Assembly (NCBI GenBank): GCA_050011875.1
Contig: JBEKIG010000005.1
Coordinates: forward strand, 32,001 to 96,000
Source: Nitrososphaeria archaeon
Lineage (GTDB): Archaea > Thermoproteota > Nitrososphaeria > JACIWG01
Length of the DNA stretch: 64,000 bases
Direction of reading: 5' to 3'
Shown: positions 1 through 64,000 of the stretch, one piece after another
How the letters are laid out: every line of letters begins with the position of its first letter
Numbering within the stretch: position 1 is the first letter of the stretch
The notes under the pieces: model-generated
The model's input: only the letters and a program-made list of their open reading frames with translations
Databases searched by the model: none
Told to the model about the DNA's origin: nothing
Translations under genes and position numbers: made by a program

Positions 1-933
1 TTAGTAGTTTGCCACAACTGTAGTGACAGAACTTACGAAGTCGTAAGTCAGATAAAAGACGAACGGATTAAGCCTTTAGAGTTGAAAGATGCTCCTTTGG
101 GAAAGAGTGTGGCTCTAAATTACGGAGCTAAATGTGCTACAGGTGAGGTGGTTGTGGTTTTTGATGCGGATAATAACATACCAGAGGATTTTCTAGAAAA
201 GTTGACATATTATTTTCCGGATTATGATGCTGTACAGACAAAAATAGAAACGAAAAATCCTAAATTTAATCTTTTGACGAGACTTCAGGACTTAGAGTTC
301 TTCGTGTTCACAGATATCTTTCAAAAATCTAGACAAGCATTAGGTTTAAATGCCTTACTTGGAGGGACTGGCGAAGCTGTGAAAAGAGAAGTTCTTGAAA
401 AAGTGGGTTACTATGATGAATGGGCTTTCAGTGAAGATTTCGCACTTTGCACAAAACTAACAGTTAATCACTATAAAATCGGGTGGTGTACAGATACTTA
501 CGTACTTGATGAAAAGACTCCTTGGTGGTCTGACTTTTTCAGACAGAGAGCACGGTGGACTAAAGGGCATTTTCAGCTAATTACTCGTTACTTGAAATAC
601 TATTGGAACAGACCCTTAGATTTTCATTACCTCATAGCTCCAATTGCTGTTACATCGTCTTATCTTACTTTCTTTCTATGGATATGTTTCTTCTTGAAAC
701 TGCCTATTGTAGCGTCTATGTTGCCTCTTCTGGTGTGGACGTCTCCTTGGGTAATATGGAACTTGACTATAGCTATAAGAATTTATAGAAAAAGAGGTTT
801 AAAATCTTTAATGCTTTATCCGTTGCTATTTCTCTACTATTATCACTGGCTAGCAGTATTAGGATATCTTTGGAAAATTAAAACGTGGCCGAAGACTACA
901 CATGGCTTCGAAAGCGAGGTAACGAAAATATGA
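1..933 (+). CDS. GT2 glycosyltransferase (cellulose/PNAG synthase-like), 5' end outside window
   Basis: Frame is open from position 1 (LVVCHNCSDRT). Motifs GKSVALN, FDAD, SED and QRARW, then C-terminal TM helices. Confidence 0.9.
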   Translation, partial: LVVCHNCSDRTYEVVSQIKDERIKPLELKDAPLGKSVALNYGAKCATGEVVVVFDADNNIPEDFLEKLTYYFPDYDAVQTKIETKNPKFNLLTRLQDLEFFVFTDIFQKSRQALGLNALLGGTGEAVKREVLEKVGYYDEWAFSEDFALCTKLTVNHYKIGWCTDTYVLDEKTPWWSDFFRQRARWTKGHFQLITRYLKYYWNRPLDFHYLIAPIAVTSSYLTFFLWICFFLKLPIVASMLPLLVWTSPWVIWNLTIAIRIYRKRGLKSLMLYPLLFLYYYHWLAVLGYLWKIKTWPKTTHGFESEVTKI

Positions 934-1742
934 AAAGAAAGTATATTTTAATTATAGCTTTAGCCACAATTATTTTCTTTTCAGAATATGCCATAATGGC
1001 ATCGTGGTTAGCTTCGATAACTTATAGTAGTGAGATTCAAGATGTTAATAATTTATATGACATAAGGTTCACTAATATACAATACTATAACGATTCTCTT
1101 TCGGACTCTAATGGTAACAGGGCATTTACTTGGGGAATAGAAGTTTGGAGTGGGTCTCCGAGTTCATATTTTACTCCTGGACAAGTTAACTTAACAGGGC
1201 ATTCCCTTAACGATGCTCTTGTACTAGCTATTCCTGACCCTATTGATAAACCCATAGTTACAGCTGGAGTTAGTTATACTCAAGCATTCGAAATAAAATT
1301 AGACAATGTTCAAGGACATGGCGTTAGATTAATTTATCAGTCATTCAACTCCTCTAATGCATATATTTGGCCCACACAAATCGTCTACGGAAAATGGGAG
1401 ACTGGCACTTCAGGCTGGCATACTATATACTTAACAGCTACTCCTATTAACGGAAGTGTGAGAGGAGATGTAATTTGCGAATTGTGGGGAACTGGAACAG
1501 TATATATCCGAAATCCAGAATTTCATATTACTACTATAGTTGATACACTTAATCAAATATCGATTCAAATATCGATTAATAGTATAACTCCGTGGATAGT
1601 TGCAGGTTTAGTAATAGTAATACTAAGTATGGCAATGATTTCGATATTATCACTTATAGTTGTACCTCTTCGTAGAAAGGAAAATGAATTATTAAGGCGT
1701 TTAAAACATCAGAAGATTACTGAATCAGGCGAAAATAGATGA
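930..1742 (+). CDS. Hypothetical membrane-anchored extracellular protein
   Basis: ATG at 930 overlaps the upstream stop (ATGA). N-terminal signal/TM, beta-rich body, C-terminal TM with basic tail. Confidence 0.75.
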   Translation: MKRKYILIIALATIIFFSEYAIMASWLASITYSSEIQDVNNLYDIRFTNIQYYNDSLSDSNGNRAFTWGIEVWSGSPSSYFTPGQVNLTGHSLNDALVLAIPDPIDKPIVTAGVSYTQAFEIKLDNVQGHGVRLIYQSFNSSNAYIWPTQIVYGKWETGTSGWHTIYLTATPINGSVRGDVICELWGTGTVYIRNPEFHITTIVDTLNQISIQISINSITPWIVAGLVIVILSMAMISILSLIVVPLRRKENELLRRLKHQKITESGENR

Positions 1743-2716
1743 AATCTAAGGAAATGACTTTTGCCATAGGTTTAGTTTTAGTTATGGCTATTATTACAGC
1801 TTCTAATAATTTTGTTTTTGCATTACAATCTAATCATACTACAATTTTAATCACTAATAATAGTGCATTTACATCTGTTAGCGGTGTCACTAGCGGTTCT
1901 GGAACTGCACTAAACCCGTACATTATCGAGAACCTATCGATAGACGCATCAGGAGCAAACGGGATTCAAATTCAAAACACGACTGTCTACTTCATAATCC
2001 GTAACTGTTTAGTCGAGAATGAAGGAACTAATTTTTACGGAATTTACTTAGATAACACAACTAACGGAGAAATTATGAATAACGTTTGCAATAACAATCA
2101 TATCGGCATCATCTTATCTAACTCATCATATGAAAATTTAACTAATAATGTTTGTAAGAACAACTATCTCGGAATCTATCTGGAGTCTTCATCCTACAAT
2201 AACTTGTCTAGTGATATTTGTGTCAGTAACAGTTATGGTATTAGCTTAGAAGATAACGTATCAAATAACAACATTATATATCATAATACTTGCTTGAACA
2301 ACGATGTTGATGGAATCTTTCTGAACTCGCCATCTTACAACAATTTAATCAATAACACTTGTAAGTATAATAAAAATGGTATCTATTTACTATCATCGTT
2401 ACACAATAATATGACTGCTAATATTTGTTCGTATAACTACTTATACGGTATTAAACTGGATAACTCTTCTTACAATACTTTATTTAAAAATACTTGCAAT
2501 AACAACCTTTATGAAAATAATATCCAACTAGACCAGTTTTCTATTGATAATGTTTTGTCTAACAACAATACAACTATGCCTCAAACAATCGTTTCGACAC
2601 CTACTCCAATCGCATTCAATCTCATCTTCACAAGTCTTGTTTTCTTACCATCGTTAGTCCTAATCGTACTGGTTTCCAATAAATTGTCGAAACGTAATAA
2701 AAAGGAGAATCAATGA
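1739..2716 (+). CDS. NosD/CASH-type parallel beta-helix repeat surface protein
   Basis: Signal peptide, GSGT..NPYIIEN motif, repeated GIxLxxSSxNNLxNNxC units, C-terminal TM. Confidence 0.85.
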   Translation: MKSKEMTFAIGLVLVMAIITASNNFVFALQSNHTTILITNNSAFTSVSGVTSGSGTALNPYIIENLSIDASGANGIQIQNTTVYFIIRNCLVENEGTNFYGIYLDNTTNGEIMNNVCNNNHIGIILSNSSYENLTNNVCKNNYLGIYLESSSYNNLSSDICVSNSYGISLEDNVSNNNIIYHNTCLNNDVDGIFLNSPSYNNLINNTCKYNKNGIYLLSSLHNNMTANICSYNYLYGIKLDNSSYNTLFKNTCNNNLYENNIQLDQFSIDNVLSNNNTTMPQTIVSTPTPIAFNLIFTSLVFLPSLVLIVLVSNKLSKRNKKENQ

Positions 2717-2717
2717 T

Positions 2718-3818
2718 ATGATATCAATTATTTTAGGAACTCGTCCAGAGATTGTTAAGTTCTCTTCAATCATTCGAGAATGTGAACGTCTGAACCTAGA
2801 TTATTTCATACTCCACACTGGTCAACACTATTCTTACGATATGGATAAAGTCTTCTTTGAACAATTGGAACTTCCAGAACCTAAATACAATCTAGGTACT
2901 GGTTCAGGAACTCATGCAGAACAGACTGGAAAGATGATGATTGAAATAGAAAAGGTTCTGAAGAGAGAATCTCCAAACATCGTCTTGGTGCTAGGGGATA
3001 CTAATACGGCTTTGGCTGGAGCTTTAGTTGCCACAAAACTTGGTATAAAAGTTGGGCATATAGAAGCTGGACTGAGAAGTTATGATCGTACTATGCCAGA
3101 GGAAATTAACAGGATATTAGTTGACCACTGCTCGGATTACTTATTCACTCCAACTGAAAAGGCTAGTAATATATTGCTTAACGAAGGTATCCCAAAAGAT
3201 AAAATCTTCATGACTGGAAACACGATTGTAGATGCGGTTTACCAGAATCTTGGATTAGCAGAGAAGAAAGCTGAAGTCCTCAACAAACTGAACTTATCAA
3301 AACACAGTTACTTCTTAGCTACTATTCACAGACAAGAAAATGTTGACAACAAGTCTAGGTTCGAGAACATATTAAAAGGTCTCGATAGAGTTAGTGAACG
3401 TTTCGATATACCAATTTTCTATGCTATCCATCCAAGAGCTAAGAAACAAATGGAAGTGTTCGGTCTTAAATCAGATAAAATAAACTTTATCGAGCCACTG
3501 GATTACTTGAACTTTCTTTATATGGAGAGTAAAGCTAAACTAGTGTTGACCGACTCTGGAGGAGTCCAAGAAGAGACTTGCATATTAAATGTTCCATGCG
3601 TAACTTTGAGGAATAATACTGAGAGACCTGAAACTTTAGAAGTTGAATCTAGTATCCTATCTGGAACTAATCCTAAAGACATAGTTAATAAAGTAGAGTT
3701 TATGCTGAAGAAAGATATTAAGTGGAAAAATCCCTTCGGTGATGGGAATGCTGGAGCAAAGATAATTAAAATTTTATTGTTAAATAAGTTTATTGTTATT
3801 AAAAAGATTGCGGATTGA
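2718..3818 (+). CDS. wecB: UDP-N-acetylglucosamine 2-epimerase (non-hydrolysing)
   Basis: GTRPE, HTGQH, GDTNT, HIEAGLRS, PEEINR, TDSGGVQEE, TERPE and NPFGDG motifs. Confidence 0.95.
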   Translation: MISIILGTRPEIVKFSSIIRECERLNLDYFILHTGQHYSYDMDKVFFEQLELPEPKYNLGTGSGTHAEQTGKMMIEIEKVLKRESPNIVLVLGDTNTALAGALVATKLGIKVGHIEAGLRSYDRTMPEEINRILVDHCSDYLFTPTEKASNILLNEGIPKDKIFMTGNTIVDAVYQNLGLAEKKAEVLNKLNLSKHSYFLATIHRQENVDNKSRFENILKGLDRVSERFDIPIFYAIHPRAKKQMEVFGLKSDKINFIEPLDYLNFLYMESKAKLVLTDSGGVQEETCILNVPCVTLRNNTERPETLEVESSILSGTNPKDIVNKVEFMLKKDIKWKNPFGDGNAGAKIIKILLLNKFIVIKKIAD

Positions 3819-4119
3819 CAAGGTAAATTGAATGATAGGGAGAATTATTAAAGTGACCAATACAGGTGCTACAGTTTTCTTATATCCAGATGGAGAAGGT
3901 GCAGGTAACATACGGTAGAAAACTTCGTCAAACAATACTATCTTGTTGCCAGACGCGTCAATGTTGGTACTATTAATATGTCACAAATCTCAGATAGATT
4001 TTCACTCCCTTGCTATACAATGCAGAACACTACGACTTTTTCAGATTTTTAGCAAATCGTGAACCAAGCTAACAATTCAACAGTCGTCATAATATACTAT
4101 CATAAAATTGATAAGAATC

Positions 4120-4265
4120 AACATGGTGCTGGATACGCAAATGTCGTTAATGAAGATGAAGATTCAGTAGTTGAAGGTATAGTCTATGAGATAGATGAAA
4201 ATGACCTCCATGAGCTTATAGATTGCGCTCAGAAACTCCAACTAAAAAGACTGAGAACCAGATAA
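4120..4265 (+). pseudogene. Fragment of gamma-glutamylcyclotransferase (AIG2-like) gene
   Basis: GYANVV..VEGIVYEI..DL..L matches the middle of the family. The N-terminal YFAYGS motif is absent. Confidence 0.5.
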
Positions 4266-4590
4266 AATAAGTATTAGCTAAATTCATGAACGATTCTGTT
4301 GCCAATCAACTTCATAACCTTCTCAATAGAGCAAGTGTTTTATACTTAGATGGATTCAAATCTATTCCTAGTTAAAAAAGTAAGGTCTGACCGTTTCAAT
4401 TAACTCTTTCGCACGGTCAGAAAACTAGGCGTTTGACATAATCCTTTTATCGGGCCTGGGCGCCACCTCTTTCCGTTTATATCCCTTCCTCCGCTTTTTA
4501 AGCCCTCAAGCTACTTCACTGGCAGGCAATACCTTTATCCGAATCGCAAATATTTTACTGGATACTTTTTACCCAATTAATTAGAATGAA

Positions 4591-5412
4591 TCATATTAAG
4601 CTTAGCACCTTGTTTCTTTTCTTAATTAACAGAAATCCCAGCGTAACTAAAAGTATTATTAGAAGCACTATGACAGCGCTGTACTGAGACAGCAAAACTA
4701 TAATCAAGGATAGTTTGTCAATAGGCAATATTTCTCCACCAACTTGGTTTGAAGGATCCACTGCAAAAGACACTTGATAGTTCTGTGTGGTTGAGGTAGT
4801 TGTTGTAGGAGTAGTAGTTGTTGTCGACGTTGTAGTAGTTGTTGAAGTTTGAGTTATTGTTGAGGTAGTTGTCGAAGTTGTTGACCAATATATTGCCCAA
4901 GTATCAGGCATGGAATTTAATTTATTCCAAATAGAGAGAGTTTCATTATTAACATAGGAGTAATTTCCAGTAAGGACGTTGTTTACGTAAACCTTTTGTG
5001 GATTTCCTTGATTTCCGCACTATACTTTAATAAGATAGCTACTTCCGCTTGATCCGGTTACATTAAATTCTGCTACGTTAAATCCGGATATGCTATATAA
5101 TGAAATGATAACTAAATTATTAGCCGTCTCCCACCCTATATTAGGCGAATACGCATTACCGGTTGAAAGGGTCCAAAAATCTATCGCATCACTATCACCG
5201 TACGTTAAATTGTCGAAGTAAATAGTGGGGACGGAAAAATGAACTTGAGCACCGTTACCTAATTGAAAATAATAAGTTGAAGTATCTAAACTATAAAGAT
5301 AACTTGAATCAGCATAAACCAAAGAAAAAGGAATTGATAATAAAAAAACAGATGAGAGTAATAGTGCAATTATAATATTTCTTTTTTTTGGGTTAAGATA
5401 GCAAATTTGCAT
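4591..5412 (-). pseudogene. Surface glycoprotein interrupted by one in-frame TAG (5020-5022)
   Basis: ORFs 5020-5412 and 4591-4911 are in the same frame and the spacer is open (IKV*CGNQGNPQKVYVN...). The joined product has a signal peptide, Thr-rich linker, VGG motif, TM and basic tail. Confidence 0.8.
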
Positions 5413-5539
5413 TTTATTACCTCATATCAACCGCTAACCTGATAAACAGAAACTGCTGGTGCAGCGGTGAAAGCTTCGAAATTTATGTGCATTCCTTGAC
5501 TAGACCTAAATGCTGAAAGTGATGTAAGACCTGATGCTA

Positions 5540-5846
5540 GTTGATAACATTACCAGACGTTGGAGGCAAGATCACTCGTTTTAACCCGAGCCGAAGCGAG
5601 AACAGTGTTACCTAGGTTGCAGCAGACATCGATGTACACGACGTCACTGGAACTTATATTGGATGAAACCTTGAGTTTGAAGAATGCCGTATACTGTCTA
5701 CCCAACATGCTTCCACCCCCCTGCTCAGTACTGATGTGCGGTCCATACAGCATCGCACCATTCGCAGAAGAAGGATCGCTTACCTTCACCCACGAGCTGC
5801 CTGACTGAGGTTTATTTGACGCAGCCTCAGAGTACACGGTCGTCAT
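5540..5846 (-). pseudogene. Decayed C-terminal beta-sandwich domain of the 5847-7982 gene
   Basis: Near-identical to the C-terminus of 28937-31165, but separated by TAG (TCG in the paralog). It also has a 12-codon deletion and a TAA in place of CAG. Confidence 0.85.
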
Positions 5847-7982
5847 CTAAGACGGACCTACTGCCACGATAGTATAGGTGTCACCATCGCCAGGGTTGTT
5901 CACGAACCCGTCACCGTTCGTGTCATTCCATTTGACGATGACCCAGCTGTACGGGTAGGAGGCTAAGTTGGGGTATATCATGGTGTTAAAGTACTTACCC
6001 GCAGCATACGTGCCCTTCCAGCCAAAGCCATAACATAGCATCACAGGCCTGTTGCTAGCATCTTTGTAAACCTCTATGACGAACATGTCCTGTCCTTGGT
6101 TTATGATTGAAGAAGGTAAGCTGGCTCCTGGTATTGTTGATCCGTTCCAAAGTTGGAAGCTGTCAGTTTGTGATACAGAGTCGTAGTGGAATCTGATTGG
6201 GGCTCTATCCTGCAGGGGTGTCGAATCGATCTCAGCATATTTCACCACAGGGTTCACGTATTGGCCGCCGAAGCTGATGATTCCAGTACCTGAATTGCCG
6301 ATCGCTCTACCTGTGCTCTGGTTCACGAACATACTTTCCGTATCCAAACCTTCAGTATAATTACCAAGCTTCGTCGAAATAGCCATCGAAGCCAGCCAGT
6401 CGCTCACGGAAGCAGCCCCACAACCTAGAGGCTTCGTTGTACTGTTCGAAGGATAAATCATGCTTACATTGCTTTCAGCGAACATCGAATCGAAGTCAGA
6501 AATAGTCATCTTAGTAGTTGTTGAAGTGGTTGTAGTTGTTGTACTCGTCCAAGAAGCGACTTCAGTTATAGGATTATTCATGGTAGCTGACTCAGATATT
6601 GCCAAACCAGTGTAACTTTCAGTTCCTGAGCCAGCCCAAGAAGTGAAAGTGTATCCTGATGATGGGGTTGTTACATTAAATGAAGCAGATGTTCCTGAAT
6701 TATACCACCCCTGCCCAGTTGGAGAACCATGAGCTGAAGATACTGTTAGATAATATTGAGTTGTGGAAGCAAACTGAATAGTATGAGCTACATTCATAGT
6801 TATACTAGGTGTCATAAGATTTCCAGAAGTCTGTAACGTAGGATTCTGATTGTTGGTTGGTGCTTCAGAAGGAGTATTAGTTATGGTCATGTTAGCCCAA
6901 TACGTTAATGAAGATTCATCATACATTACTACTGCTCCAGATGCTAACTGAGGAGACATGGTTGTATCTACGTAGTTTATTACTTCTGTTCCGTTCAGCC
7001 AAAATTGTATATGGTTTCCGACAGCGCTAATCTGATAATCTGTCCAGTCGCCTAATGTAAACGTCGGCCCTGAACTGGTAGTATAACAATAAAGCTGAGT
7101 TAGGTTCCCTTGATATTTCCCTAATTCTAAATCATTATTTGCAAACAGAACGTAATAGAAATTCTCGCTGTTAGTATATCTGAAGAATACCCAAGCTACT
7201 TCCCATGGGTTCGGAGCACTATTTTGACGTAGCTGTGAAGCAGTGTTTACTTCTACGTTGGCTGTAAAGTTTGCATAATTCAGAGTAGTAGCTACTAAAC
7301 CTGCATGTCCTACAGAAGGGCTGGTTGGTGCTTGTGGTTCTATGAAGAAAACATTTTTACCATTTACAGTTGTAACTCCTGTCTCTCCATAGCCAGCATA
7401 CTGACAAGTCCACAATCCATTAGAAGATGTTTGACCGTCAACTATATTATAGGTTGCACCGGCAAAATTGTCGATTAAGTTCTGGCTAGTGCCATCTAGT
7501 TCATAATTTGTTATAGCTGTTCTCGATTGTCCCGCAACAGTATTCCAAACCCAGTTAGAAGAAGCATTTGCAGTAGCTCCTGCATTATACCAGCCTTGAC
7601 CAGATTCGCTGTTTCCTCCAGTCACAGTTAAGTAATATTGAAGCTGATAATTAGCTGTAACAGTAGCATTACTACTTGGAACTGTATAAGTTTGAGTTTG
7701 AGAGCCATCGTTACTCCAACTAGTGTAGACGTACTGCTCTTGGTTGACTACAACTGTATTTGATTTCGCATATAGTGCATGTGTACTGCCAATAGTCCAA
7801 GAGAAAGTGTTTGGCGTAGTTATAAGATTACCATCTACATATATTAGCCCACTTCCTACTGGGCTGTCAGTTATCGTTATAGAAACGAGAGATGTGGCAT
7901 GAACTCTTATTGACACCGTTGCGAAAAGAGCCACTGCAAAAAGAACTACTAATAAAGAAATGAATCTGGGTTTACCCTTCAC
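5847..7982 (-). CDS. Secreted modular surface protein: InlB-B-like repeats, lectin/DUF1080-like domain, S-layer-like domain
   Basis: Signal peptide, QYYLTV..G.GWY repeats, WEVAWVFFRY beta-sandwich, Thr linker, then a ~215-aa domain shared with 28937-31165. Confidence 0.85.
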   Translation of the reverse strand: MKGKPRFISLLVVLFAVALFATVSIRVHATSLVSITITDSPVGSGLIYVDGNLITTPNTFSWTIGSTHALYAKSNTVVVNQEQYVYTSWSNDGSQTQTYTVPSSNATVTANYQLQYYLTVTGGNSESGQGWYNAGATANASSNWVWNTVAGQSRTAITNYELDGTSQNLIDNFAGATYNIVDGQTSSNGLWTCQYAGYGETGVTTVNGKNVFFIEPQAPTSPSVGHAGLVATTLNYANFTANVEVNTASQLRQNSAPNPWEVAWVFFRYTNSENFYYVLFANNDLELGKYQGNLTQLYCYTTSSGPTFTLGDWTDYQISAVGNHIQFWLNGTEVINYVDTTMSPQLASGAVVMYDESSLTYWANMTITNTPSEAPTNNQNPTLQTSGNLMTPSITMNVAHTIQFASTTQYYLTVSSAHGSPTGQGWYNSGTSASFNVTTPSSGYTFTSWAGSGTESYTGLAISESATMNNPITEVASWTSTTTTTTSTTTKMTISDFDSMFAESNVSMIYPSNSTTKPLGCGAASVSDWLASMAISTKLGNYTEGLDTESMFVNQSTGRAIGNSGTGIISFGGQYVNPVVKYAEIDSTPLQDRAPIRFHYDSVSQTDSFQLWNGSTIPGASLPSSIINQGQDMFVIEVYKDASNRPVMLCYGFGWKGTYAAGKYFNTMIYPNLASYPYSWVIVKWNDTNGDGFVNNPGDGDTYTIVAVGPS

Positions 7983-8374
7983 TATTATCGAAATGGGATT
8001 AACTTAAAGCAGTTAATAAAGCTTATCATGTTTATATAATAGAATTAATTTACTATGTTACTCATAGCACGTTTAAAATACACCGTTTTATTCATAAAAA
8101 TCACGACCTTCTTTCTTTTTCATTCCCAAATAGTTTTTTATCTCTACCGTCAACGTCTTCAAAGTCAATATCTTGGTCTAATACGTTCCCATCATCGGGC
8201 CCATCGTTAACCATATGAAAACCTGCAAATTGGTCTGGTGACATCTGCTGTGATAACTCATCCACAACCTTTTGAAGCGTCAATATACTTTTAGATAATT
8301 AAATACATATTGCGAGTTTAAGAGAGACTTTTTAATATTATGCAGTTTATTATATATAATTGTCGAGTGAAAGT

Positions 8375-8725
8375 TTACCTGTGGCTATGTCGTTCCGCTC
8401 CCTTTTTGCCTCGGTTGATCACTAGGATGCTGGTGAAGCACACCACCAACGCTGTGAAAACAATTATCGGCAGAAGTGTGACGTTAACGCTACTCACTTT
8501 AGGTGGTGTAGACGTTGAGGTTGTAGATGCTATTGTAAGCGGGGGAACATAGACACCTCCACCAGACGGAGCTGAAGAAGTTGAAGTTGTTGTGGCTGTA
8601 GTCGTTGAGGTAGTTGTTGTCGGAACAGTTGTAGTCGTGGTTGAAGTAGTTGTGGATGAAGGGGTTGGAGTTGAGCTGTAAACGTAGGGCAGAACCATCT
8701 TGTCGAGTTTTGGCGTCTCCATCAT
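8375..8725 (-). pseudogene. C-terminal remnant of a surface protein (Thr/Ser linker + TM anchor)
   Basis: No signal peptide, and upstream frames contain stops. T/S-rich stalk, hydrophobic helix, basic tail. Confidence 0.65.
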
Positions 8726-8829
8726 CCGTGGAGTTGCGTCTCTGGGGGTATCAACGTATGAGGATTTCTACGAATCATGACCAGAAATGTTTGCTCAAGT
8801 CTCTTTCTGATGCCCTGCACTCTTCTTCA

Positions 8830-9339
8830 TACCTATTCGGAAGCTTAAGCGTGTGGAATCTAATAATCAGCCAAGGAAGGACAGAGGTCTACATGAAACT
8901 AAATCTTATATCTGTAGCATTAGGTCTTCCCCTAGGCTTAGTATTGATTCCTAGGCTTGGAATAATCGGCTTAGTCGTAACAGCGCTCATAGACGGAATA
9001 CCAAGCCTGATCGCGATGCTCTGGTACGTTGGAAGGCATTATGCAGCAACAGTAGACTGGGTGTCTTCAACAAAAATACTTTCAGCCTCCACAATCTCCG
9101 CCCTAGCCGCATACCTCATCTTATCCCAGCTGTCTCTTCCAAGCTGGATGGAACTTATCATCGGAGCCACAGTCTTTCTAACAGCATACATAACAGTAGC
9201 CTCACTCATAGGAGCAGTAAACAGGACAGACATCGAAAACATAAAAGAGATGCTGAAAGAACTTGGCCCATTATCAAAGTTGCTCAGCCCACCATTAAAC
9301 CTCATCGAAAAACGGATGCTGAAAATCCATAAGACTTGA
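8830..9339 (+). pseudogene. 3' fragment of oligosaccharide flippase (Wzx/MOP family)
   Basis: QGRT..MKLNL..LIPRLGIIG..STKIL pattern of a flippase C-terminus. Only about 170 aa present, with no proper N-terminus. Confidence 0.75.
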
Positions 9340-9480
9340 CACAAAGCGCGCACGCAGCCCCACAAAGCACAGAAACTAAGCTTCTTTATTATGGCGTTGG
9401 TTATGGCAAATCAAAGGGCACCTTCATTATCCCCATTTCTGACATTTTCACCCCAACCCCTTAAAGACCGTTAAAGAACT

Positions 9481-9990
9481 CGTAACTCGTAAATTTACGC
9501 GCACATATCAGTTTAACTGGGAAAAGAGGGAAACAAGCGTAAAATAAAGGTAAGTGCCTTAAACTGCTTCATGCAATTACGGAAAGCTTGGCGTAATTTA
9601 CGCCATTTACGACACTTTACGACAGCGTAAAAAGTTTACGTGTTTTACGTAATTACGGCATTTTACGCAGCGTAAAAAAAAGTTTTACGACATTTTACGA
9701 TCTTTACGACGATTTTACGGGGCGTAAAATATGGGTTTACGATGTTCTATGTGCGCGTAAAAGTCATTTTACGGCGACGTAAAAAAAAGTTTACGATGAT
9801 TTTACGACATTTTACGGCGACGTAAAAAAAAGTTTACGATGATTTTACGAGGTCGTAAAGGCTCTTACGGGAATTTACGGGACGTAAAAGACTGGGTTAC
9901 GGTATTTTGTATGCTCGTAAAAATCATTTTACGGGCCAGTTTACGGGAAATTTTATGGTCGATAAAAAAAGTTTATAGGATTTTATGGGA
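9481..9990. repeat. Phased array of TTTACG/CGTAAA hexamers
   Basis: Hand count: about 25 TTACG and 14 CGTAA, mostly 9-12 bp apart. Perfect 43-bp tandem at 9765-9850 and a ~160-bp higher-order repeat (9714 vs 9874). Confidence 0.95.
9511..9573 (+). repeat. ~63-bp cassette, copy 1
   Basis: 47/63 identical to 10176-10237 by hand alignment. Confidence 0.85.
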
Positions 9991-10175
9991 CTATAGGCTT
10001 TAGGTTATAAAGGCTCTGATTTAACTAAACCTATTAGATGAGCCTTACTTTTTTTTGATTATTTATCTTAAACTTATAATCTTCTGAACTGCTCCCTAGT
10101 CGAGCCTCTATATCTTTTTGTTTATCCCGACAAGTTGACAGAATCCTATAAACTATAAAATAAAGGCGCTTAAGA

Positions 10176-10237
10176 GTTTAGCTGGGAACAGAGGGTAAAT
10201 AGGGGAAAATATAGGAAACTGTTAAGAACGCTTCATG
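10176..10237 (+). repeat. ~63-bp cassette, copy 2
   Basis: GTTTAGCTGGGAACAGAGGG...GCTTCATG, a direct repeat of 9511-9573. Confidence 0.85.
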
Positions 10238-10280
10238 GGGTTAAGCACTTTAATAAGGGAATAAAAAAGGTATGCACATG

Positions 10281-10392
10281 TCATCATCAGTCATCATCAA
10301 CGGTCATCATCAGCCATCAACACCCGTCATCAGCCATCATCAGCCATCATCAGCCATCATCAGCCATCATCAGCGTTCATCGTTCGTCATCA
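10281..10392 (+). repeat. 10-bp CAGCCATCAT tandem array
   Basis: Four perfect units at 10331-10370 plus degenerate flanking units. Confidence 0.95.
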
Positions 10393-10430
10393 TTTGACCA
10401 GTTGACGTGGTTGACGCCAAACTTATATTC
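10393..10430 (+). promoter_or_regulatory. Putative promoter: three TTGAC boxes followed by a BRE/TATA-like element
   Basis: TTTGACCAGTTGACGTGGTTGACGCCAAACTTATATT, about 35 nt upstream of ATG 10461. Confidence 0.45.
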
Positions 10431-10460
10431 TACTCTAATGATATGGTATCATTGGCAGAA

Positions 10461-11991
10461 GATGGAAACTGTTGAAAATATAGTCAGGAAGCTTCTTGAT
10501 CTTGCCAAGAAGAAGCCGCTTGGGCCTGAAGAGCTAGAGGAAGCGAAAGAATGCATGAGGATCCTTCGGCGAAATGGTTTTACAAGCTACGAAATATCCG
10601 AATTAAGTGGTCACGCTTGGGACGCGTCGACGGTGAGAAATTATGTGGTCGGCGTCAAGGTTGTGGACTCTAAGGCCAGAGCTAGGGTAATCGGCCTGTT
10701 CGTCAAAACGATGGAGGAAGATCTCTACCTTGACGAAGTGGATGGGGCCCTTTCCATAAAGTCATCTTTGGACCGAGAGGGAGCTAACATAGAAGACTTC
10801 GCCGGTCTACTGAAGTTAGCGAAAGGTTCGAAGGTCAGCTCAGGCGAGCTGGTAAAGATGTACAATGATTTAAAAGCTTCAAACCTCAACGTTGACCAGC
10901 TAAAACAGGTACTGGAATATAAACTGGGCTTTGAATCATCCAAACTGACATTGGACAACCTAAAGAAAATACGGGACCTGTTGATAAAATTTGGTAGGTT
11001 TAACGATGTCGTAGAAGCCATAACGGCCTACGTCGATCTCAAAGCGCTTAAACAGGAAGTTGAAGACATAAGCCTGGAAAAAACTTCTCGAGAATCAGAA
11101 GTTAAAATGTTAACTAAAGAAATCCTTATTCTTAATAACAAGAAAGAAGAGCTTAAGGCCCCATTTAGCAGATTGGAGCATCTAAGAGGAATAGGCTTTA
11201 ATGATGCAACTCTAGTTGGATTAGCTAAAGCCTGTGATAAGCTAGGTGGTGTAGATGCTGTCCTGAAGGCGGTTGACAGCTTCTCTGACCAGAGGGTGAT
11301 AGAGGCAAGAACCTCTGAACTAGAACGTGTCATGGAAAACCTGGAAATCAAGATAAAGAGATTGGATGTGGAAAACTCTCAGATAATTGAAGGCGTGAGA
11401 ACGTGCAGGGAGCTGATCTTCACCCATGGGTTCAATACAGGTGACATCGTAGGTGTGATGACAGCTGCCAAGAGGTATGGTAACTCAATAGATGTGCTAA
11501 GGGCGGTTGAAGACTATGGCAAGCTTAAGGCCATCCAAGATAAGGTCAACGAACTAGAGGGCTTAAAAGGAGGACTTGAGAAAGAGATAGTACAGCAGAA
11601 GGAAGAAACTAAAGACCTACGTCAAAAGGAGGAAGCCCTAACTAGGGGGGTAAGGGATTACTCCAACCAACGAGATGCTCTCAGGAAAAACGCGGATAAA
11701 TTTGATGAAGAGCTTAGAGAGGCAAAGGTGTTCTTGGCTCTAAGAAGGTACCCTTCGGAGCTGAAGATAGACAGCCTGCAATATTTGGCTCAGGCGATCA
11801 GAAGCTTGGCCACAAACGCTAAGAGCCTTGGAATAAACCAGACGTTCACGCTTAAGGATATCGTTGAGCCAAAACACAAAATCATAAACTTCACGTGGAA
11901 GATAGAGCTTTCGGATGTTCTAGGCTGGGCGAACACGGCCCTGACAACGATCATCGTGAAAACATCGCTGAATCCATCAGGTGCCAGATAA
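10461..11991 (+). CDS. N-terminal HTH protein with three helical/coiled-coil repeats
   Basis: GFTSYEISELSG..WDASTVRNYV HTH, followed by three ~80-aa repeats with heptad segments. No Walker A motif. Confidence 0.8.
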
Positions 11992-12823
11992 CATGAGCTT
12001 GGAAAAGATCGAACAGCATATAAAGGAACTTGAAGCGCTAAAATACTATAGCGGAACCAAGCAGGAAAGAGATGAAGCTTTGAAAAAAGTAGGCGAACTA
12101 GAGAGCGTCAAGACCGAACTAGAGAAAAGGATAGCCGACCTTGAGCAGATAAAGGTTACTTCAGAGGGGAAGACGATAAAGGAAGCCGAAGAAGCCTTCC
12201 TAAGGGCTGAGCAAGAGGAGATAAGCAGAAAAGCTGAAGAAAAGTCCAACGAAAAATATGAGAAATGGCGAAAGGATGAGAAACCTAAGGAGGTATTCGA
12301 TTCGTCTGTCAAAGAGCTCAAGACGATCCTGCAAAGCCTATCTGAAGCCCCATACCAAGCAATTCCTTCTAAGTTGGCACAGGCCGGATTAGATGTTGAA
12401 GTTAAGAAGGCATTAAATGTAGAAGTTCAGAAAAGGTTACATGTGGAATTCAATAAGAGAGTCGAAGCGAGGGCGCACGAAACCGCTTTAAAATGGTTCG
12501 AAAATTGGAAGAAATCTGAGTTAAATAGATGGCATAATGAAAAAATAATGCCTGAAATAGCAAGATTGGAAACAGTCTTCAGCTCAAACATCATGACCGT
12601 ATTGAGGGACACCGACTTCGAAATAACCTGTAACAAATGTGACCAAATATCTCAGATAAAATTTACAGGTCAAATGATTTCAAACCTAATCACAAAAGGG
12701 AAATCCAATTTGCCATGCATCAACCCTAACTGCAACGACCCATGGACAGGCAGACATCAGATTCAGATCAACCTCGCAGATCTCATAGATTCCATGATAA
12801 CGCTCAAGAGTGGATATCCATAA
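11981..12823 (+). CDS. Coiled-coil protein with C-terminal Zn-finger
   Basis: Overlaps the upstream stop. E/K-rich heptads, then CNKC...CINPNC. Confidence 0.8.
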   Translation: MPDNMSLEKIEQHIKELEALKYYSGTKQERDEALKKVGELESVKTELEKRIADLEQIKVTSEGKTIKEAEEAFLRAEQEEISRKAEEKSNEKYEKWRKDEKPKEVFDSSVKELKTILQSLSEAPYQAIPSKLAQAGLDVEVKKALNVEVQKRLHVEFNKRVEARAHETALKWFENWKKSELNRWHNEKIMPEIARLETVFSSNIMTVLRDTDFEITCNKCDQISQIKFTGQMISNLITKGKSNLPCINPNCNDPWTGRHQIQINLADLIDSMITLKSGYP

Positions 12824-13430
12824 AAGGCACGCTTCTCCAGAACATGGAGAAAAGAGTTCAGGATCTGATCAAACAATGAGTTACCAGGTTGTCATCGCCA
12901 AGCTGGAGATCTAGATGAATGAAAAATCCAAAAACCAGCAAGGGACCCCGGCTGAAGATAACACGGATCTAAAGGGAAGGTGAAGAGAAAAGTTAGCTCT
13001 ATTTAAATATTTTAATGATCTAAGCTATTTTCAAAGTTATTATGGTCGAAGAAATCTATATACCTACGCCTCTCTACAGCCATAATACAATCTTAATAGT
13101 TAAGGTCATTGAAGTAAATCATATACATATTTTCTTTTTACCTCCGATTTTTTAATTGCATGATCATGGTACGTCAATATTTTTGATGCTTCCCTCACTT
13201 TCCTTTCTAAAGCTAGACTAGGTCATAGTCCTGCCATTTGATAGATAGGTATGTGGAAAGTGCTTTATTGCTCTTGGGCGGTTCTAACCTCTGGGGCGGC
13301 TCTGATAACGTATCGGGATATTTTCTAAACCCAATCTCGCCGATAACTAACGGGGTAAGAGTTAAATCGATGATTCTAATAACTTCTTGGGGTATTCAAA
13401 TATCTCAATTACTGGTAAGGTATTGCAGAA

Positions 13431-14669
13431 ATGACTGACAAAACGAAGGGGCCAAAACGGGAAGTGTTGCTCCGAATGGTTGAGTTCGTAGCTTCAGTCT
13501 TATACATAATTGATTTCCTTGTAAGCCATAAGGTTCCGAATTATCTTTCATTAGAGTTGGGAAGCGGTCTTGGGAATGCATTATCAATCGGAATATTCAT
13601 CCTCGCTTGGATTGGCGTAATCGTAATAGGGGGTTTGAGTGCTATTGTCAGATTGGTTAGGAAGCTCACCGTAACTAAAAAACCGAAATCAGTTGCACCA
13701 TCACCTAGTATTAGCCCGATTCCTAAAGAAGTGGCAAAGGAATCAGTTAGTGAAGAACTAAATAAAGTTAAGACTAAGCCATTTCAAGAAGCCCACTTAA
13801 CAAAAATACCTAAAGAAACAACTGAAGCTGAAATTAAGAAGCACTATCATGATGTGGCACAGAGCTATTTCGTGCTACTTTCTCGGATGAATCTCTCGGA
13901 TATGGAAGGATCGGTGGCTTACCGACAACTAGGAGGTAATCTGAATGTTATACCGCGGGAAGGTTTTGAACAAGTGGAAGCGCATTTGAAATCGGACATA
14001 CCAGATTTTTTCACCAACTTGTCAAAAATTGAGATGGAGATTAAAGATCTGAATAAAGAACCCTTAGTAATTGAAGCTTTAGTGAAAGAAAAAGCTACAA
14101 CGGCATTGAGTCAAATAGCTCCCATTGCCAAAATTCCAAATAAAAACTGGTTACTTGATCCTTGCAGGTACATGTCTGAAATCGACAATTCTGAGTTACA
14201 AGCTATATCCACTTGGCTAAGCTCCCCTAGCATATTCATAACTCCTGTCTTAGAAATATTACGAGATTGTTACATCAAAATTTTTTACATCAGACGTTTC
14301 AAAGGTGAACCAGAGTACAAAATACTCCAAGATATGCAACTTCCGAACAGTTTTATTGTTCACGGAGATATTAACCGATCAATAGCTCTGTATTCTACAC
14401 CCGATGTAGACGCCAAAGTACCTCTTGGAAAGGCATTATCCGCACAACAAAAAGAGAGCGTTGTGAAAACGCTAAACTCGCTCTTAACTGATTCTAAGAT
14501 TAGAGAAAAAATCGATGCAGCCATCAACAGGAAGAAGAAAATATTTGATGAGGTTGCTACACTAAGAGAAAAAATTCAAGTCATTCTCAATCGAATTGAA
14601 AAGGGTGAAGGTGGTGCGTATGATACGAGAGTTGAATGTTGCAAGAAAATTCTCGAAAGCAGTGTTTAG
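13431..14669 (+). CDS. Hypothetical protein, two N-terminal TM helices plus large helical domain
   Basis: 412-aa ORF with two hydrophobic segments and a Pro-rich linker. Confidence 0.75.
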   Translation: MTDKTKGPKREVLLRMVEFVASVLYIIDFLVSHKVPNYLSLELGSGLGNALSIGIFILAWIGVIVIGGLSAIVRLVRKLTVTKKPKSVAPSPSISPIPKEVAKESVSEELNKVKTKPFQEAHLTKIPKETTEAEIKKHYHDVAQSYFVLLSRMNLSDMEGSVAYRQLGGNLNVIPREGFEQVEAHLKSDIPDFFTNLSKIEMEIKDLNKEPLVIEALVKEKATTALSQIAPIAKIPNKNWLLDPCRYMSEIDNSELQAISTWLSSPSIFITPVLEILRDCYIKIFYIRRFKGEPEYKILQDMQLPNSFIVHGDINRSIALYSTPDVDAKVPLGKALSAQQKESVVKTLNSLLTDSKIREKIDAAINRKKKIFDEVATLREKIQVILNRIEKGEGGAYDTRVECCKKILESSV

Positions 14670-14983
14670 GACTTTGACAAATACTCGCTTAGTATATATC
14701 TTATCGTTTCATCATTATGTTTCAATATTACATGACTACCTTTCTGCCTTACTGGTCTAAAACCGATTTTAGTAAGAGCTTTTATAATCTTATCAGCTGA
14801 GGTTGGCTTTAAGTTATATTAGGTTAAGTCATCTAGATGAGCGAAAGGAAACTTTGGAGAGGTTAATTGAGGAAGCCTTGGTTGAATAGGAAAGAAGTCT
14901 ATAAGCTCATCAGAAAAGTTCTTACAAATTAAAATGAGGCAATGTTAATTAAGGTGTGTGAGGAAAATTCGTCAGTGAATGGT

Positions 14984-15187
14984 TTGGCGGAAACTGTTAG
15001 TGTACCCAAAGAACTGTTAAAAGACCTTTATACTGAACTGGTCAAGGTTGAAGAGGTTCTCACAACACTTGAAGAATTAATGGACAAGGAAGGCTTAGAA
15101 AGAATACATAGAGCAGAGCAGGAATACGCAAAAGGAGAATATGTAACCGTTAAAGATAGTAGTGAAATTAAAGAAATTATTAAGTGA
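14984..15187 (+). CDS. Putative antitoxin (RelB-like, archaeal type)
   Basis: Small acidic protein, TLEELMDKE..ERIHRAEQEY..GE, directly upstream of a RelE-like fragment. Confidence 0.65.
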   Translation: MAETVSVPKELLKDLYTELVKVEEVLTTLEELMDKEGLERIHRAEQEYAKGEYVTVKDSSEIKEIIK

Positions 15188-15195
15188 ACAACCTT

Positions 15196-15330
15196 TTGAC
15201 TTACAAGGCTGCTCTAACCAAAAGTTTTCTCAGAGCACTTGGAAAACTTCCAGAAGATATAATAGACAAGGCCTTAACGGCTGTCGACGAAATAGTTTAG
15301 TTGCTAACCCCCTTTCCCTGTTATCCTAAG
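15196..15330 (+). pseudogene. Truncated RelE/ParE-family toxin
   Basis: MTYKAALTKSFLRALGKLPEDI...EIV*. A tandem TAGTT duplication (15293-15302) creates the stop just before ANP. Confidence 0.7.
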
Positions 15331-15539
15331 TAAAGCGCGTTCGTCATAGAGGTAAGTTAAACGACGATGGGAAATTCATGTTTATAATATATTCGTGCTT
15401 AATTACGGTCGAACACCATCGGACTTAAACCTAATTGCCCTCCCAATAATTTACTAGAAGACTAATGCGCGAACCCCACCCCCCGCAAATTTGAAAAAAC
15501 TTATAAACTAAGAAATTATTATGAAAAGAGAATCTTTTA

Positions 15540-15761
15540 ATGAGCCAAGAACCCAAGAAGATGGATAGAAGAAAATTCATTTATGCCGCTCTTGGCGCTG
15601 CGGTTATAATAGTCAGTGGTTCTGCGATTTACTTTGTCACCAAACCACCTGAAATGACAACCGCTTTACTTAGCGACGTTGGAATGGGTGAAGAGCCAAT
15701 AGACAGCTTGGCCAACAAATTATCAAATACAAATGATAATCAAATCGAAGGCATCGTTTAG
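15540..15761 (+). pseudogene. Remnant bearing a Tat-like signal anchor (solute-binding-protein-like N-terminus)
   Basis: MDRRKFI followed by a hydrophobic helix, then only about 35 aa. Confidence 0.5.
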
Positions 15762-15842
15762 GAAGTGGAAAAAAATGCTGTGGTTCAGTTCTGTTATTTA
15801 ATTTGACAATAGGTTAAATTTGGAATCTTATATTATAGCATT

Positions 15843-16016
15843 TTATCTCCTAATCTTCTCTTTTATTATTTTAACTGCGTCGTACCTTCCAAGTGTATAG
15901 TAGACGCCGAGGATCTTAGAACCACGCTTTTTCATCTCTTCGTACGACTTTATTTGATGAGCGATAAATTCCTTTGTTGGCTTCTTCCTAAATTTTGCTA
16001 AAGTTATGAAAATCAT
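15843..16016 (-). pseudogene. Truncated GYD-domain protein
   Basis: MIFITLAKF..G.KI..VYYTLGRYDAV. The C-terminal half is missing. Confidence 0.65.
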
Positions 16017-16116
16017 ATTATCGCTTGACGTTTGATAAATTACAATCATTACTTAGGCTTTTAAAAATATCATCAATATTACATTTGTAGCCCTATAAGC
16101 AGACATAATCAGATTT

Positions 16117-16704
16117 TCAAGTACTTTTACTCTTTCTTAATCTATGGGTGACTGCTATTGTCTTAGCCATCATCTTGCCCAGATATCTTGCACCTTTAAT
16201 TCCCTCTTTATCTTTGGCGACTTCCCCCCTCTTATTGCCGATTGCGAAGACTCTCCCACCACTTGGGATTATCATCCTGACAGCTGTTATGAAAGTAATC
16301 ATCTGGTCACAAGTTCTCATTAAACCGGAGCGACGGGCGACAGCGATGACTCCACCCACCTTACCTGTGAAGTCCTTTCTTCCTCGTGCTAGGGCAAGGT
16401 AGCCAATCCTGTCTATGAAGACCTTCATCTGTGCCGTGACCCCCTGAAAGTATGAGGGACTGGCCAGAATGATTCCGTCAGCTTCGAGGATTTCCTTATA
16501 CACCTTCTCGCCATCGTCGTCGATGACACACTTCTTAGTTCTGAAGCAGGTCCTACAAGCATTACATGGTTGGAGACTGTAATCTTTGATGTATATGAGT
16601 TTCACATTCGCGCCTTGTTTCTTTGCAGCAGCCAAAGCCTCTTGCAGTATCAAGTCAGTATTGCCCTTAACCCTAGGGCTACCACTTACCCCTAAAATGA
16701 GCAT
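16117..16704 (-). CDS. Iron-sulfur flavoprotein / NADPH-dependent FMN reductase family
   Basis: GSPR..GNT, CxxCxxCx5C, SPSY, MKVFIDR. Confidence 0.9.
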   Translation of the reverse strand: MLILGVSGSPRVKGNTDLILQEALAAAKKQGANVKLIYIKDYSLQPCNACRTCFRTKKCVIDDDGEKVYKEILEADGIILASPSYFQGVTAQMKVFIDRIGYLALARGRKDFTGKVGGVIAVARRSGLMRTCDQMITFITAVRMIIPSGGRVFAIGNKRGEVAKDKEGIKGARYLGKMMAKTIAVTHRLRKSKST

Positions 16705-16820
16705 TCTTCTATCTTCTATAGCGCAGAAAATTCATGTATTAAAGTCTATTCGCAGATAGCTGCCAGCCTTAAAGCTGCAAAAGCAAACATTTACTTTATT
16801 CATTAACACGATTGCAAAAA

Positions 16821-16864
16821 TTATTTTTGGTGTAGAGTATAATTATCTTTGGTGTAGAGTATAA
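16821..16864. repeat. 22-bp tandem direct repeat in a divergent promoter region
   Basis: TTAT(T/C)TTTGGTGTAGAGTATAA twice, with one mismatch. Confidence 0.85.
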
Positions 16865-16909
16865 AAATAATTTTCTAAGAATAGCCTTTAAAACAAGATT
16901 TAAATATTT

Positions 16910-17938
16910 ATGTTGAATACACCAGCGACTTCGTTGGCTAGAATTTTTACATGCGGGTTTGTCGTAGTTGACATTTTGGCAGCAGGTTTGCCAAAGATTC
17001 CTGAGCCGGGTGAAGGAATTCCAGCTCCATTGGGAATTAAATTTTCTCTTGGAGGACATCCTGCCAACGTCTCTGTGGATTTGGAACAGCTGGACCTTAA
17101 AAGGGGGGACGTTAGAGTCGCCTTAGCTGCTGGCAGGGACATGTTCGGCGACTTCATTCAAGGTTTTCTGAGGTCCAGGGGCGTTGTCGGAAGACTTCAA
17201 CGTGTTAAGGATGCTCCGACAGGTATATCGCTTCTCTGGATTAAAACGGGTGAAGACAAGAGGGTGGTTATAATGTTGGGTGCCAACCTTTTCTTGGACT
17301 TTAATTACGTAATGCGCGCTGTTAGAGAGTGCAGGCCTAAGATACTTTACGTAGCATCCGGAGTACTTGGAAACTTCGATTTCAGACTTAAGGACCTTCT
17401 CGAATACTGTCATAATAACAATATCCGGACCGTATTAGATCTGACTACACCATATCAGAAGGAATGGAACTACAGCCATTCGGCGTTGCCCTACGTTGAT
17501 GTCCTGCACAGCAATGTTGAGGAGCTTCAGGGCATCACTGGTCAGCTTAACCCTTTAGACGGCCTCAGATGGGTGGCTAAGATGGGTGTTAAGTGTCCAA
17601 TTGTCAGTGACGGTAAGAATGGGTCGACGCTGCTCTTTAAAGGCAAGTTCATAAAGCAGCCTGCCTTCGATGTAAAGCTCATTGATCCCAGTGGGGCCGG
17701 CGACGCCATGACAGCTGGGACCGTGAGAAAGCTTCTAGATGTTATTGAGGCAGGGCGATCCATTGAAGACTTGACCGTTCAGGAGGCTGCGGAAATTCTT
17801 CTTTTCGCTCAGGCTACAGGAGGAGCATGCGTTGAAGAAATAGGTACAACTCCTGGTGTTAATACAGAACATGTTAATCGCATTCTGGATCAACAGAGGG
17901 AAACAGTCTTGTCTAAAACCACTATTGTGGAATCTTAG
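16910..17938 (+). CDS. PfkB/ribokinase-family carbohydrate kinase
   Basis: GGHPANV, G.D.FG, N..E and DPSGAGD motifs. Confidence 0.9.
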   Translation: MLNTPATSLARIFTCGFVVVDILAAGLPKIPEPGEGIPAPLGIKFSLGGHPANVSVDLEQLDLKRGDVRVALAAGRDMFGDFIQGFLRSRGVVGRLQRVKDAPTGISLLWIKTGEDKRVVIMLGANLFLDFNYVMRAVRECRPKILYVASGVLGNFDFRLKDLLEYCHNNNIRTVLDLTTPYQKEWNYSHSALPYVDVLHSNVEELQGITGQLNPLDGLRWVAKMGVKCPIVSDGKNGSTLLFKGKFIKQPAFDVKLIDPSGAGDAMTAGTVRKLLDVIEAGRSIEDLTVQEAAEILLFAQATGGACVEEIGTTPGVNTEHVNRILDQQRETVLSKTTIVES

Positions 17939-18134
17939 AATCGTAGAATAGCTGTTCTTGAATGTCTCCCAAAGTGGGCTATTAGGTCCTGCATTCCAGG
18001 TATCATCAAGAAGTTTTCATTAATTCGAGGTTTCCTTTTACGCCCATCTTGTTTACCTCAACATGTATTTAGTGCAAAATGCTAATAAAGTTTGCATAAA
18101 AACCTGCCTGAAGAATTTGCGAATAATATCATTC

Positions 18135-18581
18135 TCAATTGTTAGTTCTCCAGACAAATCGCATGGAAATGAGGTATTGGATTGGATAAGCAACTAAAGC
18201 CCCTACAATATTGCCGAGTGCAGGTGAAAGTGATAGGGTTCCTAGTAGCAGGAGTTGAATTAATACGCCTATCGAGCTTCCAATACCATTTAAGCCTTCA
18301 AATTTCAGTAACCTTATGGTTAATTGATCTTTCTGGTCATTTCCAACATGGATGGTTATCCGTTCATTAATGAAAAAGGCGACTGCAATACCTATTCCTT
18401 GTGCAAGAATGTTCAGCGCTAAGAGTGCTGGCGAAGAGTAAGTGTTGCTTGGAATGATGAGATTTCCGTATATAACTAGTAAACCAATCAATAGAACTAG
18501 TTCTGAGATAACACCGCCACTTGTATTTGCAAAGACAAACTTGGCAAACTTGAAAATGCTGCGAATTCTTTTCGAAATTCT
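18135..18581 (-). pseudogene. GtrA-family membrane protein lacking a start codon
   Basis: Duplicated KF..G halves ending RFVW. The frame is open to 18581 but has no ATG/GTG/TTG before the first helix. Confidence 0.6.
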
Positions 18582-18732
18582 TTATCCCTTACTTAAAGCC
18601 GTCCTATCTGTTCTTAAGCATTGTGGCAAGCTTGGTAGTTGTGGTAAATGAAAGAAAGGCCCCAATAAGCTTTATTTAATATATCATTTAATAATGATGT
18701 TCTTTAGACAGGTTTTAGATAGCTACACGACT

Positions 18733-19230
18733 TTATTTTACAGTTTTAAATTGTTCTGCTATGTTTCGCGCCCATTCTTTAGATTTGTTGACGTCTACCA
18801 TGTCTTGACTCGTTTTTCCTAGGAATTTCATTCTTCCACCAAACACTTCCACATCGAACGGTTTCAGCTTTGTGTTCTTTTCAAGTATTTTGTCGACATA
18901 TTTTTTAATAGCCTCGTCCTTTGGCTCAAGAGACGAAAGGAATATCGCCACTTTCCTGTCCCCGAAGTCGTTTTCCAAAAACTTGCGGCCGTCATCGTGC
19001 AACCTCTGTATTTTAACTCCACAGCCCAAGATCACGTTCTGGTACTGTGTCAATTCAGGATGATGATTTCTCCTGAGATCGACCAGATCCACCTCTAATT
19101 TGAATTCCTCTCTTAGAACAGATGCAATGGCGTTTGCATACTCTTCCGTTGTCCCGCCTTTTGTTGCATATGCGATTAGAGTTTTGTTTTCACTTATATC
19201 TTTCGCCAAGCATGCGTTGGCTTTTACCAT
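18733..19230 (-). CDS. Flavodoxin-domain protein (HemG-like)
   Basis: LIAYATKGGTTEEYA..FGG..W flavodoxin_5 pattern. Confidence 0.85.
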   Translation of the reverse strand: MVKANACLAKDISENKTLIAYATKGGTTEEYANAIASVLREEFKLEVDLVDLRRNHHPELTQYQNVILGCGVKIQRLHDDGRKFLENDFGDRKVAIFLSSLEPKDEAIKKYVDKILEKNTKLKPFDVEVFGGRMKFLGKTSQDMVDVNKSKEWARNIAEQFKTVK

Positions 19231-19341
19231 TTTTATGCATTACCATTTAACTTAGGGTGTGAACTCTAACCTTTAAATGTCAGTTTTTCTATATTTAAAA
19301 CATGAAAAACAAAACCTTTCTCTCAATTATCTTGGATTACC

Positions 19342-20634
19342 TTATGAAGGCAAAAATGAGCGTGTTTTAAATGCTGCTTTTCCCATAAACTGTCCTCTAC
19401 TTCCCAGTTCCTTCTCAATCATGGTCACTCTATTAGTAGTATCGTCGAGTCCCCCTTCTCTCATTTGACCAGTATTAAGGCCGACAGCGTAGTCTGCTAT
19501 ATCTGCTCCTTCTCCCCGGCTACTGCATGGCATAACAGCATAACCGTGTTTGTACGCATATTCAACCATCTCGAACGCTTCTGTTATAGACCCTATTTGA
19601 TTGACTTTTAAAAGGACGGTGTTGCATGCTTTTCCTTCAATTCCCCTTTTTACACGTTCGATATTTGTTGTAAAGAAATCGTCACCGACTATCTGAATGC
19701 CTAGTTCCTTAGTTAAGATGGCGTGTCCCTCAACATCGTTTTCGTCCATTGGGTCTTCTAAGACCAGGAACGGATAGTCTTTGACAGCTTCTTTATATAG
19801 TTCAATCAGATCTTCAGGAGTTTTGTCTTCTGCAGAGAATAAGCCTACAAATTTTTTCTTGTTCTTATCCCAGTAAGTGCCTGCAGCTACATCCATCTGG
19901 ATTCCAACTCTGTTCTTATATCCCAGGTTCTCAATGGTCTCGGCCATAATTTCCCAGAGTTGGCGGTCATGTTTGATCTTTTCAGACTTCTTAACCAAAA
20001 GCATAGAGTAAAAGCCGGAATATGTTCTCTGTCCTAACTTTTCATAGACTATTCTGTAAAATTCTCTTTTTAACTCCCAACATGCATAAGATGCTTCAGA
20101 GAAGGTCTTAAATCCGTAAGCCATGAAAGTGACACTTGGCTTTTCGCCTGATCTCTGGCCTCCTCCATATCTGGTACCTCCGATGTAGCCTGCGACTCCT
20201 GGTACTGGTAATATTCGAGCGAACACTCCACCAATATGCTGATAAAGCGGTATATGAAGAAAGTTTGCAGCTGCTTTGAGGCATGCCGCTGATATGCTTG
20301 CAGTAGAGTTGCCTCCGAGCTTTGTTTTCAGAGGGGTTCCATCGAGCTTAATCATTGTATCATCGATTTTATTTTGGTCTATTATATCGAAGCCTACAAG
20401 CTTTGGTGCAATGACGTTGTTTACGATATCAACCGCTTTAGTTAATCCAAGACCATTGTATCTCTTACCTCCATCATGAATAAAGAATACCTCATGTTCA
20501 CCAACTGATACACCTGCTTGAACAATACCAGTTCCACTTGAGCCGTCTTCTGTAACAACAGTAGTTTCTATACCAGGATGTCCTCTTATAGACATGATTT
20601 CTCTCGCAAAAATAATTTTAATTTTGGAACTCAA
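19342..20634 (-). CDS. Divergent enolase paralog
   Basis: Full enolase architecture (AREI..RG.P, KLGGN, DVAA, EDP, VGDD, LKVNQIG), with several catalytic motifs changed. Confidence 0.9.
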   Translation of the reverse strand: MSSKIKIIFAREIMSIRGHPGIETTVVTEDGSSGTGIVQAGVSVGEHEVFFIHDGGKRYNGLGLTKAVDIVNNVIAPKLVGFDIIDQNKIDDTMIKLDGTPLKTKLGGNSTASISAACLKAAANFLHIPLYQHIGGVFARILPVPGVAGYIGGTRYGGGQRSGEKPSVTFMAYGFKTFSEASYACWELKREFYRIVYEKLGQRTYSGFYSMLLVKKSEKIKHDRQLWEIMAETIENLGYKNRVGIQMDVAAGTYWDKNKKKFVGLFSAEDKTPEDLIELYKEAVKDYPFLVLEDPMDENDVEGHAILTKELGIQIVGDDFFTTNIERVKRGIEGKACNTVLLKVNQIGSITEAFEMVEYAYKHGYAVMPCSSRGEGADIADYAVGLNTGQMREGGLDDTTNRVTMIEKELGSRGQFMGKAAFKTRSFLPS

Positions 20635-21016
20635 CTTAATCCCTATTTGTAACGCACGAATTGTCTAATATAAGGGTTATCCGGATCTTAGAATAAATCA
20701 GATAATCAAGCACCTCTGTCCAAGATGCGATCTGAAGAAAACAATAGTGCTCTTCATGATCATCTAGTTTAAGATATTAGGAACTAGAATAGAACACAGA
20801 ATCCGTTAATTTATGATTGTTAATTCCATAATGTAAACTGAACTGATTCATACTTGCAGGGAGGAAATTTCAAACAATAGAAAAATTCTGACAATCCCTT
20901 ACACTTACCAGTAGGAGTTTTGTAAGTACTGCAAGTTTTTACTTTTATCTTTGCTTAGTTTAGGCTTTCAAAAAAAGGGTTGGATAAGGTTATCATTTGT
21001 AATGTTGATGCTGATC

Positions 21017-22051
21017 CTAGAAGTTTCCCTGTTCAACCATTTTCGCCACAGATTCTAGCTTCACGGGTAGGAGCTCCCTGATTGGAAGATGGTATGGACA
21101 TCTTGATTCGCATTCGCCGCAATTAAGACAGGTTGGAACAAGCTGTTTAGCCTTTTGGAGCCCGCTTTGAAAGAAGGGCGTCAAACCCATTCGCTTTAAA
21201 GACCATGTTGAGCGCAATACGAAGGATATAGATATCCCCTGAGGACAAGGTTGGCAGTAGTCGCAGCCGTGGCAGTACTCGGTTCCGAGCTCTTTCCTAT
21301 CCTTTTCTATGACTTCAAGCTCCTCTGAGCTCAGTGCATGAGAAGCTGATGCGATGGCGACATTCTCTTCAACTTCCTTTAAACTCATCATTCCTGGAAC
21401 TATTACATCTACGTTCTTATCGTTCAGTAGGAACTTAAGTGCCGTTCTTGCATTGCTGAAGGCTCCTCCTCCAAACGGCTTCATTATTACTGTACCAACG
21501 TGGTTCCTATGGCAAAAAGGAAGCAACTCCTCCCCCGGCTGCCTTGTGAGATAATTATATTGTACTAAGATGGTTTCAAAGATATTTTCTTGTACGATCT
21601 CTTTCAGAAGCAACGGATTATGACTTGTAATTCCCAGATGCCTTATTCTCCCATCATCATGTGCCTCAATTAATGCTTCCAGCGCTCCACCCGGGGCTTT
21701 AGCCTGCTTCCAATCCTCCTCTGTTGCCACATTATGTAGTTGGTAGATATCGACCCATTCCGTTCTAAGATTTTTTAGGCTTGTCTCAAGTTCCCCGAGA
21801 ACTTCCATTTTTTTTAGTCTCTGAGTTTTGGTCGCTATGACCACTTGGTCTCTCACATCTTCAAGAGCTTTCCCTATCACCCCTTCGCTTACGGTGTACG
21901 CCCTTGCCGTATCGAAATAATTAATACCACAATCGTAGCAGCAGCGGACGACCTTAACAGCTTCCTCCTCAGAAATCCTCTGAATCGGGATACCACCGAA
22001 GCCCAGGACCCTAACCTTCAGGCCTGTTCTACCTAGAATTCTTTCTTTCAA
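21017..22051 (-). CDS. Aldo/keto reductase with C-terminal 4Fe-4S domain
   Basis: LGRTG, GINYFDTA..Y, DIYQLH, CxxCxxCxPCP and CxxCGxCExxCP. TTG start preceded by a GTGAGG SD. Confidence 0.9.
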   Translation of the reverse strand: MKERILGRTGLKVRVLGFGGIPIQRISEEEAVKVVRCCYDCGINYFDTARAYTVSEGVIGKALEDVRDQVVIATKTQRLKKMEVLGELETSLKNLRTEWVDIYQLHNVATEEDWKQAKAPGGALEALIEAHDDGRIRHLGITSHNPLLLKEIVQENIFETILVQYNYLTRQPGEELLPFCHRNHVGTVIMKPFGGGAFSNARTALKFLLNDKNVDVIVPGMMSLKEVEENVAIASASHALSSEELEVIEKDRKELGTEYCHGCDYCQPCPQGISISFVLRSTWSLKRMGLTPFFQSGLQKAKQLVPTCLNCGECESRCPYHLPIRELLPVKLESVAKMVEQGNF

Positions 22052-22563
22052 TATGTTTATCCTCACCACGCGAGGATAATTGATTATATAACCCTTAAGT
22101 ATTAGCATATCAAATGAATACATCACTCGATCGTTTATTCAAACGACCGTCTACTTTACATTGTGTCTCAGATTAATCGTATTTGCTGCCCTTATTTTAT
22201 CCCCTTCAGCTTGGGTGCGATGGCCGCCCTGTATACTTTGTCGGAGTATCGACTATCCCATGCGAAGGTAGGCTGTGTCAATTTGGTTGTGCTGTCAGTA
22301 TTATTCGCATACTCCTTCGTTGCGTCTTATGAGCTTATCCATCACTATACGTTACCTAGTTTACTGTTTGACTGCTTCGCTAGATTTAGCGTATGAAAAA
22401 GCATTCGTCCAAAATAGAATAACACCACAACCTCTCATCATATTCATAAGCGTTCTACGCTCCAAGGGTCTGTAAATTGAGGAATTATGGATCTATGAAA
22501 AAATAACCTGTCCACTTGAAAAGATTTAAATACGCTTGAAATTCTATAGAAAAAGGGTTAAGA

Positions 22564-23925
22564 TTGGAGAAGAAATCAAGCCTAATTTTCGGATTGTTTA
22601 TTATAGCTGCAATTCTATGTGCGTTTTCAGCCAACGCTTTAGTTACACCTTGGACGATGTTCCGCCACGACGCTGCGCATACTGGATACTCTACCCAAAG
22701 CCCTTTTGTTGGAGGCGTCGTTTATTTCGGCTCAGATGACCAAAAAGTTTATGCTACTAGTGCTTTTATCTGGAGTTTCCCTACTGGAGGTGTTGTGGAA
22801 TCTTCTCCTGCTGTTGTTGGGGGTGTCGTTTACGTCGGCTCATTTGACGGCAATGTTTATGCTTTGAATGCTTCTAGTGGTGCTAAAATCTGGAACTTCA
22901 CTACTGGAGGCGCTGTGGATTCTTCTCCTGCTGTTGTTGGGGGTGTCGTTTACGTTGGCTCATATGACAAAAATGTTTATGCTTTGAACGCTTCTACTGG
23001 TGTTAAACTTTGGAGCTTTCCTACTGGAAACATTGTGTATTCTTCTCCTGCTGTTGCTGGAGGGGTTGTTTACGTTGGCTCATATGACAAAAATGTTTAC
23101 GCTTTGAATGCTTCTACTGGTGCTTTTATCTGGAGTTTCCCTACTGGAAACATTGTGTATTCTTCTCCTGCCGTTGTTGGGGGTGTCGTTTACGTTGGCT
23201 CAGGTGACAATGTTTATGCTTTGAACGCTTCTACTGGTGCTTTTATCTGGAGTTTCCCTACTGGAGACGGTGTGTATTCTTCTCCTGCTGTCGCTGGAGG
23301 GGTCGTTTACGTCGGCTCAGATGACCACAATGTTTACGCTTTAAACGCTTCTAGTGGTTCTGAAATCTGGAGCTTCCCTACTGAAAGCGCTGTGGAATCT
23401 TCTCCTGCTGTCGCTTTAGGCGTCGTTTACGTCGGCTCATATGACTACAATGTTTATGCTTTGAACGCTTCTAATGGCGCTAAGCTTTGGAGCTTTCCTA
23501 CTGGAAGCTATGTGGAATCTTCTCCTGCTGTCGCTGGAGGGGTCGTTTACGTCGGCTCAGATGACCACAATGTTTATGCTTTGAACGCTTCTAATGGTGC
23601 TAAGCTTTGGAACTTCACTACTGGAAGCGCTGTAGAATCTTCCCCTGCTGTTATTGCGACTTCTACTACTACTACTACGACTACTACTTCTACTACTAGC
23701 ACCACTACTTCTACTACTACTACGACTACTTCTACTACTACTAGCACCACTACTTCTACTACTACTACGACTACTTCTACTACTACTAGCACAACTACTT
23801 CTGTACCAGTTGGTGGAGTGTTGACGTCAGGTGGTATAATTGGTATGGAGGGGTTGCTGTTGGCAGCTTTGGTCGCAGCATTCTGTGCAGCAACGGTAAT
23901 TGTGGCTAGGAAACTTAAGAAATAA
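22564..23925 (+). CDS. PQQ-like (BamB-type) beta-propeller surface protein with Thr stalk and TM anchor
   Basis: Signal peptide, W.MFRHD, ~40-aa SSPAV..VYVGS.D.NVYALNA.G..W repeats, poly-Thr, PVGG, TM. Confidence 0.9.
   Translation: MEKKSSLIFGLFIIAAILCAFSANALVTPWTMFRHDAAHTGYSTQSPFVGGVVYFGSDDQKVYATSAFIWSFPTGGVVESSPAVVGGVVYVGSFDGNVYALNASSGAKIWNFTTGGAVDSSPAVVGGVVYVGSYDKNVYALNASTGVKLWSFPTGNIVYSSPAVAGGVVYVGSYDKNVYALNASTGAFIWSFPTGNIVYSSPAVVGGVVYVGSGDNVYALNASTGAFIWSFPTGDGVYSSPAVAGGVVYVGSDDHNVYALNASSGSEIWSFPTESAVESSPAVALGVVYVGSYDYNVYALNASNGAKLWSFPTGSYVESSPAVAGGVVYVGSDDHNVYALNASNGAKLWNFTTGSAVESSPAVIATSTTTTTTTTSTTSTTTSTTTTTTSTTTSTTTSTTTTTTSTTTSTTTSVPVGGVLTSGGIIGMEGLLLAALVAAFCAATVIVARKLKK
22770..23655 (+). 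repeat. ~120-bp intragenic tandem repeats (7 full plus partials)
   Basis: Near-identical nucleotide units encoding propeller blades. Confidence 0.9.
23658..23802 (+). repeat. (ACT)n-rich coding repeat
   Basis: Encodes the Thr/Ser stalk. Confidence 0.9.
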
Positions 23926-24079
23926 TTCTTACCTTTGTGGCTAGGAGACTTAATCTATTATGTTTTGTTTCTAGAGAATTACAGTCAATATTTCAATATT
24001 GGTTCAACAGCCTTAAACTTGTTCTTTTACCAAAAGGCATAAAAGGGCCTCGTTCACTATCATATCAAGTACATGTACT

Positions 24080-24871
24080 ATGGTCGGTAGAATCAGGAGG
24101 ATAAGAAGAGCTATCAGCAGAAATAGGCGGAAATTTACAAAGAAGAGGGTTCTGCTTGTAGCCGCCACCATTGTCCTAATATTCATCGTTTCCGACTTTG
24201 CCTTGACCTACCACTATGGGCCAACTCTCACTCCCACTTCAACTTTATCGCCAACTCCAACCAAGCCATTGGCAGCGATCATAGACTCACTTTATGTGAT
24301 GGATAACAACAGCTACTTCGACAAAACAGCTAACTCTATCCTATCGAACGCCGGCTACAAGGTCAATGTCATCTTAGGGGCAAACGTGACCGTAGACTCA
24401 TTTAAGAACATCACCGGATACAAGATAATAGTCCTAAGAGTTCACACAGCACAGGAAGGCAGCCTCGTCGTCTTCTTCACCGGAACCCAGGCGAAGGACC
24501 CCAACCAAGATACTGGATATATGCTTGAAAAGATGATGGGGTGGGTCAGGATAGGAGAAGTAGGTGAACAGTACTTCTACGCGGTCACGCCTACCATGAT
24601 CACGCAAGATGCCGGTCAAACAAAATTCGAAAATACGACCGTTATCGTGGACAGCTGCTATGGACTTGCTGCCGATTCGATGGCTCAAGCCTTTACAGGA
24701 GATGGCGCATCGACCTACATAGCGTGGAACAGTGGCGTCTACCCACAGTATTCGGATAACGCAACACTCCAACTGTTGGGACTCATATCGGAGCATGTGC
24801 CGGTGGCGCAGGCGATAAGCCAGATTCCAAAGGAACCTGACTTCGGAAGCACACTTTCCGCCTACCCATGA
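24080..24871 (+). CDS. Hypothetical membrane-anchored extracellular alpha/beta protein
   Basis: Basic N-terminus plus TM. LRVH..DSC..A.AF..GA..YIAW is reminiscent of a caspase/gingipain-like fold. Confidence 0.75.
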   Translation: MVGRIRRIRRAISRNRRKFTKKRVLLVAATIVLIFIVSDFALTYHYGPTLTPTSTLSPTPTKPLAAIIDSLYVMDNNSYFDKTANSILSNAGYKVNVILGANVTVDSFKNITGYKIIVLRVHTAQEGSLVVFFTGTQAKDPNQDTGYMLEKMMGWVRIGEVGEQYFYAVTPTMITQDAGQTKFENTTVIVDSCYGLAADSMAQAFTGDGASTYIAWNSGVYPQYSDNATLQLLGLISEHVPVAQAISQIPKEPDFGSTLSAYP

Positions 24872-24878
24872 GGTTCTG

Positions 24879-25202
24879 TCAAGTCTTCGGGTGACACCTA
24901 GCTGACTTGGATCGACTTTGAGGGTTAGGGTATATCCATTCCTCTGCCATCGCTTCATTTATTTGATGCGGACAATAACCGCGCATACCAAGACTACAAT
25001 CACAGTTAAGACAAAGGACCCTATAACCTTCTGGAAAATGATTCTTTTTTAGCCAGTAGTACAATTGCTTTCCACCGAATGAATGTAAATGTCCTCCAGC
25101 CTTTTTTCCGTTTATCCGGTCTATTGTTAGAAATTCCAACACCTTTTCTCCACAGCAAGCACACTTAGGTTCCCCTTTGCTATAGTAAGTGAGAGCCTCC
25201 AC
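24879..25202 (-). pseudogene. Degenerate HNH-endonuclease-like gene
   Basis: CACCGE..FLTIDRI..VLCLNCD, where the family has DHI and CxNCN. The 5' part is broken. Confidence 0.6.
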
Positions 25203-25410
25203 ACGGATTCTCTCACATATTCTGTTAATTACTCCTTTGCATTTTTCAGGGTGTTTTTGTCGAAAACTATTGTAAATAGGTTTAAAAGTAAAATTTTCTT
25301 AATAAGTCAAGGAGTAAAAAGATTTTTTAAATTATGATACATTGATATCCGTTTTTTATCATTAAATAAAAGTTTATATATAAATCTGATTCATGTACTG
25401 TACGACCGAA

Positions 25411-28038
25411 ATGAATAATAAACATTCGATAATGGCTTTATCGGCGCTTATCATATTACTAGCACCGTCAGTAACAGCATTTGCATACACCACGATAACC
25501 AATCCTGTTCCACCTGCCTCTGATCCAGTAAGCTGGTACAAGACAGTGAATGGGGTTCTAACCAGCGACTATTACACACTATACCCATACAAACTACAGA
25601 GCTTAGACATAGGATTTTCAAAATACGGTGAACTGATAAACTCAACTGGTGGCGGACCAGGAGTTGTCAAAGTCGGTATGCAGTATCCAGGTCATGATGT
25701 AGTAAATACATACGACCAATCTCTAGGAACTTCACGAGATCCATTCGCTAATGAGCTCGTTTCAGAGAACTACTGGGTAAACGGATGGCTAGCCAACATA
25801 ACATACAGAGACAGATTATTCGAAGGAACACCCTACCCAGCGTACAGGGTTGTCTGGGCTTTTGCACTCTATTCAGATGGTATAACCTACGGTGGACCTT
25901 GGAATAATATGCAGGCATCTCCAACCGTCGGCGTCGGAGGAAGACAGACAAACGGGAACGCATCGACTCTACCGATACAGATACTCTACGATGGCCCAAG
26001 GGAGACGATAGCACTTTTGGTAACTAACATAAACGACACACAAAAACTGTCGTCAGGACTTGTTGAATCATGGCCAGTAGCACAACTACAGATCACGATA
26101 ATATTCGACAAAGCCAAGAAGGAAATAGTCGAATACAAGGACATGAAGCTCAAACTGGAGACAAAGGTACTAGACGGCTTAGCGAACATACAATTCGGTG
26201 ACAGAGGAGAATGGGACTTAGGTCCTCCAACTGGCCCGAATAAACTAAACAGCTACGCAGAATTCTACCCAAGTGCCGCGGCAGTAGGACTAAATACTGT
26301 CTATGGTGCAGATTGGGAGAATGTCACAGGGACCGAGGGCGGCGCAGCGAATCCGCCATACAACGGAACGACATGGTTGCTACGTGACCTTGTACAGAGC
26401 TTTACAGCTTCATCCGGACAAACCAATGTCAATCTAACGCACGATGATTACGAAAACACTGAAGCAGTATTCGTAAACGGAATATATCAGCTTCCGGGTA
26501 CAAACTATGTAGTAGAAAATCCCAATGCAGCAGGTACTGCTAACAGAACTATCTACTTCCTCAAGGCACTGAATTCAGGCGACACTGTTACGGTTCAGTA
26601 CAAGTACGTATTCGAGGAGTTCGACAATGATTACAGCCTCGCGCAGATCATATCAGCCGACAAAACATACGTTGGCGCAGTAGCATACTGGCCACAGGTG
26701 TCAGACTGGACAGTTAACGGATGGGATGCAAGGCTAACCGCACTTTTCAACGTTCAAACTAATATTATGCCCACAGAACCTAGCATACCATTTGTCTCAG
26801 GAGAATGGGATATCGCTCTTAGCATTGGACAGTCGTTCAGAGGCGTTACCGTATACGTATTGACGGATAACGTGAACGGAACTGTAACACCGGAGGGTAA
26901 GCCAGCACACATAGACAGCGAAGTACAGTACCAGCTCAACGAAGTCTTCAACCCATGGGACCTGAATATGGCAGCAGACAAGAAGGCCAGCACATGGCTT
27001 GAATGGAAGCCCCAAGATGAAAGTAGCATTACACTAACAAATGCTCCATTCCTGTTAGGAACATGGAACGGATACAATACACAAGCTGAACGCGTAATGG
27101 ACGAAGATAACAACGGAGCGCTTCTCGTCAGAGGAGTAGACTATACTATATCCATTAATGGTACAGGTTATGCTACACTAACAGCAATTTCAGATGCATT
27201 CTACTTTGACTTACTCAAGATAGAATATTCGACAGGTACTACTGTCATGCCTACTGGTGCTGCTCCTAGCGCAGATGCTTATAGTCTAAAAACAGCAGGA
27301 GGACGCTACGAGTGGATTGTTGTAGGAAGAGACGCCGCTTCAGTTGACTCAGCAGGCGCAGCCATGATAGCAAAATCGTTGTGTTTCAAAAATGTAACGT
27401 TAGGTATCACAGGAGAAGACATGATGGATCCAGTATTAGCTAACTCGATACCAAACGTGATGTATCAGTTTGGAACAGGAAGCTCAATGGCAAACTACAA
27501 GGATTCAATGGGCAGGGCAGCGATCAAAGACGATTGGTGCACTCGATGGCCAATTACAACATCTAACATGATTGGCGTAGGAGGACTACTTGCCAACATG
27601 GTCACCTACTACACAAACGACTTCACAACCGCATTCTATGGTAACCCAACATACACACCAACAACTAGTAAATGGTATGGCGCGATAGGTGCAATATCAT
27701 GCTGGAGCAAGAACGCATACGTTGACACATCAACAGACGGCTACGCAGTTATCAGCACATATCAGGACATAAACGGAACGACATTCTTAGTCGTTTGGGG
27801 ACTGCAAGGCAGAGACACATACTACGCTTCACAGTGGATATATGGCAATGACTGGAACCAAGTACTAGGCACAAGCCCAGGAATATTCACTCTACAAGGA
27901 CTGAACCCTGGAACGACAAGTCTAATACTAGACATAAGCTACGGCACGACTACTTTCACACAACATCATCCTGTCATCACAATAGTAGAGAACCTCGGAA
28001 CGATAAGCGAAAAGTTACCGACACATCCAGATCCATAA
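25411..28038 (+). CDS. Probable major S-layer protein
   Basis: ~875 aa with a signal peptide, many NxT/S sequons and the VVGRDAASVD S-layer-like motif. Distinct biased codon usage, with its own promoter and terminator. Confidence 0.7.
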   Translation: MNNKHSIMALSALIILLAPSVTAFAYTTITNPVPPASDPVSWYKTVNGVLTSDYYTLYPYKLQSLDIGFSKYGELINSTGGGPGVVKVGMQYPGHDVVNTYDQSLGTSRDPFANELVSENYWVNGWLANITYRDRLFEGTPYPAYRVVWAFALYSDGITYGGPWNNMQASPTVGVGGRQTNGNASTLPIQILYDGPRETIALLVTNINDTQKLSSGLVESWPVAQLQITIIFDKAKKEIVEYKDMKLKLETKVLDGLANIQFGDRGEWDLGPPTGPNKLNSYAEFYPSAAAVGLNTVYGADWENVTGTEGGAANPPYNGTTWLLRDLVQSFTASSGQTNVNLTHDDYENTEAVFVNGIYQLPGTNYVVENPNAAGTANRTIYFLKALNSGDTVTVQYKYVFEEFDNDYSLAQIISADKTYVGAVAYWPQVSDWTVNGWDARLTALFNVQTNIMPTEPSIPFVSGEWDIALSIGQSFRGVTVYVLTDNVNGTVTPEGKPAHIDSEVQYQLNEVFNPWDLNMAADKKASTWLEWKPQDESSITLTNAPFLLGTWNGYNTQAERVMDEDNNGALLVRGVDYTISINGTGYATLTAISDAFYFDLLKIEYSTGTTVMPTGAAPSADAYSLKTAGGRYEWIVVGRDAASVDSAGAAMIAKSLCFKNVTLGITGEDMMDPVLANSIPNVMYQFGTGSSMANYKDSMGRAAIKDDWCTRWPITTSNMIGVGGLLANMVTYYTNDFTTAFYGNPTYTPTTSKWYGAIGAISCWSKNAYVDTSTDGYAVISTYQDINGTTFLVVWGLQGRDTYYASQWIYGNDWNQVLGTSPGIFTLQGLNPGTTSLILDISYGTTTFTQHHPVITIVENLGTISEKLPTHPDP

Positions 28039-28078
28039 GGGATAAAAAAATAATATCCCTCTTCCCTTTTATTTTTTT
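28039..28078 (+). terminator. Hairpin plus oligo-T terminator
   Basis: GGGATA..TATCCC stem followed by a T-rich tract right after the stop codon. Confidence 0.6.
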
Positions 28079-28313
28079 AAAATCAGATTATATTATATTA
28101 CATAAGTTCTGTTTCAATTAATATTGAGCAGTTATTTTGGCTGTAGGGCGCCGCACGATATAAATAAAAAGTTAATTAAAGTTACAAGCGAACTGTTGAA
28201 ATTGTCGTTGCAAAATCATCCGTATAACGCTTTCAGATGACTTTACGTTTATGGATTGGAAGAACGACAGCTTTTCAACCTTATCTTTATAGTTTCTTTT
28301 TTCGAGTTAAATG

Positions 28314-28865
28314 TTAGGGCGGCGGAACTTTTAAGGAGGAACCGACAATGATTAGAAGCCAGCTTCCACCTTGAGTCGTTTTCCCTCTAGCTACAATGGA
28401 CATTGGATAGGTATCATTCGGGACACCGCTTGGGATAATGACTGTTAAATTTATACTTGTAGAATCACCTGGCTGGAGCGTTACCGATGTCGGCTTGAAG
28501 TCAGCTACATATCCTGGGATATTTGAATGCGTCTCAAGATCAAGTACTTCGCTAGTATTCAGCTTTGTCGCTTTCAACGTAATAGACACATTGACCGATC
28601 CACCACTATCTGAAATGTTGACAACGGCTGTGCTTAGCAAAACGTCGAAATCTGGGTTTGCGAAAGGGGGTAGTCCTCCCATAGTCGATATTTGTGTTTG
28701 CTGGCTTAAAACAGTTGAATTGAGCATTGAAACCTCGGATGTGAGACTGGAAACTTGGCTTTCATAGCTTCTTATTTGCGGTTCATACATCGTATATCCT
28801 AAGCCGTAACCACCAAAACCTACAAGTATAACGACTATCAGTAAGGCGACCATACTCATCTTCAA
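28314..28865 (-). CDS. Membrane-anchored protein with short coiled coil and Ig-like domain
   Basis: N-terminal TM, heptads, PTSVTLQPG..NLTV..P..GTY-like motif. Confidence 0.75.
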   Translation of the reverse strand: MKMSMVALLIVVILVGFGGYGLGYTMYEPQIRSYESQVSSLTSEVSMLNSTVLSQQTQISTMGGLPPFANPDFDVLLSTAVVNISDSGGSVNVSITLKATKLNTSEVLDLETHSNIPGYVADFKPTSVTLQPGDSTSINLTVIIPSGVPNDTYPMSIVARGKTTQGGSWLLIIVGSSLKVPPP

Positions 28866-28936
28866 GGCGTACTCACCCAGTATATATCACAGGAAATATA
28901 TATATATCAAAGTTACTCGAAAAGGATTAAGAGAAA

Positions 28937-31165
28937 ATGAATTCGAGAAGTATACGGAAGGTTCTCATTGCGTCATCAATCTTAATGCTGGTTCTATCTG
29001 TAATCAGTACTGGCATTGCACGTTCAGATTCGACCGACTCCGCCTCGGGTAAACCGATACCTGAGCTGACTTGGACCTCGGGAGAGGAATTTCCCGTAGT
29101 TGATGGACGCACCATATTTCCGACACTAGCACCTCCTGTATCTCTGCCTCCAGAATATATGACCCATTGGTACGCTGGGAGCGTATATCCTTCGGAATTA
29201 CCCACCCAGAACGCGCAAACCGTTAACATGAGTATTAAGATTCCCTATTCTCAGCCTAAATCAGATGAGTTCTATTACGTACTTCTTTCAGCTTGGGATA
29301 GTGCAGGGAGCTACGATCAAATTGGTTTTTCTAACAACTATGGCACTTGGGGGTTAACCTACTCGTGGTCAAGTGGATCGCCAGATAATCCGACCTATCA
29401 TTATTCACCGAACGCGACGGATCTGTCCCTGGGAGTCACGTATACATTCTACATTACCACTGTTAGCGGCGTCACCCACTTCGTAGCCTATCAAAATTCG
29501 ACACAGGTTTGGTCCTTGGACGCACCTACTGGAGGAAACTACCTAGTTTTAACTAACATATATGCGGGATACTATGACTATGCGGATTATGAGGAAGTCT
29601 GGCAGACGTCTATCCCAGGAGGCTCCCCAGCTTTCAACTTCAATTTTATCAACAACTATTGGGTATCAACTGGTGGTGTCGCGAACGCTACGACATGGAG
29701 TGCTTGGTCACTTGCGGCGCCAGGCAATGTAGCTGAGAAAATAAATGGTAACGCTGTACTCATTGATAATCCTAGGGGAACAGTATTGTTTGAGACGAAT
29801 CCCACAAGTTTTGTTGCTTCCCCTGGAACGATCACCTTTAACAACAGCGCTTATTATAATGGCCAGAGTTTGGACTATGCAGATGGCAACTATCAGGCTA
29901 CCGCTAACGCTCCAGCAGACTATAAATTTAGCCATTGGGAGTACAGCGGTTCTTCTGGGAGTGGCGTCTATGTCGCTAACATAAGCAGTAATCCGACGAC
30001 GGTCCAAGTTCAGGGGGACGGTTTCCTCAAAGCTGTATTCTCCATTGGGATAACCATTTCTGATTTCGATTCAATGTTCGCTGCAAACAATGTAAGCATG
30101 ATTTATCCTTCTAACAGTACAACGAAGCCTTTAGGTTGTGGAGCTGCTTCTGTAAGCGACTGGCTGGCATCGATGGCGATTTCGACGAAACTGAAGAATT
30201 ATACAGAAGGGTTGGACACAGAAAGTAAATTCGTGAACCAGAGAACAGGAAGAGCGATCGGTAATCCAGGTACTGGAATCATCAGCTTCGGCGGCCAATA
30301 CGTGAACCCCGTAGTAAAATATGCTGAACTCGATTCAACACCTTTAGCCGATCGGGCGCCAATAAGGTTCTACCGCGACTCGGCTAACGACATATTCCAC
30401 TTCCAATACTGGAATGGCACAAACATCCCCGGAGCAAGCCTACCACACTCTGTCATAAACCGAGGTGAAGATATGTTCGTCATAGAGGTTTACAAAGATG
30501 CAAACAATAGATTCGTAATGTTATGCTATGGCTTTGGCTGGAAAGGCACATACGCTGCGGGAAAATATTTCAACATCATGATATACCCCAACTTAGGCTC
30601 TTACGCTTATGGTTGGATCATCGTTAAATGGAATGACACAAATGGTGATGGGTTCGTCAACAACCCTGGCGACGGTGATACGTATACAATTGTAGCCGCA
30701 GATCCGTCTTCGATGACAACCGTATACTCCGAGGCTGCGTCAAACAAACCTCAGTCAGGCAGCTCCTGGGTGAAGGTAAGCGATCCTTCGTCCTCGTCTG
30801 GTACAGTGATGAAGGCTTCCAAATCGTCCCCAAATGGTGCAATGCTATATGGACCGTACATCAGTACAGAGCAGGGAGGTGGAAGCATGTTGGGCAGACA
30901 GTATACAGCATTCTTCAAACTCAAAGTTACATCCAACCTGACCTCAAGAGAGGTAGCGTACATCGATGTTTGTTGCAACAATGGTACAACTGTCCTCGCT
31001 TCGGCTCGGGTTAAAGCTGACGATCTTACCTCCAATGTATGGCAGTGTTATCAGCTGAACTTCGTAGTGCCCAACAGTATGATCAATGGTCTCGAATTTC
31101 GTGTTCAGAACTTTAATTACGGCGTCACAGATGTTTACATCGACCAGATACAGATCAAAAGATAG
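28937..31165 (+). CDS. Secreted modular surface protein: beta-sandwich passenger, InlB-B-like repeat, S-layer-like domain, C-terminal CBM-like domain
   Basis: Signal peptide. The last ~370 aa are paralogous to 5540-6506. Confidence 0.85.
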   Translation: MNSRSIRKVLIASSILMLVLSVISTGIARSDSTDSASGKPIPELTWTSGEEFPVVDGRTIFPTLAPPVSLPPEYMTHWYAGSVYPSELPTQNAQTVNMSIKIPYSQPKSDEFYYVLLSAWDSAGSYDQIGFSNNYGTWGLTYSWSSGSPDNPTYHYSPNATDLSLGVTYTFYITTVSGVTHFVAYQNSTQVWSLDAPTGGNYLVLTNIYAGYYDYADYEEVWQTSIPGGSPAFNFNFINNYWVSTGGVANATTWSAWSLAAPGNVAEKINGNAVLIDNPRGTVLFETNPTSFVASPGTITFNNSAYYNGQSLDYADGNYQATANAPADYKFSHWEYSGSSGSGVYVANISSNPTTVQVQGDGFLKAVFSIGITISDFDSMFAANNVSMIYPSNSTTKPLGCGAASVSDWLASMAISTKLKNYTEGLDTESKFVNQRTGRAIGNPGTGIISFGGQYVNPVVKYAELDSTPLADRAPIRFYRDSANDIFHFQYWNGTNIPGASLPHSVINRGEDMFVIEVYKDANNRFVMLCYGFGWKGTYAAGKYFNIMIYPNLGSYAYGWIIVKWNDTNGDGFVNNPGDGDTYTIVAADPSSMTTVYSEAASNKPQSGSSWVKVSDPSSSSGTVMKASKSSPNGAMLYGPYISTEQGGGSMLGRQYTAFFKLKVTSNLTSREVAYIDVCCNNGTTVLASARVKADDLTSNVWQCYQLNFVVPNSMINGLEFRVQNFNYGVTDVYIDQIQIKR
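30053..31056 (+). repeat. ~1-kb dispersed repeat, inverted relative to 5540-6506
   Basis: Long identical nucleotide stretches, and a near-identical translation from TISDFDSMF onward. Confidence 0.9.
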
Positions 31166-31485
31166 TACGGCATTTCTTACACACTTAACTCTTTATTATC
31201 TATAGCGTTAAAAAAACAGGAGAAATCAAAACTAAACTTGTATTATTACTCAGGCTTATAGGGATTTATACCTAAGTGTGATTTAAGTCCTCAATATAGC
31301 AAAGCTGAAGAAATCTATAAGAAAAAAGTGGAAAAATACAGCTTCACTATTGACTCGCTGTAACTTTTCAGCAGCGTCAGGAATTTTGTTTTCTTGCCAA
31401 AATAGTCTCTCTTCAGTTCGGATTCTTCTCTTATATTAAGCAACCAAAGAATCGAGCTAAGTACGGTGTTCTCTTCGCCATTCTT

Positions 31486-32067
31486 TTACTTGTTCTCTAT
31501 GTGTTTGGTAGTATGATGTTCTTTTCGCCACACGTAAAAAGATATTATGATGCCTACTACTGTTATTATCGATCCTATGGCCATCATAGGATATATCAGA
31601 GGGTTAACATTCCAGCCGTACCATTCTTCAATGATATTAACATCCGCAGTCGTATTAACCGGTATCACGTTGTATATAACTAGATCATACTGGCCGCTTT
31701 GATTGATGTTTTTGACAAAGAAGGAGGTTGTGTTTCCAATACCGTACGCATGAAAAAAGAGGTAGTTAGGGCTCTGGTTGTTTTCTATCAAAGTCATATT
31801 AGAATTGTCAACCATTATTATGTCAAGAAAAAGGGGGTTTACCGTAGTGTTATAGACAATGGGAAGACTAAGATAAACCTCAAGTGTATGTGAAGGCGTC
31901 CAGTTATCTAATGTAAAACCAAGCACCGAACCTCCTTCGCTGTTAATTTCGGTGGACAGCCGGTAAAGCACCCTTCCATCCTTGCCATAGGCTAATGTAG
32001 CCAAAGGCGTAATTATCAGGATCAGAATCCCAACAACAAGTAATGGTATAGCGAATCTGTTTTTCAA
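31486..32067 (-). CDS. Hypothetical membrane protein (N- and C-terminal TM, GOLD-like domain)
   Basis: Two terminal hydrophobic helices around a beta-rich region (SGQYDLVIYN). Confidence 0.75.
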   Translation of the reverse strand: MKNRFAIPLLVVGILILIITPLATLAYGKDGRVLYRLSTEINSEGGSVLGFTLDNWTPSHTLEVYLSLPIVYNTTVNPLFLDIIMVDNSNMTLIENNQSPNYLFFHAYGIGNTTSFFVKNINQSGQYDLVIYNVIPVNTTADVNIIEEWYGWNVNPLIYPMMAIGSIITVVGIIISFYVWRKEHHTTKHIENK

Positions 32068-32076
32068 CGCAGGGAA

Positions 32077-32427
32077 TTATTCGACACACATTATATTAAC
32101 GTTTTTTTTAGAGTATGTTAAGACCAATTCCCAAACCTTGTAACTGCTTCTTCCCAGCTGGTTACCTATTTCCCTATAGCTCAAGCCCTTACTTCTAAGC
32201 TCGAGCGCCTTCCTTCTTAGCTCGTCGTCTCCCTTTTTCCTTGGCATGATAACGTTATATGATAACGTTATATAAGAACATTTTATAATAACGTTTGACA
32301 AAAAAACTGATGCCCAAATATATCCGTATGCCCGTTTATATCCGTCAGACATGAGCTCGTATATTCTGCTCCGTCTTAAACCGAAGTCCCTTTCAAGCTG
32401 CTTTATTATATCTGTGCTCTCCGTCAT
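32077..32427 (-). CDS. Small HTH protein(s); alternative start at 32247
   Basis: AGGAG SD before ATG 32427 (IIKQLERDFGLRRSRIYELM). Second HTH ALELRSKGLSYREIGNQLGRS from ATG 32247. Possibly truncated. Confidence 0.65.
   Translation of the reverse strand: MTESTDIIKQLERDFGLRRSRIYELMSDGYKRAYGYIWASVFLSNVIIKCSYITLSYNVIMPRKKGDDELRRKALELRSKGLSYREIGNQLGRSSYKVWELVLTYSKKNVNIMCVE
32249..32296. promoter_or_regulatory. ATAACGTTAT palindromic operator-like sites overlapping a TATA box
   Basis: Perfect copies at 32249 and 32262, a near-copy at 32288, and TTATATAA about 25 nt upstream of ATG 32247. Confidence 0.6.
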
Positions 32428-32492
32428 ACTCCTGTCCCTTTTGAGCGCTACTAACATAGGGTACCCTATTGTCCAGTTTGACAATTTTTAAA

Positions 32493-32560
32493 GTGATGGC
32501 GGATGATGGACGCTGATGATGGGTGTTGATTGTTGATTATGGCAGATGATGACTGATGAT
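32493..32560 (-). repeat. CATCA array homologous to 10281-10392
   Basis: The reverse complement shares ATCATCAGTCATCATC, ATCAACACCCrTCATCAGC and CAGCGTyCATC. Confidence 0.85.
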
Positions 32561-32690
32561 TTTTTCAAAACATAGCAGTTTTCATTGTTGCTTTTTGTTT
32601 ACCCACAGATGTTTGTATTTATTGAATTCTTTTTTTGAAAGAGGAACCTTTAACTTTTTATAATGATGTGCCTTTAGTAAGCCTCACCGT

Positions 32691-33875
32691 ATGCTACCTC
32701 AGGTCGCCGTAGTACATCCTTCCTTGAACTTTAGGGGGGGCGCTGAAAGGGTAGCAATAGCTATCATTCAGGCTTTGAAGGAGGAAGGGGCTACAGTATC
32801 GCTCGTTACCATAGACAGGACCGATTGGGGTGAGCTAAACAAGTATTTTGGAATAAAGACACAGGTTGACCGAGAATACTTTATCGACCCAAGCTTGAAC
32901 CTATCAAAATTGAGCATCAATCCCTTCAATGCTGGTTCACTTGTGATAAAGTTCATGTGGCTCGTTCGCTCTCTCAAATCAGATATTGTGGTAAACGCAT
33001 ATGGCGACTTGGACATATTAAACAATCTAGCTGATGTCGTATATGAAGGGATGCCCTATTCCCTAGCGAGAGAGTATAGGGGCATTATGCCGAAGATCAT
33101 GAAAAAGTGGTACACCCAGTTCGCGTACAATATTATGAACATATTGGTTCGCCAAGTAATGAGAAAGGACCCTGTTTTCATAGCCAACTCGAACTTTACA
33201 AAAGACATACTGGTCAAATCGTATAGAAGGAAATCAAGAATCTGTGTCGTCTACCCTCCCTGCAATACCGGAGAAATTAATCTCTCAGACAAGAAAAAGG
33301 ATATAGTTCTCAATATGTCAAGATTCTCCCCAGGAAAGAGCCTTGAAGCCATTCCGTATATAGCGCGAGAAACCGAGCGATGGAAGTATGTAATCACAGG
33401 CTCGACTAATGAGGGGTCTGATAATGTGGTCGCAAATCTGAGATTAAAGGCAAAAGAGCTTGGAGTAGCGGATCGTTTGGAAATATATTGTAATACACCG
33501 AGACAGGTGCTTTTGAGACTCATGTCTGAAGCTAAGGTATACCTAAGTACTATGAAGAATGAAATGTTCGGGATATCCATAGTGGAGGCGATGTCCTCAG
33601 GCTGCGTGCCAATAGTTCACAGGTCTGGAGGACCATGGAAGGATGTCTTGGAAGAAAGACAGGGATACTGCGGTTACAGTTATAGCGGATATAATGAAGT
33701 AGCCGGCTTTGTCCGACTTCTGTCAGACGATCAGCTCTTCAGCACGATGTCAGCTCGGTCCAGAGAAAGGGCACAATCCTTCGGACCGGGCGTCTTTAGA
33801 GAAAGGTTCATTCAAGAGTTCAAGAAGGTTTTGGAAGCAAAATATCATGCGAATATGAAGAGTTCTACTAAATAG
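32691..33875 (+). CDS. GT4 glycosyltransferase (ALG11-like)
   Basis: GGAERV, ANSNFT, VYPP, EMFGISIVEAM, HRSGGP. Confidence 0.9.
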   Translation: MLPQVAVVHPSLNFRGGAERVAIAIIQALKEEGATVSLVTIDRTDWGELNKYFGIKTQVDREYFIDPSLNLSKLSINPFNAGSLVIKFMWLVRSLKSDIVVNAYGDLDILNNLADVVYEGMPYSLAREYRGIMPKIMKKWYTQFAYNIMNILVRQVMRKDPVFIANSNFTKDILVKSYRRKSRICVVYPPCNTGEINLSDKKKDIVLNMSRFSPGKSLEAIPYIARETERWKYVITGSTNEGSDNVVANLRLKAKELGVADRLEIYCNTPRQVLLRLMSEAKVYLSTMKNEMFGISIVEAMSSGCVPIVHRSGGPWKDVLEERQGYCGYSYSGYNEVAGFVRLLSDDQLFSTMSARSRERAQSFGPGVFRERFIQEFKKVLEAKYHANMKSSTK

Positions 33876-33884
33876 GTGAGATCA

Positions 33885-36101
33885 TCATCCAACATTCTTT
33901 TCCCCCTTGGACCTTTTCGGATATTCTTTGAAAATAAAGTATATTGCGGCTGAAACAAAAGCTAACGATATGACGATGGAGGCCATATATTCGATAGAAG
34001 GCCTAAAATCCCTCTGTATGAACACCTCATAGCTTACCTCTTCGCTGTTTTGAGCGTATAAAATTACATTCTTTCCTCCTCCCACATGTATTCCGTTCAA
34101 CCTTATGGTCGCGGATGCGTTATCTGCCATGAAGATATCAAAAGCTATAAGCGATATTTGGTCATTAAGCAGGTTCGAGTGACCGTTTATGTCCTTCGTC
34201 TGCGATGTAAGAACAAAGCCTTCTGGTGCGTTAAATGTGTATACCCATTGGTCCGTATCGTCATAGACGTCCAACCAAACCTTGGAAACATTTCCTTCGA
34301 GTATTTGGTAGTCAAAGGTCAAATTGAAATCTTTGCCTACATGTGCCATAATAGGGTACGCCATCCTGATCATACTACCATTTTTCGTACCCATGTCATG
34401 CAATTGAATGATTAAACTGGAATTCTCGCTTGTCATGTTGACGTCTAGGTTGCCTCCCCAATTTGTCACTCTGAACGGTATGTTGGGGGTTCCCAGTGAT
34501 AATGCCAGGTTGTACGAACTTGAATTGGCTCTAAAGAAGAGAAGGCTCTGGTTAAAGGAGCCTTCTAGGTTAATGGGGTTTACAGTGCCCTCCTCGATTT
34601 GTGTATCCGAAGGAGTGATCGTAGGTTCCACTAGATTATTTGTAAGCAGTTTAACCATTATGTAATCGCCCTTTTCTAGCCCATCAATCTTCAAAATGCT
34701 GGCCTCTGAATGTGATAGGTTCAGACTACCACTGATGGTCCTAAAACTTTCGTCACTAACGGAATAGTTGTAGAGGATTCCTAGACCCAAAGATGCAAAG
34801 AGCAGAGCAGACAGTAACATGGCTACAACTTTTCGACTTCTCAGAAACCCCAAATATCCTATCAGGCTTCCGATAAAATCCCTGACCGGTTCAAAACTGT
34901 AATTCAAGCTTGTCAAACCCTTGATGAGCAGAAATGCCAAGACCACACTCCTGAGCATTATGCCAGAAACAAGTAGTTCAAGGTGCTCGTTTCTCAAGAA
35001 TTCAAGAGCGATGGATTGGCTTGACCAAGACAGTATCTGCATGATATGGCCAATTTCGACGGGGATCAAATAGGTCAGTGGATTACCAGAACTTGCAAGT
35101 AGCACAAAGAATTGGGTCGAAACCGAAAACTGTGTACTGTACCCCTTGAAGAAAAATATGTAAGCAATGTAAAGTAGGCCAGATAGCTGTAAAAGGCTCA
35201 TTTTCTCATTCATATACGCGAAAATTAGCAACAGAATCGCTAAAATCTGCATCAGGGTGAGGAAATCAGGAAGCCAGTTAAGCCTCCAACTGTAGAGGGC
35301 GTTGTCATAAGGACTTGGACTGTATATCTTGAGAAAGTTGAATTGGTAAAAGAACTTGTCGAAGTAGGAATGCATTATACCTCCGGTACTAAAAAAGCCA
35401 TCGAGAAGAGCCCAGACAGTTTCCCATGGACCCCTTGACCCAATATTTGTGAAAGTTGAAAGGTATGAAAATGGGCTTAGGAGGGCAAATGGGAGGCTGA
35501 CGGTCGCCAAAGACGCAAAGGTGGCTACTAAAAGTTTCAGTTTGTCCCTGAAACCTTTAAACATAAATAAGGCAGGTATAACGAGCAAAATCGGATAACC
35601 CTTCCCTAGGGTCCCCAGTGCGATGAACAGGCCCGATAGCGCAGGCTTTTTCTTGAGCATCATATATATTGCTAAGGCCGCAGGCAACAATGAAATTATG
35701 TCATTGGAATAGGTATTGGCCATGATAACTGATGGAAGAGTGGCATAGTATAGTGCCGTCGTTAGAGACTTTTTTTCCCCAAACTCTAAATTCAAGATGG
35801 AGTACAGAACGAAAAATGTTCCAACTAGGAATGCGCCATTGACGGCTCTTAGAGCGTAGAAAAAGAGATTCTCATTTCCCTTAAACAACGCATAAAGCGG
35901 CATGTACACCAAAAGACCTAATGGAGGGTATCCCTCCCTTGTGTCGATATAAGGTAGCGCCTTGTGTGTACCCAAGTAGGAAAAGATATTATACCATTCA
36001 TTCTGAAGGCTAACTGGAAGAGAATATAGTACCAAGATGGACACTGAATAAGCAATGATCACAAGATACCTCGTTCTCGCGCTCAATGCCCCTTCCATCA
36101 T
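33885..36101 (-). CDS. GT-C-fold membrane glycosyltransferase (GT87/DUF2029-like) with extracellular domain
   Basis: PY.D..YPP, ND, LGKGYP, polytopic N-terminal half. Confidence 0.75.
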   Translation of the reverse strand: MMEGALSARTRYLVIIAYSVSILVLYSLPVSLQNEWYNIFSYLGTHKALPYIDTREGYPPLGLLVYMPLYALFKGNENLFFYALRAVNGAFLVGTFFVLYSILNLEFGEKKSLTTALYYATLPSVIMANTYSNDIISLLPAALAIYMMLKKKPALSGLFIALGTLGKGYPILLVIPALFMFKGFRDKLKLLVATFASLATVSLPFALLSPFSYLSTFTNIGSRGPWETVWALLDGFFSTGGIMHSYFDKFFYQFNFLKIYSPSPYDNALYSWRLNWLPDFLTLMQILAILLLIFAYMNEKMSLLQLSGLLYIAYIFFFKGYSTQFSVSTQFFVLLASSGNPLTYLIPVEIGHIMQILSWSSQSIALEFLRNEHLELLVSGIMLRSVVLAFLLIKGLTSLNYSFEPVRDFIGSLIGYLGFLRSRKVVAMLLSALLFASLGLGILYNYSVSDESFRTISGSLNLSHSEASILKIDGLEKGDYIMVKLLTNNLVEPTITPSDTQIEEGTVNPINLEGSFNQSLLFFRANSSSYNLALSLGTPNIPFRVTNWGGNLDVNMTSENSSLIIQLHDMGTKNGSMIRMAYPIMAHVGKDFNLTFDYQILEGNVSKVWLDVYDDTDQWVYTFNAPEGFVLTSQTKDINGHSNLLNDQISLIAFDIFMADNASATIRLNGIHVGGGKNVILYAQNSEEVSYEVFIQRDFRPSIEYMASIVISLAFVSAAIYFIFKEYPKRSKGEKNVG

Positions 36102-36189
36102 AACAATAGTCTTACAAACTAAAGATAAATAATTATATTATTAATTATCAAGTAAAGTTCATAAGACTATTCTGTTTGAGTGTTGAAGG

Positions 36190-38202
36190 ATGGTACAAGT
36201 TTTCAGCGAGGAATGGCTTAACAAAAGGATATGGAAACTTACTATATCTGAGTATATTGTAATTATCATCACTCTTTTGTACGGTATCATCTTTTCGTAC
36301 TATACTATATTGAGGAATCTCTCATTTAGAAGTAACGCTTGGGATCTCGGCATAATGGTTCAATCCATTGCTAGTGCGGCAAAAGGGCAGTTGTTCATCA
36401 ACCATGTTGAACTCTATTATTCAACTACAGGCAGCTATTTTGGAGTTCACTTCTCCCCAATTCTATTCGCAGTCGTGCCTTTTTTCTATCTAGTTCCAAA
36501 AGTCGAAACAGTACTCATTGTACAAGCATTTGCTTTGGCTTTGGGAGCCATACCTGTCTACTTGATTGCCAGACATGATTTCAAAATGCAGTTCCCTGCC
36601 TTAGCGATTTCAGCCGTATACCTTCTCAGTCCTTCGTTGCAGGGGATTAATTGGTATGACTTTCACCCTGAAGCCTTCCTTCCATTATTTATTCTCTTAG
36701 CTACTTATTTCCTGAAAAAGCGAAAGCCTCTTTTGTTTCTGCTCGGTATTATATTATCTTTAACGACGCTTGAGCAAGCATCATATTTTGTGGCTCTTTA
36801 CGCCGTCTATGTATTTTGGGAAGTAAGAAGTGAACTCAAAGAATCAATCCTCCAGAAAAAGATTAAGCTGTTTTCGCTTGCGCCTCTATTGGTTTTTGTG
36901 ATGGCTATTTCTTGGGCCATTTTCTCAGGTGCTGTTATGAAAGTCATCAACCCCAATCCTCCTTTCGAACTCGAGGCTCTTTCAAATTTCAGTATACTTA
37001 ACGTAAATAGTCTCTTGGAAGTACCGGTAAAAGTGATAACAAATCCTGACCTAGCACTGAACGCCATCCGTTTCGACTTCCCCAACAAAATGCTTTACAT
37101 TATATTGACTTTCGCGCCAAGCGGTTGCATTTCTTTGCTCTCACCTTTCGCCCTATTACCTTCAATTCCTTGGCTCGTTCTATCTATTCTCAGCAATTAT
37201 CCACCTTACTACGAATTTGGCTTCCAGTATCTCGTGTTCACATTGCCATTTGTTACAATAGCAACTATAGAAGGAGCAAAACGGCTATCTGATAGCACTA
37301 ACGAAGAATCGACAAAAAGGGTTTTGAAAAAAGTGTCAGTGTTGCTGCTTGCGCTTGGCATCATTTTGGCGGTATTCGTCTCCCCTCTATCTTTCCTTTA
37401 TAAACCAGGTAATTACGCGTACTTTAGAGACTATGGTATTTCCACCCCCTCTTTGGCAGAAAATGAAGTTGGTGAGGTTTTGAGTCTTGTCCCTAAGGAC
37501 GCATTAATAATTACCACAGGAACGGTCTTTCCGCAATTATCAACAGACACGAACGCCTACATACTACCGGCTGCAAATTTCCCTTCACCAAGACTTTACA
37601 ACTCTAATCTTGAGTACCTTAAAACTATAAAATACGATTACATCTTCATTACATATCTCTGGGATAGTGATGTGTCTAATGTTCTATATCAAGAATTCGT
37701 AAACAATGCTTATGGGCTAACGATCAAAGGCCCTGGACTGGAACTCTATAAAAGAGGATACACTGGTGCTCCCATAAACATCGCTTTGAAGTTTTCAAGC
37801 AGTGAACTGAGTCTAACGAATCAGAGCATAGTGGCTGAAGATGCATCTTCTGAGAGCGGAAACGTAATCTTATACCAACCATCATCTTCAGCAAATGGAA
37901 ATGCTTGGTATGGACCTTATGTTACTCTAGTACCAGGTAACTATACTGCCAACTTTAGGATAAAATTTGACAGCATACCAAGTGGAAAGATCATGAAACT
38001 CGATGTTTCCTCGATGTCTGGCAGTAATGAGCTAGGTTCACTCGAAATTTATGGTAGTAACATTACTATGCCATTTACCTGGTATACATTCTCGATATCC
38101 TTCAGTGTAGGAGCGAGGACTCCCAACGTTGAATTCAGAGGGTTTGACATAGCCGCCAACGTGGGATTGTCTCTAGACTATGTTGAGGTTGTACCCCTAT
38201 GA
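36190..38202 (+). CDS. DUF2079-family membrane protein with C-terminal beta-sandwich
   Basis: AWDLGI..Q, YFGVHFSPIL, DFHPE, FQY, and C-terminal YGPYVTL.PG.Y. Confidence 0.85.
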   Translation: MVQVFSEEWLNKRIWKLTISEYIVIIITLLYGIIFSYYTILRNLSFRSNAWDLGIMVQSIASAAKGQLFINHVELYYSTTGSYFGVHFSPILFAVVPFFYLVPKVETVLIVQAFALALGAIPVYLIARHDFKMQFPALAISAVYLLSPSLQGINWYDFHPEAFLPLFILLATYFLKKRKPLLFLLGIILSLTTLEQASYFVALYAVYVFWEVRSELKESILQKKIKLFSLAPLLVFVMAISWAIFSGAVMKVINPNPPFELEALSNFSILNVNSLLEVPVKVITNPDLALNAIRFDFPNKMLYIILTFAPSGCISLLSPFALLPSIPWLVLSILSNYPPYYEFGFQYLVFTLPFVTIATIEGAKRLSDSTNEESTKRVLKKVSVLLLALGIILAVFVSPLSFLYKPGNYAYFRDYGISTPSLAENEVGEVLSLVPKDALIITTGTVFPQLSTDTNAYILPAANFPSPRLYNSNLEYLKTIKYDYIFITYLWDSDVSNVLYQEFVNNAYGLTIKGPGLELYKRGYTGAPINIALKFSSSELSLTNQSIVAEDASSESGNVILYQPSSSANGNAWYGPYVTLVPGNYTANFRIKFDSIPSGKIMKLDVSSMSGSNELGSLEIYGSNITMPFTWYTFSISFSVGARTPNVEFRGFDIAANVGLSLDYVEVVPL

Positions 38203-38246
38203 ACAACCTGAAGATAATAGTTAACCTTAGAGGTGAATATTAGGAA

Positions 38247-39773
38247 ATGAAGGAAGGAAATAAGAAATATTTTAATTTTAACTATTATGACTTGCTTATA
38301 ATTGTGATCACTCTCCTTCTTTTTACCTCAGGTTTCACAATATATTGGACAAACAAACCGGCTTCACCATCCTTTAGCATCGGGGAAGTAACTTTCAAGC
38401 TGAGCGAAGTCCAAAGAACTATTTCATTCAATGTTACAGCGCAAAGGGGTATGATAGAACTAAAAGAAGTGTCCATCAACAATGTAACTGTTGGATGGAA
38501 TGCGGACAAGGCCATAGTAGGACAAGGCCAGACTGCAAATTGCTCTATAGAATATAATTGGAAATCAGGTGAATACTATGACATAGAGCTTACAACTGTT
38601 GATGATAGATCCGCAGAATCAGTAGCAAGAGCTCCTGTGATAGTTCAGAATATCAGCCTTGATGTAGAGAATGTAAATTTGACCCTTAACTCAGGTTCTC
38701 TCACGGTTACAGCCAACTATGAAGTCCAAGGCAATGGCACGAACAACATTCAGATGCTCCTTTTCTCCTACCAGTCTTTCGAGGAGAGCAATAGGAGTCT
38801 GTATATATTTTATGACCCTGAATATATGACCAATGAAAGCTTGAATAGAGCAGAAACCATTGTAAATTACTTTGAAGGCTATGGGATAGTCATAAATAAA
38901 GCAGACTACAATGACCTTGAACAGTTGGCTCAAAGAGAGGAGAATATAATTCTAATTTTAGTAGACCCACTGAAGAGTAACAATGGGAATAGTCTTACGA
39001 ACGCAATACCGGCTCCACTAGTGGACCCAAACAATACAGACAGTGGATACTTATCGAATGAATCGAAGTACGGTAGATCTTTTCTATATGATTGGATGAA
39101 CGACAAAGGATTAGTTCTTGTTACAATCGGCTCCAGCGAACCATACAAGAGAATATTATACAGCGATGGGGTTTATACCTATGCCAAGGATTCAGTACAA
39201 CCCTTTGACGCCGATAAATTCTTAACAAATTCGTCCGGTAAGGCAAGTATCATAAAAGGCGACTACATGATGAGCGATTACAATCCAGTGAGAATAGACG
39301 GCACATTGGGTTTATCCTATCGAGACTCATACTCTAAATTTGACAAAGATGCGATGGCAATAGATGGTTTGGAATATTATGCCTATGGGGACTATAGTAT
39401 GCCAAAATCGCAGGGTAATCTTAACCTCACTTTGCCCGTCTTCATCAAGGTTGGCTCAGGCGGTTGGTTGGCAATGGGCGACGATGAATACTACCTATTA
39501 GATCAAAGCCTTGCCCACGACTTTTTCATGCTGTATTTGCAATCCGTATGGGATTCTTCTTGGATACCATTCGGCTTGTACTGGGATAGTGGAGGCACTT
39601 TCGTCACCAACAATTATGGAATAATAAAAATGAACGGAACATTAGAAACAGAAGCTATTCCATCAGCCTTGCTAGATAACGGAATCACCATAAGGATCAT
39701 CGCCGTCGCCCAATCAACAGAACTCAACAAAGGGGTTGTGGTTGAGCAGACATCTCAATATAATCTTCCATAA
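38247..39773 (+). CDS. Hypothetical membrane-anchored extracellular protein
   Basis: N-terminal TM, sequon-rich 508-aa ORF in an operon with the DUF2079 gene. Confidence 0.75.
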   Translation: MKEGNKKYFNFNYYDLLIIVITLLLFTSGFTIYWTNKPASPSFSIGEVTFKLSEVQRTISFNVTAQRGMIELKEVSINNVTVGWNADKAIVGQGQTANCSIEYNWKSGEYYDIELTTVDDRSAESVARAPVIVQNISLDVENVNLTLNSGSLTVTANYEVQGNGTNNIQMLLFSYQSFEESNRSLYIFYDPEYMTNESLNRAETIVNYFEGYGIVINKADYNDLEQLAQREENIILILVDPLKSNNGNSLTNAIPAPLVDPNNTDSGYLSNESKYGRSFLYDWMNDKGLVLVTIGSSEPYKRILYSDGVYTYAKDSVQPFDADKFLTNSSGKASIIKGDYMMSDYNPVRIDGTLGLSYRDSYSKFDKDAMAIDGLEYYAYGDYSMPKSQGNLNLTLPVFIKVGSGGWLAMGDDEYYLLDQSLAHDFFMLYLQSVWDSSWIPFGLYWDSGGTFVTNNYGIIKMNGTLETEAIPSALLDNGITIRIIAVAQSTELNKGVVVEQTSQYNLP

Positions 39774-39866
39774 GGGTACAATTATACATCGATGAACCTG
39801 CACACAATCAGCCAAGAATCAGATCCCCTATTTGGATTTGAAGGGAATACTACGATTTGATTGCTC

Positions 39867-40964
39867 TCAATTCAGGGTGTCGTTTATCAGTTTCTCCCAA
39901 CTGTCTGCTATAACTCTACTACCAAACGAGGCAGCTCTTTTGACACATTCAGAGCTCATACTGACAGGATAACCTTCCTTCCAAACTCGTAGGCCTTTTT
40001 GGACGATCTCCTTTTCATCTCTGCATAGCCAGCCTGTCACACCGTTCAGTACGCTCTCTCTTGGTCCTTGTCTGTCATAGGTGAGCACGGGTGTACCACA
40101 GGCCATGCTTTCTATTGGCACGTAGCCGAATACTTCATCTGTAAACGGAAAGACTGTGAATAGAGCATTAGAGTACAGGCTGAGGAGCTCTGGCGAGCTC
40201 ACTCTGCCAACCAACTCTATATTAGGGTGTTCCAAGATATCGTGCTCTAAGCTCTTAATCTTGCTTCCGAACATCTTTATTCTTATTCCTGCTTCGGCAA
40301 GTTTTCTGAGCGTGCTCGCTTCTGTCTCCTTTCCAAGATACGAAATCGCGTAGTCCCTGCTCGGCCTTCTAGCAGTTGGTCTGAAGAGATCCAAGTCTAA
40401 GGGAGGATATATTACGGCGTCAACCCTGAGATTCGCGTTCCTGTAAGAATCGAAGCAGTAATTTGAATTCGCAACCACAAACTTTGATTTGTTTATCTCT
40501 TTAATGAACTTGCTATCACCCCATTGTAGAACTGGTTTACAAAGGGCATATGCTAGCTTTAAGCTAGGAGAGAAGCTGGAAGAAATATTTCCGACAGTAG
40601 TCGTTACTGTGCCTGATAAATACCACAAGTCCGAAGTCTTAAGTATTGTACCGGAAAAATTGATTAGGCATTCACCCTTTAGAGATCTTTCCTCGACCGA
40701 TCTTCTATTGGAGCCCAGAAACGCCTCCTTAAGCCAAGTCTCTATCCAAACATAGGAGCTCGACTTACTCCTTGTCCTCTTTCCTAAGCTAACTGCTTCT
40801 ACACCACCAATATCAAGCATTCCTTCTATTTCTTTCGAAATAAGTGGAGACACTAAGCTTACTTCGTATCCTTTTTTCTGAAGCTCGAGACCGATGAGTA
40901 TCGGAGGCCTCGATGGTCCATAATCGTCTAATAAAGGATCCGATAATAGGATGAGCCTTGGCAA
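39867..40964 (-). CDS. GT4 glycosyltransferase
   Basis: VANS, VIYPP, EVFGYVPIESMACGTPV. Confidence 0.9.
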   Translation of the reverse strand: MPRLILLSDPLLDDYGPSRPPILIGLELQKKGYEVSLVSPLISKEIEGMLDIGGVEAVSLGKRTRSKSSSYVWIETWLKEAFLGSNRRSVEERSLKGECLINFSGTILKTSDLWYLSGTVTTTVGNISSSFSPSLKLAYALCKPVLQWGDSKFIKEINKSKFVVANSNYCFDSYRNANLRVDAVIYPPLDLDLFRPTARRPSRDYAISYLGKETEASTLRKLAEAGIRIKMFGSKIKSLEHDILEHPNIELVGRVSSPELLSLYSNALFTVFPFTDEVFGYVPIESMACGTPVLTYDRQGPRESVLNGVTGWLCRDEKEIVQKGLRVWKEGYPVSMSSECVKRAASFGSRVIADSWEKLINDTLN

Positions 40965-41122
40965 TTAGTATCTCCCGACACATTGAATTATTACTTCAAC
41001 TTAATAAGATTTTATTTTAAATCTCATAAGAAATTAAGATTATTATTGAAAGTGTTACAAAGCTAAAGAAGAGTAAAAGTAATCAAAGAGCTCGAACTTT
41101 GTACGAATCCTGTTAAGAAAGT

Positions 41123-42145
41123 CTAGATCAAATCTTCGTAGACTTCTATATATTTCTTGGCGACATTTTGCCAACCATATTTTTCTGCCAACACCTTCCC
41201 TTTGATTACATATTCGTCTCTTGTTGATTTATTTCTTAAAGCTAGTAGGGCATCCCTAATCCCGCCTGAATCCCTAGGCTTAACCAAAACACCGAATTCT
41301 CCGACCACATCCCTGAGGCCTGGAAGATCTGATGCGACCACAGCACATCCTGCGGCGGCTGCTTCAAGCGTAACAAGGCCAAAGGCCTCATTTACACTGA
41401 CGCTAGGCAGTACTAGTACATCACTACTGAGATACATCTGTCCTAGTACTTCATCTGATACTGCACCATAGAAGTGGATATTATTCAGCTCATGTTTCTT
41501 CACATAACTTTCGTAGTTTATCCTATCGGGTCCGTCACCGATCACATTTAGTTCTCCCTCCACACCCGTCATAGAATCTAAAAGCACTTTAAGACCTTTG
41601 TAGGGCCTCATCTGACCCACGAACAGGATCCTATAATTTTGATGCCGCTTCCTACTGCCGGAGAACATGTTAAAATCCACTCCCCATGGAATAAGATATT
41701 TTCTCGGATTGCTTCGCACCATATCATAGTATGATCTGGACGTAACTACAACCGCGTCAGAAAACTTCAGCATAATGTTGTTTGAAAGACTGTTATATAG
41801 CAAGCCTATAGGTTTAAGGTAATAGTCTACAAGACAGTGAAGTGTGTAAACAATTTTCTTATTTGATGCCCTTGACTTTAGGAACAGAACATCGGAGAAC
41901 ATTGGAGTATGGCCATGGATATTTATAATATCATAATCGCCCTTTATGTAACTATCTAAACTGCGTGTACTTGTGACAAATTTCATCTCACCAATCATTT
42001 TACACCCACAATCTTGTGCTGAAGCGACAGTTACATCGTGTCCATTCTTCATGAGCTCTTCGGTAAGCCTGCTTATTGCCCTTGAGAAACCACTTTTTAC
42101 GGGTGGCTTTTCACTAATCAAATGGAGTATTTTCAACCGTCTCAC
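41123..42145 (-). CDS. GT4 glycosyltransferase
   Basis: LFVG..YKG, EAFGLVTLEAAAAG. Confidence 0.9.
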   Translation of the reverse strand: MRRLKILHLISEKPPVKSGFSRAISRLTEELMKNGHDVTVASAQDCGCKMIGEMKFVTSTRSLDSYIKGDYDIINIHGHTPMFSDVLFLKSRASNKKIVYTLHCLVDYYLKPIGLLYNSLSNNIMLKFSDAVVVTSRSYYDMVRSNPRKYLIPWGVDFNMFSGSRKRHQNYRILFVGQMRPYKGLKVLLDSMTGVEGELNVIGDGPDRINYESYVKKHELNNIHFYGAVSDEVLGQMYLSSDVLVLPSVSVNEAFGLVTLEAAAAGCAVVASDLPGLRDVVGEFGVLVKPRDSGGIRDALLALRNKSTRDEYVIKGKVLAEKYGWQNVAKKYIEVYEDLI

Positions 42146-42308
42146 CTTAAGCTACCATTCACTAGTAATTATTGTTGTCGTATATAGATTTTTATCTAAA
42201 ATTAAATTTACAATTCATTATTGTTAAAGCAAATTGTAAATTATATGTTTACAGTTGTATCAATGATGATCAGTTGTTATTGGTGGCATCCTGAGTAGGT
42301 TAGAAGAG

Positions 42309-42590
42309 CCGTCAAGAAGATTTTGGTCAAATGGTAAAAGTCCTCTGTCAAAGTCGTCAAATAGAGGGACTTGTTCGCAACTTTTTAGTGCAAAAAGGCG
42401 ATAATTAGCATCAATTATGTGCTGCGCACCTAAAATAGCCTTTTGCCTGGGGGCCTCTCCAAGGCCCTTTTCTACGTCGCATGTGTACATTTTTTGCCCA
42501 ATTTTTGCTTTTTTTGACGGGTTTGACGGATCATTGTTTTCCCATTTGACGGATCTGATGGGCTGTTTGACGCATTTGACGAACGCTTAT
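42309..42590. repeat. GTCAA x4 and TTTGACG x5 clusters in opposite orientation
   Basis: TTTGACG at 42513, 42522, 42545, 42566 and 42575. GTCAA copies within 42310-42360. Confidence 0.75.
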
Positions 42591-42890
42591 ATCGTGGTGG
42601 TACCTAAAATTGAAGCCATGAAATATGAGCCATTAAAATATGAAGTGATTCCTGGTAAAATGGAATCAAAACATCCTCCAGAAAAATCGAACAAGCAGGG
42701 CAATAAAGAAGGAAAGGATTAAAAGAAAAAATACGCATAACAGTTATAATTCTATTAATGGCTTCTAACGTTTTTCCTTATTAAAATTTTAATTACCCAG
42801 CTACCCTATTTTTTTAGCGCATAAATTATCACTACAGGAGAATTAAGATTCCAAAGAGTTTATAACATCAACATCCCACCGTCTTCACAG

Positions 42891-43931
42891 ATGAATCTGG
42901 GATTCAATACAACGTTTGTAAGGCAAACCATTGGGATCAGTTATGGAGTGCTTTGTTTTATCCTCTACTATTCTGGAATATATTATATTATAGAGTATTT
43001 AAGACGTCACACGCCTGTGATACTAATGTATCATAGTGTAAACATTCACGATTTTCCTTACATATATCAGGATAATATTGTGGGGGTTGAAAATTTTGAG
43101 AGGCAAATGGTTTACCTTTCAAGCAGAAAGAGAATAATCAGCCTTTCTGAGCTAGCAAAATACCTTGAGCATAATAACCAGTTTCCCCCAAATGTGGCAG
43201 TTATAACTTTTGATGACGGTTACTATGATTTTTACGCCAACGCGCACTCGGTTCTCAAGAAGCATAAGATATCTAGCACCATCTTCCCGATTACAAAGCT
43301 TCTCGATACAGGGGAGCTAAAATGGGAAGATATGCTCACCTACCTTGTAAATGCAACAAAGGTTGAATCTCTCTCCTTATACGCCAAAGGAAAAGTTACA
43401 AATTATAACCTAACTTCTCCAAGCCATAAGCAGAGTTGTATAAGGAAGATGGACTCTACACTCTTAAAGATGAATGAGTTTGAAAGAGCCGCGTGTTTTT
43501 CTAAGATTAAAGAGCAGCTTAAAGTGTCATCTAAACCTTCAGATCATGTAATGTTAGGCTGGAACGAAATTCAGGAACTTCAAAAGGAAGGCTTTGTATC
43601 ATTTGGCTCCCACACACATAGCCACGTTGACCTTGCCGTTCTAAACCCTAAAATGGCTGAGCTCGAAATCTCCCAATCAAAGCAGGAAATTGAAAATTTC
43701 CTCAGTATACCTTGTACACTTTTCAGTTACCCCTTCGGGAAAAGGCATAACTTTAATCAAGGGATTAAGAACTGTCTTAGGGATATGGGTTTCTCGGCAG
43801 CTGTTACCACAATTAGAGGAAGCGTTTCAAAAGGTTCCGACCCATTTGAGTTAAAACGGATCGCTGCTATTGATGAGTCCTCGTACAGATTCAAATGCTC
43901 TCTAATAGGGATTGCACTTCAAAGGAGGTAA
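42891..43931 (+). CDS. Polysaccharide deacetylase (CE4)
   Basis: ILMYH, ITFDDG, GSHTHSH, FSYPFG. Confidence 0.92.
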   Translation: MNLGFNTTFVRQTIGISYGVLCFILYYSGIYYIIEYLRRHTPVILMYHSVNIHDFPYIYQDNIVGVENFERQMVYLSSRKRIISLSELAKYLEHNNQFPPNVAVITFDDGYYDFYANAHSVLKKHKISSTIFPITKLLDTGELKWEDMLTYLVNATKVESLSLYAKGKVTNYNLTSPSHKQSCIRKMDSTLLKMNEFERAACFSKIKEQLKVSSKPSDHVMLGWNEIQELQKEGFVSFGSHTHSHVDLAVLNPKMAELEISQSKQEIENFLSIPCTLFSYPFGKRHNFNQGIKNCLRDMGFSAAVTTIRGSVSKGSDPFELKRIAAIDESSYRFKCSLIGIALQRR

Positions 43932-43942
43932 GGTGATAGTTA

Positions 43943-44755
43943 CTGGTTCAGAGCAAAAGGATCGCCGCAGACTACTTCGACGAAAAGTCTGCGATTTACT
44001 TTGACGAAAACTATAGGAAGGTTGATAAGAAGTATCCGATTCTCTACCTCCGCCATAATTGCATCCTCAACATGCTCGACAATCGCATAGGGCGAGCATT
44101 GGATGTAGGCTGCGGCTCTGGAGCTATGCTCGTCACACTTTCCCAGAGAGGATATGATACCGTCGGTGCAGACATATCTTATGCCATGGTCAGAAAGGCC
44201 AAAGAGCTCGCTTTCAAGTTAAGGACTCCAGAATCTCTTATGTGCGTTGCCGATATCGAGGAATTACCCTTTAAACAGGAATCATTTGACCTGGTTGTCT
44301 GCGCCGGGGTTATAGAGTATTTGGATAAAGATGTTACATCGCTAACGGAGCTTTCGAGGGTACTCAAGCCAAACGGGACAGTCCTCATAACGGTCACGAA
44401 TGCTGTGACCCCCTTTTGGCTTCTTGAAAGCGCGTTAAAGGTCATGGGGCTTTGGAGCGCGGTGGTTACATCAGCGAAGGGAGGAGCACAGTTTCCAAAA
44501 GCTAGAGTTCATATCCCATCAGCCTTAATTCGGATGGCTAAAAAGGTGGATCTCATAGAGGTTGATCGCGCCTATTTCCACTTTACACCCCTTCCTTCTC
44601 CTTTGAATCTGATCTTTGTCAACTTATGCAGGCGAATTGGGCTAGGAATGGAGCATCTCTCGAAGACTTCGCTAGGTTTCATTGGCAGAGGATGTATAAT
44701 GAAGTTTACAAAAAGAACTGTGAAAGAAGATAGGCCTATCAGTGTATCGAGCTGA
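43943..44755 (+). CDS. Class I SAM-dependent methyltransferase
   Basis: LDVGCGSG, LPF..SFD, RVLKPNG. The frame extends upstream of ATG 44072 (DYFDEKS) to a CTG preceded by a GGTGAT SD. Confidence 0.85.
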   Translation: MVQSKRIAADYFDEKSAIYFDENYRKVDKKYPILYLRHNCILNMLDNRIGRALDVGCGSGAMLVTLSQRGYDTVGADISYAMVRKAKELAFKLRTPESLMCVADIEELPFKQESFDLVVCAGVIEYLDKDVTSLTELSRVLKPNGTVLITVTNAVTPFWLLESALKVMGLWSAVVTSAKGGAQFPKARVHIPSALIRMAKKVDLIEVDRAYFHFTPLPSPLNLIFVNLCRRIGLGMEHLSKTSLGFIGRGCIMKFTKRTVKEDRPISVSS

Positions 44756-45053
44756 AAAAGTGAGAATATAGATATCTTTTAATTGTTAATGTAATTACAG
44801 GGTCACCCTCTCACCCTTAAGGTGTTTGAGAATGTAGCCAACACACATTTGCCACTTCATAGCACATTCCTAAGATTGGTAGTTTCAGCCAAAACCTCAA
44901 GGACCCATGATAATAGTCACCTGCCATGAGATTAGAAGAGAATCCATGAACCCTCAGTTAAGCATTATATATTTGGTTGAAAAATAACATAAAGAAATTT
45001 AAAAGAGAAATGGGAAAAGTTTAACAGAGGTCTAAAATTACTCCTTATAGTGG

Positions 45054-46082
45054 ATGACTTCGCAGAATTCTGTCGGAAAGAGGCCTAAGGCGATACTTTT
45101 GTATTCAGGAGGGCTTGACAGCTCCATTGTACTCTATTTTCTCCTTTCGATAGGGGTTGATGTCGTGCCTGTGACGTTTACCACACCGTTCTGTAACTAT
45201 GACCTGAATGGTGACGCTTACGCGAGTGTTGTCGCGAATGTCAAAAAATTGGGGTTGAACGTGAGAAACGTAGACCTCGGAAACGAATATCTTGGTTTAC
45301 TGCGTTCTCCTAAGCACGGTTTTGGAAGCGCAGCTAATCCATGTATAGACTGCCGCATACTGATGCTTAAACGTGCAAAGAAGGTCCTTGAGGCTGAATG
45401 TGCAGATTTCATCGCAACAGGAGAGGTAATGGGCCAGAGGCCCTTCTCCCAAAGCCGAGAAAAATTCGAATTAATAGACAGGGAAGCTGGTGTTGAGGGG
45501 TTGGTGGTTAGACCACTCTCAGGCAAATTTCTACCAGAAACACTTGCCTGCAAGAAAGGATTGATCGCCAAAGAGGATTTGTTTGAGATCAAAGGGAAGA
45601 CAAGAACTTCTCAGATCCAGTTAGCTAGGGAATTGAATATTGAAAAATATGCTGCTCCAGCTGGAGGATGTCTTCTAACTGAACCAGCCTTCGGAAAACG
45701 ATTCAAGGACCTAAAGAAGTTCAAACCGGATTTTTCGATGGAGGACGTGATTCTATTGCGTTTTGGAAGACACTTCCGAATCGACGAGAAAAATAAGATA
45801 ATCGTTTGCAGGCATCAAGTCGAAAATGAAACCATACGCAACTATCTTTCTGAACATGACGTATTATTTGAAGTATTGGACAACATCGGTCCACTTTGCG
45901 TGTACTTCGGAGACCTAACCCACGATTCAATGAAGAAAGCTGCAACGTACGCTGTGTCCTATTCTAAGGCACCCAAAGATAGGCCATCAAATGTGAAGTT
46001 TTCGAATTTAAGGGGGACGTTAATGGAGATACTTGTAGCATCCCCTATGTCGATGGAAGAGATGCATAAAAAAATGGTTTAA
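45054..46082 (+). CDS. tRNA sulfurtransferase (ThiI/MnmA-like PP-loop family)
   Basis: SGGLDS, NPCIDCR, TGEV.GQRP.SQ, PAGGCLLT, GRHFR. Confidence 0.85.
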   Translation: MTSQNSVGKRPKAILLYSGGLDSSIVLYFLLSIGVDVVPVTFTTPFCNYDLNGDAYASVVANVKKLGLNVRNVDLGNEYLGLLRSPKHGFGSAANPCIDCRILMLKRAKKVLEAECADFIATGEVMGQRPFSQSREKFELIDREAGVEGLVVRPLSGKFLPETLACKKGLIAKEDLFEIKGKTRTSQIQLARELNIEKYAAPAGGCLLTEPAFGKRFKDLKKFKPDFSMEDVILLRFGRHFRIDEKNKIIVCRHQVENETIRNYLSEHDVLFEVLDNIGPLCVYFGDLTHDSMKKAATYAVSYSKAPKDRPSNVKFSNLRGTLMEILVASPMSMEEMHKKMV

Positions 46083-46254
46083 AAGCTTGATGGTTAAATT
46101 CAACATTCAAGATTATTTTATTCAACGTGAAAAATTTATGAACAAAGCAATATTTGACGAAACAGTAAATATAATCCGGTGATGAAACTTTTACATTTTG
46201 AGAAGTCATAAGGCTTAAATAGCTAACTTAGGGGGCACCTCATAGTAATAATTT

Positions 46255-47700
46255 ATGCAGTACAGGTGGACGGTTCTTACGGTCACAACAGTAGGTGTTC
46301 TGATGTCGGGAATCGACTCTAGGATACTTATAGTTGGTCTCCCAACAGTGGCCGCGGCTTTAGGCGCCGACGCGGAAGAGGCGATATGGTTCACTCAGTC
46401 TTACGTCCTCGCCAGCACCATCGTGCTTCTGCTGATCGGACGCCTCACCGATATAGTTGGGCGGGTTAAAATCTACAACATAGGATTTGTAATCTTTACA
46501 ATAGGTTCTGCGCTTACCAGTATATCGGCTTCTCCTCTTCAAGTGATAATTTTCAGAAGCGTGCAGGGGTTGGGCTCCGCGTTCCTTTTCACGAACAGCG
46601 TGGCTCTGATAGCCGACGCCACGTCGAGAAAAGAGCTTGGCCTATCTCTGGGCATAAACCAGGTCGCGTTCAGGTTCGGGGCTATGGCTGGGCTGACGCT
46701 CAGCGGTGCCATTTTGTCTATCATAGACTGGAGGGCTCTCTTCTACATCAACATACCTGTTGGAATCTTTGGAACCTACTGGGCTCATAAGAGGTTAAAG
46801 GAGATCGCTCAGACGGAGAAGGGTTCCCACTTTGACCTAGTAGGTTTCATCCTTTTCACCTTTTCCCTTCTTGGCTTATTATTGGCGTTAACCTTCGACG
46901 CATACGGCTTCACTGAGCTTTTTACCGTAATCGGCTTGACTCTGGCGTCTGTCGTCTCCTTCACCGTCTTTATCTTTTACGAAAGAAGGATCAGATATCC
47001 CGTATTAGATTTTAAGCTTTTCAAGATAAAAGAGTTCACGGGCGGCTGTGTTGCACAACTGTTGAACGCTGTTGCCTGGGGAGGAGTGATGCTTCTGCTT
47101 AGCCTGTACCTAGAACTTGTCCAAGGCTACAGTGCATTAGATGCCGGCATCAGACTCATACCCTTCGAAGTAGCGTTCCTGATCTTTGGACCTATAAGTG
47201 GAAGGTATTCTGATAGGATCGGGCAGAGACCTTTCGTTATATCAGGATTAGCTGTGTCAAGTCTATCACTCTTTCTCCTCTCCACGACCGGTGTTAATAC
47301 GCCCTACAGTAGCCTCGTGGTCTATATGTCGATCCTCGGCGCTGGCACAGGGATGTTTTCTTCACCTAACATGAGCGCTGTAATGGGTTCGGTTCCTGCA
47401 AGGCAAAGAGGGGTTGGTTCTGCGATTAGAGCCCTATTCTTCAACATAGGTTCCGTGATCAGCTTGAACCTTGCAATAATCATAATGGCCGCAACAGTTC
47501 CCTACTCATTGATATCGTCTATAATTTCGTCAATTAGTGCTTCCCTACCGACAGCTGACAGGGTGCTCTTCGCCAACGCCCTTAGCCAGACGTATCTTTG
47601 GATGGGCGTGGTCAACACAACTGCACTCGTCCCCTCGCTATTATGGCGTAAAAGTTCCAAGATCCAAGAGACAAAGCAGGTCGGAGACTTCTATGAATGA
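46255..47700 (+). CDS. MFS transporter, DHA2 (EmrB/QacA) type
   Basis: GRLTDIVGR, WRALFYINIPVG, about 14 TM helices. Confidence 0.92.
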   Translation: MQYRWTVLTVTTVGVLMSGIDSRILIVGLPTVAAALGADAEEAIWFTQSYVLASTIVLLLIGRLTDIVGRVKIYNIGFVIFTIGSALTSISASPLQVIIFRSVQGLGSAFLFTNSVALIADATSRKELGLSLGINQVAFRFGAMAGLTLSGAILSIIDWRALFYINIPVGIFGTYWAHKRLKEIAQTEKGSHFDLVGFILFTFSLLGLLLALTFDAYGFTELFTVIGLTLASVVSFTVFIFYERRIRYPVLDFKLFKIKEFTGGCVAQLLNAVAWGGVMLLLSLYLELVQGYSALDAGIRLIPFEVAFLIFGPISGRYSDRIGQRPFVISGLAVSSLSLFLLSTTGVNTPYSSLVVYMSILGAGTGMFSSPNMSAVMGSVPARQRGVGSAIRALFFNIGSVISLNLAIIIMAATVPYSLISSIISSISASLPTADRVLFANALSQTYLWMGVVNTTALVPSLLWRKSSKIQETKQVGDFYE

Positions 47701-47779
47701 TAGATCCTTCACTTTTTATCCGATAATATAACAAATTTTAAATACGCTTTTCAAGTCTTCCTATTCGGGAGCCTGAAAA

Positions 47780-48115
47780 TTGAGTTTATTCATCGGCTAT
47801 ATCTTCGTGGTCACCCTTTTAGTGGCCGCCATCATTTTCTGGATAGGCTCCAAGATTTCACCCAAAACGGAGCCGTCCGAGAATAAGATGCTTCCCTACG
47901 CAGGAGGTGAAAGAGTTGAACACGAACTTGTACCCGTCAGCATCAGGATATTCGATTACGCTCTGCTCTTTATAATTTTCGAGGTTATATCGCTACTGCT
48001 TCTCTTCTCTTTAGGCCCATTCGAAGGAACCCCTGATCTGATAAGTAAGGTAGGCGTAATAATATATGTCGGCGTCGTCTCACTCGCGTTCTACGTTTTT
48101 GCTAGGAGGGTATAG
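47780..48115 (+). CDS. nuoA: NuoA-like membrane subunit
   Basis: Three TMs, K..PYAGGE, YALLFIIFE. Confidence 0.85.
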   Translation: MSLFIGYIFVVTLLVAAIIFWIGSKISPKTEPSENKMLPYAGGERVEHELVPVSIRIFDYALLFIIFEVISLLLLFSLGPFEGTPDLISKVGVIIYVGVVSLAFYVFARRV

Positions 48116-48117
48116 TC

Positions 48118-48543
48118 ATGGGTTTGGTGAGCTGGTGTAGAAAGAAAAGCCCTTGGGTAACACACTTTTGCACGGGGTCCTGTAATGCTTGCGATATCGA
48201 GATACTCGCGTGCCTTACGCCTCGCTACGATGTCGAACGCTTTGGTGCGGTTTTAAAAGGCAGTGCGAGGCATTCCGACATACTTCTTGTCACAGGTCCC
48301 TGCACCCTTCAGGTGCGCGATCGTCTGATTCGTGTATACGAGCAGATGCCTGAACCCAAGTATGTCGTCGCAGTGGGAACGTGTGCGATAAGCAGTGGCG
48401 TCTATCGCAACGGCTACAACGTCTACCCCGGAGTGGATTCCATTATACCGGTTTCTGCATATATTTCAGGATGCCCCGTTAAGCCGGAAAACATTCTAAA
48501 TGGACTAGTGTTTTTGCTGAAGAAGATAGGTGAAGGTAAATGA
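48118..48543 (+). CDS. nuoB: Group 4 hydrogenase small subunit / NuoB-like
   Basis: SCNACDIE, GTCA..G, GCP. Confidence 0.9.
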   Translation: MGLVSWCRKKSPWVTHFCTGSCNACDIEILACLTPRYDVERFGAVLKGSARHSDILLVTGPCTLQVRDRLIRVYEQMPEPKYVVAVGTCAISSGVYRNGYNVYPGVDSIIPVSAYISGCPVKPENILNGLVFLLKKIGEGK

Positions 48544-49007
48544 GCTCAGAGGAAGAGGTCTTTAACGAGCTTAAAAATGCCTTCGGTGAAAAGTTACTTG
48601 ATCATAAAGTTCAGAAGAGAAGGGTCTTCATTCAGGTTTCTAATGATGTGTACAAGGATGTTGTGAAGTTTCTTGTCAACAGCAAGGGGATATACCACCT
48701 TGAGATGATGACTGGCACCGAGCTTAAGGATGGTATAGAGGTCATGGCCCATATGGGTTTAGACACTTCAATATCGATTCGGACGACGGTTAGCAAGGAT
48801 GAACCCAAGCTACCGTCTATATGCGATGTGACAGTCGGCGCCGAATTCTACGAGCGCGAAATTCACGACCTTCTAGGCGTGACCTTCGAAGGACACCCCA
48901 ACCCTGTTCGTTTTGTCCTATCTAGTGAATGGCCTGAAAATGTTCATCCTCTGAGAAAGAGTTATGTAACCAAACATAACGCTCCTCTACGTGAGGGTGT
49001 GGAATAA
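48540..49007 (+). CDS. nuoC: NuoC-like subunit
   Basis: YEREIHDLLGV.F.GHP, HPLRK. Confidence 0.9.
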   Translation: MSSEEEVFNELKNAFGEKLLDHKVQKRRVFIQVSNDVYKDVVKFLVNSKGIYHLEMMTGTELKDGIEVMAHMGLDTSISIRTTVSKDEPKLPSICDVTVGAEFYEREIHDLLGVTFEGHPNPVRFVLSSEWPENVHPLRKSYVTKHNAPLREGVE

Positions 49008-50194
49008 TGTCGACCTTCGATATTCCGATCGGTCCCCAGCATCCCGCTCTCCCTGAGCCTCTTCTTTTGAAGTTGGAGGTTGAAGGGGAGGCTGTTGTCG
49101 GTGTTAACTTTGATGTTTCCTACATGCATAGGGGGATAGAGAAACTTCTTGAAACAAGAAGCTACTTCCAAGGGCTGCCATTGATTGAAAGGATCTGTGG
49201 AATCTGCAACGCAGCTCACGGCGTCTGCTATACGCTTAACGTGGAAAAGCTGTATGACAAAGAAATACCGAAGAGAGCCCAGTACCTTAGACTCATCGTC
49301 GAAGAATTGAGCAGAATACATAGCCACCTTCTTTGGCTCGGCATCGCAGCCTACGAGATAGGGTTCAACACGATGTTCATGTACACTTGGAGAGATCGGG
49401 AACATGTTATGGATATGTTAGAATCCATAACTGGCAACAGGATCACGACGGAGTACAGTCAGATAGGTGGAGTCAGAAGGGATATTCCACCCGAACTTGC
49501 CAGTAGGCTTCTAAAGGTGATGGATGTTATAGAAGAACGTACAAAGTACTACATCAGGGTTGCTCTGACAGATCGTGTAATTGCGAAGAGAACGCAGGGG
49601 GTGGGTTACCTCTCCACCGCTGATGCGAAGTCGACCTGCTCGGTTGGTCCAATAGTTCGCGCCTCAAGTGTGAAGTTCGACGTCCGCGCAAGCGACCCAT
49701 ATGTAGCACATGATGAAGTACCGTTCAACGTGATAACCAGCGATTCATGCGACGTATTTGGCAGGGTTGTTGTCAGAGCCAAAGAGCTCCTAGAATGCGT
49801 TAACATGATACGCTACGCTGTGCAGCATCTACCTGAGGGGCCGTTCAGAATTAAGCTACCCATGAAACCAAATGCCGGTGAAGCTCTGACACGTGTCGAG
49901 GCACCTAGGGGCGAACTGCTGCACTACACGCTGTCAGATGGCACCCCTAAACCGTACAGGTACAAGGTCAGGACCCCCACCTTAGCTAACTTGGGAGCGT
50001 TAAGGGTGATGCTCACCTCTAAGGGAAGATATGTCGTGAACATCGGTGACATTCCGATAATATATGGAGCGCTCGATCCCTGCATATGTTGCACGGCAAG
50101 GGTTAATTTCGTTGATGTAAAAAAGGGAAAGAGCTGGATTTGGTCTCTGGATGAAATCAGAGAAATGTCTAGGAGAGGTGGACTACTTAAATGA
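49007..50194 (+). CDS. Group 4 [NiFe]-hydrogenase large subunit (NuoD-like)
   Basis: GPQHP, HRGIEK, ERICGIC and DPCICCTAR, plus a C-terminal extension. Confidence 0.9.
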   Translation: MSTFDIPIGPQHPALPEPLLLKLEVEGEAVVGVNFDVSYMHRGIEKLLETRSYFQGLPLIERICGICNAAHGVCYTLNVEKLYDKEIPKRAQYLRLIVEELSRIHSHLLWLGIAAYEIGFNTMFMYTWRDREHVMDMLESITGNRITTEYSQIGGVRRDIPPELASRLLKVMDVIEERTKYYIRVALTDRVIAKRTQGVGYLSTADAKSTCSVGPIVRASSVKFDVRASDPYVAHDEVPFNVITSDSCDVFGRVVVRAKELLECVNMIRYAVQHLPEGPFRIKLPMKPNAGEALTRVEAPRGELLHYTLSDGTPKPYRYKVRTPTLANLGALRVMLTSKGRYVVNIGDIPIIYGALDPCICCTARVNFVDVKKGKSWIWSLDEIREMSRRGGLLK

Positions 50195-51165
50195 GCTTGG
50201 AAGGGTACATTATTGAAACGCTTAGAGCCGTCATCTTTCCAGGATTCCTTTTCATGTTCTTTTTGGCCCTTTTCTACGAATGGTTTGATAGAAAGTTCTA
50301 TGCGCGTTTGCAGAACAGGGTTGGTCCTCTTTACACAGGTTACTCGGGCATTCTTCAGCCTTTTGCGGACTTTGTGAAGCTGCTCTCCAAAGAAGATATC
50401 GTTCCACAAAAAGTTGACAGGTTCCTATTTACGATGACCCCCCTTTTCTCCCTGACATTAACCATCTTTGCGTGTCTACTTCTGCCAATCTCATCAGGTA
50501 GTGGAATTGTCTCATTCAATGGTGATGCGATCATTTCCATTACGATCCTAACTTTCATATGCATAACCGTCTTTTTCGCAGGAATCTGCTCGTACAATCG
50601 CTTTGCAATAATTGGCGCTGAGCGTTCATTTCTTCAGCTAATAGGGTATGAAATTCCACTGATGCTTTCTGTTGTAGGTGTCGCTTTGACTGCTAAGGTG
50701 TTATCCCTCTCAAGTATCGTGTCTTCGCAAGAAAATCTATGGCATATATTTGGCCCTCAGGCACTCGGATTCGTTGTTTTCATCGTCGCAGCTCAGGCTG
50801 AGCTAGAACGCATTCCTTTCGACCTTCCTGAGGCTGAGCAGGAAATCATCGCGGGATGGAACGTAGACTATACTGGAAGAAGGTTAGCTATGTTTAGGCT
50901 CGCTAGGGACATTGAGCTAGTGTTCCTATGTGGGCTTGGGGCAACCCTCTTCCTCGGAGGACCCTTAGGCCCAGTGATCGAAGGATATTCTACCGTATTT
51001 TATACGGTGTACTTTGTAATCAAATCACTATTCATTTTAGCTATTTTAACAGTTGTCAGGGCTCTATTTGGTCGTCTGAGGATAGATCAGGTCGTCGGCT
51101 TCTCCTGGAAGTACATTTTACCGCTGGCATTACTGCAGTTTATTGTTGTGAGGTTGTTGCTTTAA
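50191..51165 (+). CDS. nuoH: NuoH-like membrane subunit
   Basis: ARLQNRVGP, QPFADFVKL..KE, PFDLPEAE. Confidence 0.92.
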   Translation: MSLEGYIIETLRAVIFPGFLFMFFLALFYEWFDRKFYARLQNRVGPLYTGYSGILQPFADFVKLLSKEDIVPQKVDRFLFTMTPLFSLTLTIFACLLLPISSGSGIVSFNGDAIISITILTFICITVFFAGICSYNRFAIIGAERSFLQLIGYEIPLMLSVVGVALTAKVLSLSSIVSSQENLWHIFGPQALGFVVFIVAAQAELERIPFDLPEAEQEIIAGWNVDYTGRRLAMFRLARDIELVFLCGLGATLFLGGPLGPVIEGYSTVFYTVYFVIKSLFILAILTVVRALFGRLRIDQVVGFSWKYILPLALLQFIVVRLLL

Positions 51166-51500
51166 TGTCTATGCTGGGTGAAATATTAAGAAACCTGTTC
51201 AAGCCGAGGGCTACGGTCCTTTATCCTGAAGAAAAAGATAAGGTTCATCTCCCGGCAGGTTACAGAGGAAAACTTGAATTCTACCGTGAAAAGTGTATTG
51301 GTTGCACGCTCTGCTATCAGGTTTGTCCCTCGCTTGTAATTGAAATGGTAACGGATCAAAAGGGTAAAAGGCCTGTTTTTGATATTTCAAGATGCACTTA
51401 TTGCGCTCAATGTGAAGACATTTGCCCTACGAAGGCGATTCATCTGACAGATCAGTATGAGGTGATTGCCTTAGATAGGAAGGATATGGTGGTGAAATAG
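51165..51500 (+). CDS. nuoI: NuoI-like 2x[4Fe-4S] subunit
   Basis: T..YP, CIGCTLC...CP and CTYCAQC...CP. Confidence 0.9.
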   Translation: MSMLGEILRNLFKPRATVLYPEEKDKVHLPAGYRGKLEFYREKCIGCTLCYQVCPSLVIEMVTDQKGKRPVFDISRCTYCAQCEDICPTKAIHLTDQYEVIALDRKDMVVK

Positions 51501-51501
51501 T

Positions 51502-51747
51502 TTGGAGGTAATCTTTCAGGTTTTATTCGGAATTCTCGCCCTGTTTATCGCCGCATTAGCTATCGAATCGAAGGATATTGTGCGTTCAATACTTTACTTC
51601 CTCCTATTCAGCGTCGTCATAGGCGTAATAATATTCATGCTTGGAGCTCCCTACGTAGCAGTCTTCCAGCTTATGGTGTACGCGGGAGGCGTTTCAGTGC
51701 TGTTCCTCGCGACCCTGCACACTATAGGAGGTAGGATAAAGAAATGA
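51502..51747 (+). CDS. nuoJ: NuoJ N-terminal-half-like subunit
   Basis: Three TMs, LGAPYVAVFQLMVYAGG. Confidence 0.8.
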   Translation: MEVIFQVLFGILALFIAALAIESKDIVRSILYFLLFSVVIGVIIFMLGAPYVAVFQLMVYAGGVSVLFLATLHTIGGRIKK

Positions 51748-52016
51748 CGTATGAAGGCAGGCCGATATACAGGCTCTTCACGATTTTGATGATGGTCTTT
51801 GTGTTCGCTGGGCTGTTCTTTGGGCTGATTCAGATCAGGACAGTCGGCACCCCTATAGTCTGGGATTTTGTGAAAGCACCCTACTTCATCTGGACCTATA
51901 GGTTTATCGACGTCATAGCCCAGGGTTTCATCATCTTTGCCACGGTTGCCGCGATAGCCGCCTTGCTTAGGGAGGAGAAGATCGGCTTTATGGAGGAAGA
52001 GGAGGAGGAAGCCTAA
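51744..52016 (+). CDS. NuoJ C-terminal-half / MbhE-like subunit
   Basis: Two TMs, W.YR..D..Q motif, position between nuoJ and nuoK. Confidence 0.7.
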   Translation: MTYEGRPIYRLFTILMMVFVFAGLFFGLIQIRTVGTPIVWDFVKAPYFIWTYRFIDVIAQGFIIFATVAAIAALLREEKIGFMEEEEEEA

Positions 52017-52319
52017 ATGTTCACGATCTTAGTTGTGTTCGTGTTCTTTCTCTTGGGGCTTGCGGTGTACTGTATGGTAACAAAGAAGAATATTATAAAG
52101 ACACTAATCGGGCTGGAGATCTTTACCTCATCGGTTAACCTTAACTTTGTCGTAATGGGTGCGACAGAAGGGGGCGTCGATGCCCTAGGTCAGTCTTTCG
52201 CGATCATTTCTATAGCTATCGGAGCTTCTGTGGCAGCGGTCGCTTTAGCTCTTATAATCAACGTCTACCGTCACTATGGGAATGTGGACTGGGATATCGT
52301 GAGGCGTTTGAAATGGTAA
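52017..52319 (+). CDS. nuoK: NuoK/MrpC-like subunit
   Basis: NIIK.LIGLEI, three TMs. Confidence 0.85.
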   Translation: MFTILVVFVFFLLGLAVYCMVTKKNIIKTLIGLEIFTSSVNLNFVVMGATEGGVDALGQSFAIISIAIGASVAAVALALIINVYRHYGNVDWDIVRRLKW

Positions 52320-53833
52320 GCCCCGTCCTAACACCGCTTATATTGTTGTTCGCTTCCGCGTTGGCTGTTCCTTTGGTTTCAAGGCTGGGAACATACATGA
52401 AGTTCCCAAAGATAAGGGATATCTTCTCTTTTGCTGCTTTACTGCTTTCCCTCTACATGATTTCAAGTCTTCTGCCAAGTGTTCCGCTGTCCTACCAGGT
52501 GAATGTATTCGGGGGACCATACGGTGTCGAACTCTACGTAAGCACGTTGAGCGTGTACATCGGGATAATTGCTCTAGTGATGTTGAGTCTGGTGTCGTTC
52601 TATTCGATCAAGTACATGGAGGTCGACAACGGCCTAGATAGCTACTACACCCTTTTGTTGACCTTTGCGGCTGGAATAGTGGGTGTCGTCTTCTCCGGCG
52701 ACTTCTTCACGCTTTACGTTTTCTGGGAGCTGCTTTCGATCTCCTCCTATTCCCTTGTCTCTTTCCGTAAGTATAGGTGGCAGGCGGTGGAAGGCGGAAT
52801 AAAGTACCTTTTTATGGGCACAGTCGGGTCTCTCATTGCCCTCTATGGTATTTCATTGCTTTACGGGGTGGCAGGTACGCTGAACTTTTCAGCCCTCTCT
52901 TCTGTGATATCAACCACCAGCTTAGGCTCAAACATGTCTTTGTATATCATAATAGCCACCATATTTGTAGGATTTGGCGTCAGCTCGGCTATCGTGCCCT
53001 TCCACACTTGGATACCTGACGCCTATGTCGGGGCTCCAAACTGTGTAGCCTCATTATCGACTGTCGCGCTGATAATTTCAGCCTTCAGTATAATAAGAAG
53101 CCTGATGGCGGTTTTCAGCCCATTCAGTTTCGACTACGGACTTTTTTTCATATTCTTCGGAATTCTGTCACTTACTCTAGGAAACTTTATGGCCATAATG
53201 CAGAGGGACGTAAGAAGGCTTCTCGCCTTCTCAAGTGTTTCTAATATGGGTTATATTTTTACGGGAGTTGGCATAGGTTCGTATGCTCTCTTCCAATTTG
53301 GAACGCAAGGGGTTTACATATTCGAGATAGCTATGGTCGGTGTATTCTTGCACATGCTCAACCATGTATTCGGCAAGGGTCTCCTCTTTATGGCAGTGGG
53401 CAACTTCAGTCAGTCAACTAAAAGCTACCTCCTAGATAAGCTAGAAGGCATAGGAAGAAGGATGCCGATAACAGGTCTGGCCGCTTCAATAGGTCTCCTG
53501 GGTCTGGCTGGTATACCTCCTTTAAGCGGTTTCTGGAGCAAGCTATTCTTCATATCCGCCGCTGGATCAAAGTTATCCGATCCCGTACTCGATGTGACGC
53601 TGGTGTTTTTGGTGTTCAATTCAATTTTTGATGCGGCGTACTATATCTGGGTCTTCCAGAGAATCGCCTTTAAACCGGTAACAGAAAAGAGCCAGAACGC
53701 GAAAGAAGTGTCTTATGTGATGTGGCTGCCCATCCTGATTTTGGCTGCTCTACTTATCATCGTAACGGTGAGGCTGGACTATTTTACGTCGTTCATCGAT
53801 GCCGCATTAAGGTCCCTGTTTAAAGGAGCGTGA
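52313..53833 (+). CDS. Antiporter-like subunit (NuoN/MrpD-type)
   Basis: FWEL, KYL, PFHTWIPDAY, LLAFSS, GIPPLSGFWSK. Confidence 0.88.
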   Translation: MVSPVLTPLILLFASALAVPLVSRLGTYMKFPKIRDIFSFAALLLSLYMISSLLPSVPLSYQVNVFGGPYGVELYVSTLSVYIGIIALVMLSLVSFYSIKYMEVDNGLDSYYTLLLTFAAGIVGVVFSGDFFTLYVFWELLSISSYSLVSFRKYRWQAVEGGIKYLFMGTVGSLIALYGISLLYGVAGTLNFSALSSVISTTSLGSNMSLYIIIATIFVGFGVSSAIVPFHTWIPDAYVGAPNCVASLSTVALIISAFSIIRSLMAVFSPFSFDYGLFFIFFGILSLTLGNFMAIMQRDVRRLLAFSSVSNMGYIFTGVGIGSYALFQFGTQGVYIFEIAMVGVFLHMLNHVFGKGLLFMAVGNFSQSTKSYLLDKLEGIGRRMPITGLAASIGLLGLAGIPPLSGFWSKLFFISAAGSKLSDPVLDVTLVFLVFNSIFDAAYYIWVFQRIAFKPVTEKSQNAKEVSYVMWLPILILAALLIIVTVRLDYFTSFIDAALRSLFKGA

Positions 53834-53837
53834 GAGA

Positions 53838-55871
53838 TTGTCCAACACCCTTATCTTCGCGTGGCTGGCGTGGGTTTTCCCGTTGGCAGGAGCCGTTCTA
53901 ACGCCCGTCTTCGCTATGATCGGGAAACGTGTAAGGAACTACATGGCTGTAGTCTTCTCCTTTCTAGCTGTGGTCTGCACATTATCTCTTGCAGGATTAT
54001 TCCTTGACAAAAACGTGGTGTGGCCTCTCCAGAGCCAGGTCTCCTGGGTAACCGTGCAGGGGTCGCCCATTCTCAGCAAGATCGAGGCAGGGATGTTAGT
54101 TGACCCTCTTAGCATTATAATGGCCAATGTTGTTTCCATTATAGCGTTCTTGATAATGGTCTACTCGATCGGCTACATGAAGGGCGAAGAGGGGCTTACA
54201 CGCTACTGGTTCTTCATGAACCTCTTTATCGGCAACATGCTTCTCCTGGTTCTATCAGATAACCTGATTCAGATGCTGTTCGGCTGGGAGGGGGTTGGCC
54301 TCTGCAGCTACGCTCTGATTGGATTCTACTATAAGGACCGGAAATCTGACTGGTCTAGGTACTGGGTGGGAGAAGGAAACGAAGCCTATTCGCCGTCGCA
54401 TGCTGGAATGAAGGCTTTCATAGTCACAAGAATCGGTGACCTGCTGCTCTTTGTAGGCGCTTTCATAATAGTGGCCTTCACTGGAACGCTGAATTTTGTT
54501 GAACTGCAGAATGGTGCACTATCTCGTGTGCCACTCTGGGCTCTTGTACCTGCAGCCCTCTTCCTATTGGGCGGCCCTATTGCGAAAAGCGCTCAGCTTC
54601 CTCTTATGGAGTGGCTTCCAGACGCCATGGCTGGGCCTACGCCGGTCAGTGCGCTGATACACGCGGCTACTATGGTTAATGCGGGTGTGTACTTGGCTGC
54701 GAGAATGTTTCCGATTTTCTATTTGTTCGCTTGGTCTACGGGAACCAACACTCTAACGACGTTTTTCTTATTTATGGCATGGATCGGCGTCGTTACCGCA
54801 TTCGTTTCCGGCACACAGGCTGCGGTGTCAAGCGAAATCAAGAAGGTCCTCGCCTACTCGACGGTGGCTCAGATCGGCCTTATGATGCTATCTCTGGGGG
54901 TGGCTGGCCTTTCCGTCGACTTTATTACAGGATATGTCGCTTCAGTATTCCAGCTGGTGACCCATGCGATGTTCAAGGCAGCCCTCTTTTTAGCAGCCGG
55001 TTCGGTCATCCACTTAGCGGGCTCTAGGTTCATGAGGGATATGGGTGGTCTGAAAAAATACATGCCGATAACCTTCTGGAGTATGGCGCTTGCTTCATGC
55101 TCGCTAGCAGGTGTTCCAATCTTATTTAGCGGCTTCTGGAGCAAGGATATGATCTTGGAGGCTTCGGTGATCTCCGGCCAGTACGTTCTCTTTATTCTAG
55201 GGCTCTTCTTGGTCGTCCTTACTTCCTTCTACACCTTTAGAATGGTCGGAATGGTGTTCTATGGTGAAAGCAAAGTTAAACAGGAGGATGCTTCAGCTCC
55301 TGGGCATCATTTAGGTGAAGCTCCGCCAACGATGTGGGTACCATACGTGGTCCTGGTGGCCGGAACAATATTTCTGGGAGTGTTTGGATTTTTTGCTGGA
55401 AACTGGCTGATTTCTACTTTCGGGTATCTGGTAAGCCTCCTAGGAGGGGGGGTGACTGTGAGTACTTCTACCGAAGTTTTCATAGGAATACTATCGACTG
55501 CGTCTGTAGCAGTAGGTTTTCTGCCCGCTTACATGTTCTACATAAAAAGGTCTAGGAACGCTGACACATATGTAGAAAAACATGGTCTGGTTTCTTCATT
55601 TAGGCGCTTCTTCTTTAACAGGTGGTACATCAACAGGATATACTATCATTTAATCGTCTACCCGACGTTGTCCCTGTCAAACTGGCTTTTCTCGAATGTT
55701 GAGGTCAATGTCATAGACGGTCTGAACTACTATATTGCAGGAGCTGTGAAAAATGTGTCAAACTCTGTTCGCAGATGGCAGACAGGGGACATGAACGATG
55801 ACCTGATACTTATTCTCGTCGGAATATTCGTCGCGGTCCTAATACTCAGGTTCTTGGTCTTGGGAAGCTGA
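53838..55871 (+). CDS. nuoL: NuoL-like antiporter subunit
   Basis: GWEGVG, KSAQLP..WLPDAMAGPTPVSALIHAATMV, C-terminal lateral helix. Confidence 0.92.
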   Translation: MSNTLIFAWLAWVFPLAGAVLTPVFAMIGKRVRNYMAVVFSFLAVVCTLSLAGLFLDKNVVWPLQSQVSWVTVQGSPILSKIEAGMLVDPLSIIMANVVSIIAFLIMVYSIGYMKGEEGLTRYWFFMNLFIGNMLLLVLSDNLIQMLFGWEGVGLCSYALIGFYYKDRKSDWSRYWVGEGNEAYSPSHAGMKAFIVTRIGDLLLFVGAFIIVAFTGTLNFVELQNGALSRVPLWALVPAALFLLGGPIAKSAQLPLMEWLPDAMAGPTPVSALIHAATMVNAGVYLAARMFPIFYLFAWSTGTNTLTTFFLFMAWIGVVTAFVSGTQAAVSSEIKKVLAYSTVAQIGLMMLSLGVAGLSVDFITGYVASVFQLVTHAMFKAALFLAAGSVIHLAGSRFMRDMGGLKKYMPITFWSMALASCSLAGVPILFSGFWSKDMILEASVISGQYVLFILGLFLVVLTSFYTFRMVGMVFYGESKVKQEDASAPGHHLGEAPPTMWVPYVVLVAGTIFLGVFGFFAGNWLISTFGYLVSLLGGGVTVSTSTEVFIGILSTASVAVGFLPAYMFYIKRSRNADTYVEKHGLVSSFRRFFFNRWYINRIYYHLIVYPTLSLSNWLFSNVEVNVIDGLNYYIAGAVKNVSNSVRRWQTGDMNDDLILILVGIFVAVLILRFLVLGS

Positions 55872-57358
55872 TGGTTTTGATAGCGTATTCCTTGATCCAG
55901 ATTGTGTTTGTGCCGATTATAGCTTCAATAGCGGTTCTTTTTTTGGGCAGGAAGCTTAAACATAAGGTAGGTTGGCTTTCTTTTGCTTCACTAGTCTACG
56001 TACTCGGCCTTCTGATGATTGATACTCTCAACTTATATGGCACCGGATACGTCTTAAAGGAATCCTACCAATGGGCTACGCTCATCGGAGACGTCACGTT
56101 CGTGCTCGACGGTTTGAACAGTCTTGTTGCCCTTACGATCGTACTGTTAGCTACCGTAATATCGGTGTATTCTATAAAGTACATGGAGAATGAGGATAAC
56201 ATAGAAGTCTACAATTCCCTTTATCTAATATACGTGGCAGGCATGGTCGGCACGGTCCTATCGACAAATCTTGCTATATTCTTCCTCTTTTTCGAACTGA
56301 TGCTGATTCCATCCTGGATCTTGGTTGGTGTGTGGGGCACAGGCGACAGGGTGAAGGTTGCTTTCAAATATTTTATGTACACCGAATTCGGTGCTGTAAT
56401 ACTGCTCGCAGGCATAGGCTCAATATATGCGATAACCGGCACATTCGACATCTATAAAATAGGAAGCTTAAACAATCTGATTCCTTTGACGTACCTAGTG
56501 CCCATCGCGTTAATGATACTTGTGGGGCTCTTTGTGAAGATGGCGATATTTCCATTTCATACGTGGTTGCCGGACACGCACGCGGAGGCTCCGACGCCCA
56601 TCAGCGCGCTACTTTCACCCGCTATGATCGGTATAGGCGGATACGCAACGATAAAAATAATCTATACCGCCTTTCCGGCTATAGCTTTCGACCAGAGCTT
56701 CATGTACCCTCTTCTTCTTCTTTCAGTAATAACAATAGTCTACGGCGGAATGATGGCATTCGCGCAGGATGACATGAAGAGGCTGCTTGCCTATTCAAGC
56801 ATAAGTCAGATGGGGTACATGCTCTTTGGCATAGCGTCCGTCTCAATAATCGGTGTTACAGGCGCCATTATAATATATATAAGCCACGGGTTAAGTAAGG
56901 CTGCACTTTTCATGATATCTGGTGTCTTCACGCACGACCTCAAAACCAGAAAGATAAGCGAGCTGAAAGGACTTGCTTCAAGAATGCCTGTTATAACCGT
57001 GTGCGCTCTACTGGGCTTCCTCGGACTTTCAGGTGTCCCACCTCTTATCGGGTTCTGGGGTGAAATATTCATATTCATAGGAGCTTTCTATAAAAGTCTA
57101 ACTCCATACGATCTAATCATGCTCGCAACAGTAATTGCGGGCGTGCTGCTTTCGATATTGACAGCCGGATACGGGCTTTGGACGGTAAGAAGGATCTTTT
57201 ACGGGGAACTGCCTGAGAAATACTCCCAGGCTCGCGATCCGAACTGGAAGATGCTCTTTCCAATAGTTCTAGTAGTTGTTCTAGCCGTCGTCATAGGCAT
57301 CTACCCGAATCCGATAATAGATTTGATCTCAGCCATTGTAAAAGGCTTTTTCGGATAG
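55871..57358 (+). CDS. nuoM: NuoM-like antiporter subunit
   Basis: FFELMLIP, PFHTWLPD.HAEAP, LAYSSISQMG. Confidence 0.92.
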   Translation: MVLIAYSLIQIVFVPIIASIAVLFLGRKLKHKVGWLSFASLVYVLGLLMIDTLNLYGTGYVLKESYQWATLIGDVTFVLDGLNSLVALTIVLLATVISVYSIKYMENEDNIEVYNSLYLIYVAGMVGTVLSTNLAIFFLFFELMLIPSWILVGVWGTGDRVKVAFKYFMYTEFGAVILLAGIGSIYAITGTFDIYKIGSLNNLIPLTYLVPIALMILVGLFVKMAIFPFHTWLPDTHAEAPTPISALLSPAMIGIGGYATIKIIYTAFPAIAFDQSFMYPLLLLSVITIVYGGMMAFAQDDMKRLLAYSSISQMGYMLFGIASVSIIGVTGAIIIYISHGLSKAALFMISGVFTHDLKTRKISELKGLASRMPVITVCALLGFLGLSGVPPLIGFWGEIFIFIGAFYKSLTPYDLIMLATVIAGVLLSILTAGYGLWTVRRIFYGELPEKYSQARDPNWKMLFPIVLVVVLAVVIGIYPNPIIDLISAIVKGFFG

Positions 57359-57742
57359 TTCAGAGCACTTTCTCCTGAACATGATTTCCTTTACAATGTA
57401 TTCTTTTCCCTGGACTATTTCAAGGGACATTTCCTTGCATTTTGGACATTGGGTGGAAGGCTGATACGTTCCTCTTCTGACAGGATAGAGCTTTCTTCCT
57501 CTACCTATGTAGCCACATTTCTTACATGCCATCACTCCACGTACCTTTTTAATAAACAACTTCGCATGGTCAGCAACTGTCCCCTTAGATATCAACTTGA
57601 AGGTTGCCCTAAAGCTCCTATATTGAAACATTGCGAATTCGCCTAACTCCAGATGTATTTCCAGTATTTTTTCCACATCATTTTTCTTGGCCCAATCCTT
57701 AAGCATCTCAATCATTGCCGCCAATGAATTATATTCAAACAT
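57329..57742 (-). CDS. hypA: Hydrogenase maturation metallochaperone HypA-like (atypical N-terminus)
   Basis: LGE, CKKC, CPKC, GKEY..KEI. The N-terminus reads MFE instead of MHE. Confidence 0.85.
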   Translation of the reverse strand: MFEYNSLAAMIEMLKDWAKKNDVEKILEIHLELGEFAMFQYRSFRATFKLISKGTVADHAKLFIKKVRGVMACKKCGYIGRGRKLYPVRRGTYQPSTQCPKCKEMSLEIVQGKEYIVKEIMFRRKCSELSEKAFYNG

Positions 57743-57811
57743 GGTGATCAATAACTTTAGGTGTAAAACCCTAAAGAAGGTGGAAGCATGGGAGATAAAA
57801 GGAAAAGGGAT

Positions 57812-58729
57812 CTACAGCAGACCTTTAGCTACAATGGAATAGGCTGCGTAGATTGCTCCTTTAGAGCTGTTAACTATTTCCTCAGAAGTTTGTCCTTCCT
57901 GTGGCCTAGCTTCGACAGTTACTGGGCCTTGATATCCTATTTCAATAAGGGCCTTGAAAAGCAGTGCCAGATCGTTCTCATCGTTTATAGCACCCTTTGT
58001 GTGATAGACCGGATGCCAGTCCAGGAGGCCTTGAGGCGTCTGTAACCCGCACCCTATGTGAACGACACCCAAGATATCTGAATATTTTTTGACCGCTTCG
58101 TAAGTTTCTCCCAGCAGCGGCGCATGACCTTGGTCCCACATCAAGAAAACGTTGTCACAGCTTTTCCTCACTTCTTTTATAAGCTGTGCGGCTTCTACAA
58201 TAGGGCCTATTAACTGCTTCTTGTCCTTGTCTATGTCAAATGTTTCTAGGCTTAAGGACGCATTATATTTTGCTGCGCATTCACCCAGCTCCTTCAAAGA
58301 TGATACGAGCTGTTCCTTCCCTTTAACTGAATCTTGGGGCATCTGACCTGAGCATATGGCGAATTCCCGTACGCTATGTTTTGCTTCAACAGCTATCTCG
58401 TTCTTCAGGTAATTTACTGTCTCCCTTCTCTTTCCCTCATCAACGGCGCATATGCTTCTTGTTCCTGGTAGTAGGTCGGGTTGGAATCCTCTTGCTATGT
58501 TCATTCCTGAAGCGTATTTGTTTACCTTCCTCCAACCTTCCTCGCCTATCTTGCACACTTCGAGCCTATCGAAGAAGTTGTCCTGAGTGATGAACTTTAA
58601 ACCCTTCTCAAGTTCGTCTTCGCTCTTTTGGAGGGATGGATAGGCCATGAATAAGACAACACCAAGTCTCCATGGAAACTTTGAAGAGAAAGCTAAGCCA
58701 TTTTTTTTGAGCTCTACTGAAAAAACCAT
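57812..58729 (-). CDS. Xylose-isomerase-like TIM-barrel protein
   Basis: LETFD, DQGH, VHIG, D.HP, VE metal-site pattern. Confidence 0.85.
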   Translation of the reverse strand: MVFSVELKKNGLAFSSKFPWRLGVVLFMAYPSLQKSEDELEKGLKFITQDNFFDRLEVCKIGEEGWRKVNKYASGMNIARGFQPDLLPGTRSICAVDEGKRRETVNYLKNEIAVEAKHSVREFAICSGQMPQDSVKGKEQLVSSLKELGECAAKYNASLSLETFDIDKDKKQLIGPIVEAAQLIKEVRKSCDNVFLMWDQGHAPLLGETYEAVKKYSDILGVVHIGCGLQTPQGLLDWHPVYHTKGAINDENDLALLFKALIEIGYQGPVTVEARPQEGQTSEEIVNSSKGAIYAAYSIVAKGLL

Positions 58730-59740
58730 CTAAATCATCTTAACTTTATCTAGCGGCCTTATATTCTTAACTTCTTGGTTGACGAGAGCCGGTGGCTCTT
58801 CCCCCTTGAGGACCTTAACAAGGTTAAGCGCTGCGAATTCGGACATTTTAGACCTTGACTGATGCGTCGCGCTCGCTATGTGGGGTGCAACGATGATGTT
58901 AGGCAGTTTAAGGAGCGGATCTTCCATAGGTGTAGGTTCTTTTTCGTGAACATCAAGACCTGCTGCGAATATCCAGCCATTTGAGAGCGCCTTGTACAGT
59001 CCTCTTTCGTCAATGATGCCTCCTCTTGAGGTGTTTACGACTACTGCTGATGGCTTCATAAGCTTAAGGTTGTTTTCGTTAATTAACCCTATCGTTTCCT
59101 TCGACCTGGGGACATGGATTGTCACGATGTCCGATCTTTTTAACAGATCATCTATTTCACAATACTCTATGCCCAACTGCTTCTCGAGATCGGTCCTTCT
59201 AACAACATCATAGTATAACACCTTCATCTTGAAGCCTCTCGACCTCTCAATAACCGCTTGTCCTATCCTGCCGATACCGACAACTCCCAGCGTCGCGCCA
59301 TAGACTTCGTAGCCCAATAGCATGTCAGGCGCCCAAGGTATCACCCACTTACCTTCTCTGACGTACTTGTCACCTTCCACAAGTCTTCTTGATGTTGCCA
59401 TGATCAGAGTCCATGCAAAATCTGCTGTCGCATTAGTAAGTACTCCTGGAGTGTAGCAGACGTATATACCTCTTTTAGTGGCTTCGGGTATATCAACATG
59501 GTCGTAGCCGACGCTCATCGTGCTTACCACTCTAAGTTTCCTGCCAGCATCATAAACTTCCTTGTCGATCTTCTCAGTAAGAAGGCAAAGAAGGGCATCC
59601 GCATCTCTGACAAGATCTAAGAGCTCCCTTCTTGTTGGAGGCTCCACTTTATCCCTCAAAACTAGATCGCAATCTTCTTTAATAATCGATATACCTGGTT
59701 CAAGTATTTTCCTTGTCATTACAACTTTTGGTTTTTGCAA
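58730..59740 (-). CDS. gyaR: Glyoxylate/hydroxypyruvate reductase (D-2-hydroxyacid dehydrogenase)
   Basis: VGYDH.D, TPGVLT.ATAD, G.GRIG, NTSRG, PHIASA. Confidence 0.9.
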   Translation of the reverse strand: MQKPKVVMTRKILEPGISIIKEDCDLVLRDKVEPPTRRELLDLVRDADALLCLLTEKIDKEVYDAGRKLRVVSTMSVGYDHVDIPEATKRGIYVCYTPGVLTNATADFAWTLIMATSRRLVEGDKYVREGKWVIPWAPDMLLGYEVYGATLGVVGIGRIGQAVIERSRGFKMKVLYYDVVRRTDLEKQLGIEYCEIDDLLKRSDIVTIHVPRSKETIGLINENNLKLMKPSAVVVNTSRGGIIDERGLYKALSNGWIFAAGLDVHEKEPTPMEDPLLKLPNIIVAPHIASATHQSRSKMSEFAALNLVKVLKGEEPPALVNQEVKNIRPLDKVKMI

Positions 59741-59916
59741 AACTATCACTCTCCAATATCGTCCATCAACCAAGATAAATATATTCTTATCAGACCAAAG
59801 TTAGGAAATTTCTCTAAATAGATGTTTGCAGTCTAAATAAGCTCTGATAAAATTTTGATCCCTTGAAAAAAGTTCTGACTTTCCTGTGGCTGTTCGATTA
59901 TTTTTTAAATATTTTG

Positions 59917-60303
59917 CTATGCAACCTTAACTTTTATTCCTGTGTCACCTTCTACTTTATTCAACAGTTCAATATTTTTAGTTATTTTTCCAATGACATT
60001 GACCGGACTTGCTGCGACAGGTTCACTGCCGGTGCTTGCAGGTGTTCTGCCAAAGAATAGGCACATCGATCTGCCAGGGGGCCAGTAAGCTATATCTCCA
60101 ACCTCGACTTTCTTTTTTCCATTCTCTGATGTCATCTGAACAGGTGTATCAAAATATATCTCTTCACCCCATGTGTTTGCATTCGATTCAAACGGCATCG
60201 CCTTCAAGAACGCGTCGTAGGTTTTTGGACTAACTCTGTCAAAGAGCTCAGCTTCAACGACTCCAACATTTCCAAATTCTATCATGATCTTTTTTACTGC
60301 CAT
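59917..60303 (-). CDS. Cyclophilin-like fold protein (DUF369/TM1367-like)
   Basis: WGEEIYF, GDIAYWPPG..CLFFG.TP. Confidence 0.85.
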   Translation of the reverse strand: MAVKKIMIEFGNVGVVEAELFDRVSPKTYDAFLKAMPFESNANTWGEEIYFDTPVQMTSENGKKKVEVGDIAYWPPGRSMCLFFGRTPASTGSEPVAASPVNVIGKITKNIELLNKVEGDTGIKVKVA

Positions 60304-60469
60304 ATTCTGTCTGACGTAAAGTTCAAGCAAAGTATGTTATATATTTTATCACTGAACGTGCTTGAAGATTTGTGACGGTAAGGGAATTACCATATAGGAT
60401 AAACTATCTTATACGCTTCCATGAGCCTTTTAGGTCTTTTCATCGTTTACACTAATATTTATATTTGGT

Positions 60470-61312
60470 ATGAGGATGTATGCAATGAGCAGCATGCCAA
60501 AGTACGGCTATGTAATCTCCGAATCCTTCGGATACCATGTTAAAAATATCTCTAAAAACATCGAAGATCAGAAGGACTTTGAAAACGCTTTATCTATTTT
60601 GAAAGATGTAGGCTATTACGGTATAGAAATACCTCTTATGTTTGATATAAAAGTGACAGTTGAGCGATTAAAAGAGACTATGGCATGTTATGGAATGTCC
60701 ATTTCAGGCTTGTCGACGGACAGTTACTATTCGCACCTGAGCTATTATCTTACAGGTTCTAATTCTGCGGTAAGAGCAAGAGCTTTAGACTTGATGATGT
60801 CAGGTCTCTCGATTGCCGAAATCCTCTCGTCCCCTCTAATGATCGGTCTGATAATGGGCAAGAATGCTGTCGATGAGAAATCTTCTATTTGGTTGGCTGC
60901 TTCTTTAAAGATTTTAGATAAGAAAGCAAATGATATCGGAGTCGAAGTTCTCATAGAACCGATCAATCATTATGAAACAGGTTACCTAACGACGATTAAG
61001 GAGGCATACGATTTGATAGAAAAATTAGGGCTGATAAAAACTGGAGTGATCATAAATACTTATCATATGAACATAGAAGAAGGAAAGTACGAGCAATCTA
61101 TCAACTATGCGAAAGACAAAATCCGGCATGTAAAACTATCAGATAACAACCGTCAGCCTCCTGGTTTAGGCCACATAGACTTTAATAGTATCCTAGCAGC
61201 TTTAAAAAAGGTAGGATACGATGGCTGGTATACTATAGAATGTCTATCAAAACCAGAGCAAAAGGATCTTGCTACGTTATCTATGAATTTTCTCAAAGAA
61301 AATATAAAGTAG
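60470..61312 (+). CDS. Sugar phosphate isomerase/epimerase family (tagatose-3-epimerase-like)
   Basis: EPINHYE, YHMNIEE, DNNR..PG.GH.DF. Confidence 0.88.
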   Translation: MRMYAMSSMPKYGYVISESFGYHVKNISKNIEDQKDFENALSILKDVGYYGIEIPLMFDIKVTVERLKETMACYGMSISGLSTDSYYSHLSYYLTGSNSAVRARALDLMMSGLSIAEILSSPLMIGLIMGKNAVDEKSSIWLAASLKILDKKANDIGVEVLIEPINHYETGYLTTIKEAYDLIEKLGLIKTGVIINTYHMNIEEGKYEQSINYAKDKIRHVKLSDNNRQPPGLGHIDFNSILAALKKVGYDGWYTIECLSKPEQKDLATLSMNFLKENIK

Positions 61313-61568
61313 CTACTCTACCTATTACACGTATGAAAGTAACCCAATTCTCCTTGTCAAATGTGCACGGTCCAATCGAAATGTTTTTCCATCTAAGGGT
61401 TTATCGAGCACCAAGATGATCGCTGTCAAAACCTTCATATTTTATAGCTCGATAAAGGAGAAACCCTCAAATTCTTCACATATTTGAACTTAATTAACAT
61501 AAACTGTTAAGATCAATGGAAATTCTAACCTTTAATATTTTCAGGTACGGTCTTCTAGATGATGTTTT

Positions 61569-61871
61569 TTAACCCTTCCACAGGCCGATGATCAACCCTA
61601 TTATGAAAGATATTGAAGAATATGGCAGTAGGTTGGTAAAGGGACCTGCACCTGACCATATTAAAGGTAGATACTTCAGTGCTGAGTTTGCAATATCTGT
61701 AAGAGATGATAAGTTTAGGTATCCTATTGCAACCAACACTACCAAGAGTAGGACAATTACCAAAATAAGCTTCAATGCACGTTTAACAATTACACCAACA
61801 ATCAATCCAAGTATTAGAGGTATTAGTATAGGTAATATCCACGCATACTCTGCTGGAATCGGGCTGGTCAT
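61569..61871 (-). CDS. Small membrane protein (FUN14-like)
   Basis: LG..VG..VKRALK..GY..F..G..G pattern. Confidence 0.6.
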   Translation of the reverse strand: MTSPIPAEYAWILPILIPLILGLIVGVIVKRALKLILVIVLLLVVLVAIGYLNLSSLTDIANSALKYLPLIWSGAGPFTNLLPYSSISFIIGLIIGLWKG

Positions 61872-61956
61872 ATCTTTAGTTTAGTGTAACTAAGATTTAA
61901 TTTTTATGCTTCTATTTTACAAAATATTTTTAAAACATCAATGCGAAGTTATCTGT

Positions 61957-63306
61957 GTGACGTCTGGAAAGATCTTAAATTGGAACGACCTATTTGCGGC
62001 CGAACCCGATAGGGTGGCTCTTGAGATTGTTGAATGCGGACTAGAAGCGGCTAACCCCTATTCTTCAGTAGTTGAGACTTTATCAACAATTTTAAAGCAG
62101 ATGAAAATTCACAAGACGATAGTAGTTGTCGGTTTTGGCAAAGCAAGTTATCAAATGGCGTTGGCTTGCGAGAATGTTTTGAGCGAAGTAATCAAAGCTG
62201 GAGCTGTTATAGTTCCAAAGGGATCAGTAAAAGATTGCAGGTTGAAAAAAATAAAGATACTTGAAGGAACTCACCCTATTCCAACGGAACTTAACGTGAA
62301 TTCGGCTAAGGAGTTGCTTTCACTTACTGAAGGCCTGAATTCTAATGATCTGGTTCTATGTCTAATATCAGGAGGCGGCTCCGCGCTCTTTACATATCCT
62401 GCAAAGGGCGTTACATTGTATGATGAACAGGAAATGACGAAATTGATGCTCGCAGCAGGCCTAACCATTCAAGAAATCAACTGTATAAGAAAACACATTT
62501 CAGACGTTAAAGGCGGTCAGTTTGCACGTCACATTTATCCAGCCCACGTCATCAGCCTTGTTCTATCAGATGTTGTCGGAGACGAGTTGAGTTCAATAGC
62601 TTCAGGTCCAACTTCTCCCGATCCTTATACATTCGAGGACGTCTATTCATTATTCGGGAAGTATCACATCTTAGAAAAAGTCCCTAAGAACATCTTGAAT
62701 CGGATAACACGGGGGGTGGACGGAAGGATACCCGATACTCCGAAGACTGATGACAGGATATTCAGTAAAGTAACCAACATCGTTGTCGCCAATAACACTA
62801 AAGCCTTACAGGCCATGGCTAACAAAGCTAAATCGTTAGGTTTGAAGACGATGATACTAACCTCGTACTTAGAAGGTGAGGCCAGAGAAGTTGGTAAGGT
62901 TATAGGATCGATAGGGAAGCAGATAATAAATCAAAACGTCCCATTGGAACCCCCCTGTATCGTTTTCTTAGGCGGAGAAACAACGGTCACGCTTAGAGGA
63001 AACGGCAAGGGTGGAAGAAACCAGGAAATGGCTCTATCTTTTGCTTTGGCAATAAAAGGATTACCCCATATAAGATTCGTTTCCATTGGCAGCGATGGCA
63101 TAGATGGAAACAGTGACGCGGCAGGAGCAATAGTGGACGGGTTCACAATCAGTAAAGCTTTGGGAATAGGATTTGATCCTTTAAAGTTCCTTGAAAATAA
63201 CGATTCGTACACTTTCCTAAAACAGCTTGGCTGCCTTATAATGACCGGACCAACCGGTACAAATGTGAACGACTTATCATTCCTGATGGTCCTAAAGGAA
63301 GAATAA
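61957..63306 (+). CDS. gck: Glycerate 2-kinase (MOFRL family)
   Basis: GKA, HP.P, ISGGGSAL, DVVGD, GGETTV, GGRNQE, TGPTGTNVND. Confidence 0.93.
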   Translation: MTSGKILNWNDLFAAEPDRVALEIVECGLEAANPYSSVVETLSTILKQMKIHKTIVVVGFGKASYQMALACENVLSEVIKAGAVIVPKGSVKDCRLKKIKILEGTHPIPTELNVNSAKELLSLTEGLNSNDLVLCLISGGGSALFTYPAKGVTLYDEQEMTKLMLAAGLTIQEINCIRKHISDVKGGQFARHIYPAHVISLVLSDVVGDELSSIASGPTSPDPYTFEDVYSLFGKYHILEKVPKNILNRITRGVDGRIPDTPKTDDRIFSKVTNIVVANNTKALQAMANKAKSLGLKTMILTSYLEGEAREVGKVIGSIGKQIINQNVPLEPPCIVFLGGETTVTLRGNGKGGRNQEMALSFALAIKGLPHIRFVSIGSDGIDGNSDAAGAIVDGFTISKALGIGFDPLKFLENNDSYTFLKQLGCLIMTGPTGTNVNDLSFLMVLKEE

Positions 63307-63408
63307 TCTCCAAATCGGCAATTTTTTCATTATGACCTAAAGGCAACTTCCCATGCATCAATAATGCATTCGGGCGTGGATTACTTTTCTAATTCCTTAG
63401 TCATCAAG

Positions 63409-63750
<342 letters not shown>

Positions 63751-63777
63751 TCATTCCACCAGATCCGACGTCCTCCC

Positions 63778-64000
63778 TTATGAAGTTGCATAAGCCTTCT
63801 CTCCGTGTTGGGATATGTCAAGACCCACCTTTTCTTCATCTGGCTTAACACATATTCCGATGGTCTTGTCGAGAACTTTGAAGATGATTAGAGACATTAT
63901 AAAGGCATATCCCCAAACTGCAGCGACGCCTATGAGTTGAATTCCCAGTTGTCCAGCGTTGCCAAAAAAGAGGCCGTTGGTCCCTCCTATATCAGCTTCA
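63778..64000 (-). CDS. amtB: Ammonium transporter, C-terminal part (runs off window)
   Basis: GLFFG..QL.IQ..EE..GLD.SQHGEKAY. Confidence 0.93.
   Translation of the reverse strand, partial: EADIGGTNGLFFGNAGQLGIQLIGVAAVWGYAFIMSLIIFKVLDKTIGICVKPDEEKVGLDISQHGEKAYATS

Follow-up and report, generated by a model that had tools for sequence, protein, structure and literature searches.

What do two different short-motif repeat arrays do beside a coupled pair of archaeal genes, and which of them belongs to the pair? The question arises from a 64,000-nucleotide stretch of DNA (the window) from a Nitrososphaeria archaeon (source genome G000), in which a preliminary description had read positions 9481-12823 as an ATPase-free, centromere-like partition locus. 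As described there, two short-motif arrays lie in non-coding DNA directly upstream of the coupled genes, here called P1 and P2. The upstream ORF stops at 9339 and P1 starts at 10462; no long ORF is present in 9340-10461, and the sole ORF of ≥50 aa in this interval is a 54-aa ORF inside an array. The features are listed below.

9488-9945, both strands: Array 1, 32 copies of TTTACG/CGTAAA, local spacing ~10-11 bp
9496-9580, + strand: leader copy 1 of a ~85-bp dispersed repeat, a variant with embedded CGTAAA (nhmmer, C5:41496-41580, E 3.6e-13)
9952-10013, + strand: small array of TTTATRG/TATAGG (motif reading)
10014-10159, + strand: spacer kept in a second genomic copy, C14:~72850-73000 (by reading)
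10160-10244, + strand: leader copy 2 (nhmmer, C5:42160-42244, E 8.4e-21)
10282-10392, + strand (P1 sense strand): Array 2, ~10 copies of CATCATCAGC, period 10 (TRF), the proposed P1 operator
10393-10461, + strand: promoter-proximal stretch with a GTTGACG doublet and a putative A/T-rich TATA-like box ~35-40 nt before the ATG
10462-11991, + strand: P1, 509 aa, with an HTH head, helical repeats and long helices
11993-12823, + strand: P2, 276 aa, with an N-terminal coiled coil and a C-terminal domain carrying an invariant CxxC...CxxxxC and His

The P1 start at ATG 10462 gives a protein of the same length (509 aa) as database entry P0001. The P2 ORF opens at GTG 11981, overlapping P1; homologs and database entries start P2 at 'MSLEKI', which is ATG 11993, 2 nt past the P1 stop. 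The two genes are tightly coupled whichever P2 start is taken. The AF2 model of P1 (pLDDT 81 overall, 92 over residues 1-185) begins with a four-helix HTH head at residues 1-66, which is followed by helical repeats and by three repeats of ~95 aa that each close with a long helix and match one another at E 6e-9 and 4e-4. The head is confident in the model, and its best solved-structure matches were the DNA-binding HTH domains of Spo0J/ParB (1vz0_A; Z 6.0, rmsd 3.5, 59 aa) and KorB (1r71_A; Z 6.0, rmsd 2.5, 54 aa), followed by DnaA domain IV (Z 5.2-5.3). These scores are weak, all lying below the caution line of Z 8, and every top match was a DNA-binding HTH domain. In whole-P1 fold searches, long-helix matches filled the lists. 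Foldseek on the P1 structure gave no match at E≤0.001, a viral structure library gave weak DnaA-C-terminal-like HTH rows only (E≥0.057), a PDB profile search with P1 returned coiled-coil noise only, and the ESM Atlas held no usable match for P1 or P2.

P2 contains exactly four Cys residues (217, 220, 246 and 251), which are invariant in 6/6 homologs. For P1 and P2, Pfam, PHROGs, NCBIfam and PADLOC returned coiled-coil-type or sub-threshold matches only (for example SMC_prok_A, 21 bits against a cutoff of 729), and the family libraries showed no recognisable enzymatic domain in either protein. The Walker A motif was absent from P1, P2 and the next ORF. The earlier characterization of the pair, an HTH protein with coiled-coil repeats and a coiled-coil/Cys4 protein, neither with a Walker A motif, therefore stood up to AF2 modelling, the motif check and comparison with the six homologs.

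An exhaustive search recovered 302, 189 and 65 representatives of the P1 family at E≤1e-3, 1e-10 and 1e-30, respectively; a word-index search gave one P1 relative only. According to their MAG titles, the members come from Nitrososphaeria, Nitrososphaeraceae, Ca. Methylarchaceae, Bathyarchaeia and Archaeoglobales. The P1 family is real, widespread, uncharacterised and archaeal. Among 49 members, DUF7310 was matched in 14 and MerR_1 in four, and KfrA, DUF536 and ParB_N were not among the best 25 of 121 families. The P1 loci were found with a narrower family alignment, the P1 sequence alone having matched nothing in the genome contigs. The source genome has four P1 paralogs (C3, C5, C17, C18), and the family is present in 8/401 genomes of the class, a patchy distribution. 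The P1 profile matched 0/400 other genomes of a phylum sample at E≤1e-20, which is a weak negative, as only three candidates per genome were scored. Broken copies were seen at G001:C5, G001:C6, G183 and G237:C56.

Pairing was surveyed at twelve loci, all found through P1. A P2-like gene lay directly downstream of P1 in eight (G000 C5, C17 and C18; G001 C10 and C6; L056, L058 and L059) and was lacking in two (G000:C3 and G001:C5); two were not judgeable, as L055 ends and L060 is masked. Beyond P1 and P2, no gene family was common to ≥3 of 17 loci. P1-P2 is thus a conserved but patchy archaeal pair. The P1+P2 complex scored 0.00, a value that speaks neither for nor against a complex.

The two arrays differ in regularity. 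Array 1 holds 32 of the 65 copies of TTTACG/CGTAAA in the window (both strands), where 30.4 ± 5.6 were expected and 0/100 shuffles reached 65, and the 2.64-Mb genome has no other dense cluster of TTTACG. Its copies (21 on the + strand, 11 on the − strand) have neighbour spacings of 9-12 bp or about multiples of 11. TRF reported periods of 9, 10 and 22, with an exact 43-bp duplication at 9765-9850. The best period was 10.7 bp, with only modest long-range phase coherence: the + copies gave an R of 0.61 and the − copies 0.71, where the random 99th percentiles were 0.60 and 0.78, respectively. Array 2 was assigned a period of 10 by TRF, with 9.0 copies and 84% matches, and its ten register-shifted copies are spaced by 10 from start to start throughout, save one spacing of 13. 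Phasing at roughly one helical turn, as previously claimed for both arrays, is clear for Array 2 and is mainly local in Array 1, with modest coherence over longer distances. An Rfam search gave sub-threshold C/D-box noise only, within Array 2. The TATA-like box that follows Array 2 may be a promoter element, judged from its reading.

Array 1 is part of a wider repeat family. The source genome contains ~19 leader copies, which are followed by an array in 13/19 cases, with more than 10 different motifs, many of them containing phased A/T tracts. The motif of the small array, TTTATRG, recurs at C6:5719, where it follows a different leader copy and makes up a long array, and the leader adjoining the spacer at 10014-10159 has 93% identity to the second genomic copy (blastn). 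Leaders run toward, or converge on, neighbour genes with no consistent rule. An alignment of 14 copies showed conserved boxes; RNAalifold gave no consensus pairs on either strand for these copies, and a structured RNA gene, which also lacked an Rfam match, was rejected. An ORB-like origin element and a promoter with a leaderless ATG were also considered for the leader; the ORFs downstream of its CTTCATG are not conserved. The locus was found in contigs of three peat-metagenome runs (among four DNA runs). The read 'joints' stem from paralogous leader and array copies, and do not reflect excision or allelic copy-number change.

In the same-genus genome G001, a homologous leader+TTTACG module lies at C14 between two unrelated metabolic genes, with no P1 nearby. 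Array 1 is therefore not tied to P1-P2, and is one copy of a genus-restricted dispersed leader+array module; the proposal that the large TTTACG array forms part of the P1-P2 system had to be dropped, and that of two cognate proteins for two arrays found no support. The literature searches turned up no description of these modules, which would make them a new kind of intergenic repeat in archaea. A further array match, upstream of the PfkB ortholog in G001, was spurious, as it lies inside a coding gene.

The nearer array behaves differently. All four P1 paralogs of G000 have an array region ≤~1.7 kb upstream (38 k-mer array regions genome-wide), and three array motifs accompany three types of HTH helix. 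CATCA(A/T)C arrays go with 'AWDASTVR'-type helices, and were present at 3/3 'AW(D/S)(A/S)S..R' loci (9, 13 and 6 copies; elsewhere no locus had >2), including both other P1 genes of the same HTH type, G000:C18 and G001:C5. (T)TATCC arrays go with 'GGWSEPTVK'-type helices in Nitrososphaeria, Nitrososphaeraceae, Methylarchaceae and Bathyarchaeia. TGCACC goes with the third helix type, at a single 'KLSERTIK' locus (8 TGCACC). Of the ten 'W(S/R/K)E.(T/S)(V/I)K' loci, six reached a density of ≥5 ATCC on the sense strand in 110 bp; in a background taken from the G000 genome only, five marks the 99.9th percentile. Among the remainder, one had 4 ATCC and G000:C17 had 7 ATTATC. No clear array was present in three of these ten loci (L033; L060, masked; L056, borderline), and 0/4 loci of other helix classes had an ATCC count >2. 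The ATCC copies were clustered at 8-13 bp or about double this spacing in 8/8 loci examined. In 223.6 kb of non-G000 loci, ten windows contained ≥5 ATCC, and six of these lay on the sense strand ≤1.05 kb upstream of a 'W(S/R/K)E.(T/S)(V/I)K'-type P1.

The array motif is always on the P1 sense strand, even with a divergent wHTH gene in between. At L055, L058 and L059 no wHTH gene intervenes and the array stands directly before P1, which makes P1 (or P2) the likeliest array reader. At the sequence level, the arrays end 10-70 bp before the P1 start codon in the window, L035, L055, L056, L058 and L059; at G000:C17 and L055 the ATCC cluster is preceded, ~150-200 bp upstream, by a GGAT cluster in inverted orientation. 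As the upstream array motif tracks HTH type across homologs, Array 2 is probably the multi-site operator that P1 itself reads, an arrangement like that of KfrA, Par or RacA. The expectation that homologs would carry phased upstream arrays whose motif varies with the HTH was thus borne out for the proximal array. The link covers three motif classes in which related loci share labels, and the number of independent array/HTH events is therefore small.

Arrays of the same motifs also occur away from P1 in G000. CATCA(A/T)C arrays were found at five other non-coding sites with no adjacent P1 (C5:3369, C5:64560, C16:17076, C16:27764 and C22:4838), and a TGCACC array at C16:28771. They may serve P1 as additional sites or may be bound by a different factor. 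In ORF-poor C16:27.6-30.4 kb, CATCATCA and TGCACC arrays lie ~1 kb apart.

Helix-phased direct repeats of ~10-12 bp at or beside the promoter of the binder's operon are known from parC/ParR (R1) and tubC/TubR; repeats likewise lie upstream of pSK1 par, and RacA has many chromosomal sites. The P1 locus shares with the parC and tubC iteron centromeres its phased ~10-12-bp direct repeats beside the operon. It differs in that the 17 loci contain no ParM/TubZ-type motor gene and no third conserved gene, and the predicted binder is an HTH protein with a coiled-coil body and not an RHH or small wHTH protein. In contrast to ParB/KorB, P1 has no hit to ParB_N, the N-terminal ParB/CTPase domain, and no ParA partner nearby. 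P1 shares with pSK1 Par, RocS and RacA of Firmicutes an HTH with a coiled coil and the lack of a dedicated ATPase, but belongs to a two-gene unit in an archaeal host. pSK1 Par is reported to be a single-protein partition system, RacA to tether the nucleoid to the pole, and Par/RocS to carry a C-terminal DUF536 and an amphipathic membrane helix (PMC11500499). Neither module was found in P1 or P2 by Pfam, and no membrane or pole anchor was identified in either protein.

The KfrA-KfrC pair belongs to broad-host-range plasmids such as RA3 and RK2. KfrA of RA3 is reported to have an HTH head with a long alpha-helical, self-associating tail, an operator at its own promoter that consists of five 9-bp direct repeats, and an in-operon alpha-helical partner, KfrC, that binds KfrA, which itself has no ATPase (PMC7783346). 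In P1, too, a globular HTH head at the N terminus precedes a long helical tail (AF2; head fold Z 5-6), with short direct repeats at its own promoter at the sequence level. However, there is no sequence or profile homology (no KfrA family for P1 in Pfam at E≤1), P1 is larger, with its three internal ~95-aa repeats, P2 bears a zinc ribbon, the arrays, at 8-13 copies, are longer, and the P1-P2 genes are archaeal and chromosomal, not plasmid-borne beside ParA/ParB (IncC/KorB). P1 therefore appears to resemble KfrA/KfrC, pSK1 Par and RacA in working principle and is not their homolog. The archaeal segregation and organisation systems found in the literature search (SegAB, AspA-ParB-ParA of pNOB8, HpaAB) are reported to be site-specific binders beside their own sites, implicated in segregation, and all use a ParA-type Walker ATPase. 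In contrast, 0/244 ORFs in the 17 P1 loci had a ParA-type motif; a regex search found five generic Walker A motifs among them, all unrelated.

We consider the chances about even that P1-P2 is a self-contained archaeal module in which P1 binds its own phased upstream array, represses its promoter and builds a nucleoprotein complex with P2. P1 would be a sequence-specific DNA binder acting through its N-terminal HTH head, and its long helical/coiled-coil body would mediate oligomerisation. It would bind cooperatively, on one helix face, to the ~10-bp-phased direct repeats at 10282-10392, so repressing its own promoter and forming an extended nucleoprotein complex, within which P2, with its coiled coil and zinc ribbon, would be an obligate partner. 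The ~85-bp leaders and the TTTACG array stand outside the module, as copies of a repeat family that landed beside P1-P2.

That a mobile element, integrated or relic, instead has its centromere-like partition locus here, with both arrays bound by both proteins for ATPase-free segregation, seems quite unlikely. The phased iteron-like arrays resemble the parC, tubC and pSK1-par centromeres and no ATPase is present; the family is patchy and multi-copy, with differing specificities within one genome and some broken copies, the cassette flanks are not syntenic in G001, and the cassette adjoins a truncated flippase-like ORF. Against this, the TTTACG module occurs without P1 in G001, and the locus lacks an integrase, rep, a tRNA and flanking direct repeats. 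The absence of rep, integrase and parA from the surroundings, as first described, was upheld by Pfam, which identified glycosyltransferase, epimerase, FMN reductase, PfkB and enolase genes there. No P1 relatives were present in 72,556 plasmid and 50,697 phage records, nor P2 relatives in IMG/VR. By reading, the pair in two Nitrososphaeraceae MAGs is flanked by pyrophosphatase-like and tRNA-synthetase-like genes, with one gene order common to both, and the loci share no further gene family. The integrated or relic element thus lost its footing, and a centromere or partition role was not borne out, the autoregulatory multi-site operator being the minimal reading. A related proposal, which we hold to be distinctly improbable, is an ATPase-free archaeal DNA-tethering/segregation system with a clade-specific 'address', in which the HTH helix diversifies so that every paralog recognises an array of its own, and also binds same-motif arrays elsewhere, such as those on C16.

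It is also conceivable, though rather unlikely, that P1 does not read the arrays at all, and that they are other factors' sites, curved DNA or slippage-prone mobile repeats, co-located with P1 since both accumulate in variable regions. Immediately ahead of Array 2 is a leader copy that looks mobile, and a chance insertion could have put the array where it is; the many motifs behind the G000 leaders, their inconsistent direction relative to neighbour genes, the same-motif arrays away from P1 and the phased A/T tracts point the same way. However, ATCC-type arrays persist on the sense strand of P1, with no leader, across lineages in which P1 is ~30-50% identical, a distance over which neutral intergenic DNA would have been lost. 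In addition, the ATTATC arrays of G000 are confined to the P1c locus, and the sole exact triple-TATCC array of G001 precedes P1. A conflict system (defence, abortive infection or addiction) with a repeated operator, its coiled coils serving sensing or effector assembly and not DNA organisation, would suit the patchy, multi-copy and pseudogene-rich distribution, the divergent wHTH regulator that is often attached (of HVO_A0114/MarR/TrmB type in C18) and the very large ORFs (996 and 1717 aa) that neighbour the C17 locus. We regard this as very improbable: PADLOC gave only coiled-coil-level matches to the SMC-like JetC and LmuB, with no match for P2, and neither protein has a recognisable enzymatic domain.

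These results describe an unnamed archaeal family (189 representatives at E≤1e-10) with the working layout of KfrA, Par and RacA. JGI records name its proteins 'SbcCD ATPase subunit' and 'chromosome segregation ATPase'; as the proteins carry no ATPase motif, these names need correcting. The three HTH types and three repeat motifs may constitute a readable protein-DNA specificity code. If P1-P2 does act as a tether, an own-motif array for each paralog would allow several orthogonal tethers to coexist in one cell, and the genus-specific leader+array modules would be wider landing pads, addressable by other small HTH proteins. The family provides a way into the question of motor-free DNA tethering or silencing, as it might occur in archaea.

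The source genome is a MAG of 2.64 Mb in 119 contigs, with a GC content of 40.8%; the window covers positions 32001-96000 of its contig C5. ORF and repeat analysis confirmed the anatomy claimed in the preliminary description, with phased arrays upstream of P1, which encodes an HTH/helical-repeat protein, and P2, the downstream gene for a coiled-coil/Cys4 protein. The non-coding stretch upstream of P1 holds three arrays, and the sole ORF of at least 50 aa between 9339 and 10462 is one of 54 aa within the repeats.

Features of the P1-P2 locus (window positions)
8650-9339: MurJ/Wzx-like ORF, probably truncated, directly upstream of the arrays
9488-9945: array 1, TTTACG/CGTAAA, with 32 of the window's 65 hexamers
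9496-9580: leader (dispersed repeat of ~85 bp), ahead of one array
9952-10013: small array, TTTATRG
10160-10244: second leader copy, ~75% like the first, ahead of one array
10282-10392: array 2, about 10 copies of the CATCA-type unit CATCATCAGC, in steps of exactly 10 bp
10462-11991: P1, 509 aa
11981: GTG opening the P2 ORF; homologs begin at the ATG at 11993

The 65 TTTACG/CGTAAA hexamers of the window compare with 30.4 +/- 5.6 expected. The spacings between neighbours in array 1 are 9-12 bp or multiples of ~11 bp, with a best period of 10.7 bp and borderline coherence of phase over long range, and the array contains an exact 43-bp duplication. TTTACG also recurs inside the ORF at 22564-23925 (22829, 22949, 23069, 23189, 23306, 23426 and 23546); the steps of 117-120 bp across 22829-23551 correspond to a tandem repeat of ~40 aa in this 453-aa ORF. 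The ORF at 8650-9339 aligns solely with the C-terminal quarter of MurJ/Wzx flippases (TIGR01695 positions 374-496 of 506, E 0.004), and its probable truncation hints at a rearrangement at that spot.

No curated family matched P1. An exhaustive search returned 302, 189 and 65 representatives at E<=1e-3, 1e-10 and 1e-30, respectively, mostly of 470-560 aa and with the alignment spanning residues 4-400. The AF2 model (49-sequence alignment, pLDDT 81) has a head of four helices (residues 1-66) followed by six shorter helices and a body of three units, each of two short helices and one long helix; the units match one another as genuine internal repeats (E 6e-9 and 4e-4). Residues 1-185 folded alone gave a pLDDT of 92 and a pTM of 0.71. 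The top structural matches of the modelled head were the HTH DNA-binding domains of Spo0J/ParB and KorB (both Z 6.0), followed by RptR and DnaA domain IV; the scores are weak, and the matches consistently point to a DNA-binding HTH domain. A word-index search found five P2 relatives. In P2, an N-terminal coiled coil whose length varies precedes a conserved C-terminal domain of the form CxxC...CxxxxC...H; each of the four P2 cysteines is invariant in all six homologs. Walker A motifs are absent from both P1 and P2, as had been noted before, and the automatic JGI names of P1 relatives ('SbcCD ATPase subunit', 'chromosome segregation ATPase') mirror coiled-coil similarity only.

The proposal that homologs carry upstream arrays whose motif follows the HTH held for the array adjoining P1. 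Only 38 k-mer-defined array regions exist in the source genome, and each of its four P1 paralogs has one of them at most ~1.7 kb upstream. The array motif varies with the sequence around the second HTH helix, in a comparison of three motif classes only, in which related loci share class labels.

HTH types of P1 and their proximal arrays
AW(D/S)(A/S)S..R: window copy, source-genome contig C18 and contig C5 of the same-genus genome G001; CATCA(A/T)C arrays of 9, 13 and 6 copies
W(S/R/K)E.(T/S)(V/I)K.YTRG: 10 loci; (T)TATCC arrays
KLSERTIK: source-genome contig C3; eight TGCACC and four ATTGCCTTTAA

At six of the ten loci of the second type, at least five sense-strand ATCC fell within 110 bp, the 99.9th percentile of 3000 random 1.2-kb pieces drawn from the source genome alone as background. 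One further locus had four ATCC, source-genome contig C17 had seven ATTATC, locus L033 had no ATCC array, and the sequence of locus L060 is partly masked. The count never exceeded two at four loci of other HTH types. Spacing within the clusters was 8-13 bp or about double in 8/8 loci examined. As an in-locus control, only 10 windows with at least five ATCC were present in 223.6 kb of DNA fetched from outside the source genome, and six of these lay on the P1 sense strand, at most 1.05 kb ahead of a P1 belonging to the second type. The (T)TATCC-type loci come from MAGs of Nitrososphaeria, Nitrososphaeraceae, Ca. Methylarchaceae and Bathyarchaeia and from metagenome contigs, and their P1 identity is ~30-50%, a divergence too great for similarity to persist in unconstrained intergenic DNA. 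The motif strand is always the P1 sense strand, even with a winged-HTH (wHTH) gene between array and P1; at loci lacking that gene, 10-70 bp separate the end of the array from the P1 start codon, which puts the array at the expected site of a promoter. On good comparative evidence, P1, and less likely P2, is the predicted reader of the proximal array.

Nineteen copies of the leader were found in the source genome (nhmmer, E<=0.004), those outside the window at C2:144051; C3:17455 and 24946; C4:1717 and 3905; C5:133714; C6:5366-7137 (four); C11:17305-18108 (three); C14:73000 and 73997; and C18:3489 and 17230. An array follows within 300 bp in 13 of the 19, each with its own motif; more than 10 distinct motifs occur, among them TTTACG, CATCATCAGC, CATAAAG, TTTATAGG, ACGAGGGTATA, GGAATAGG, TGAACA, TTTAAAG, TTAAGTA and AGGGAAAT. 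Modules stand in tandem runs of three and of up to four (C6:5366-7137), and their orientation is not fixed, pointing toward the next gene at some sites and converging at others. Neither strand of the leader gave a consensus RNA fold, and there was no Rfam match; by reading, its sequence resembles a degenerate RGGAA array with 10-bp phasing. The core pattern of the leader (at most two mismatches) occurs 13 times in the source genome and once in G001; the other 399 genomes of the class lack it, and the reversed control pattern gave one match in total. The leader is a genus-restricted, dispersed repeat. G001 carries a homolog of the leader+TTTACG module that shares its embedded CGTAAA variant and the point where the array ends, and that sits between sugar-kinase-like and SDR-like genes with no P1 nearby. 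Array 1 is thus an independent dispersed module that happens to be upstream of P1, and this large array does not belong to the P1-P2 locus as had been proposed.

Three paralogous genes for HTH-like proteins of ~195-228 aa (N-terminus MTLEQVKAEVLKLVD; C14:73000-73808, C3:24946-25768 and C6:6369-7137) each have a leader and a TGAACA array ahead, the array running into the annotated ORF start; they are a second case of leader, array and DNA-binding gene together. At C4:1717-3990, two modules flank an ORF pair that reads as IS200/IS605 TnpA/TnpB-like.

P1 profile matches were found in 8/401 genomes of the class (2/2 of its own genus, 6/78 of a second family, 0/224 of the largest family); the 0/400 in other genomes of a phylum sample (E<=1e-20) is a weak negative. 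The source genome has four P1 genes (C5, C17, C18 and C3), three of them followed by P2, and G001 has three loci, two broken or truncated. A P2-like gene lies directly downstream at 8/12 loci where P1 was found, is absent from two and could not be judged at two. A divergent wHTH gene (HVO_A0114/MarR/TrmB-like) directly precedes P1 on C17, C18, G001:C10 and in genome G237, and is missing at the window copy, L055, L058 and L059. The starts of C17 (1-350) and C18 (1-249) appear to carry one split gene, 3-methyladenine glycosylase-like by reading; if so, the two cassettes are probably a few kb apart, facing away from each other. A diverged P1-P2 locus on a metagenome contig (L034:1-820) has three upstream arrays (CTAGACA, AGTCCA(R)C and TTACCAT) around a small reverse-strand ORF.

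We consider it about an even chance that P1 oligomers on the proximal array both repress the promoter and form an extended complex with P2. P1 oligomers would bind the phased direct repeats through the HTH head, on one DNA face; bound P1 would repress the P1-P2 promoter, and P1 and P2 together would build an extended nucleoprotein complex. Such a complex may tether, segregate or silence DNA, or simply autoregulate. That the arrays are unrelated to P1 is unlikely. This reading could draw on CATCA(A/T)C arrays at five other non-coding places in the source genome with no adjacent P1, and on a TGCACC array at C16:28771; these may be further targets of P1 or belong to another factor. Some CATCA-type arrays lie inside a repeated element of ~400 bp (window ~32400-32600, that is C5:64560, minus strand; C5:3369; C16:27764), each followed by the perfect 14-bp palindrome ATAGGGTACCCTAT, with a small ORF next in the window copy and no adjacent P1. 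Motifs belonging to two separate P1 paralogs stand ~1 kb apart in the ORF-poor ~2.8 kb at C16:27600-30400, as arrays of CATCATCA (27740-27880) and of GGTGCA/TGCACC (28700-28790); the adjoining genes read as thermosome-like and HypA-like.

That the locus is the genuine centromere of a relic element is quite improbable. The region is variable, since G001 has the two flanks of the cassette on separate contigs; nothing marks it as the integrated or relic element that had been suggested, with no tRNA gene in window 1-30000, no long direct repeats found flanking the cassette, no P1 relatives in plasmid and phage collections and no P2 relatives in IMG/VR. A ParA-type motif was found in 0/244 neighbouring ORFs, and besides P1 and P2 no gene family was common to at least three of 17 loci. 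A conflict system carrying a repeated operator is very unlikely.

The preferred reading, repression and an extended complex, corresponds to the working of KfrA of RA3 with its five 9-bp repeats and the partner KfrC (PMC7783346), and is similar to pSK1 Par, RocS and RacA (PMC11500499). Membership of these families was rejected, as there was no profile similarity, and P1-P2 differs in having neither DUF536 nor the ParB N-terminal domain and neither a plasmid nor a ParA context. Literature searches returned no description of the P1 family, its arrays or the leader+array modules, nor, in the papers searched, any mention of DUF7310 and DUF7491, the sole Pfam names that touch part of the P1 membership. 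Among HTH/coiled-coil proteins with a repeated operator, the P1 family is unusual in being archaeal and widespread, in pairing with a zinc-ribbon protein, P2, as a unit of two, and in that its HTH/motif code is readable and a single genome holds orthogonal paralogs.
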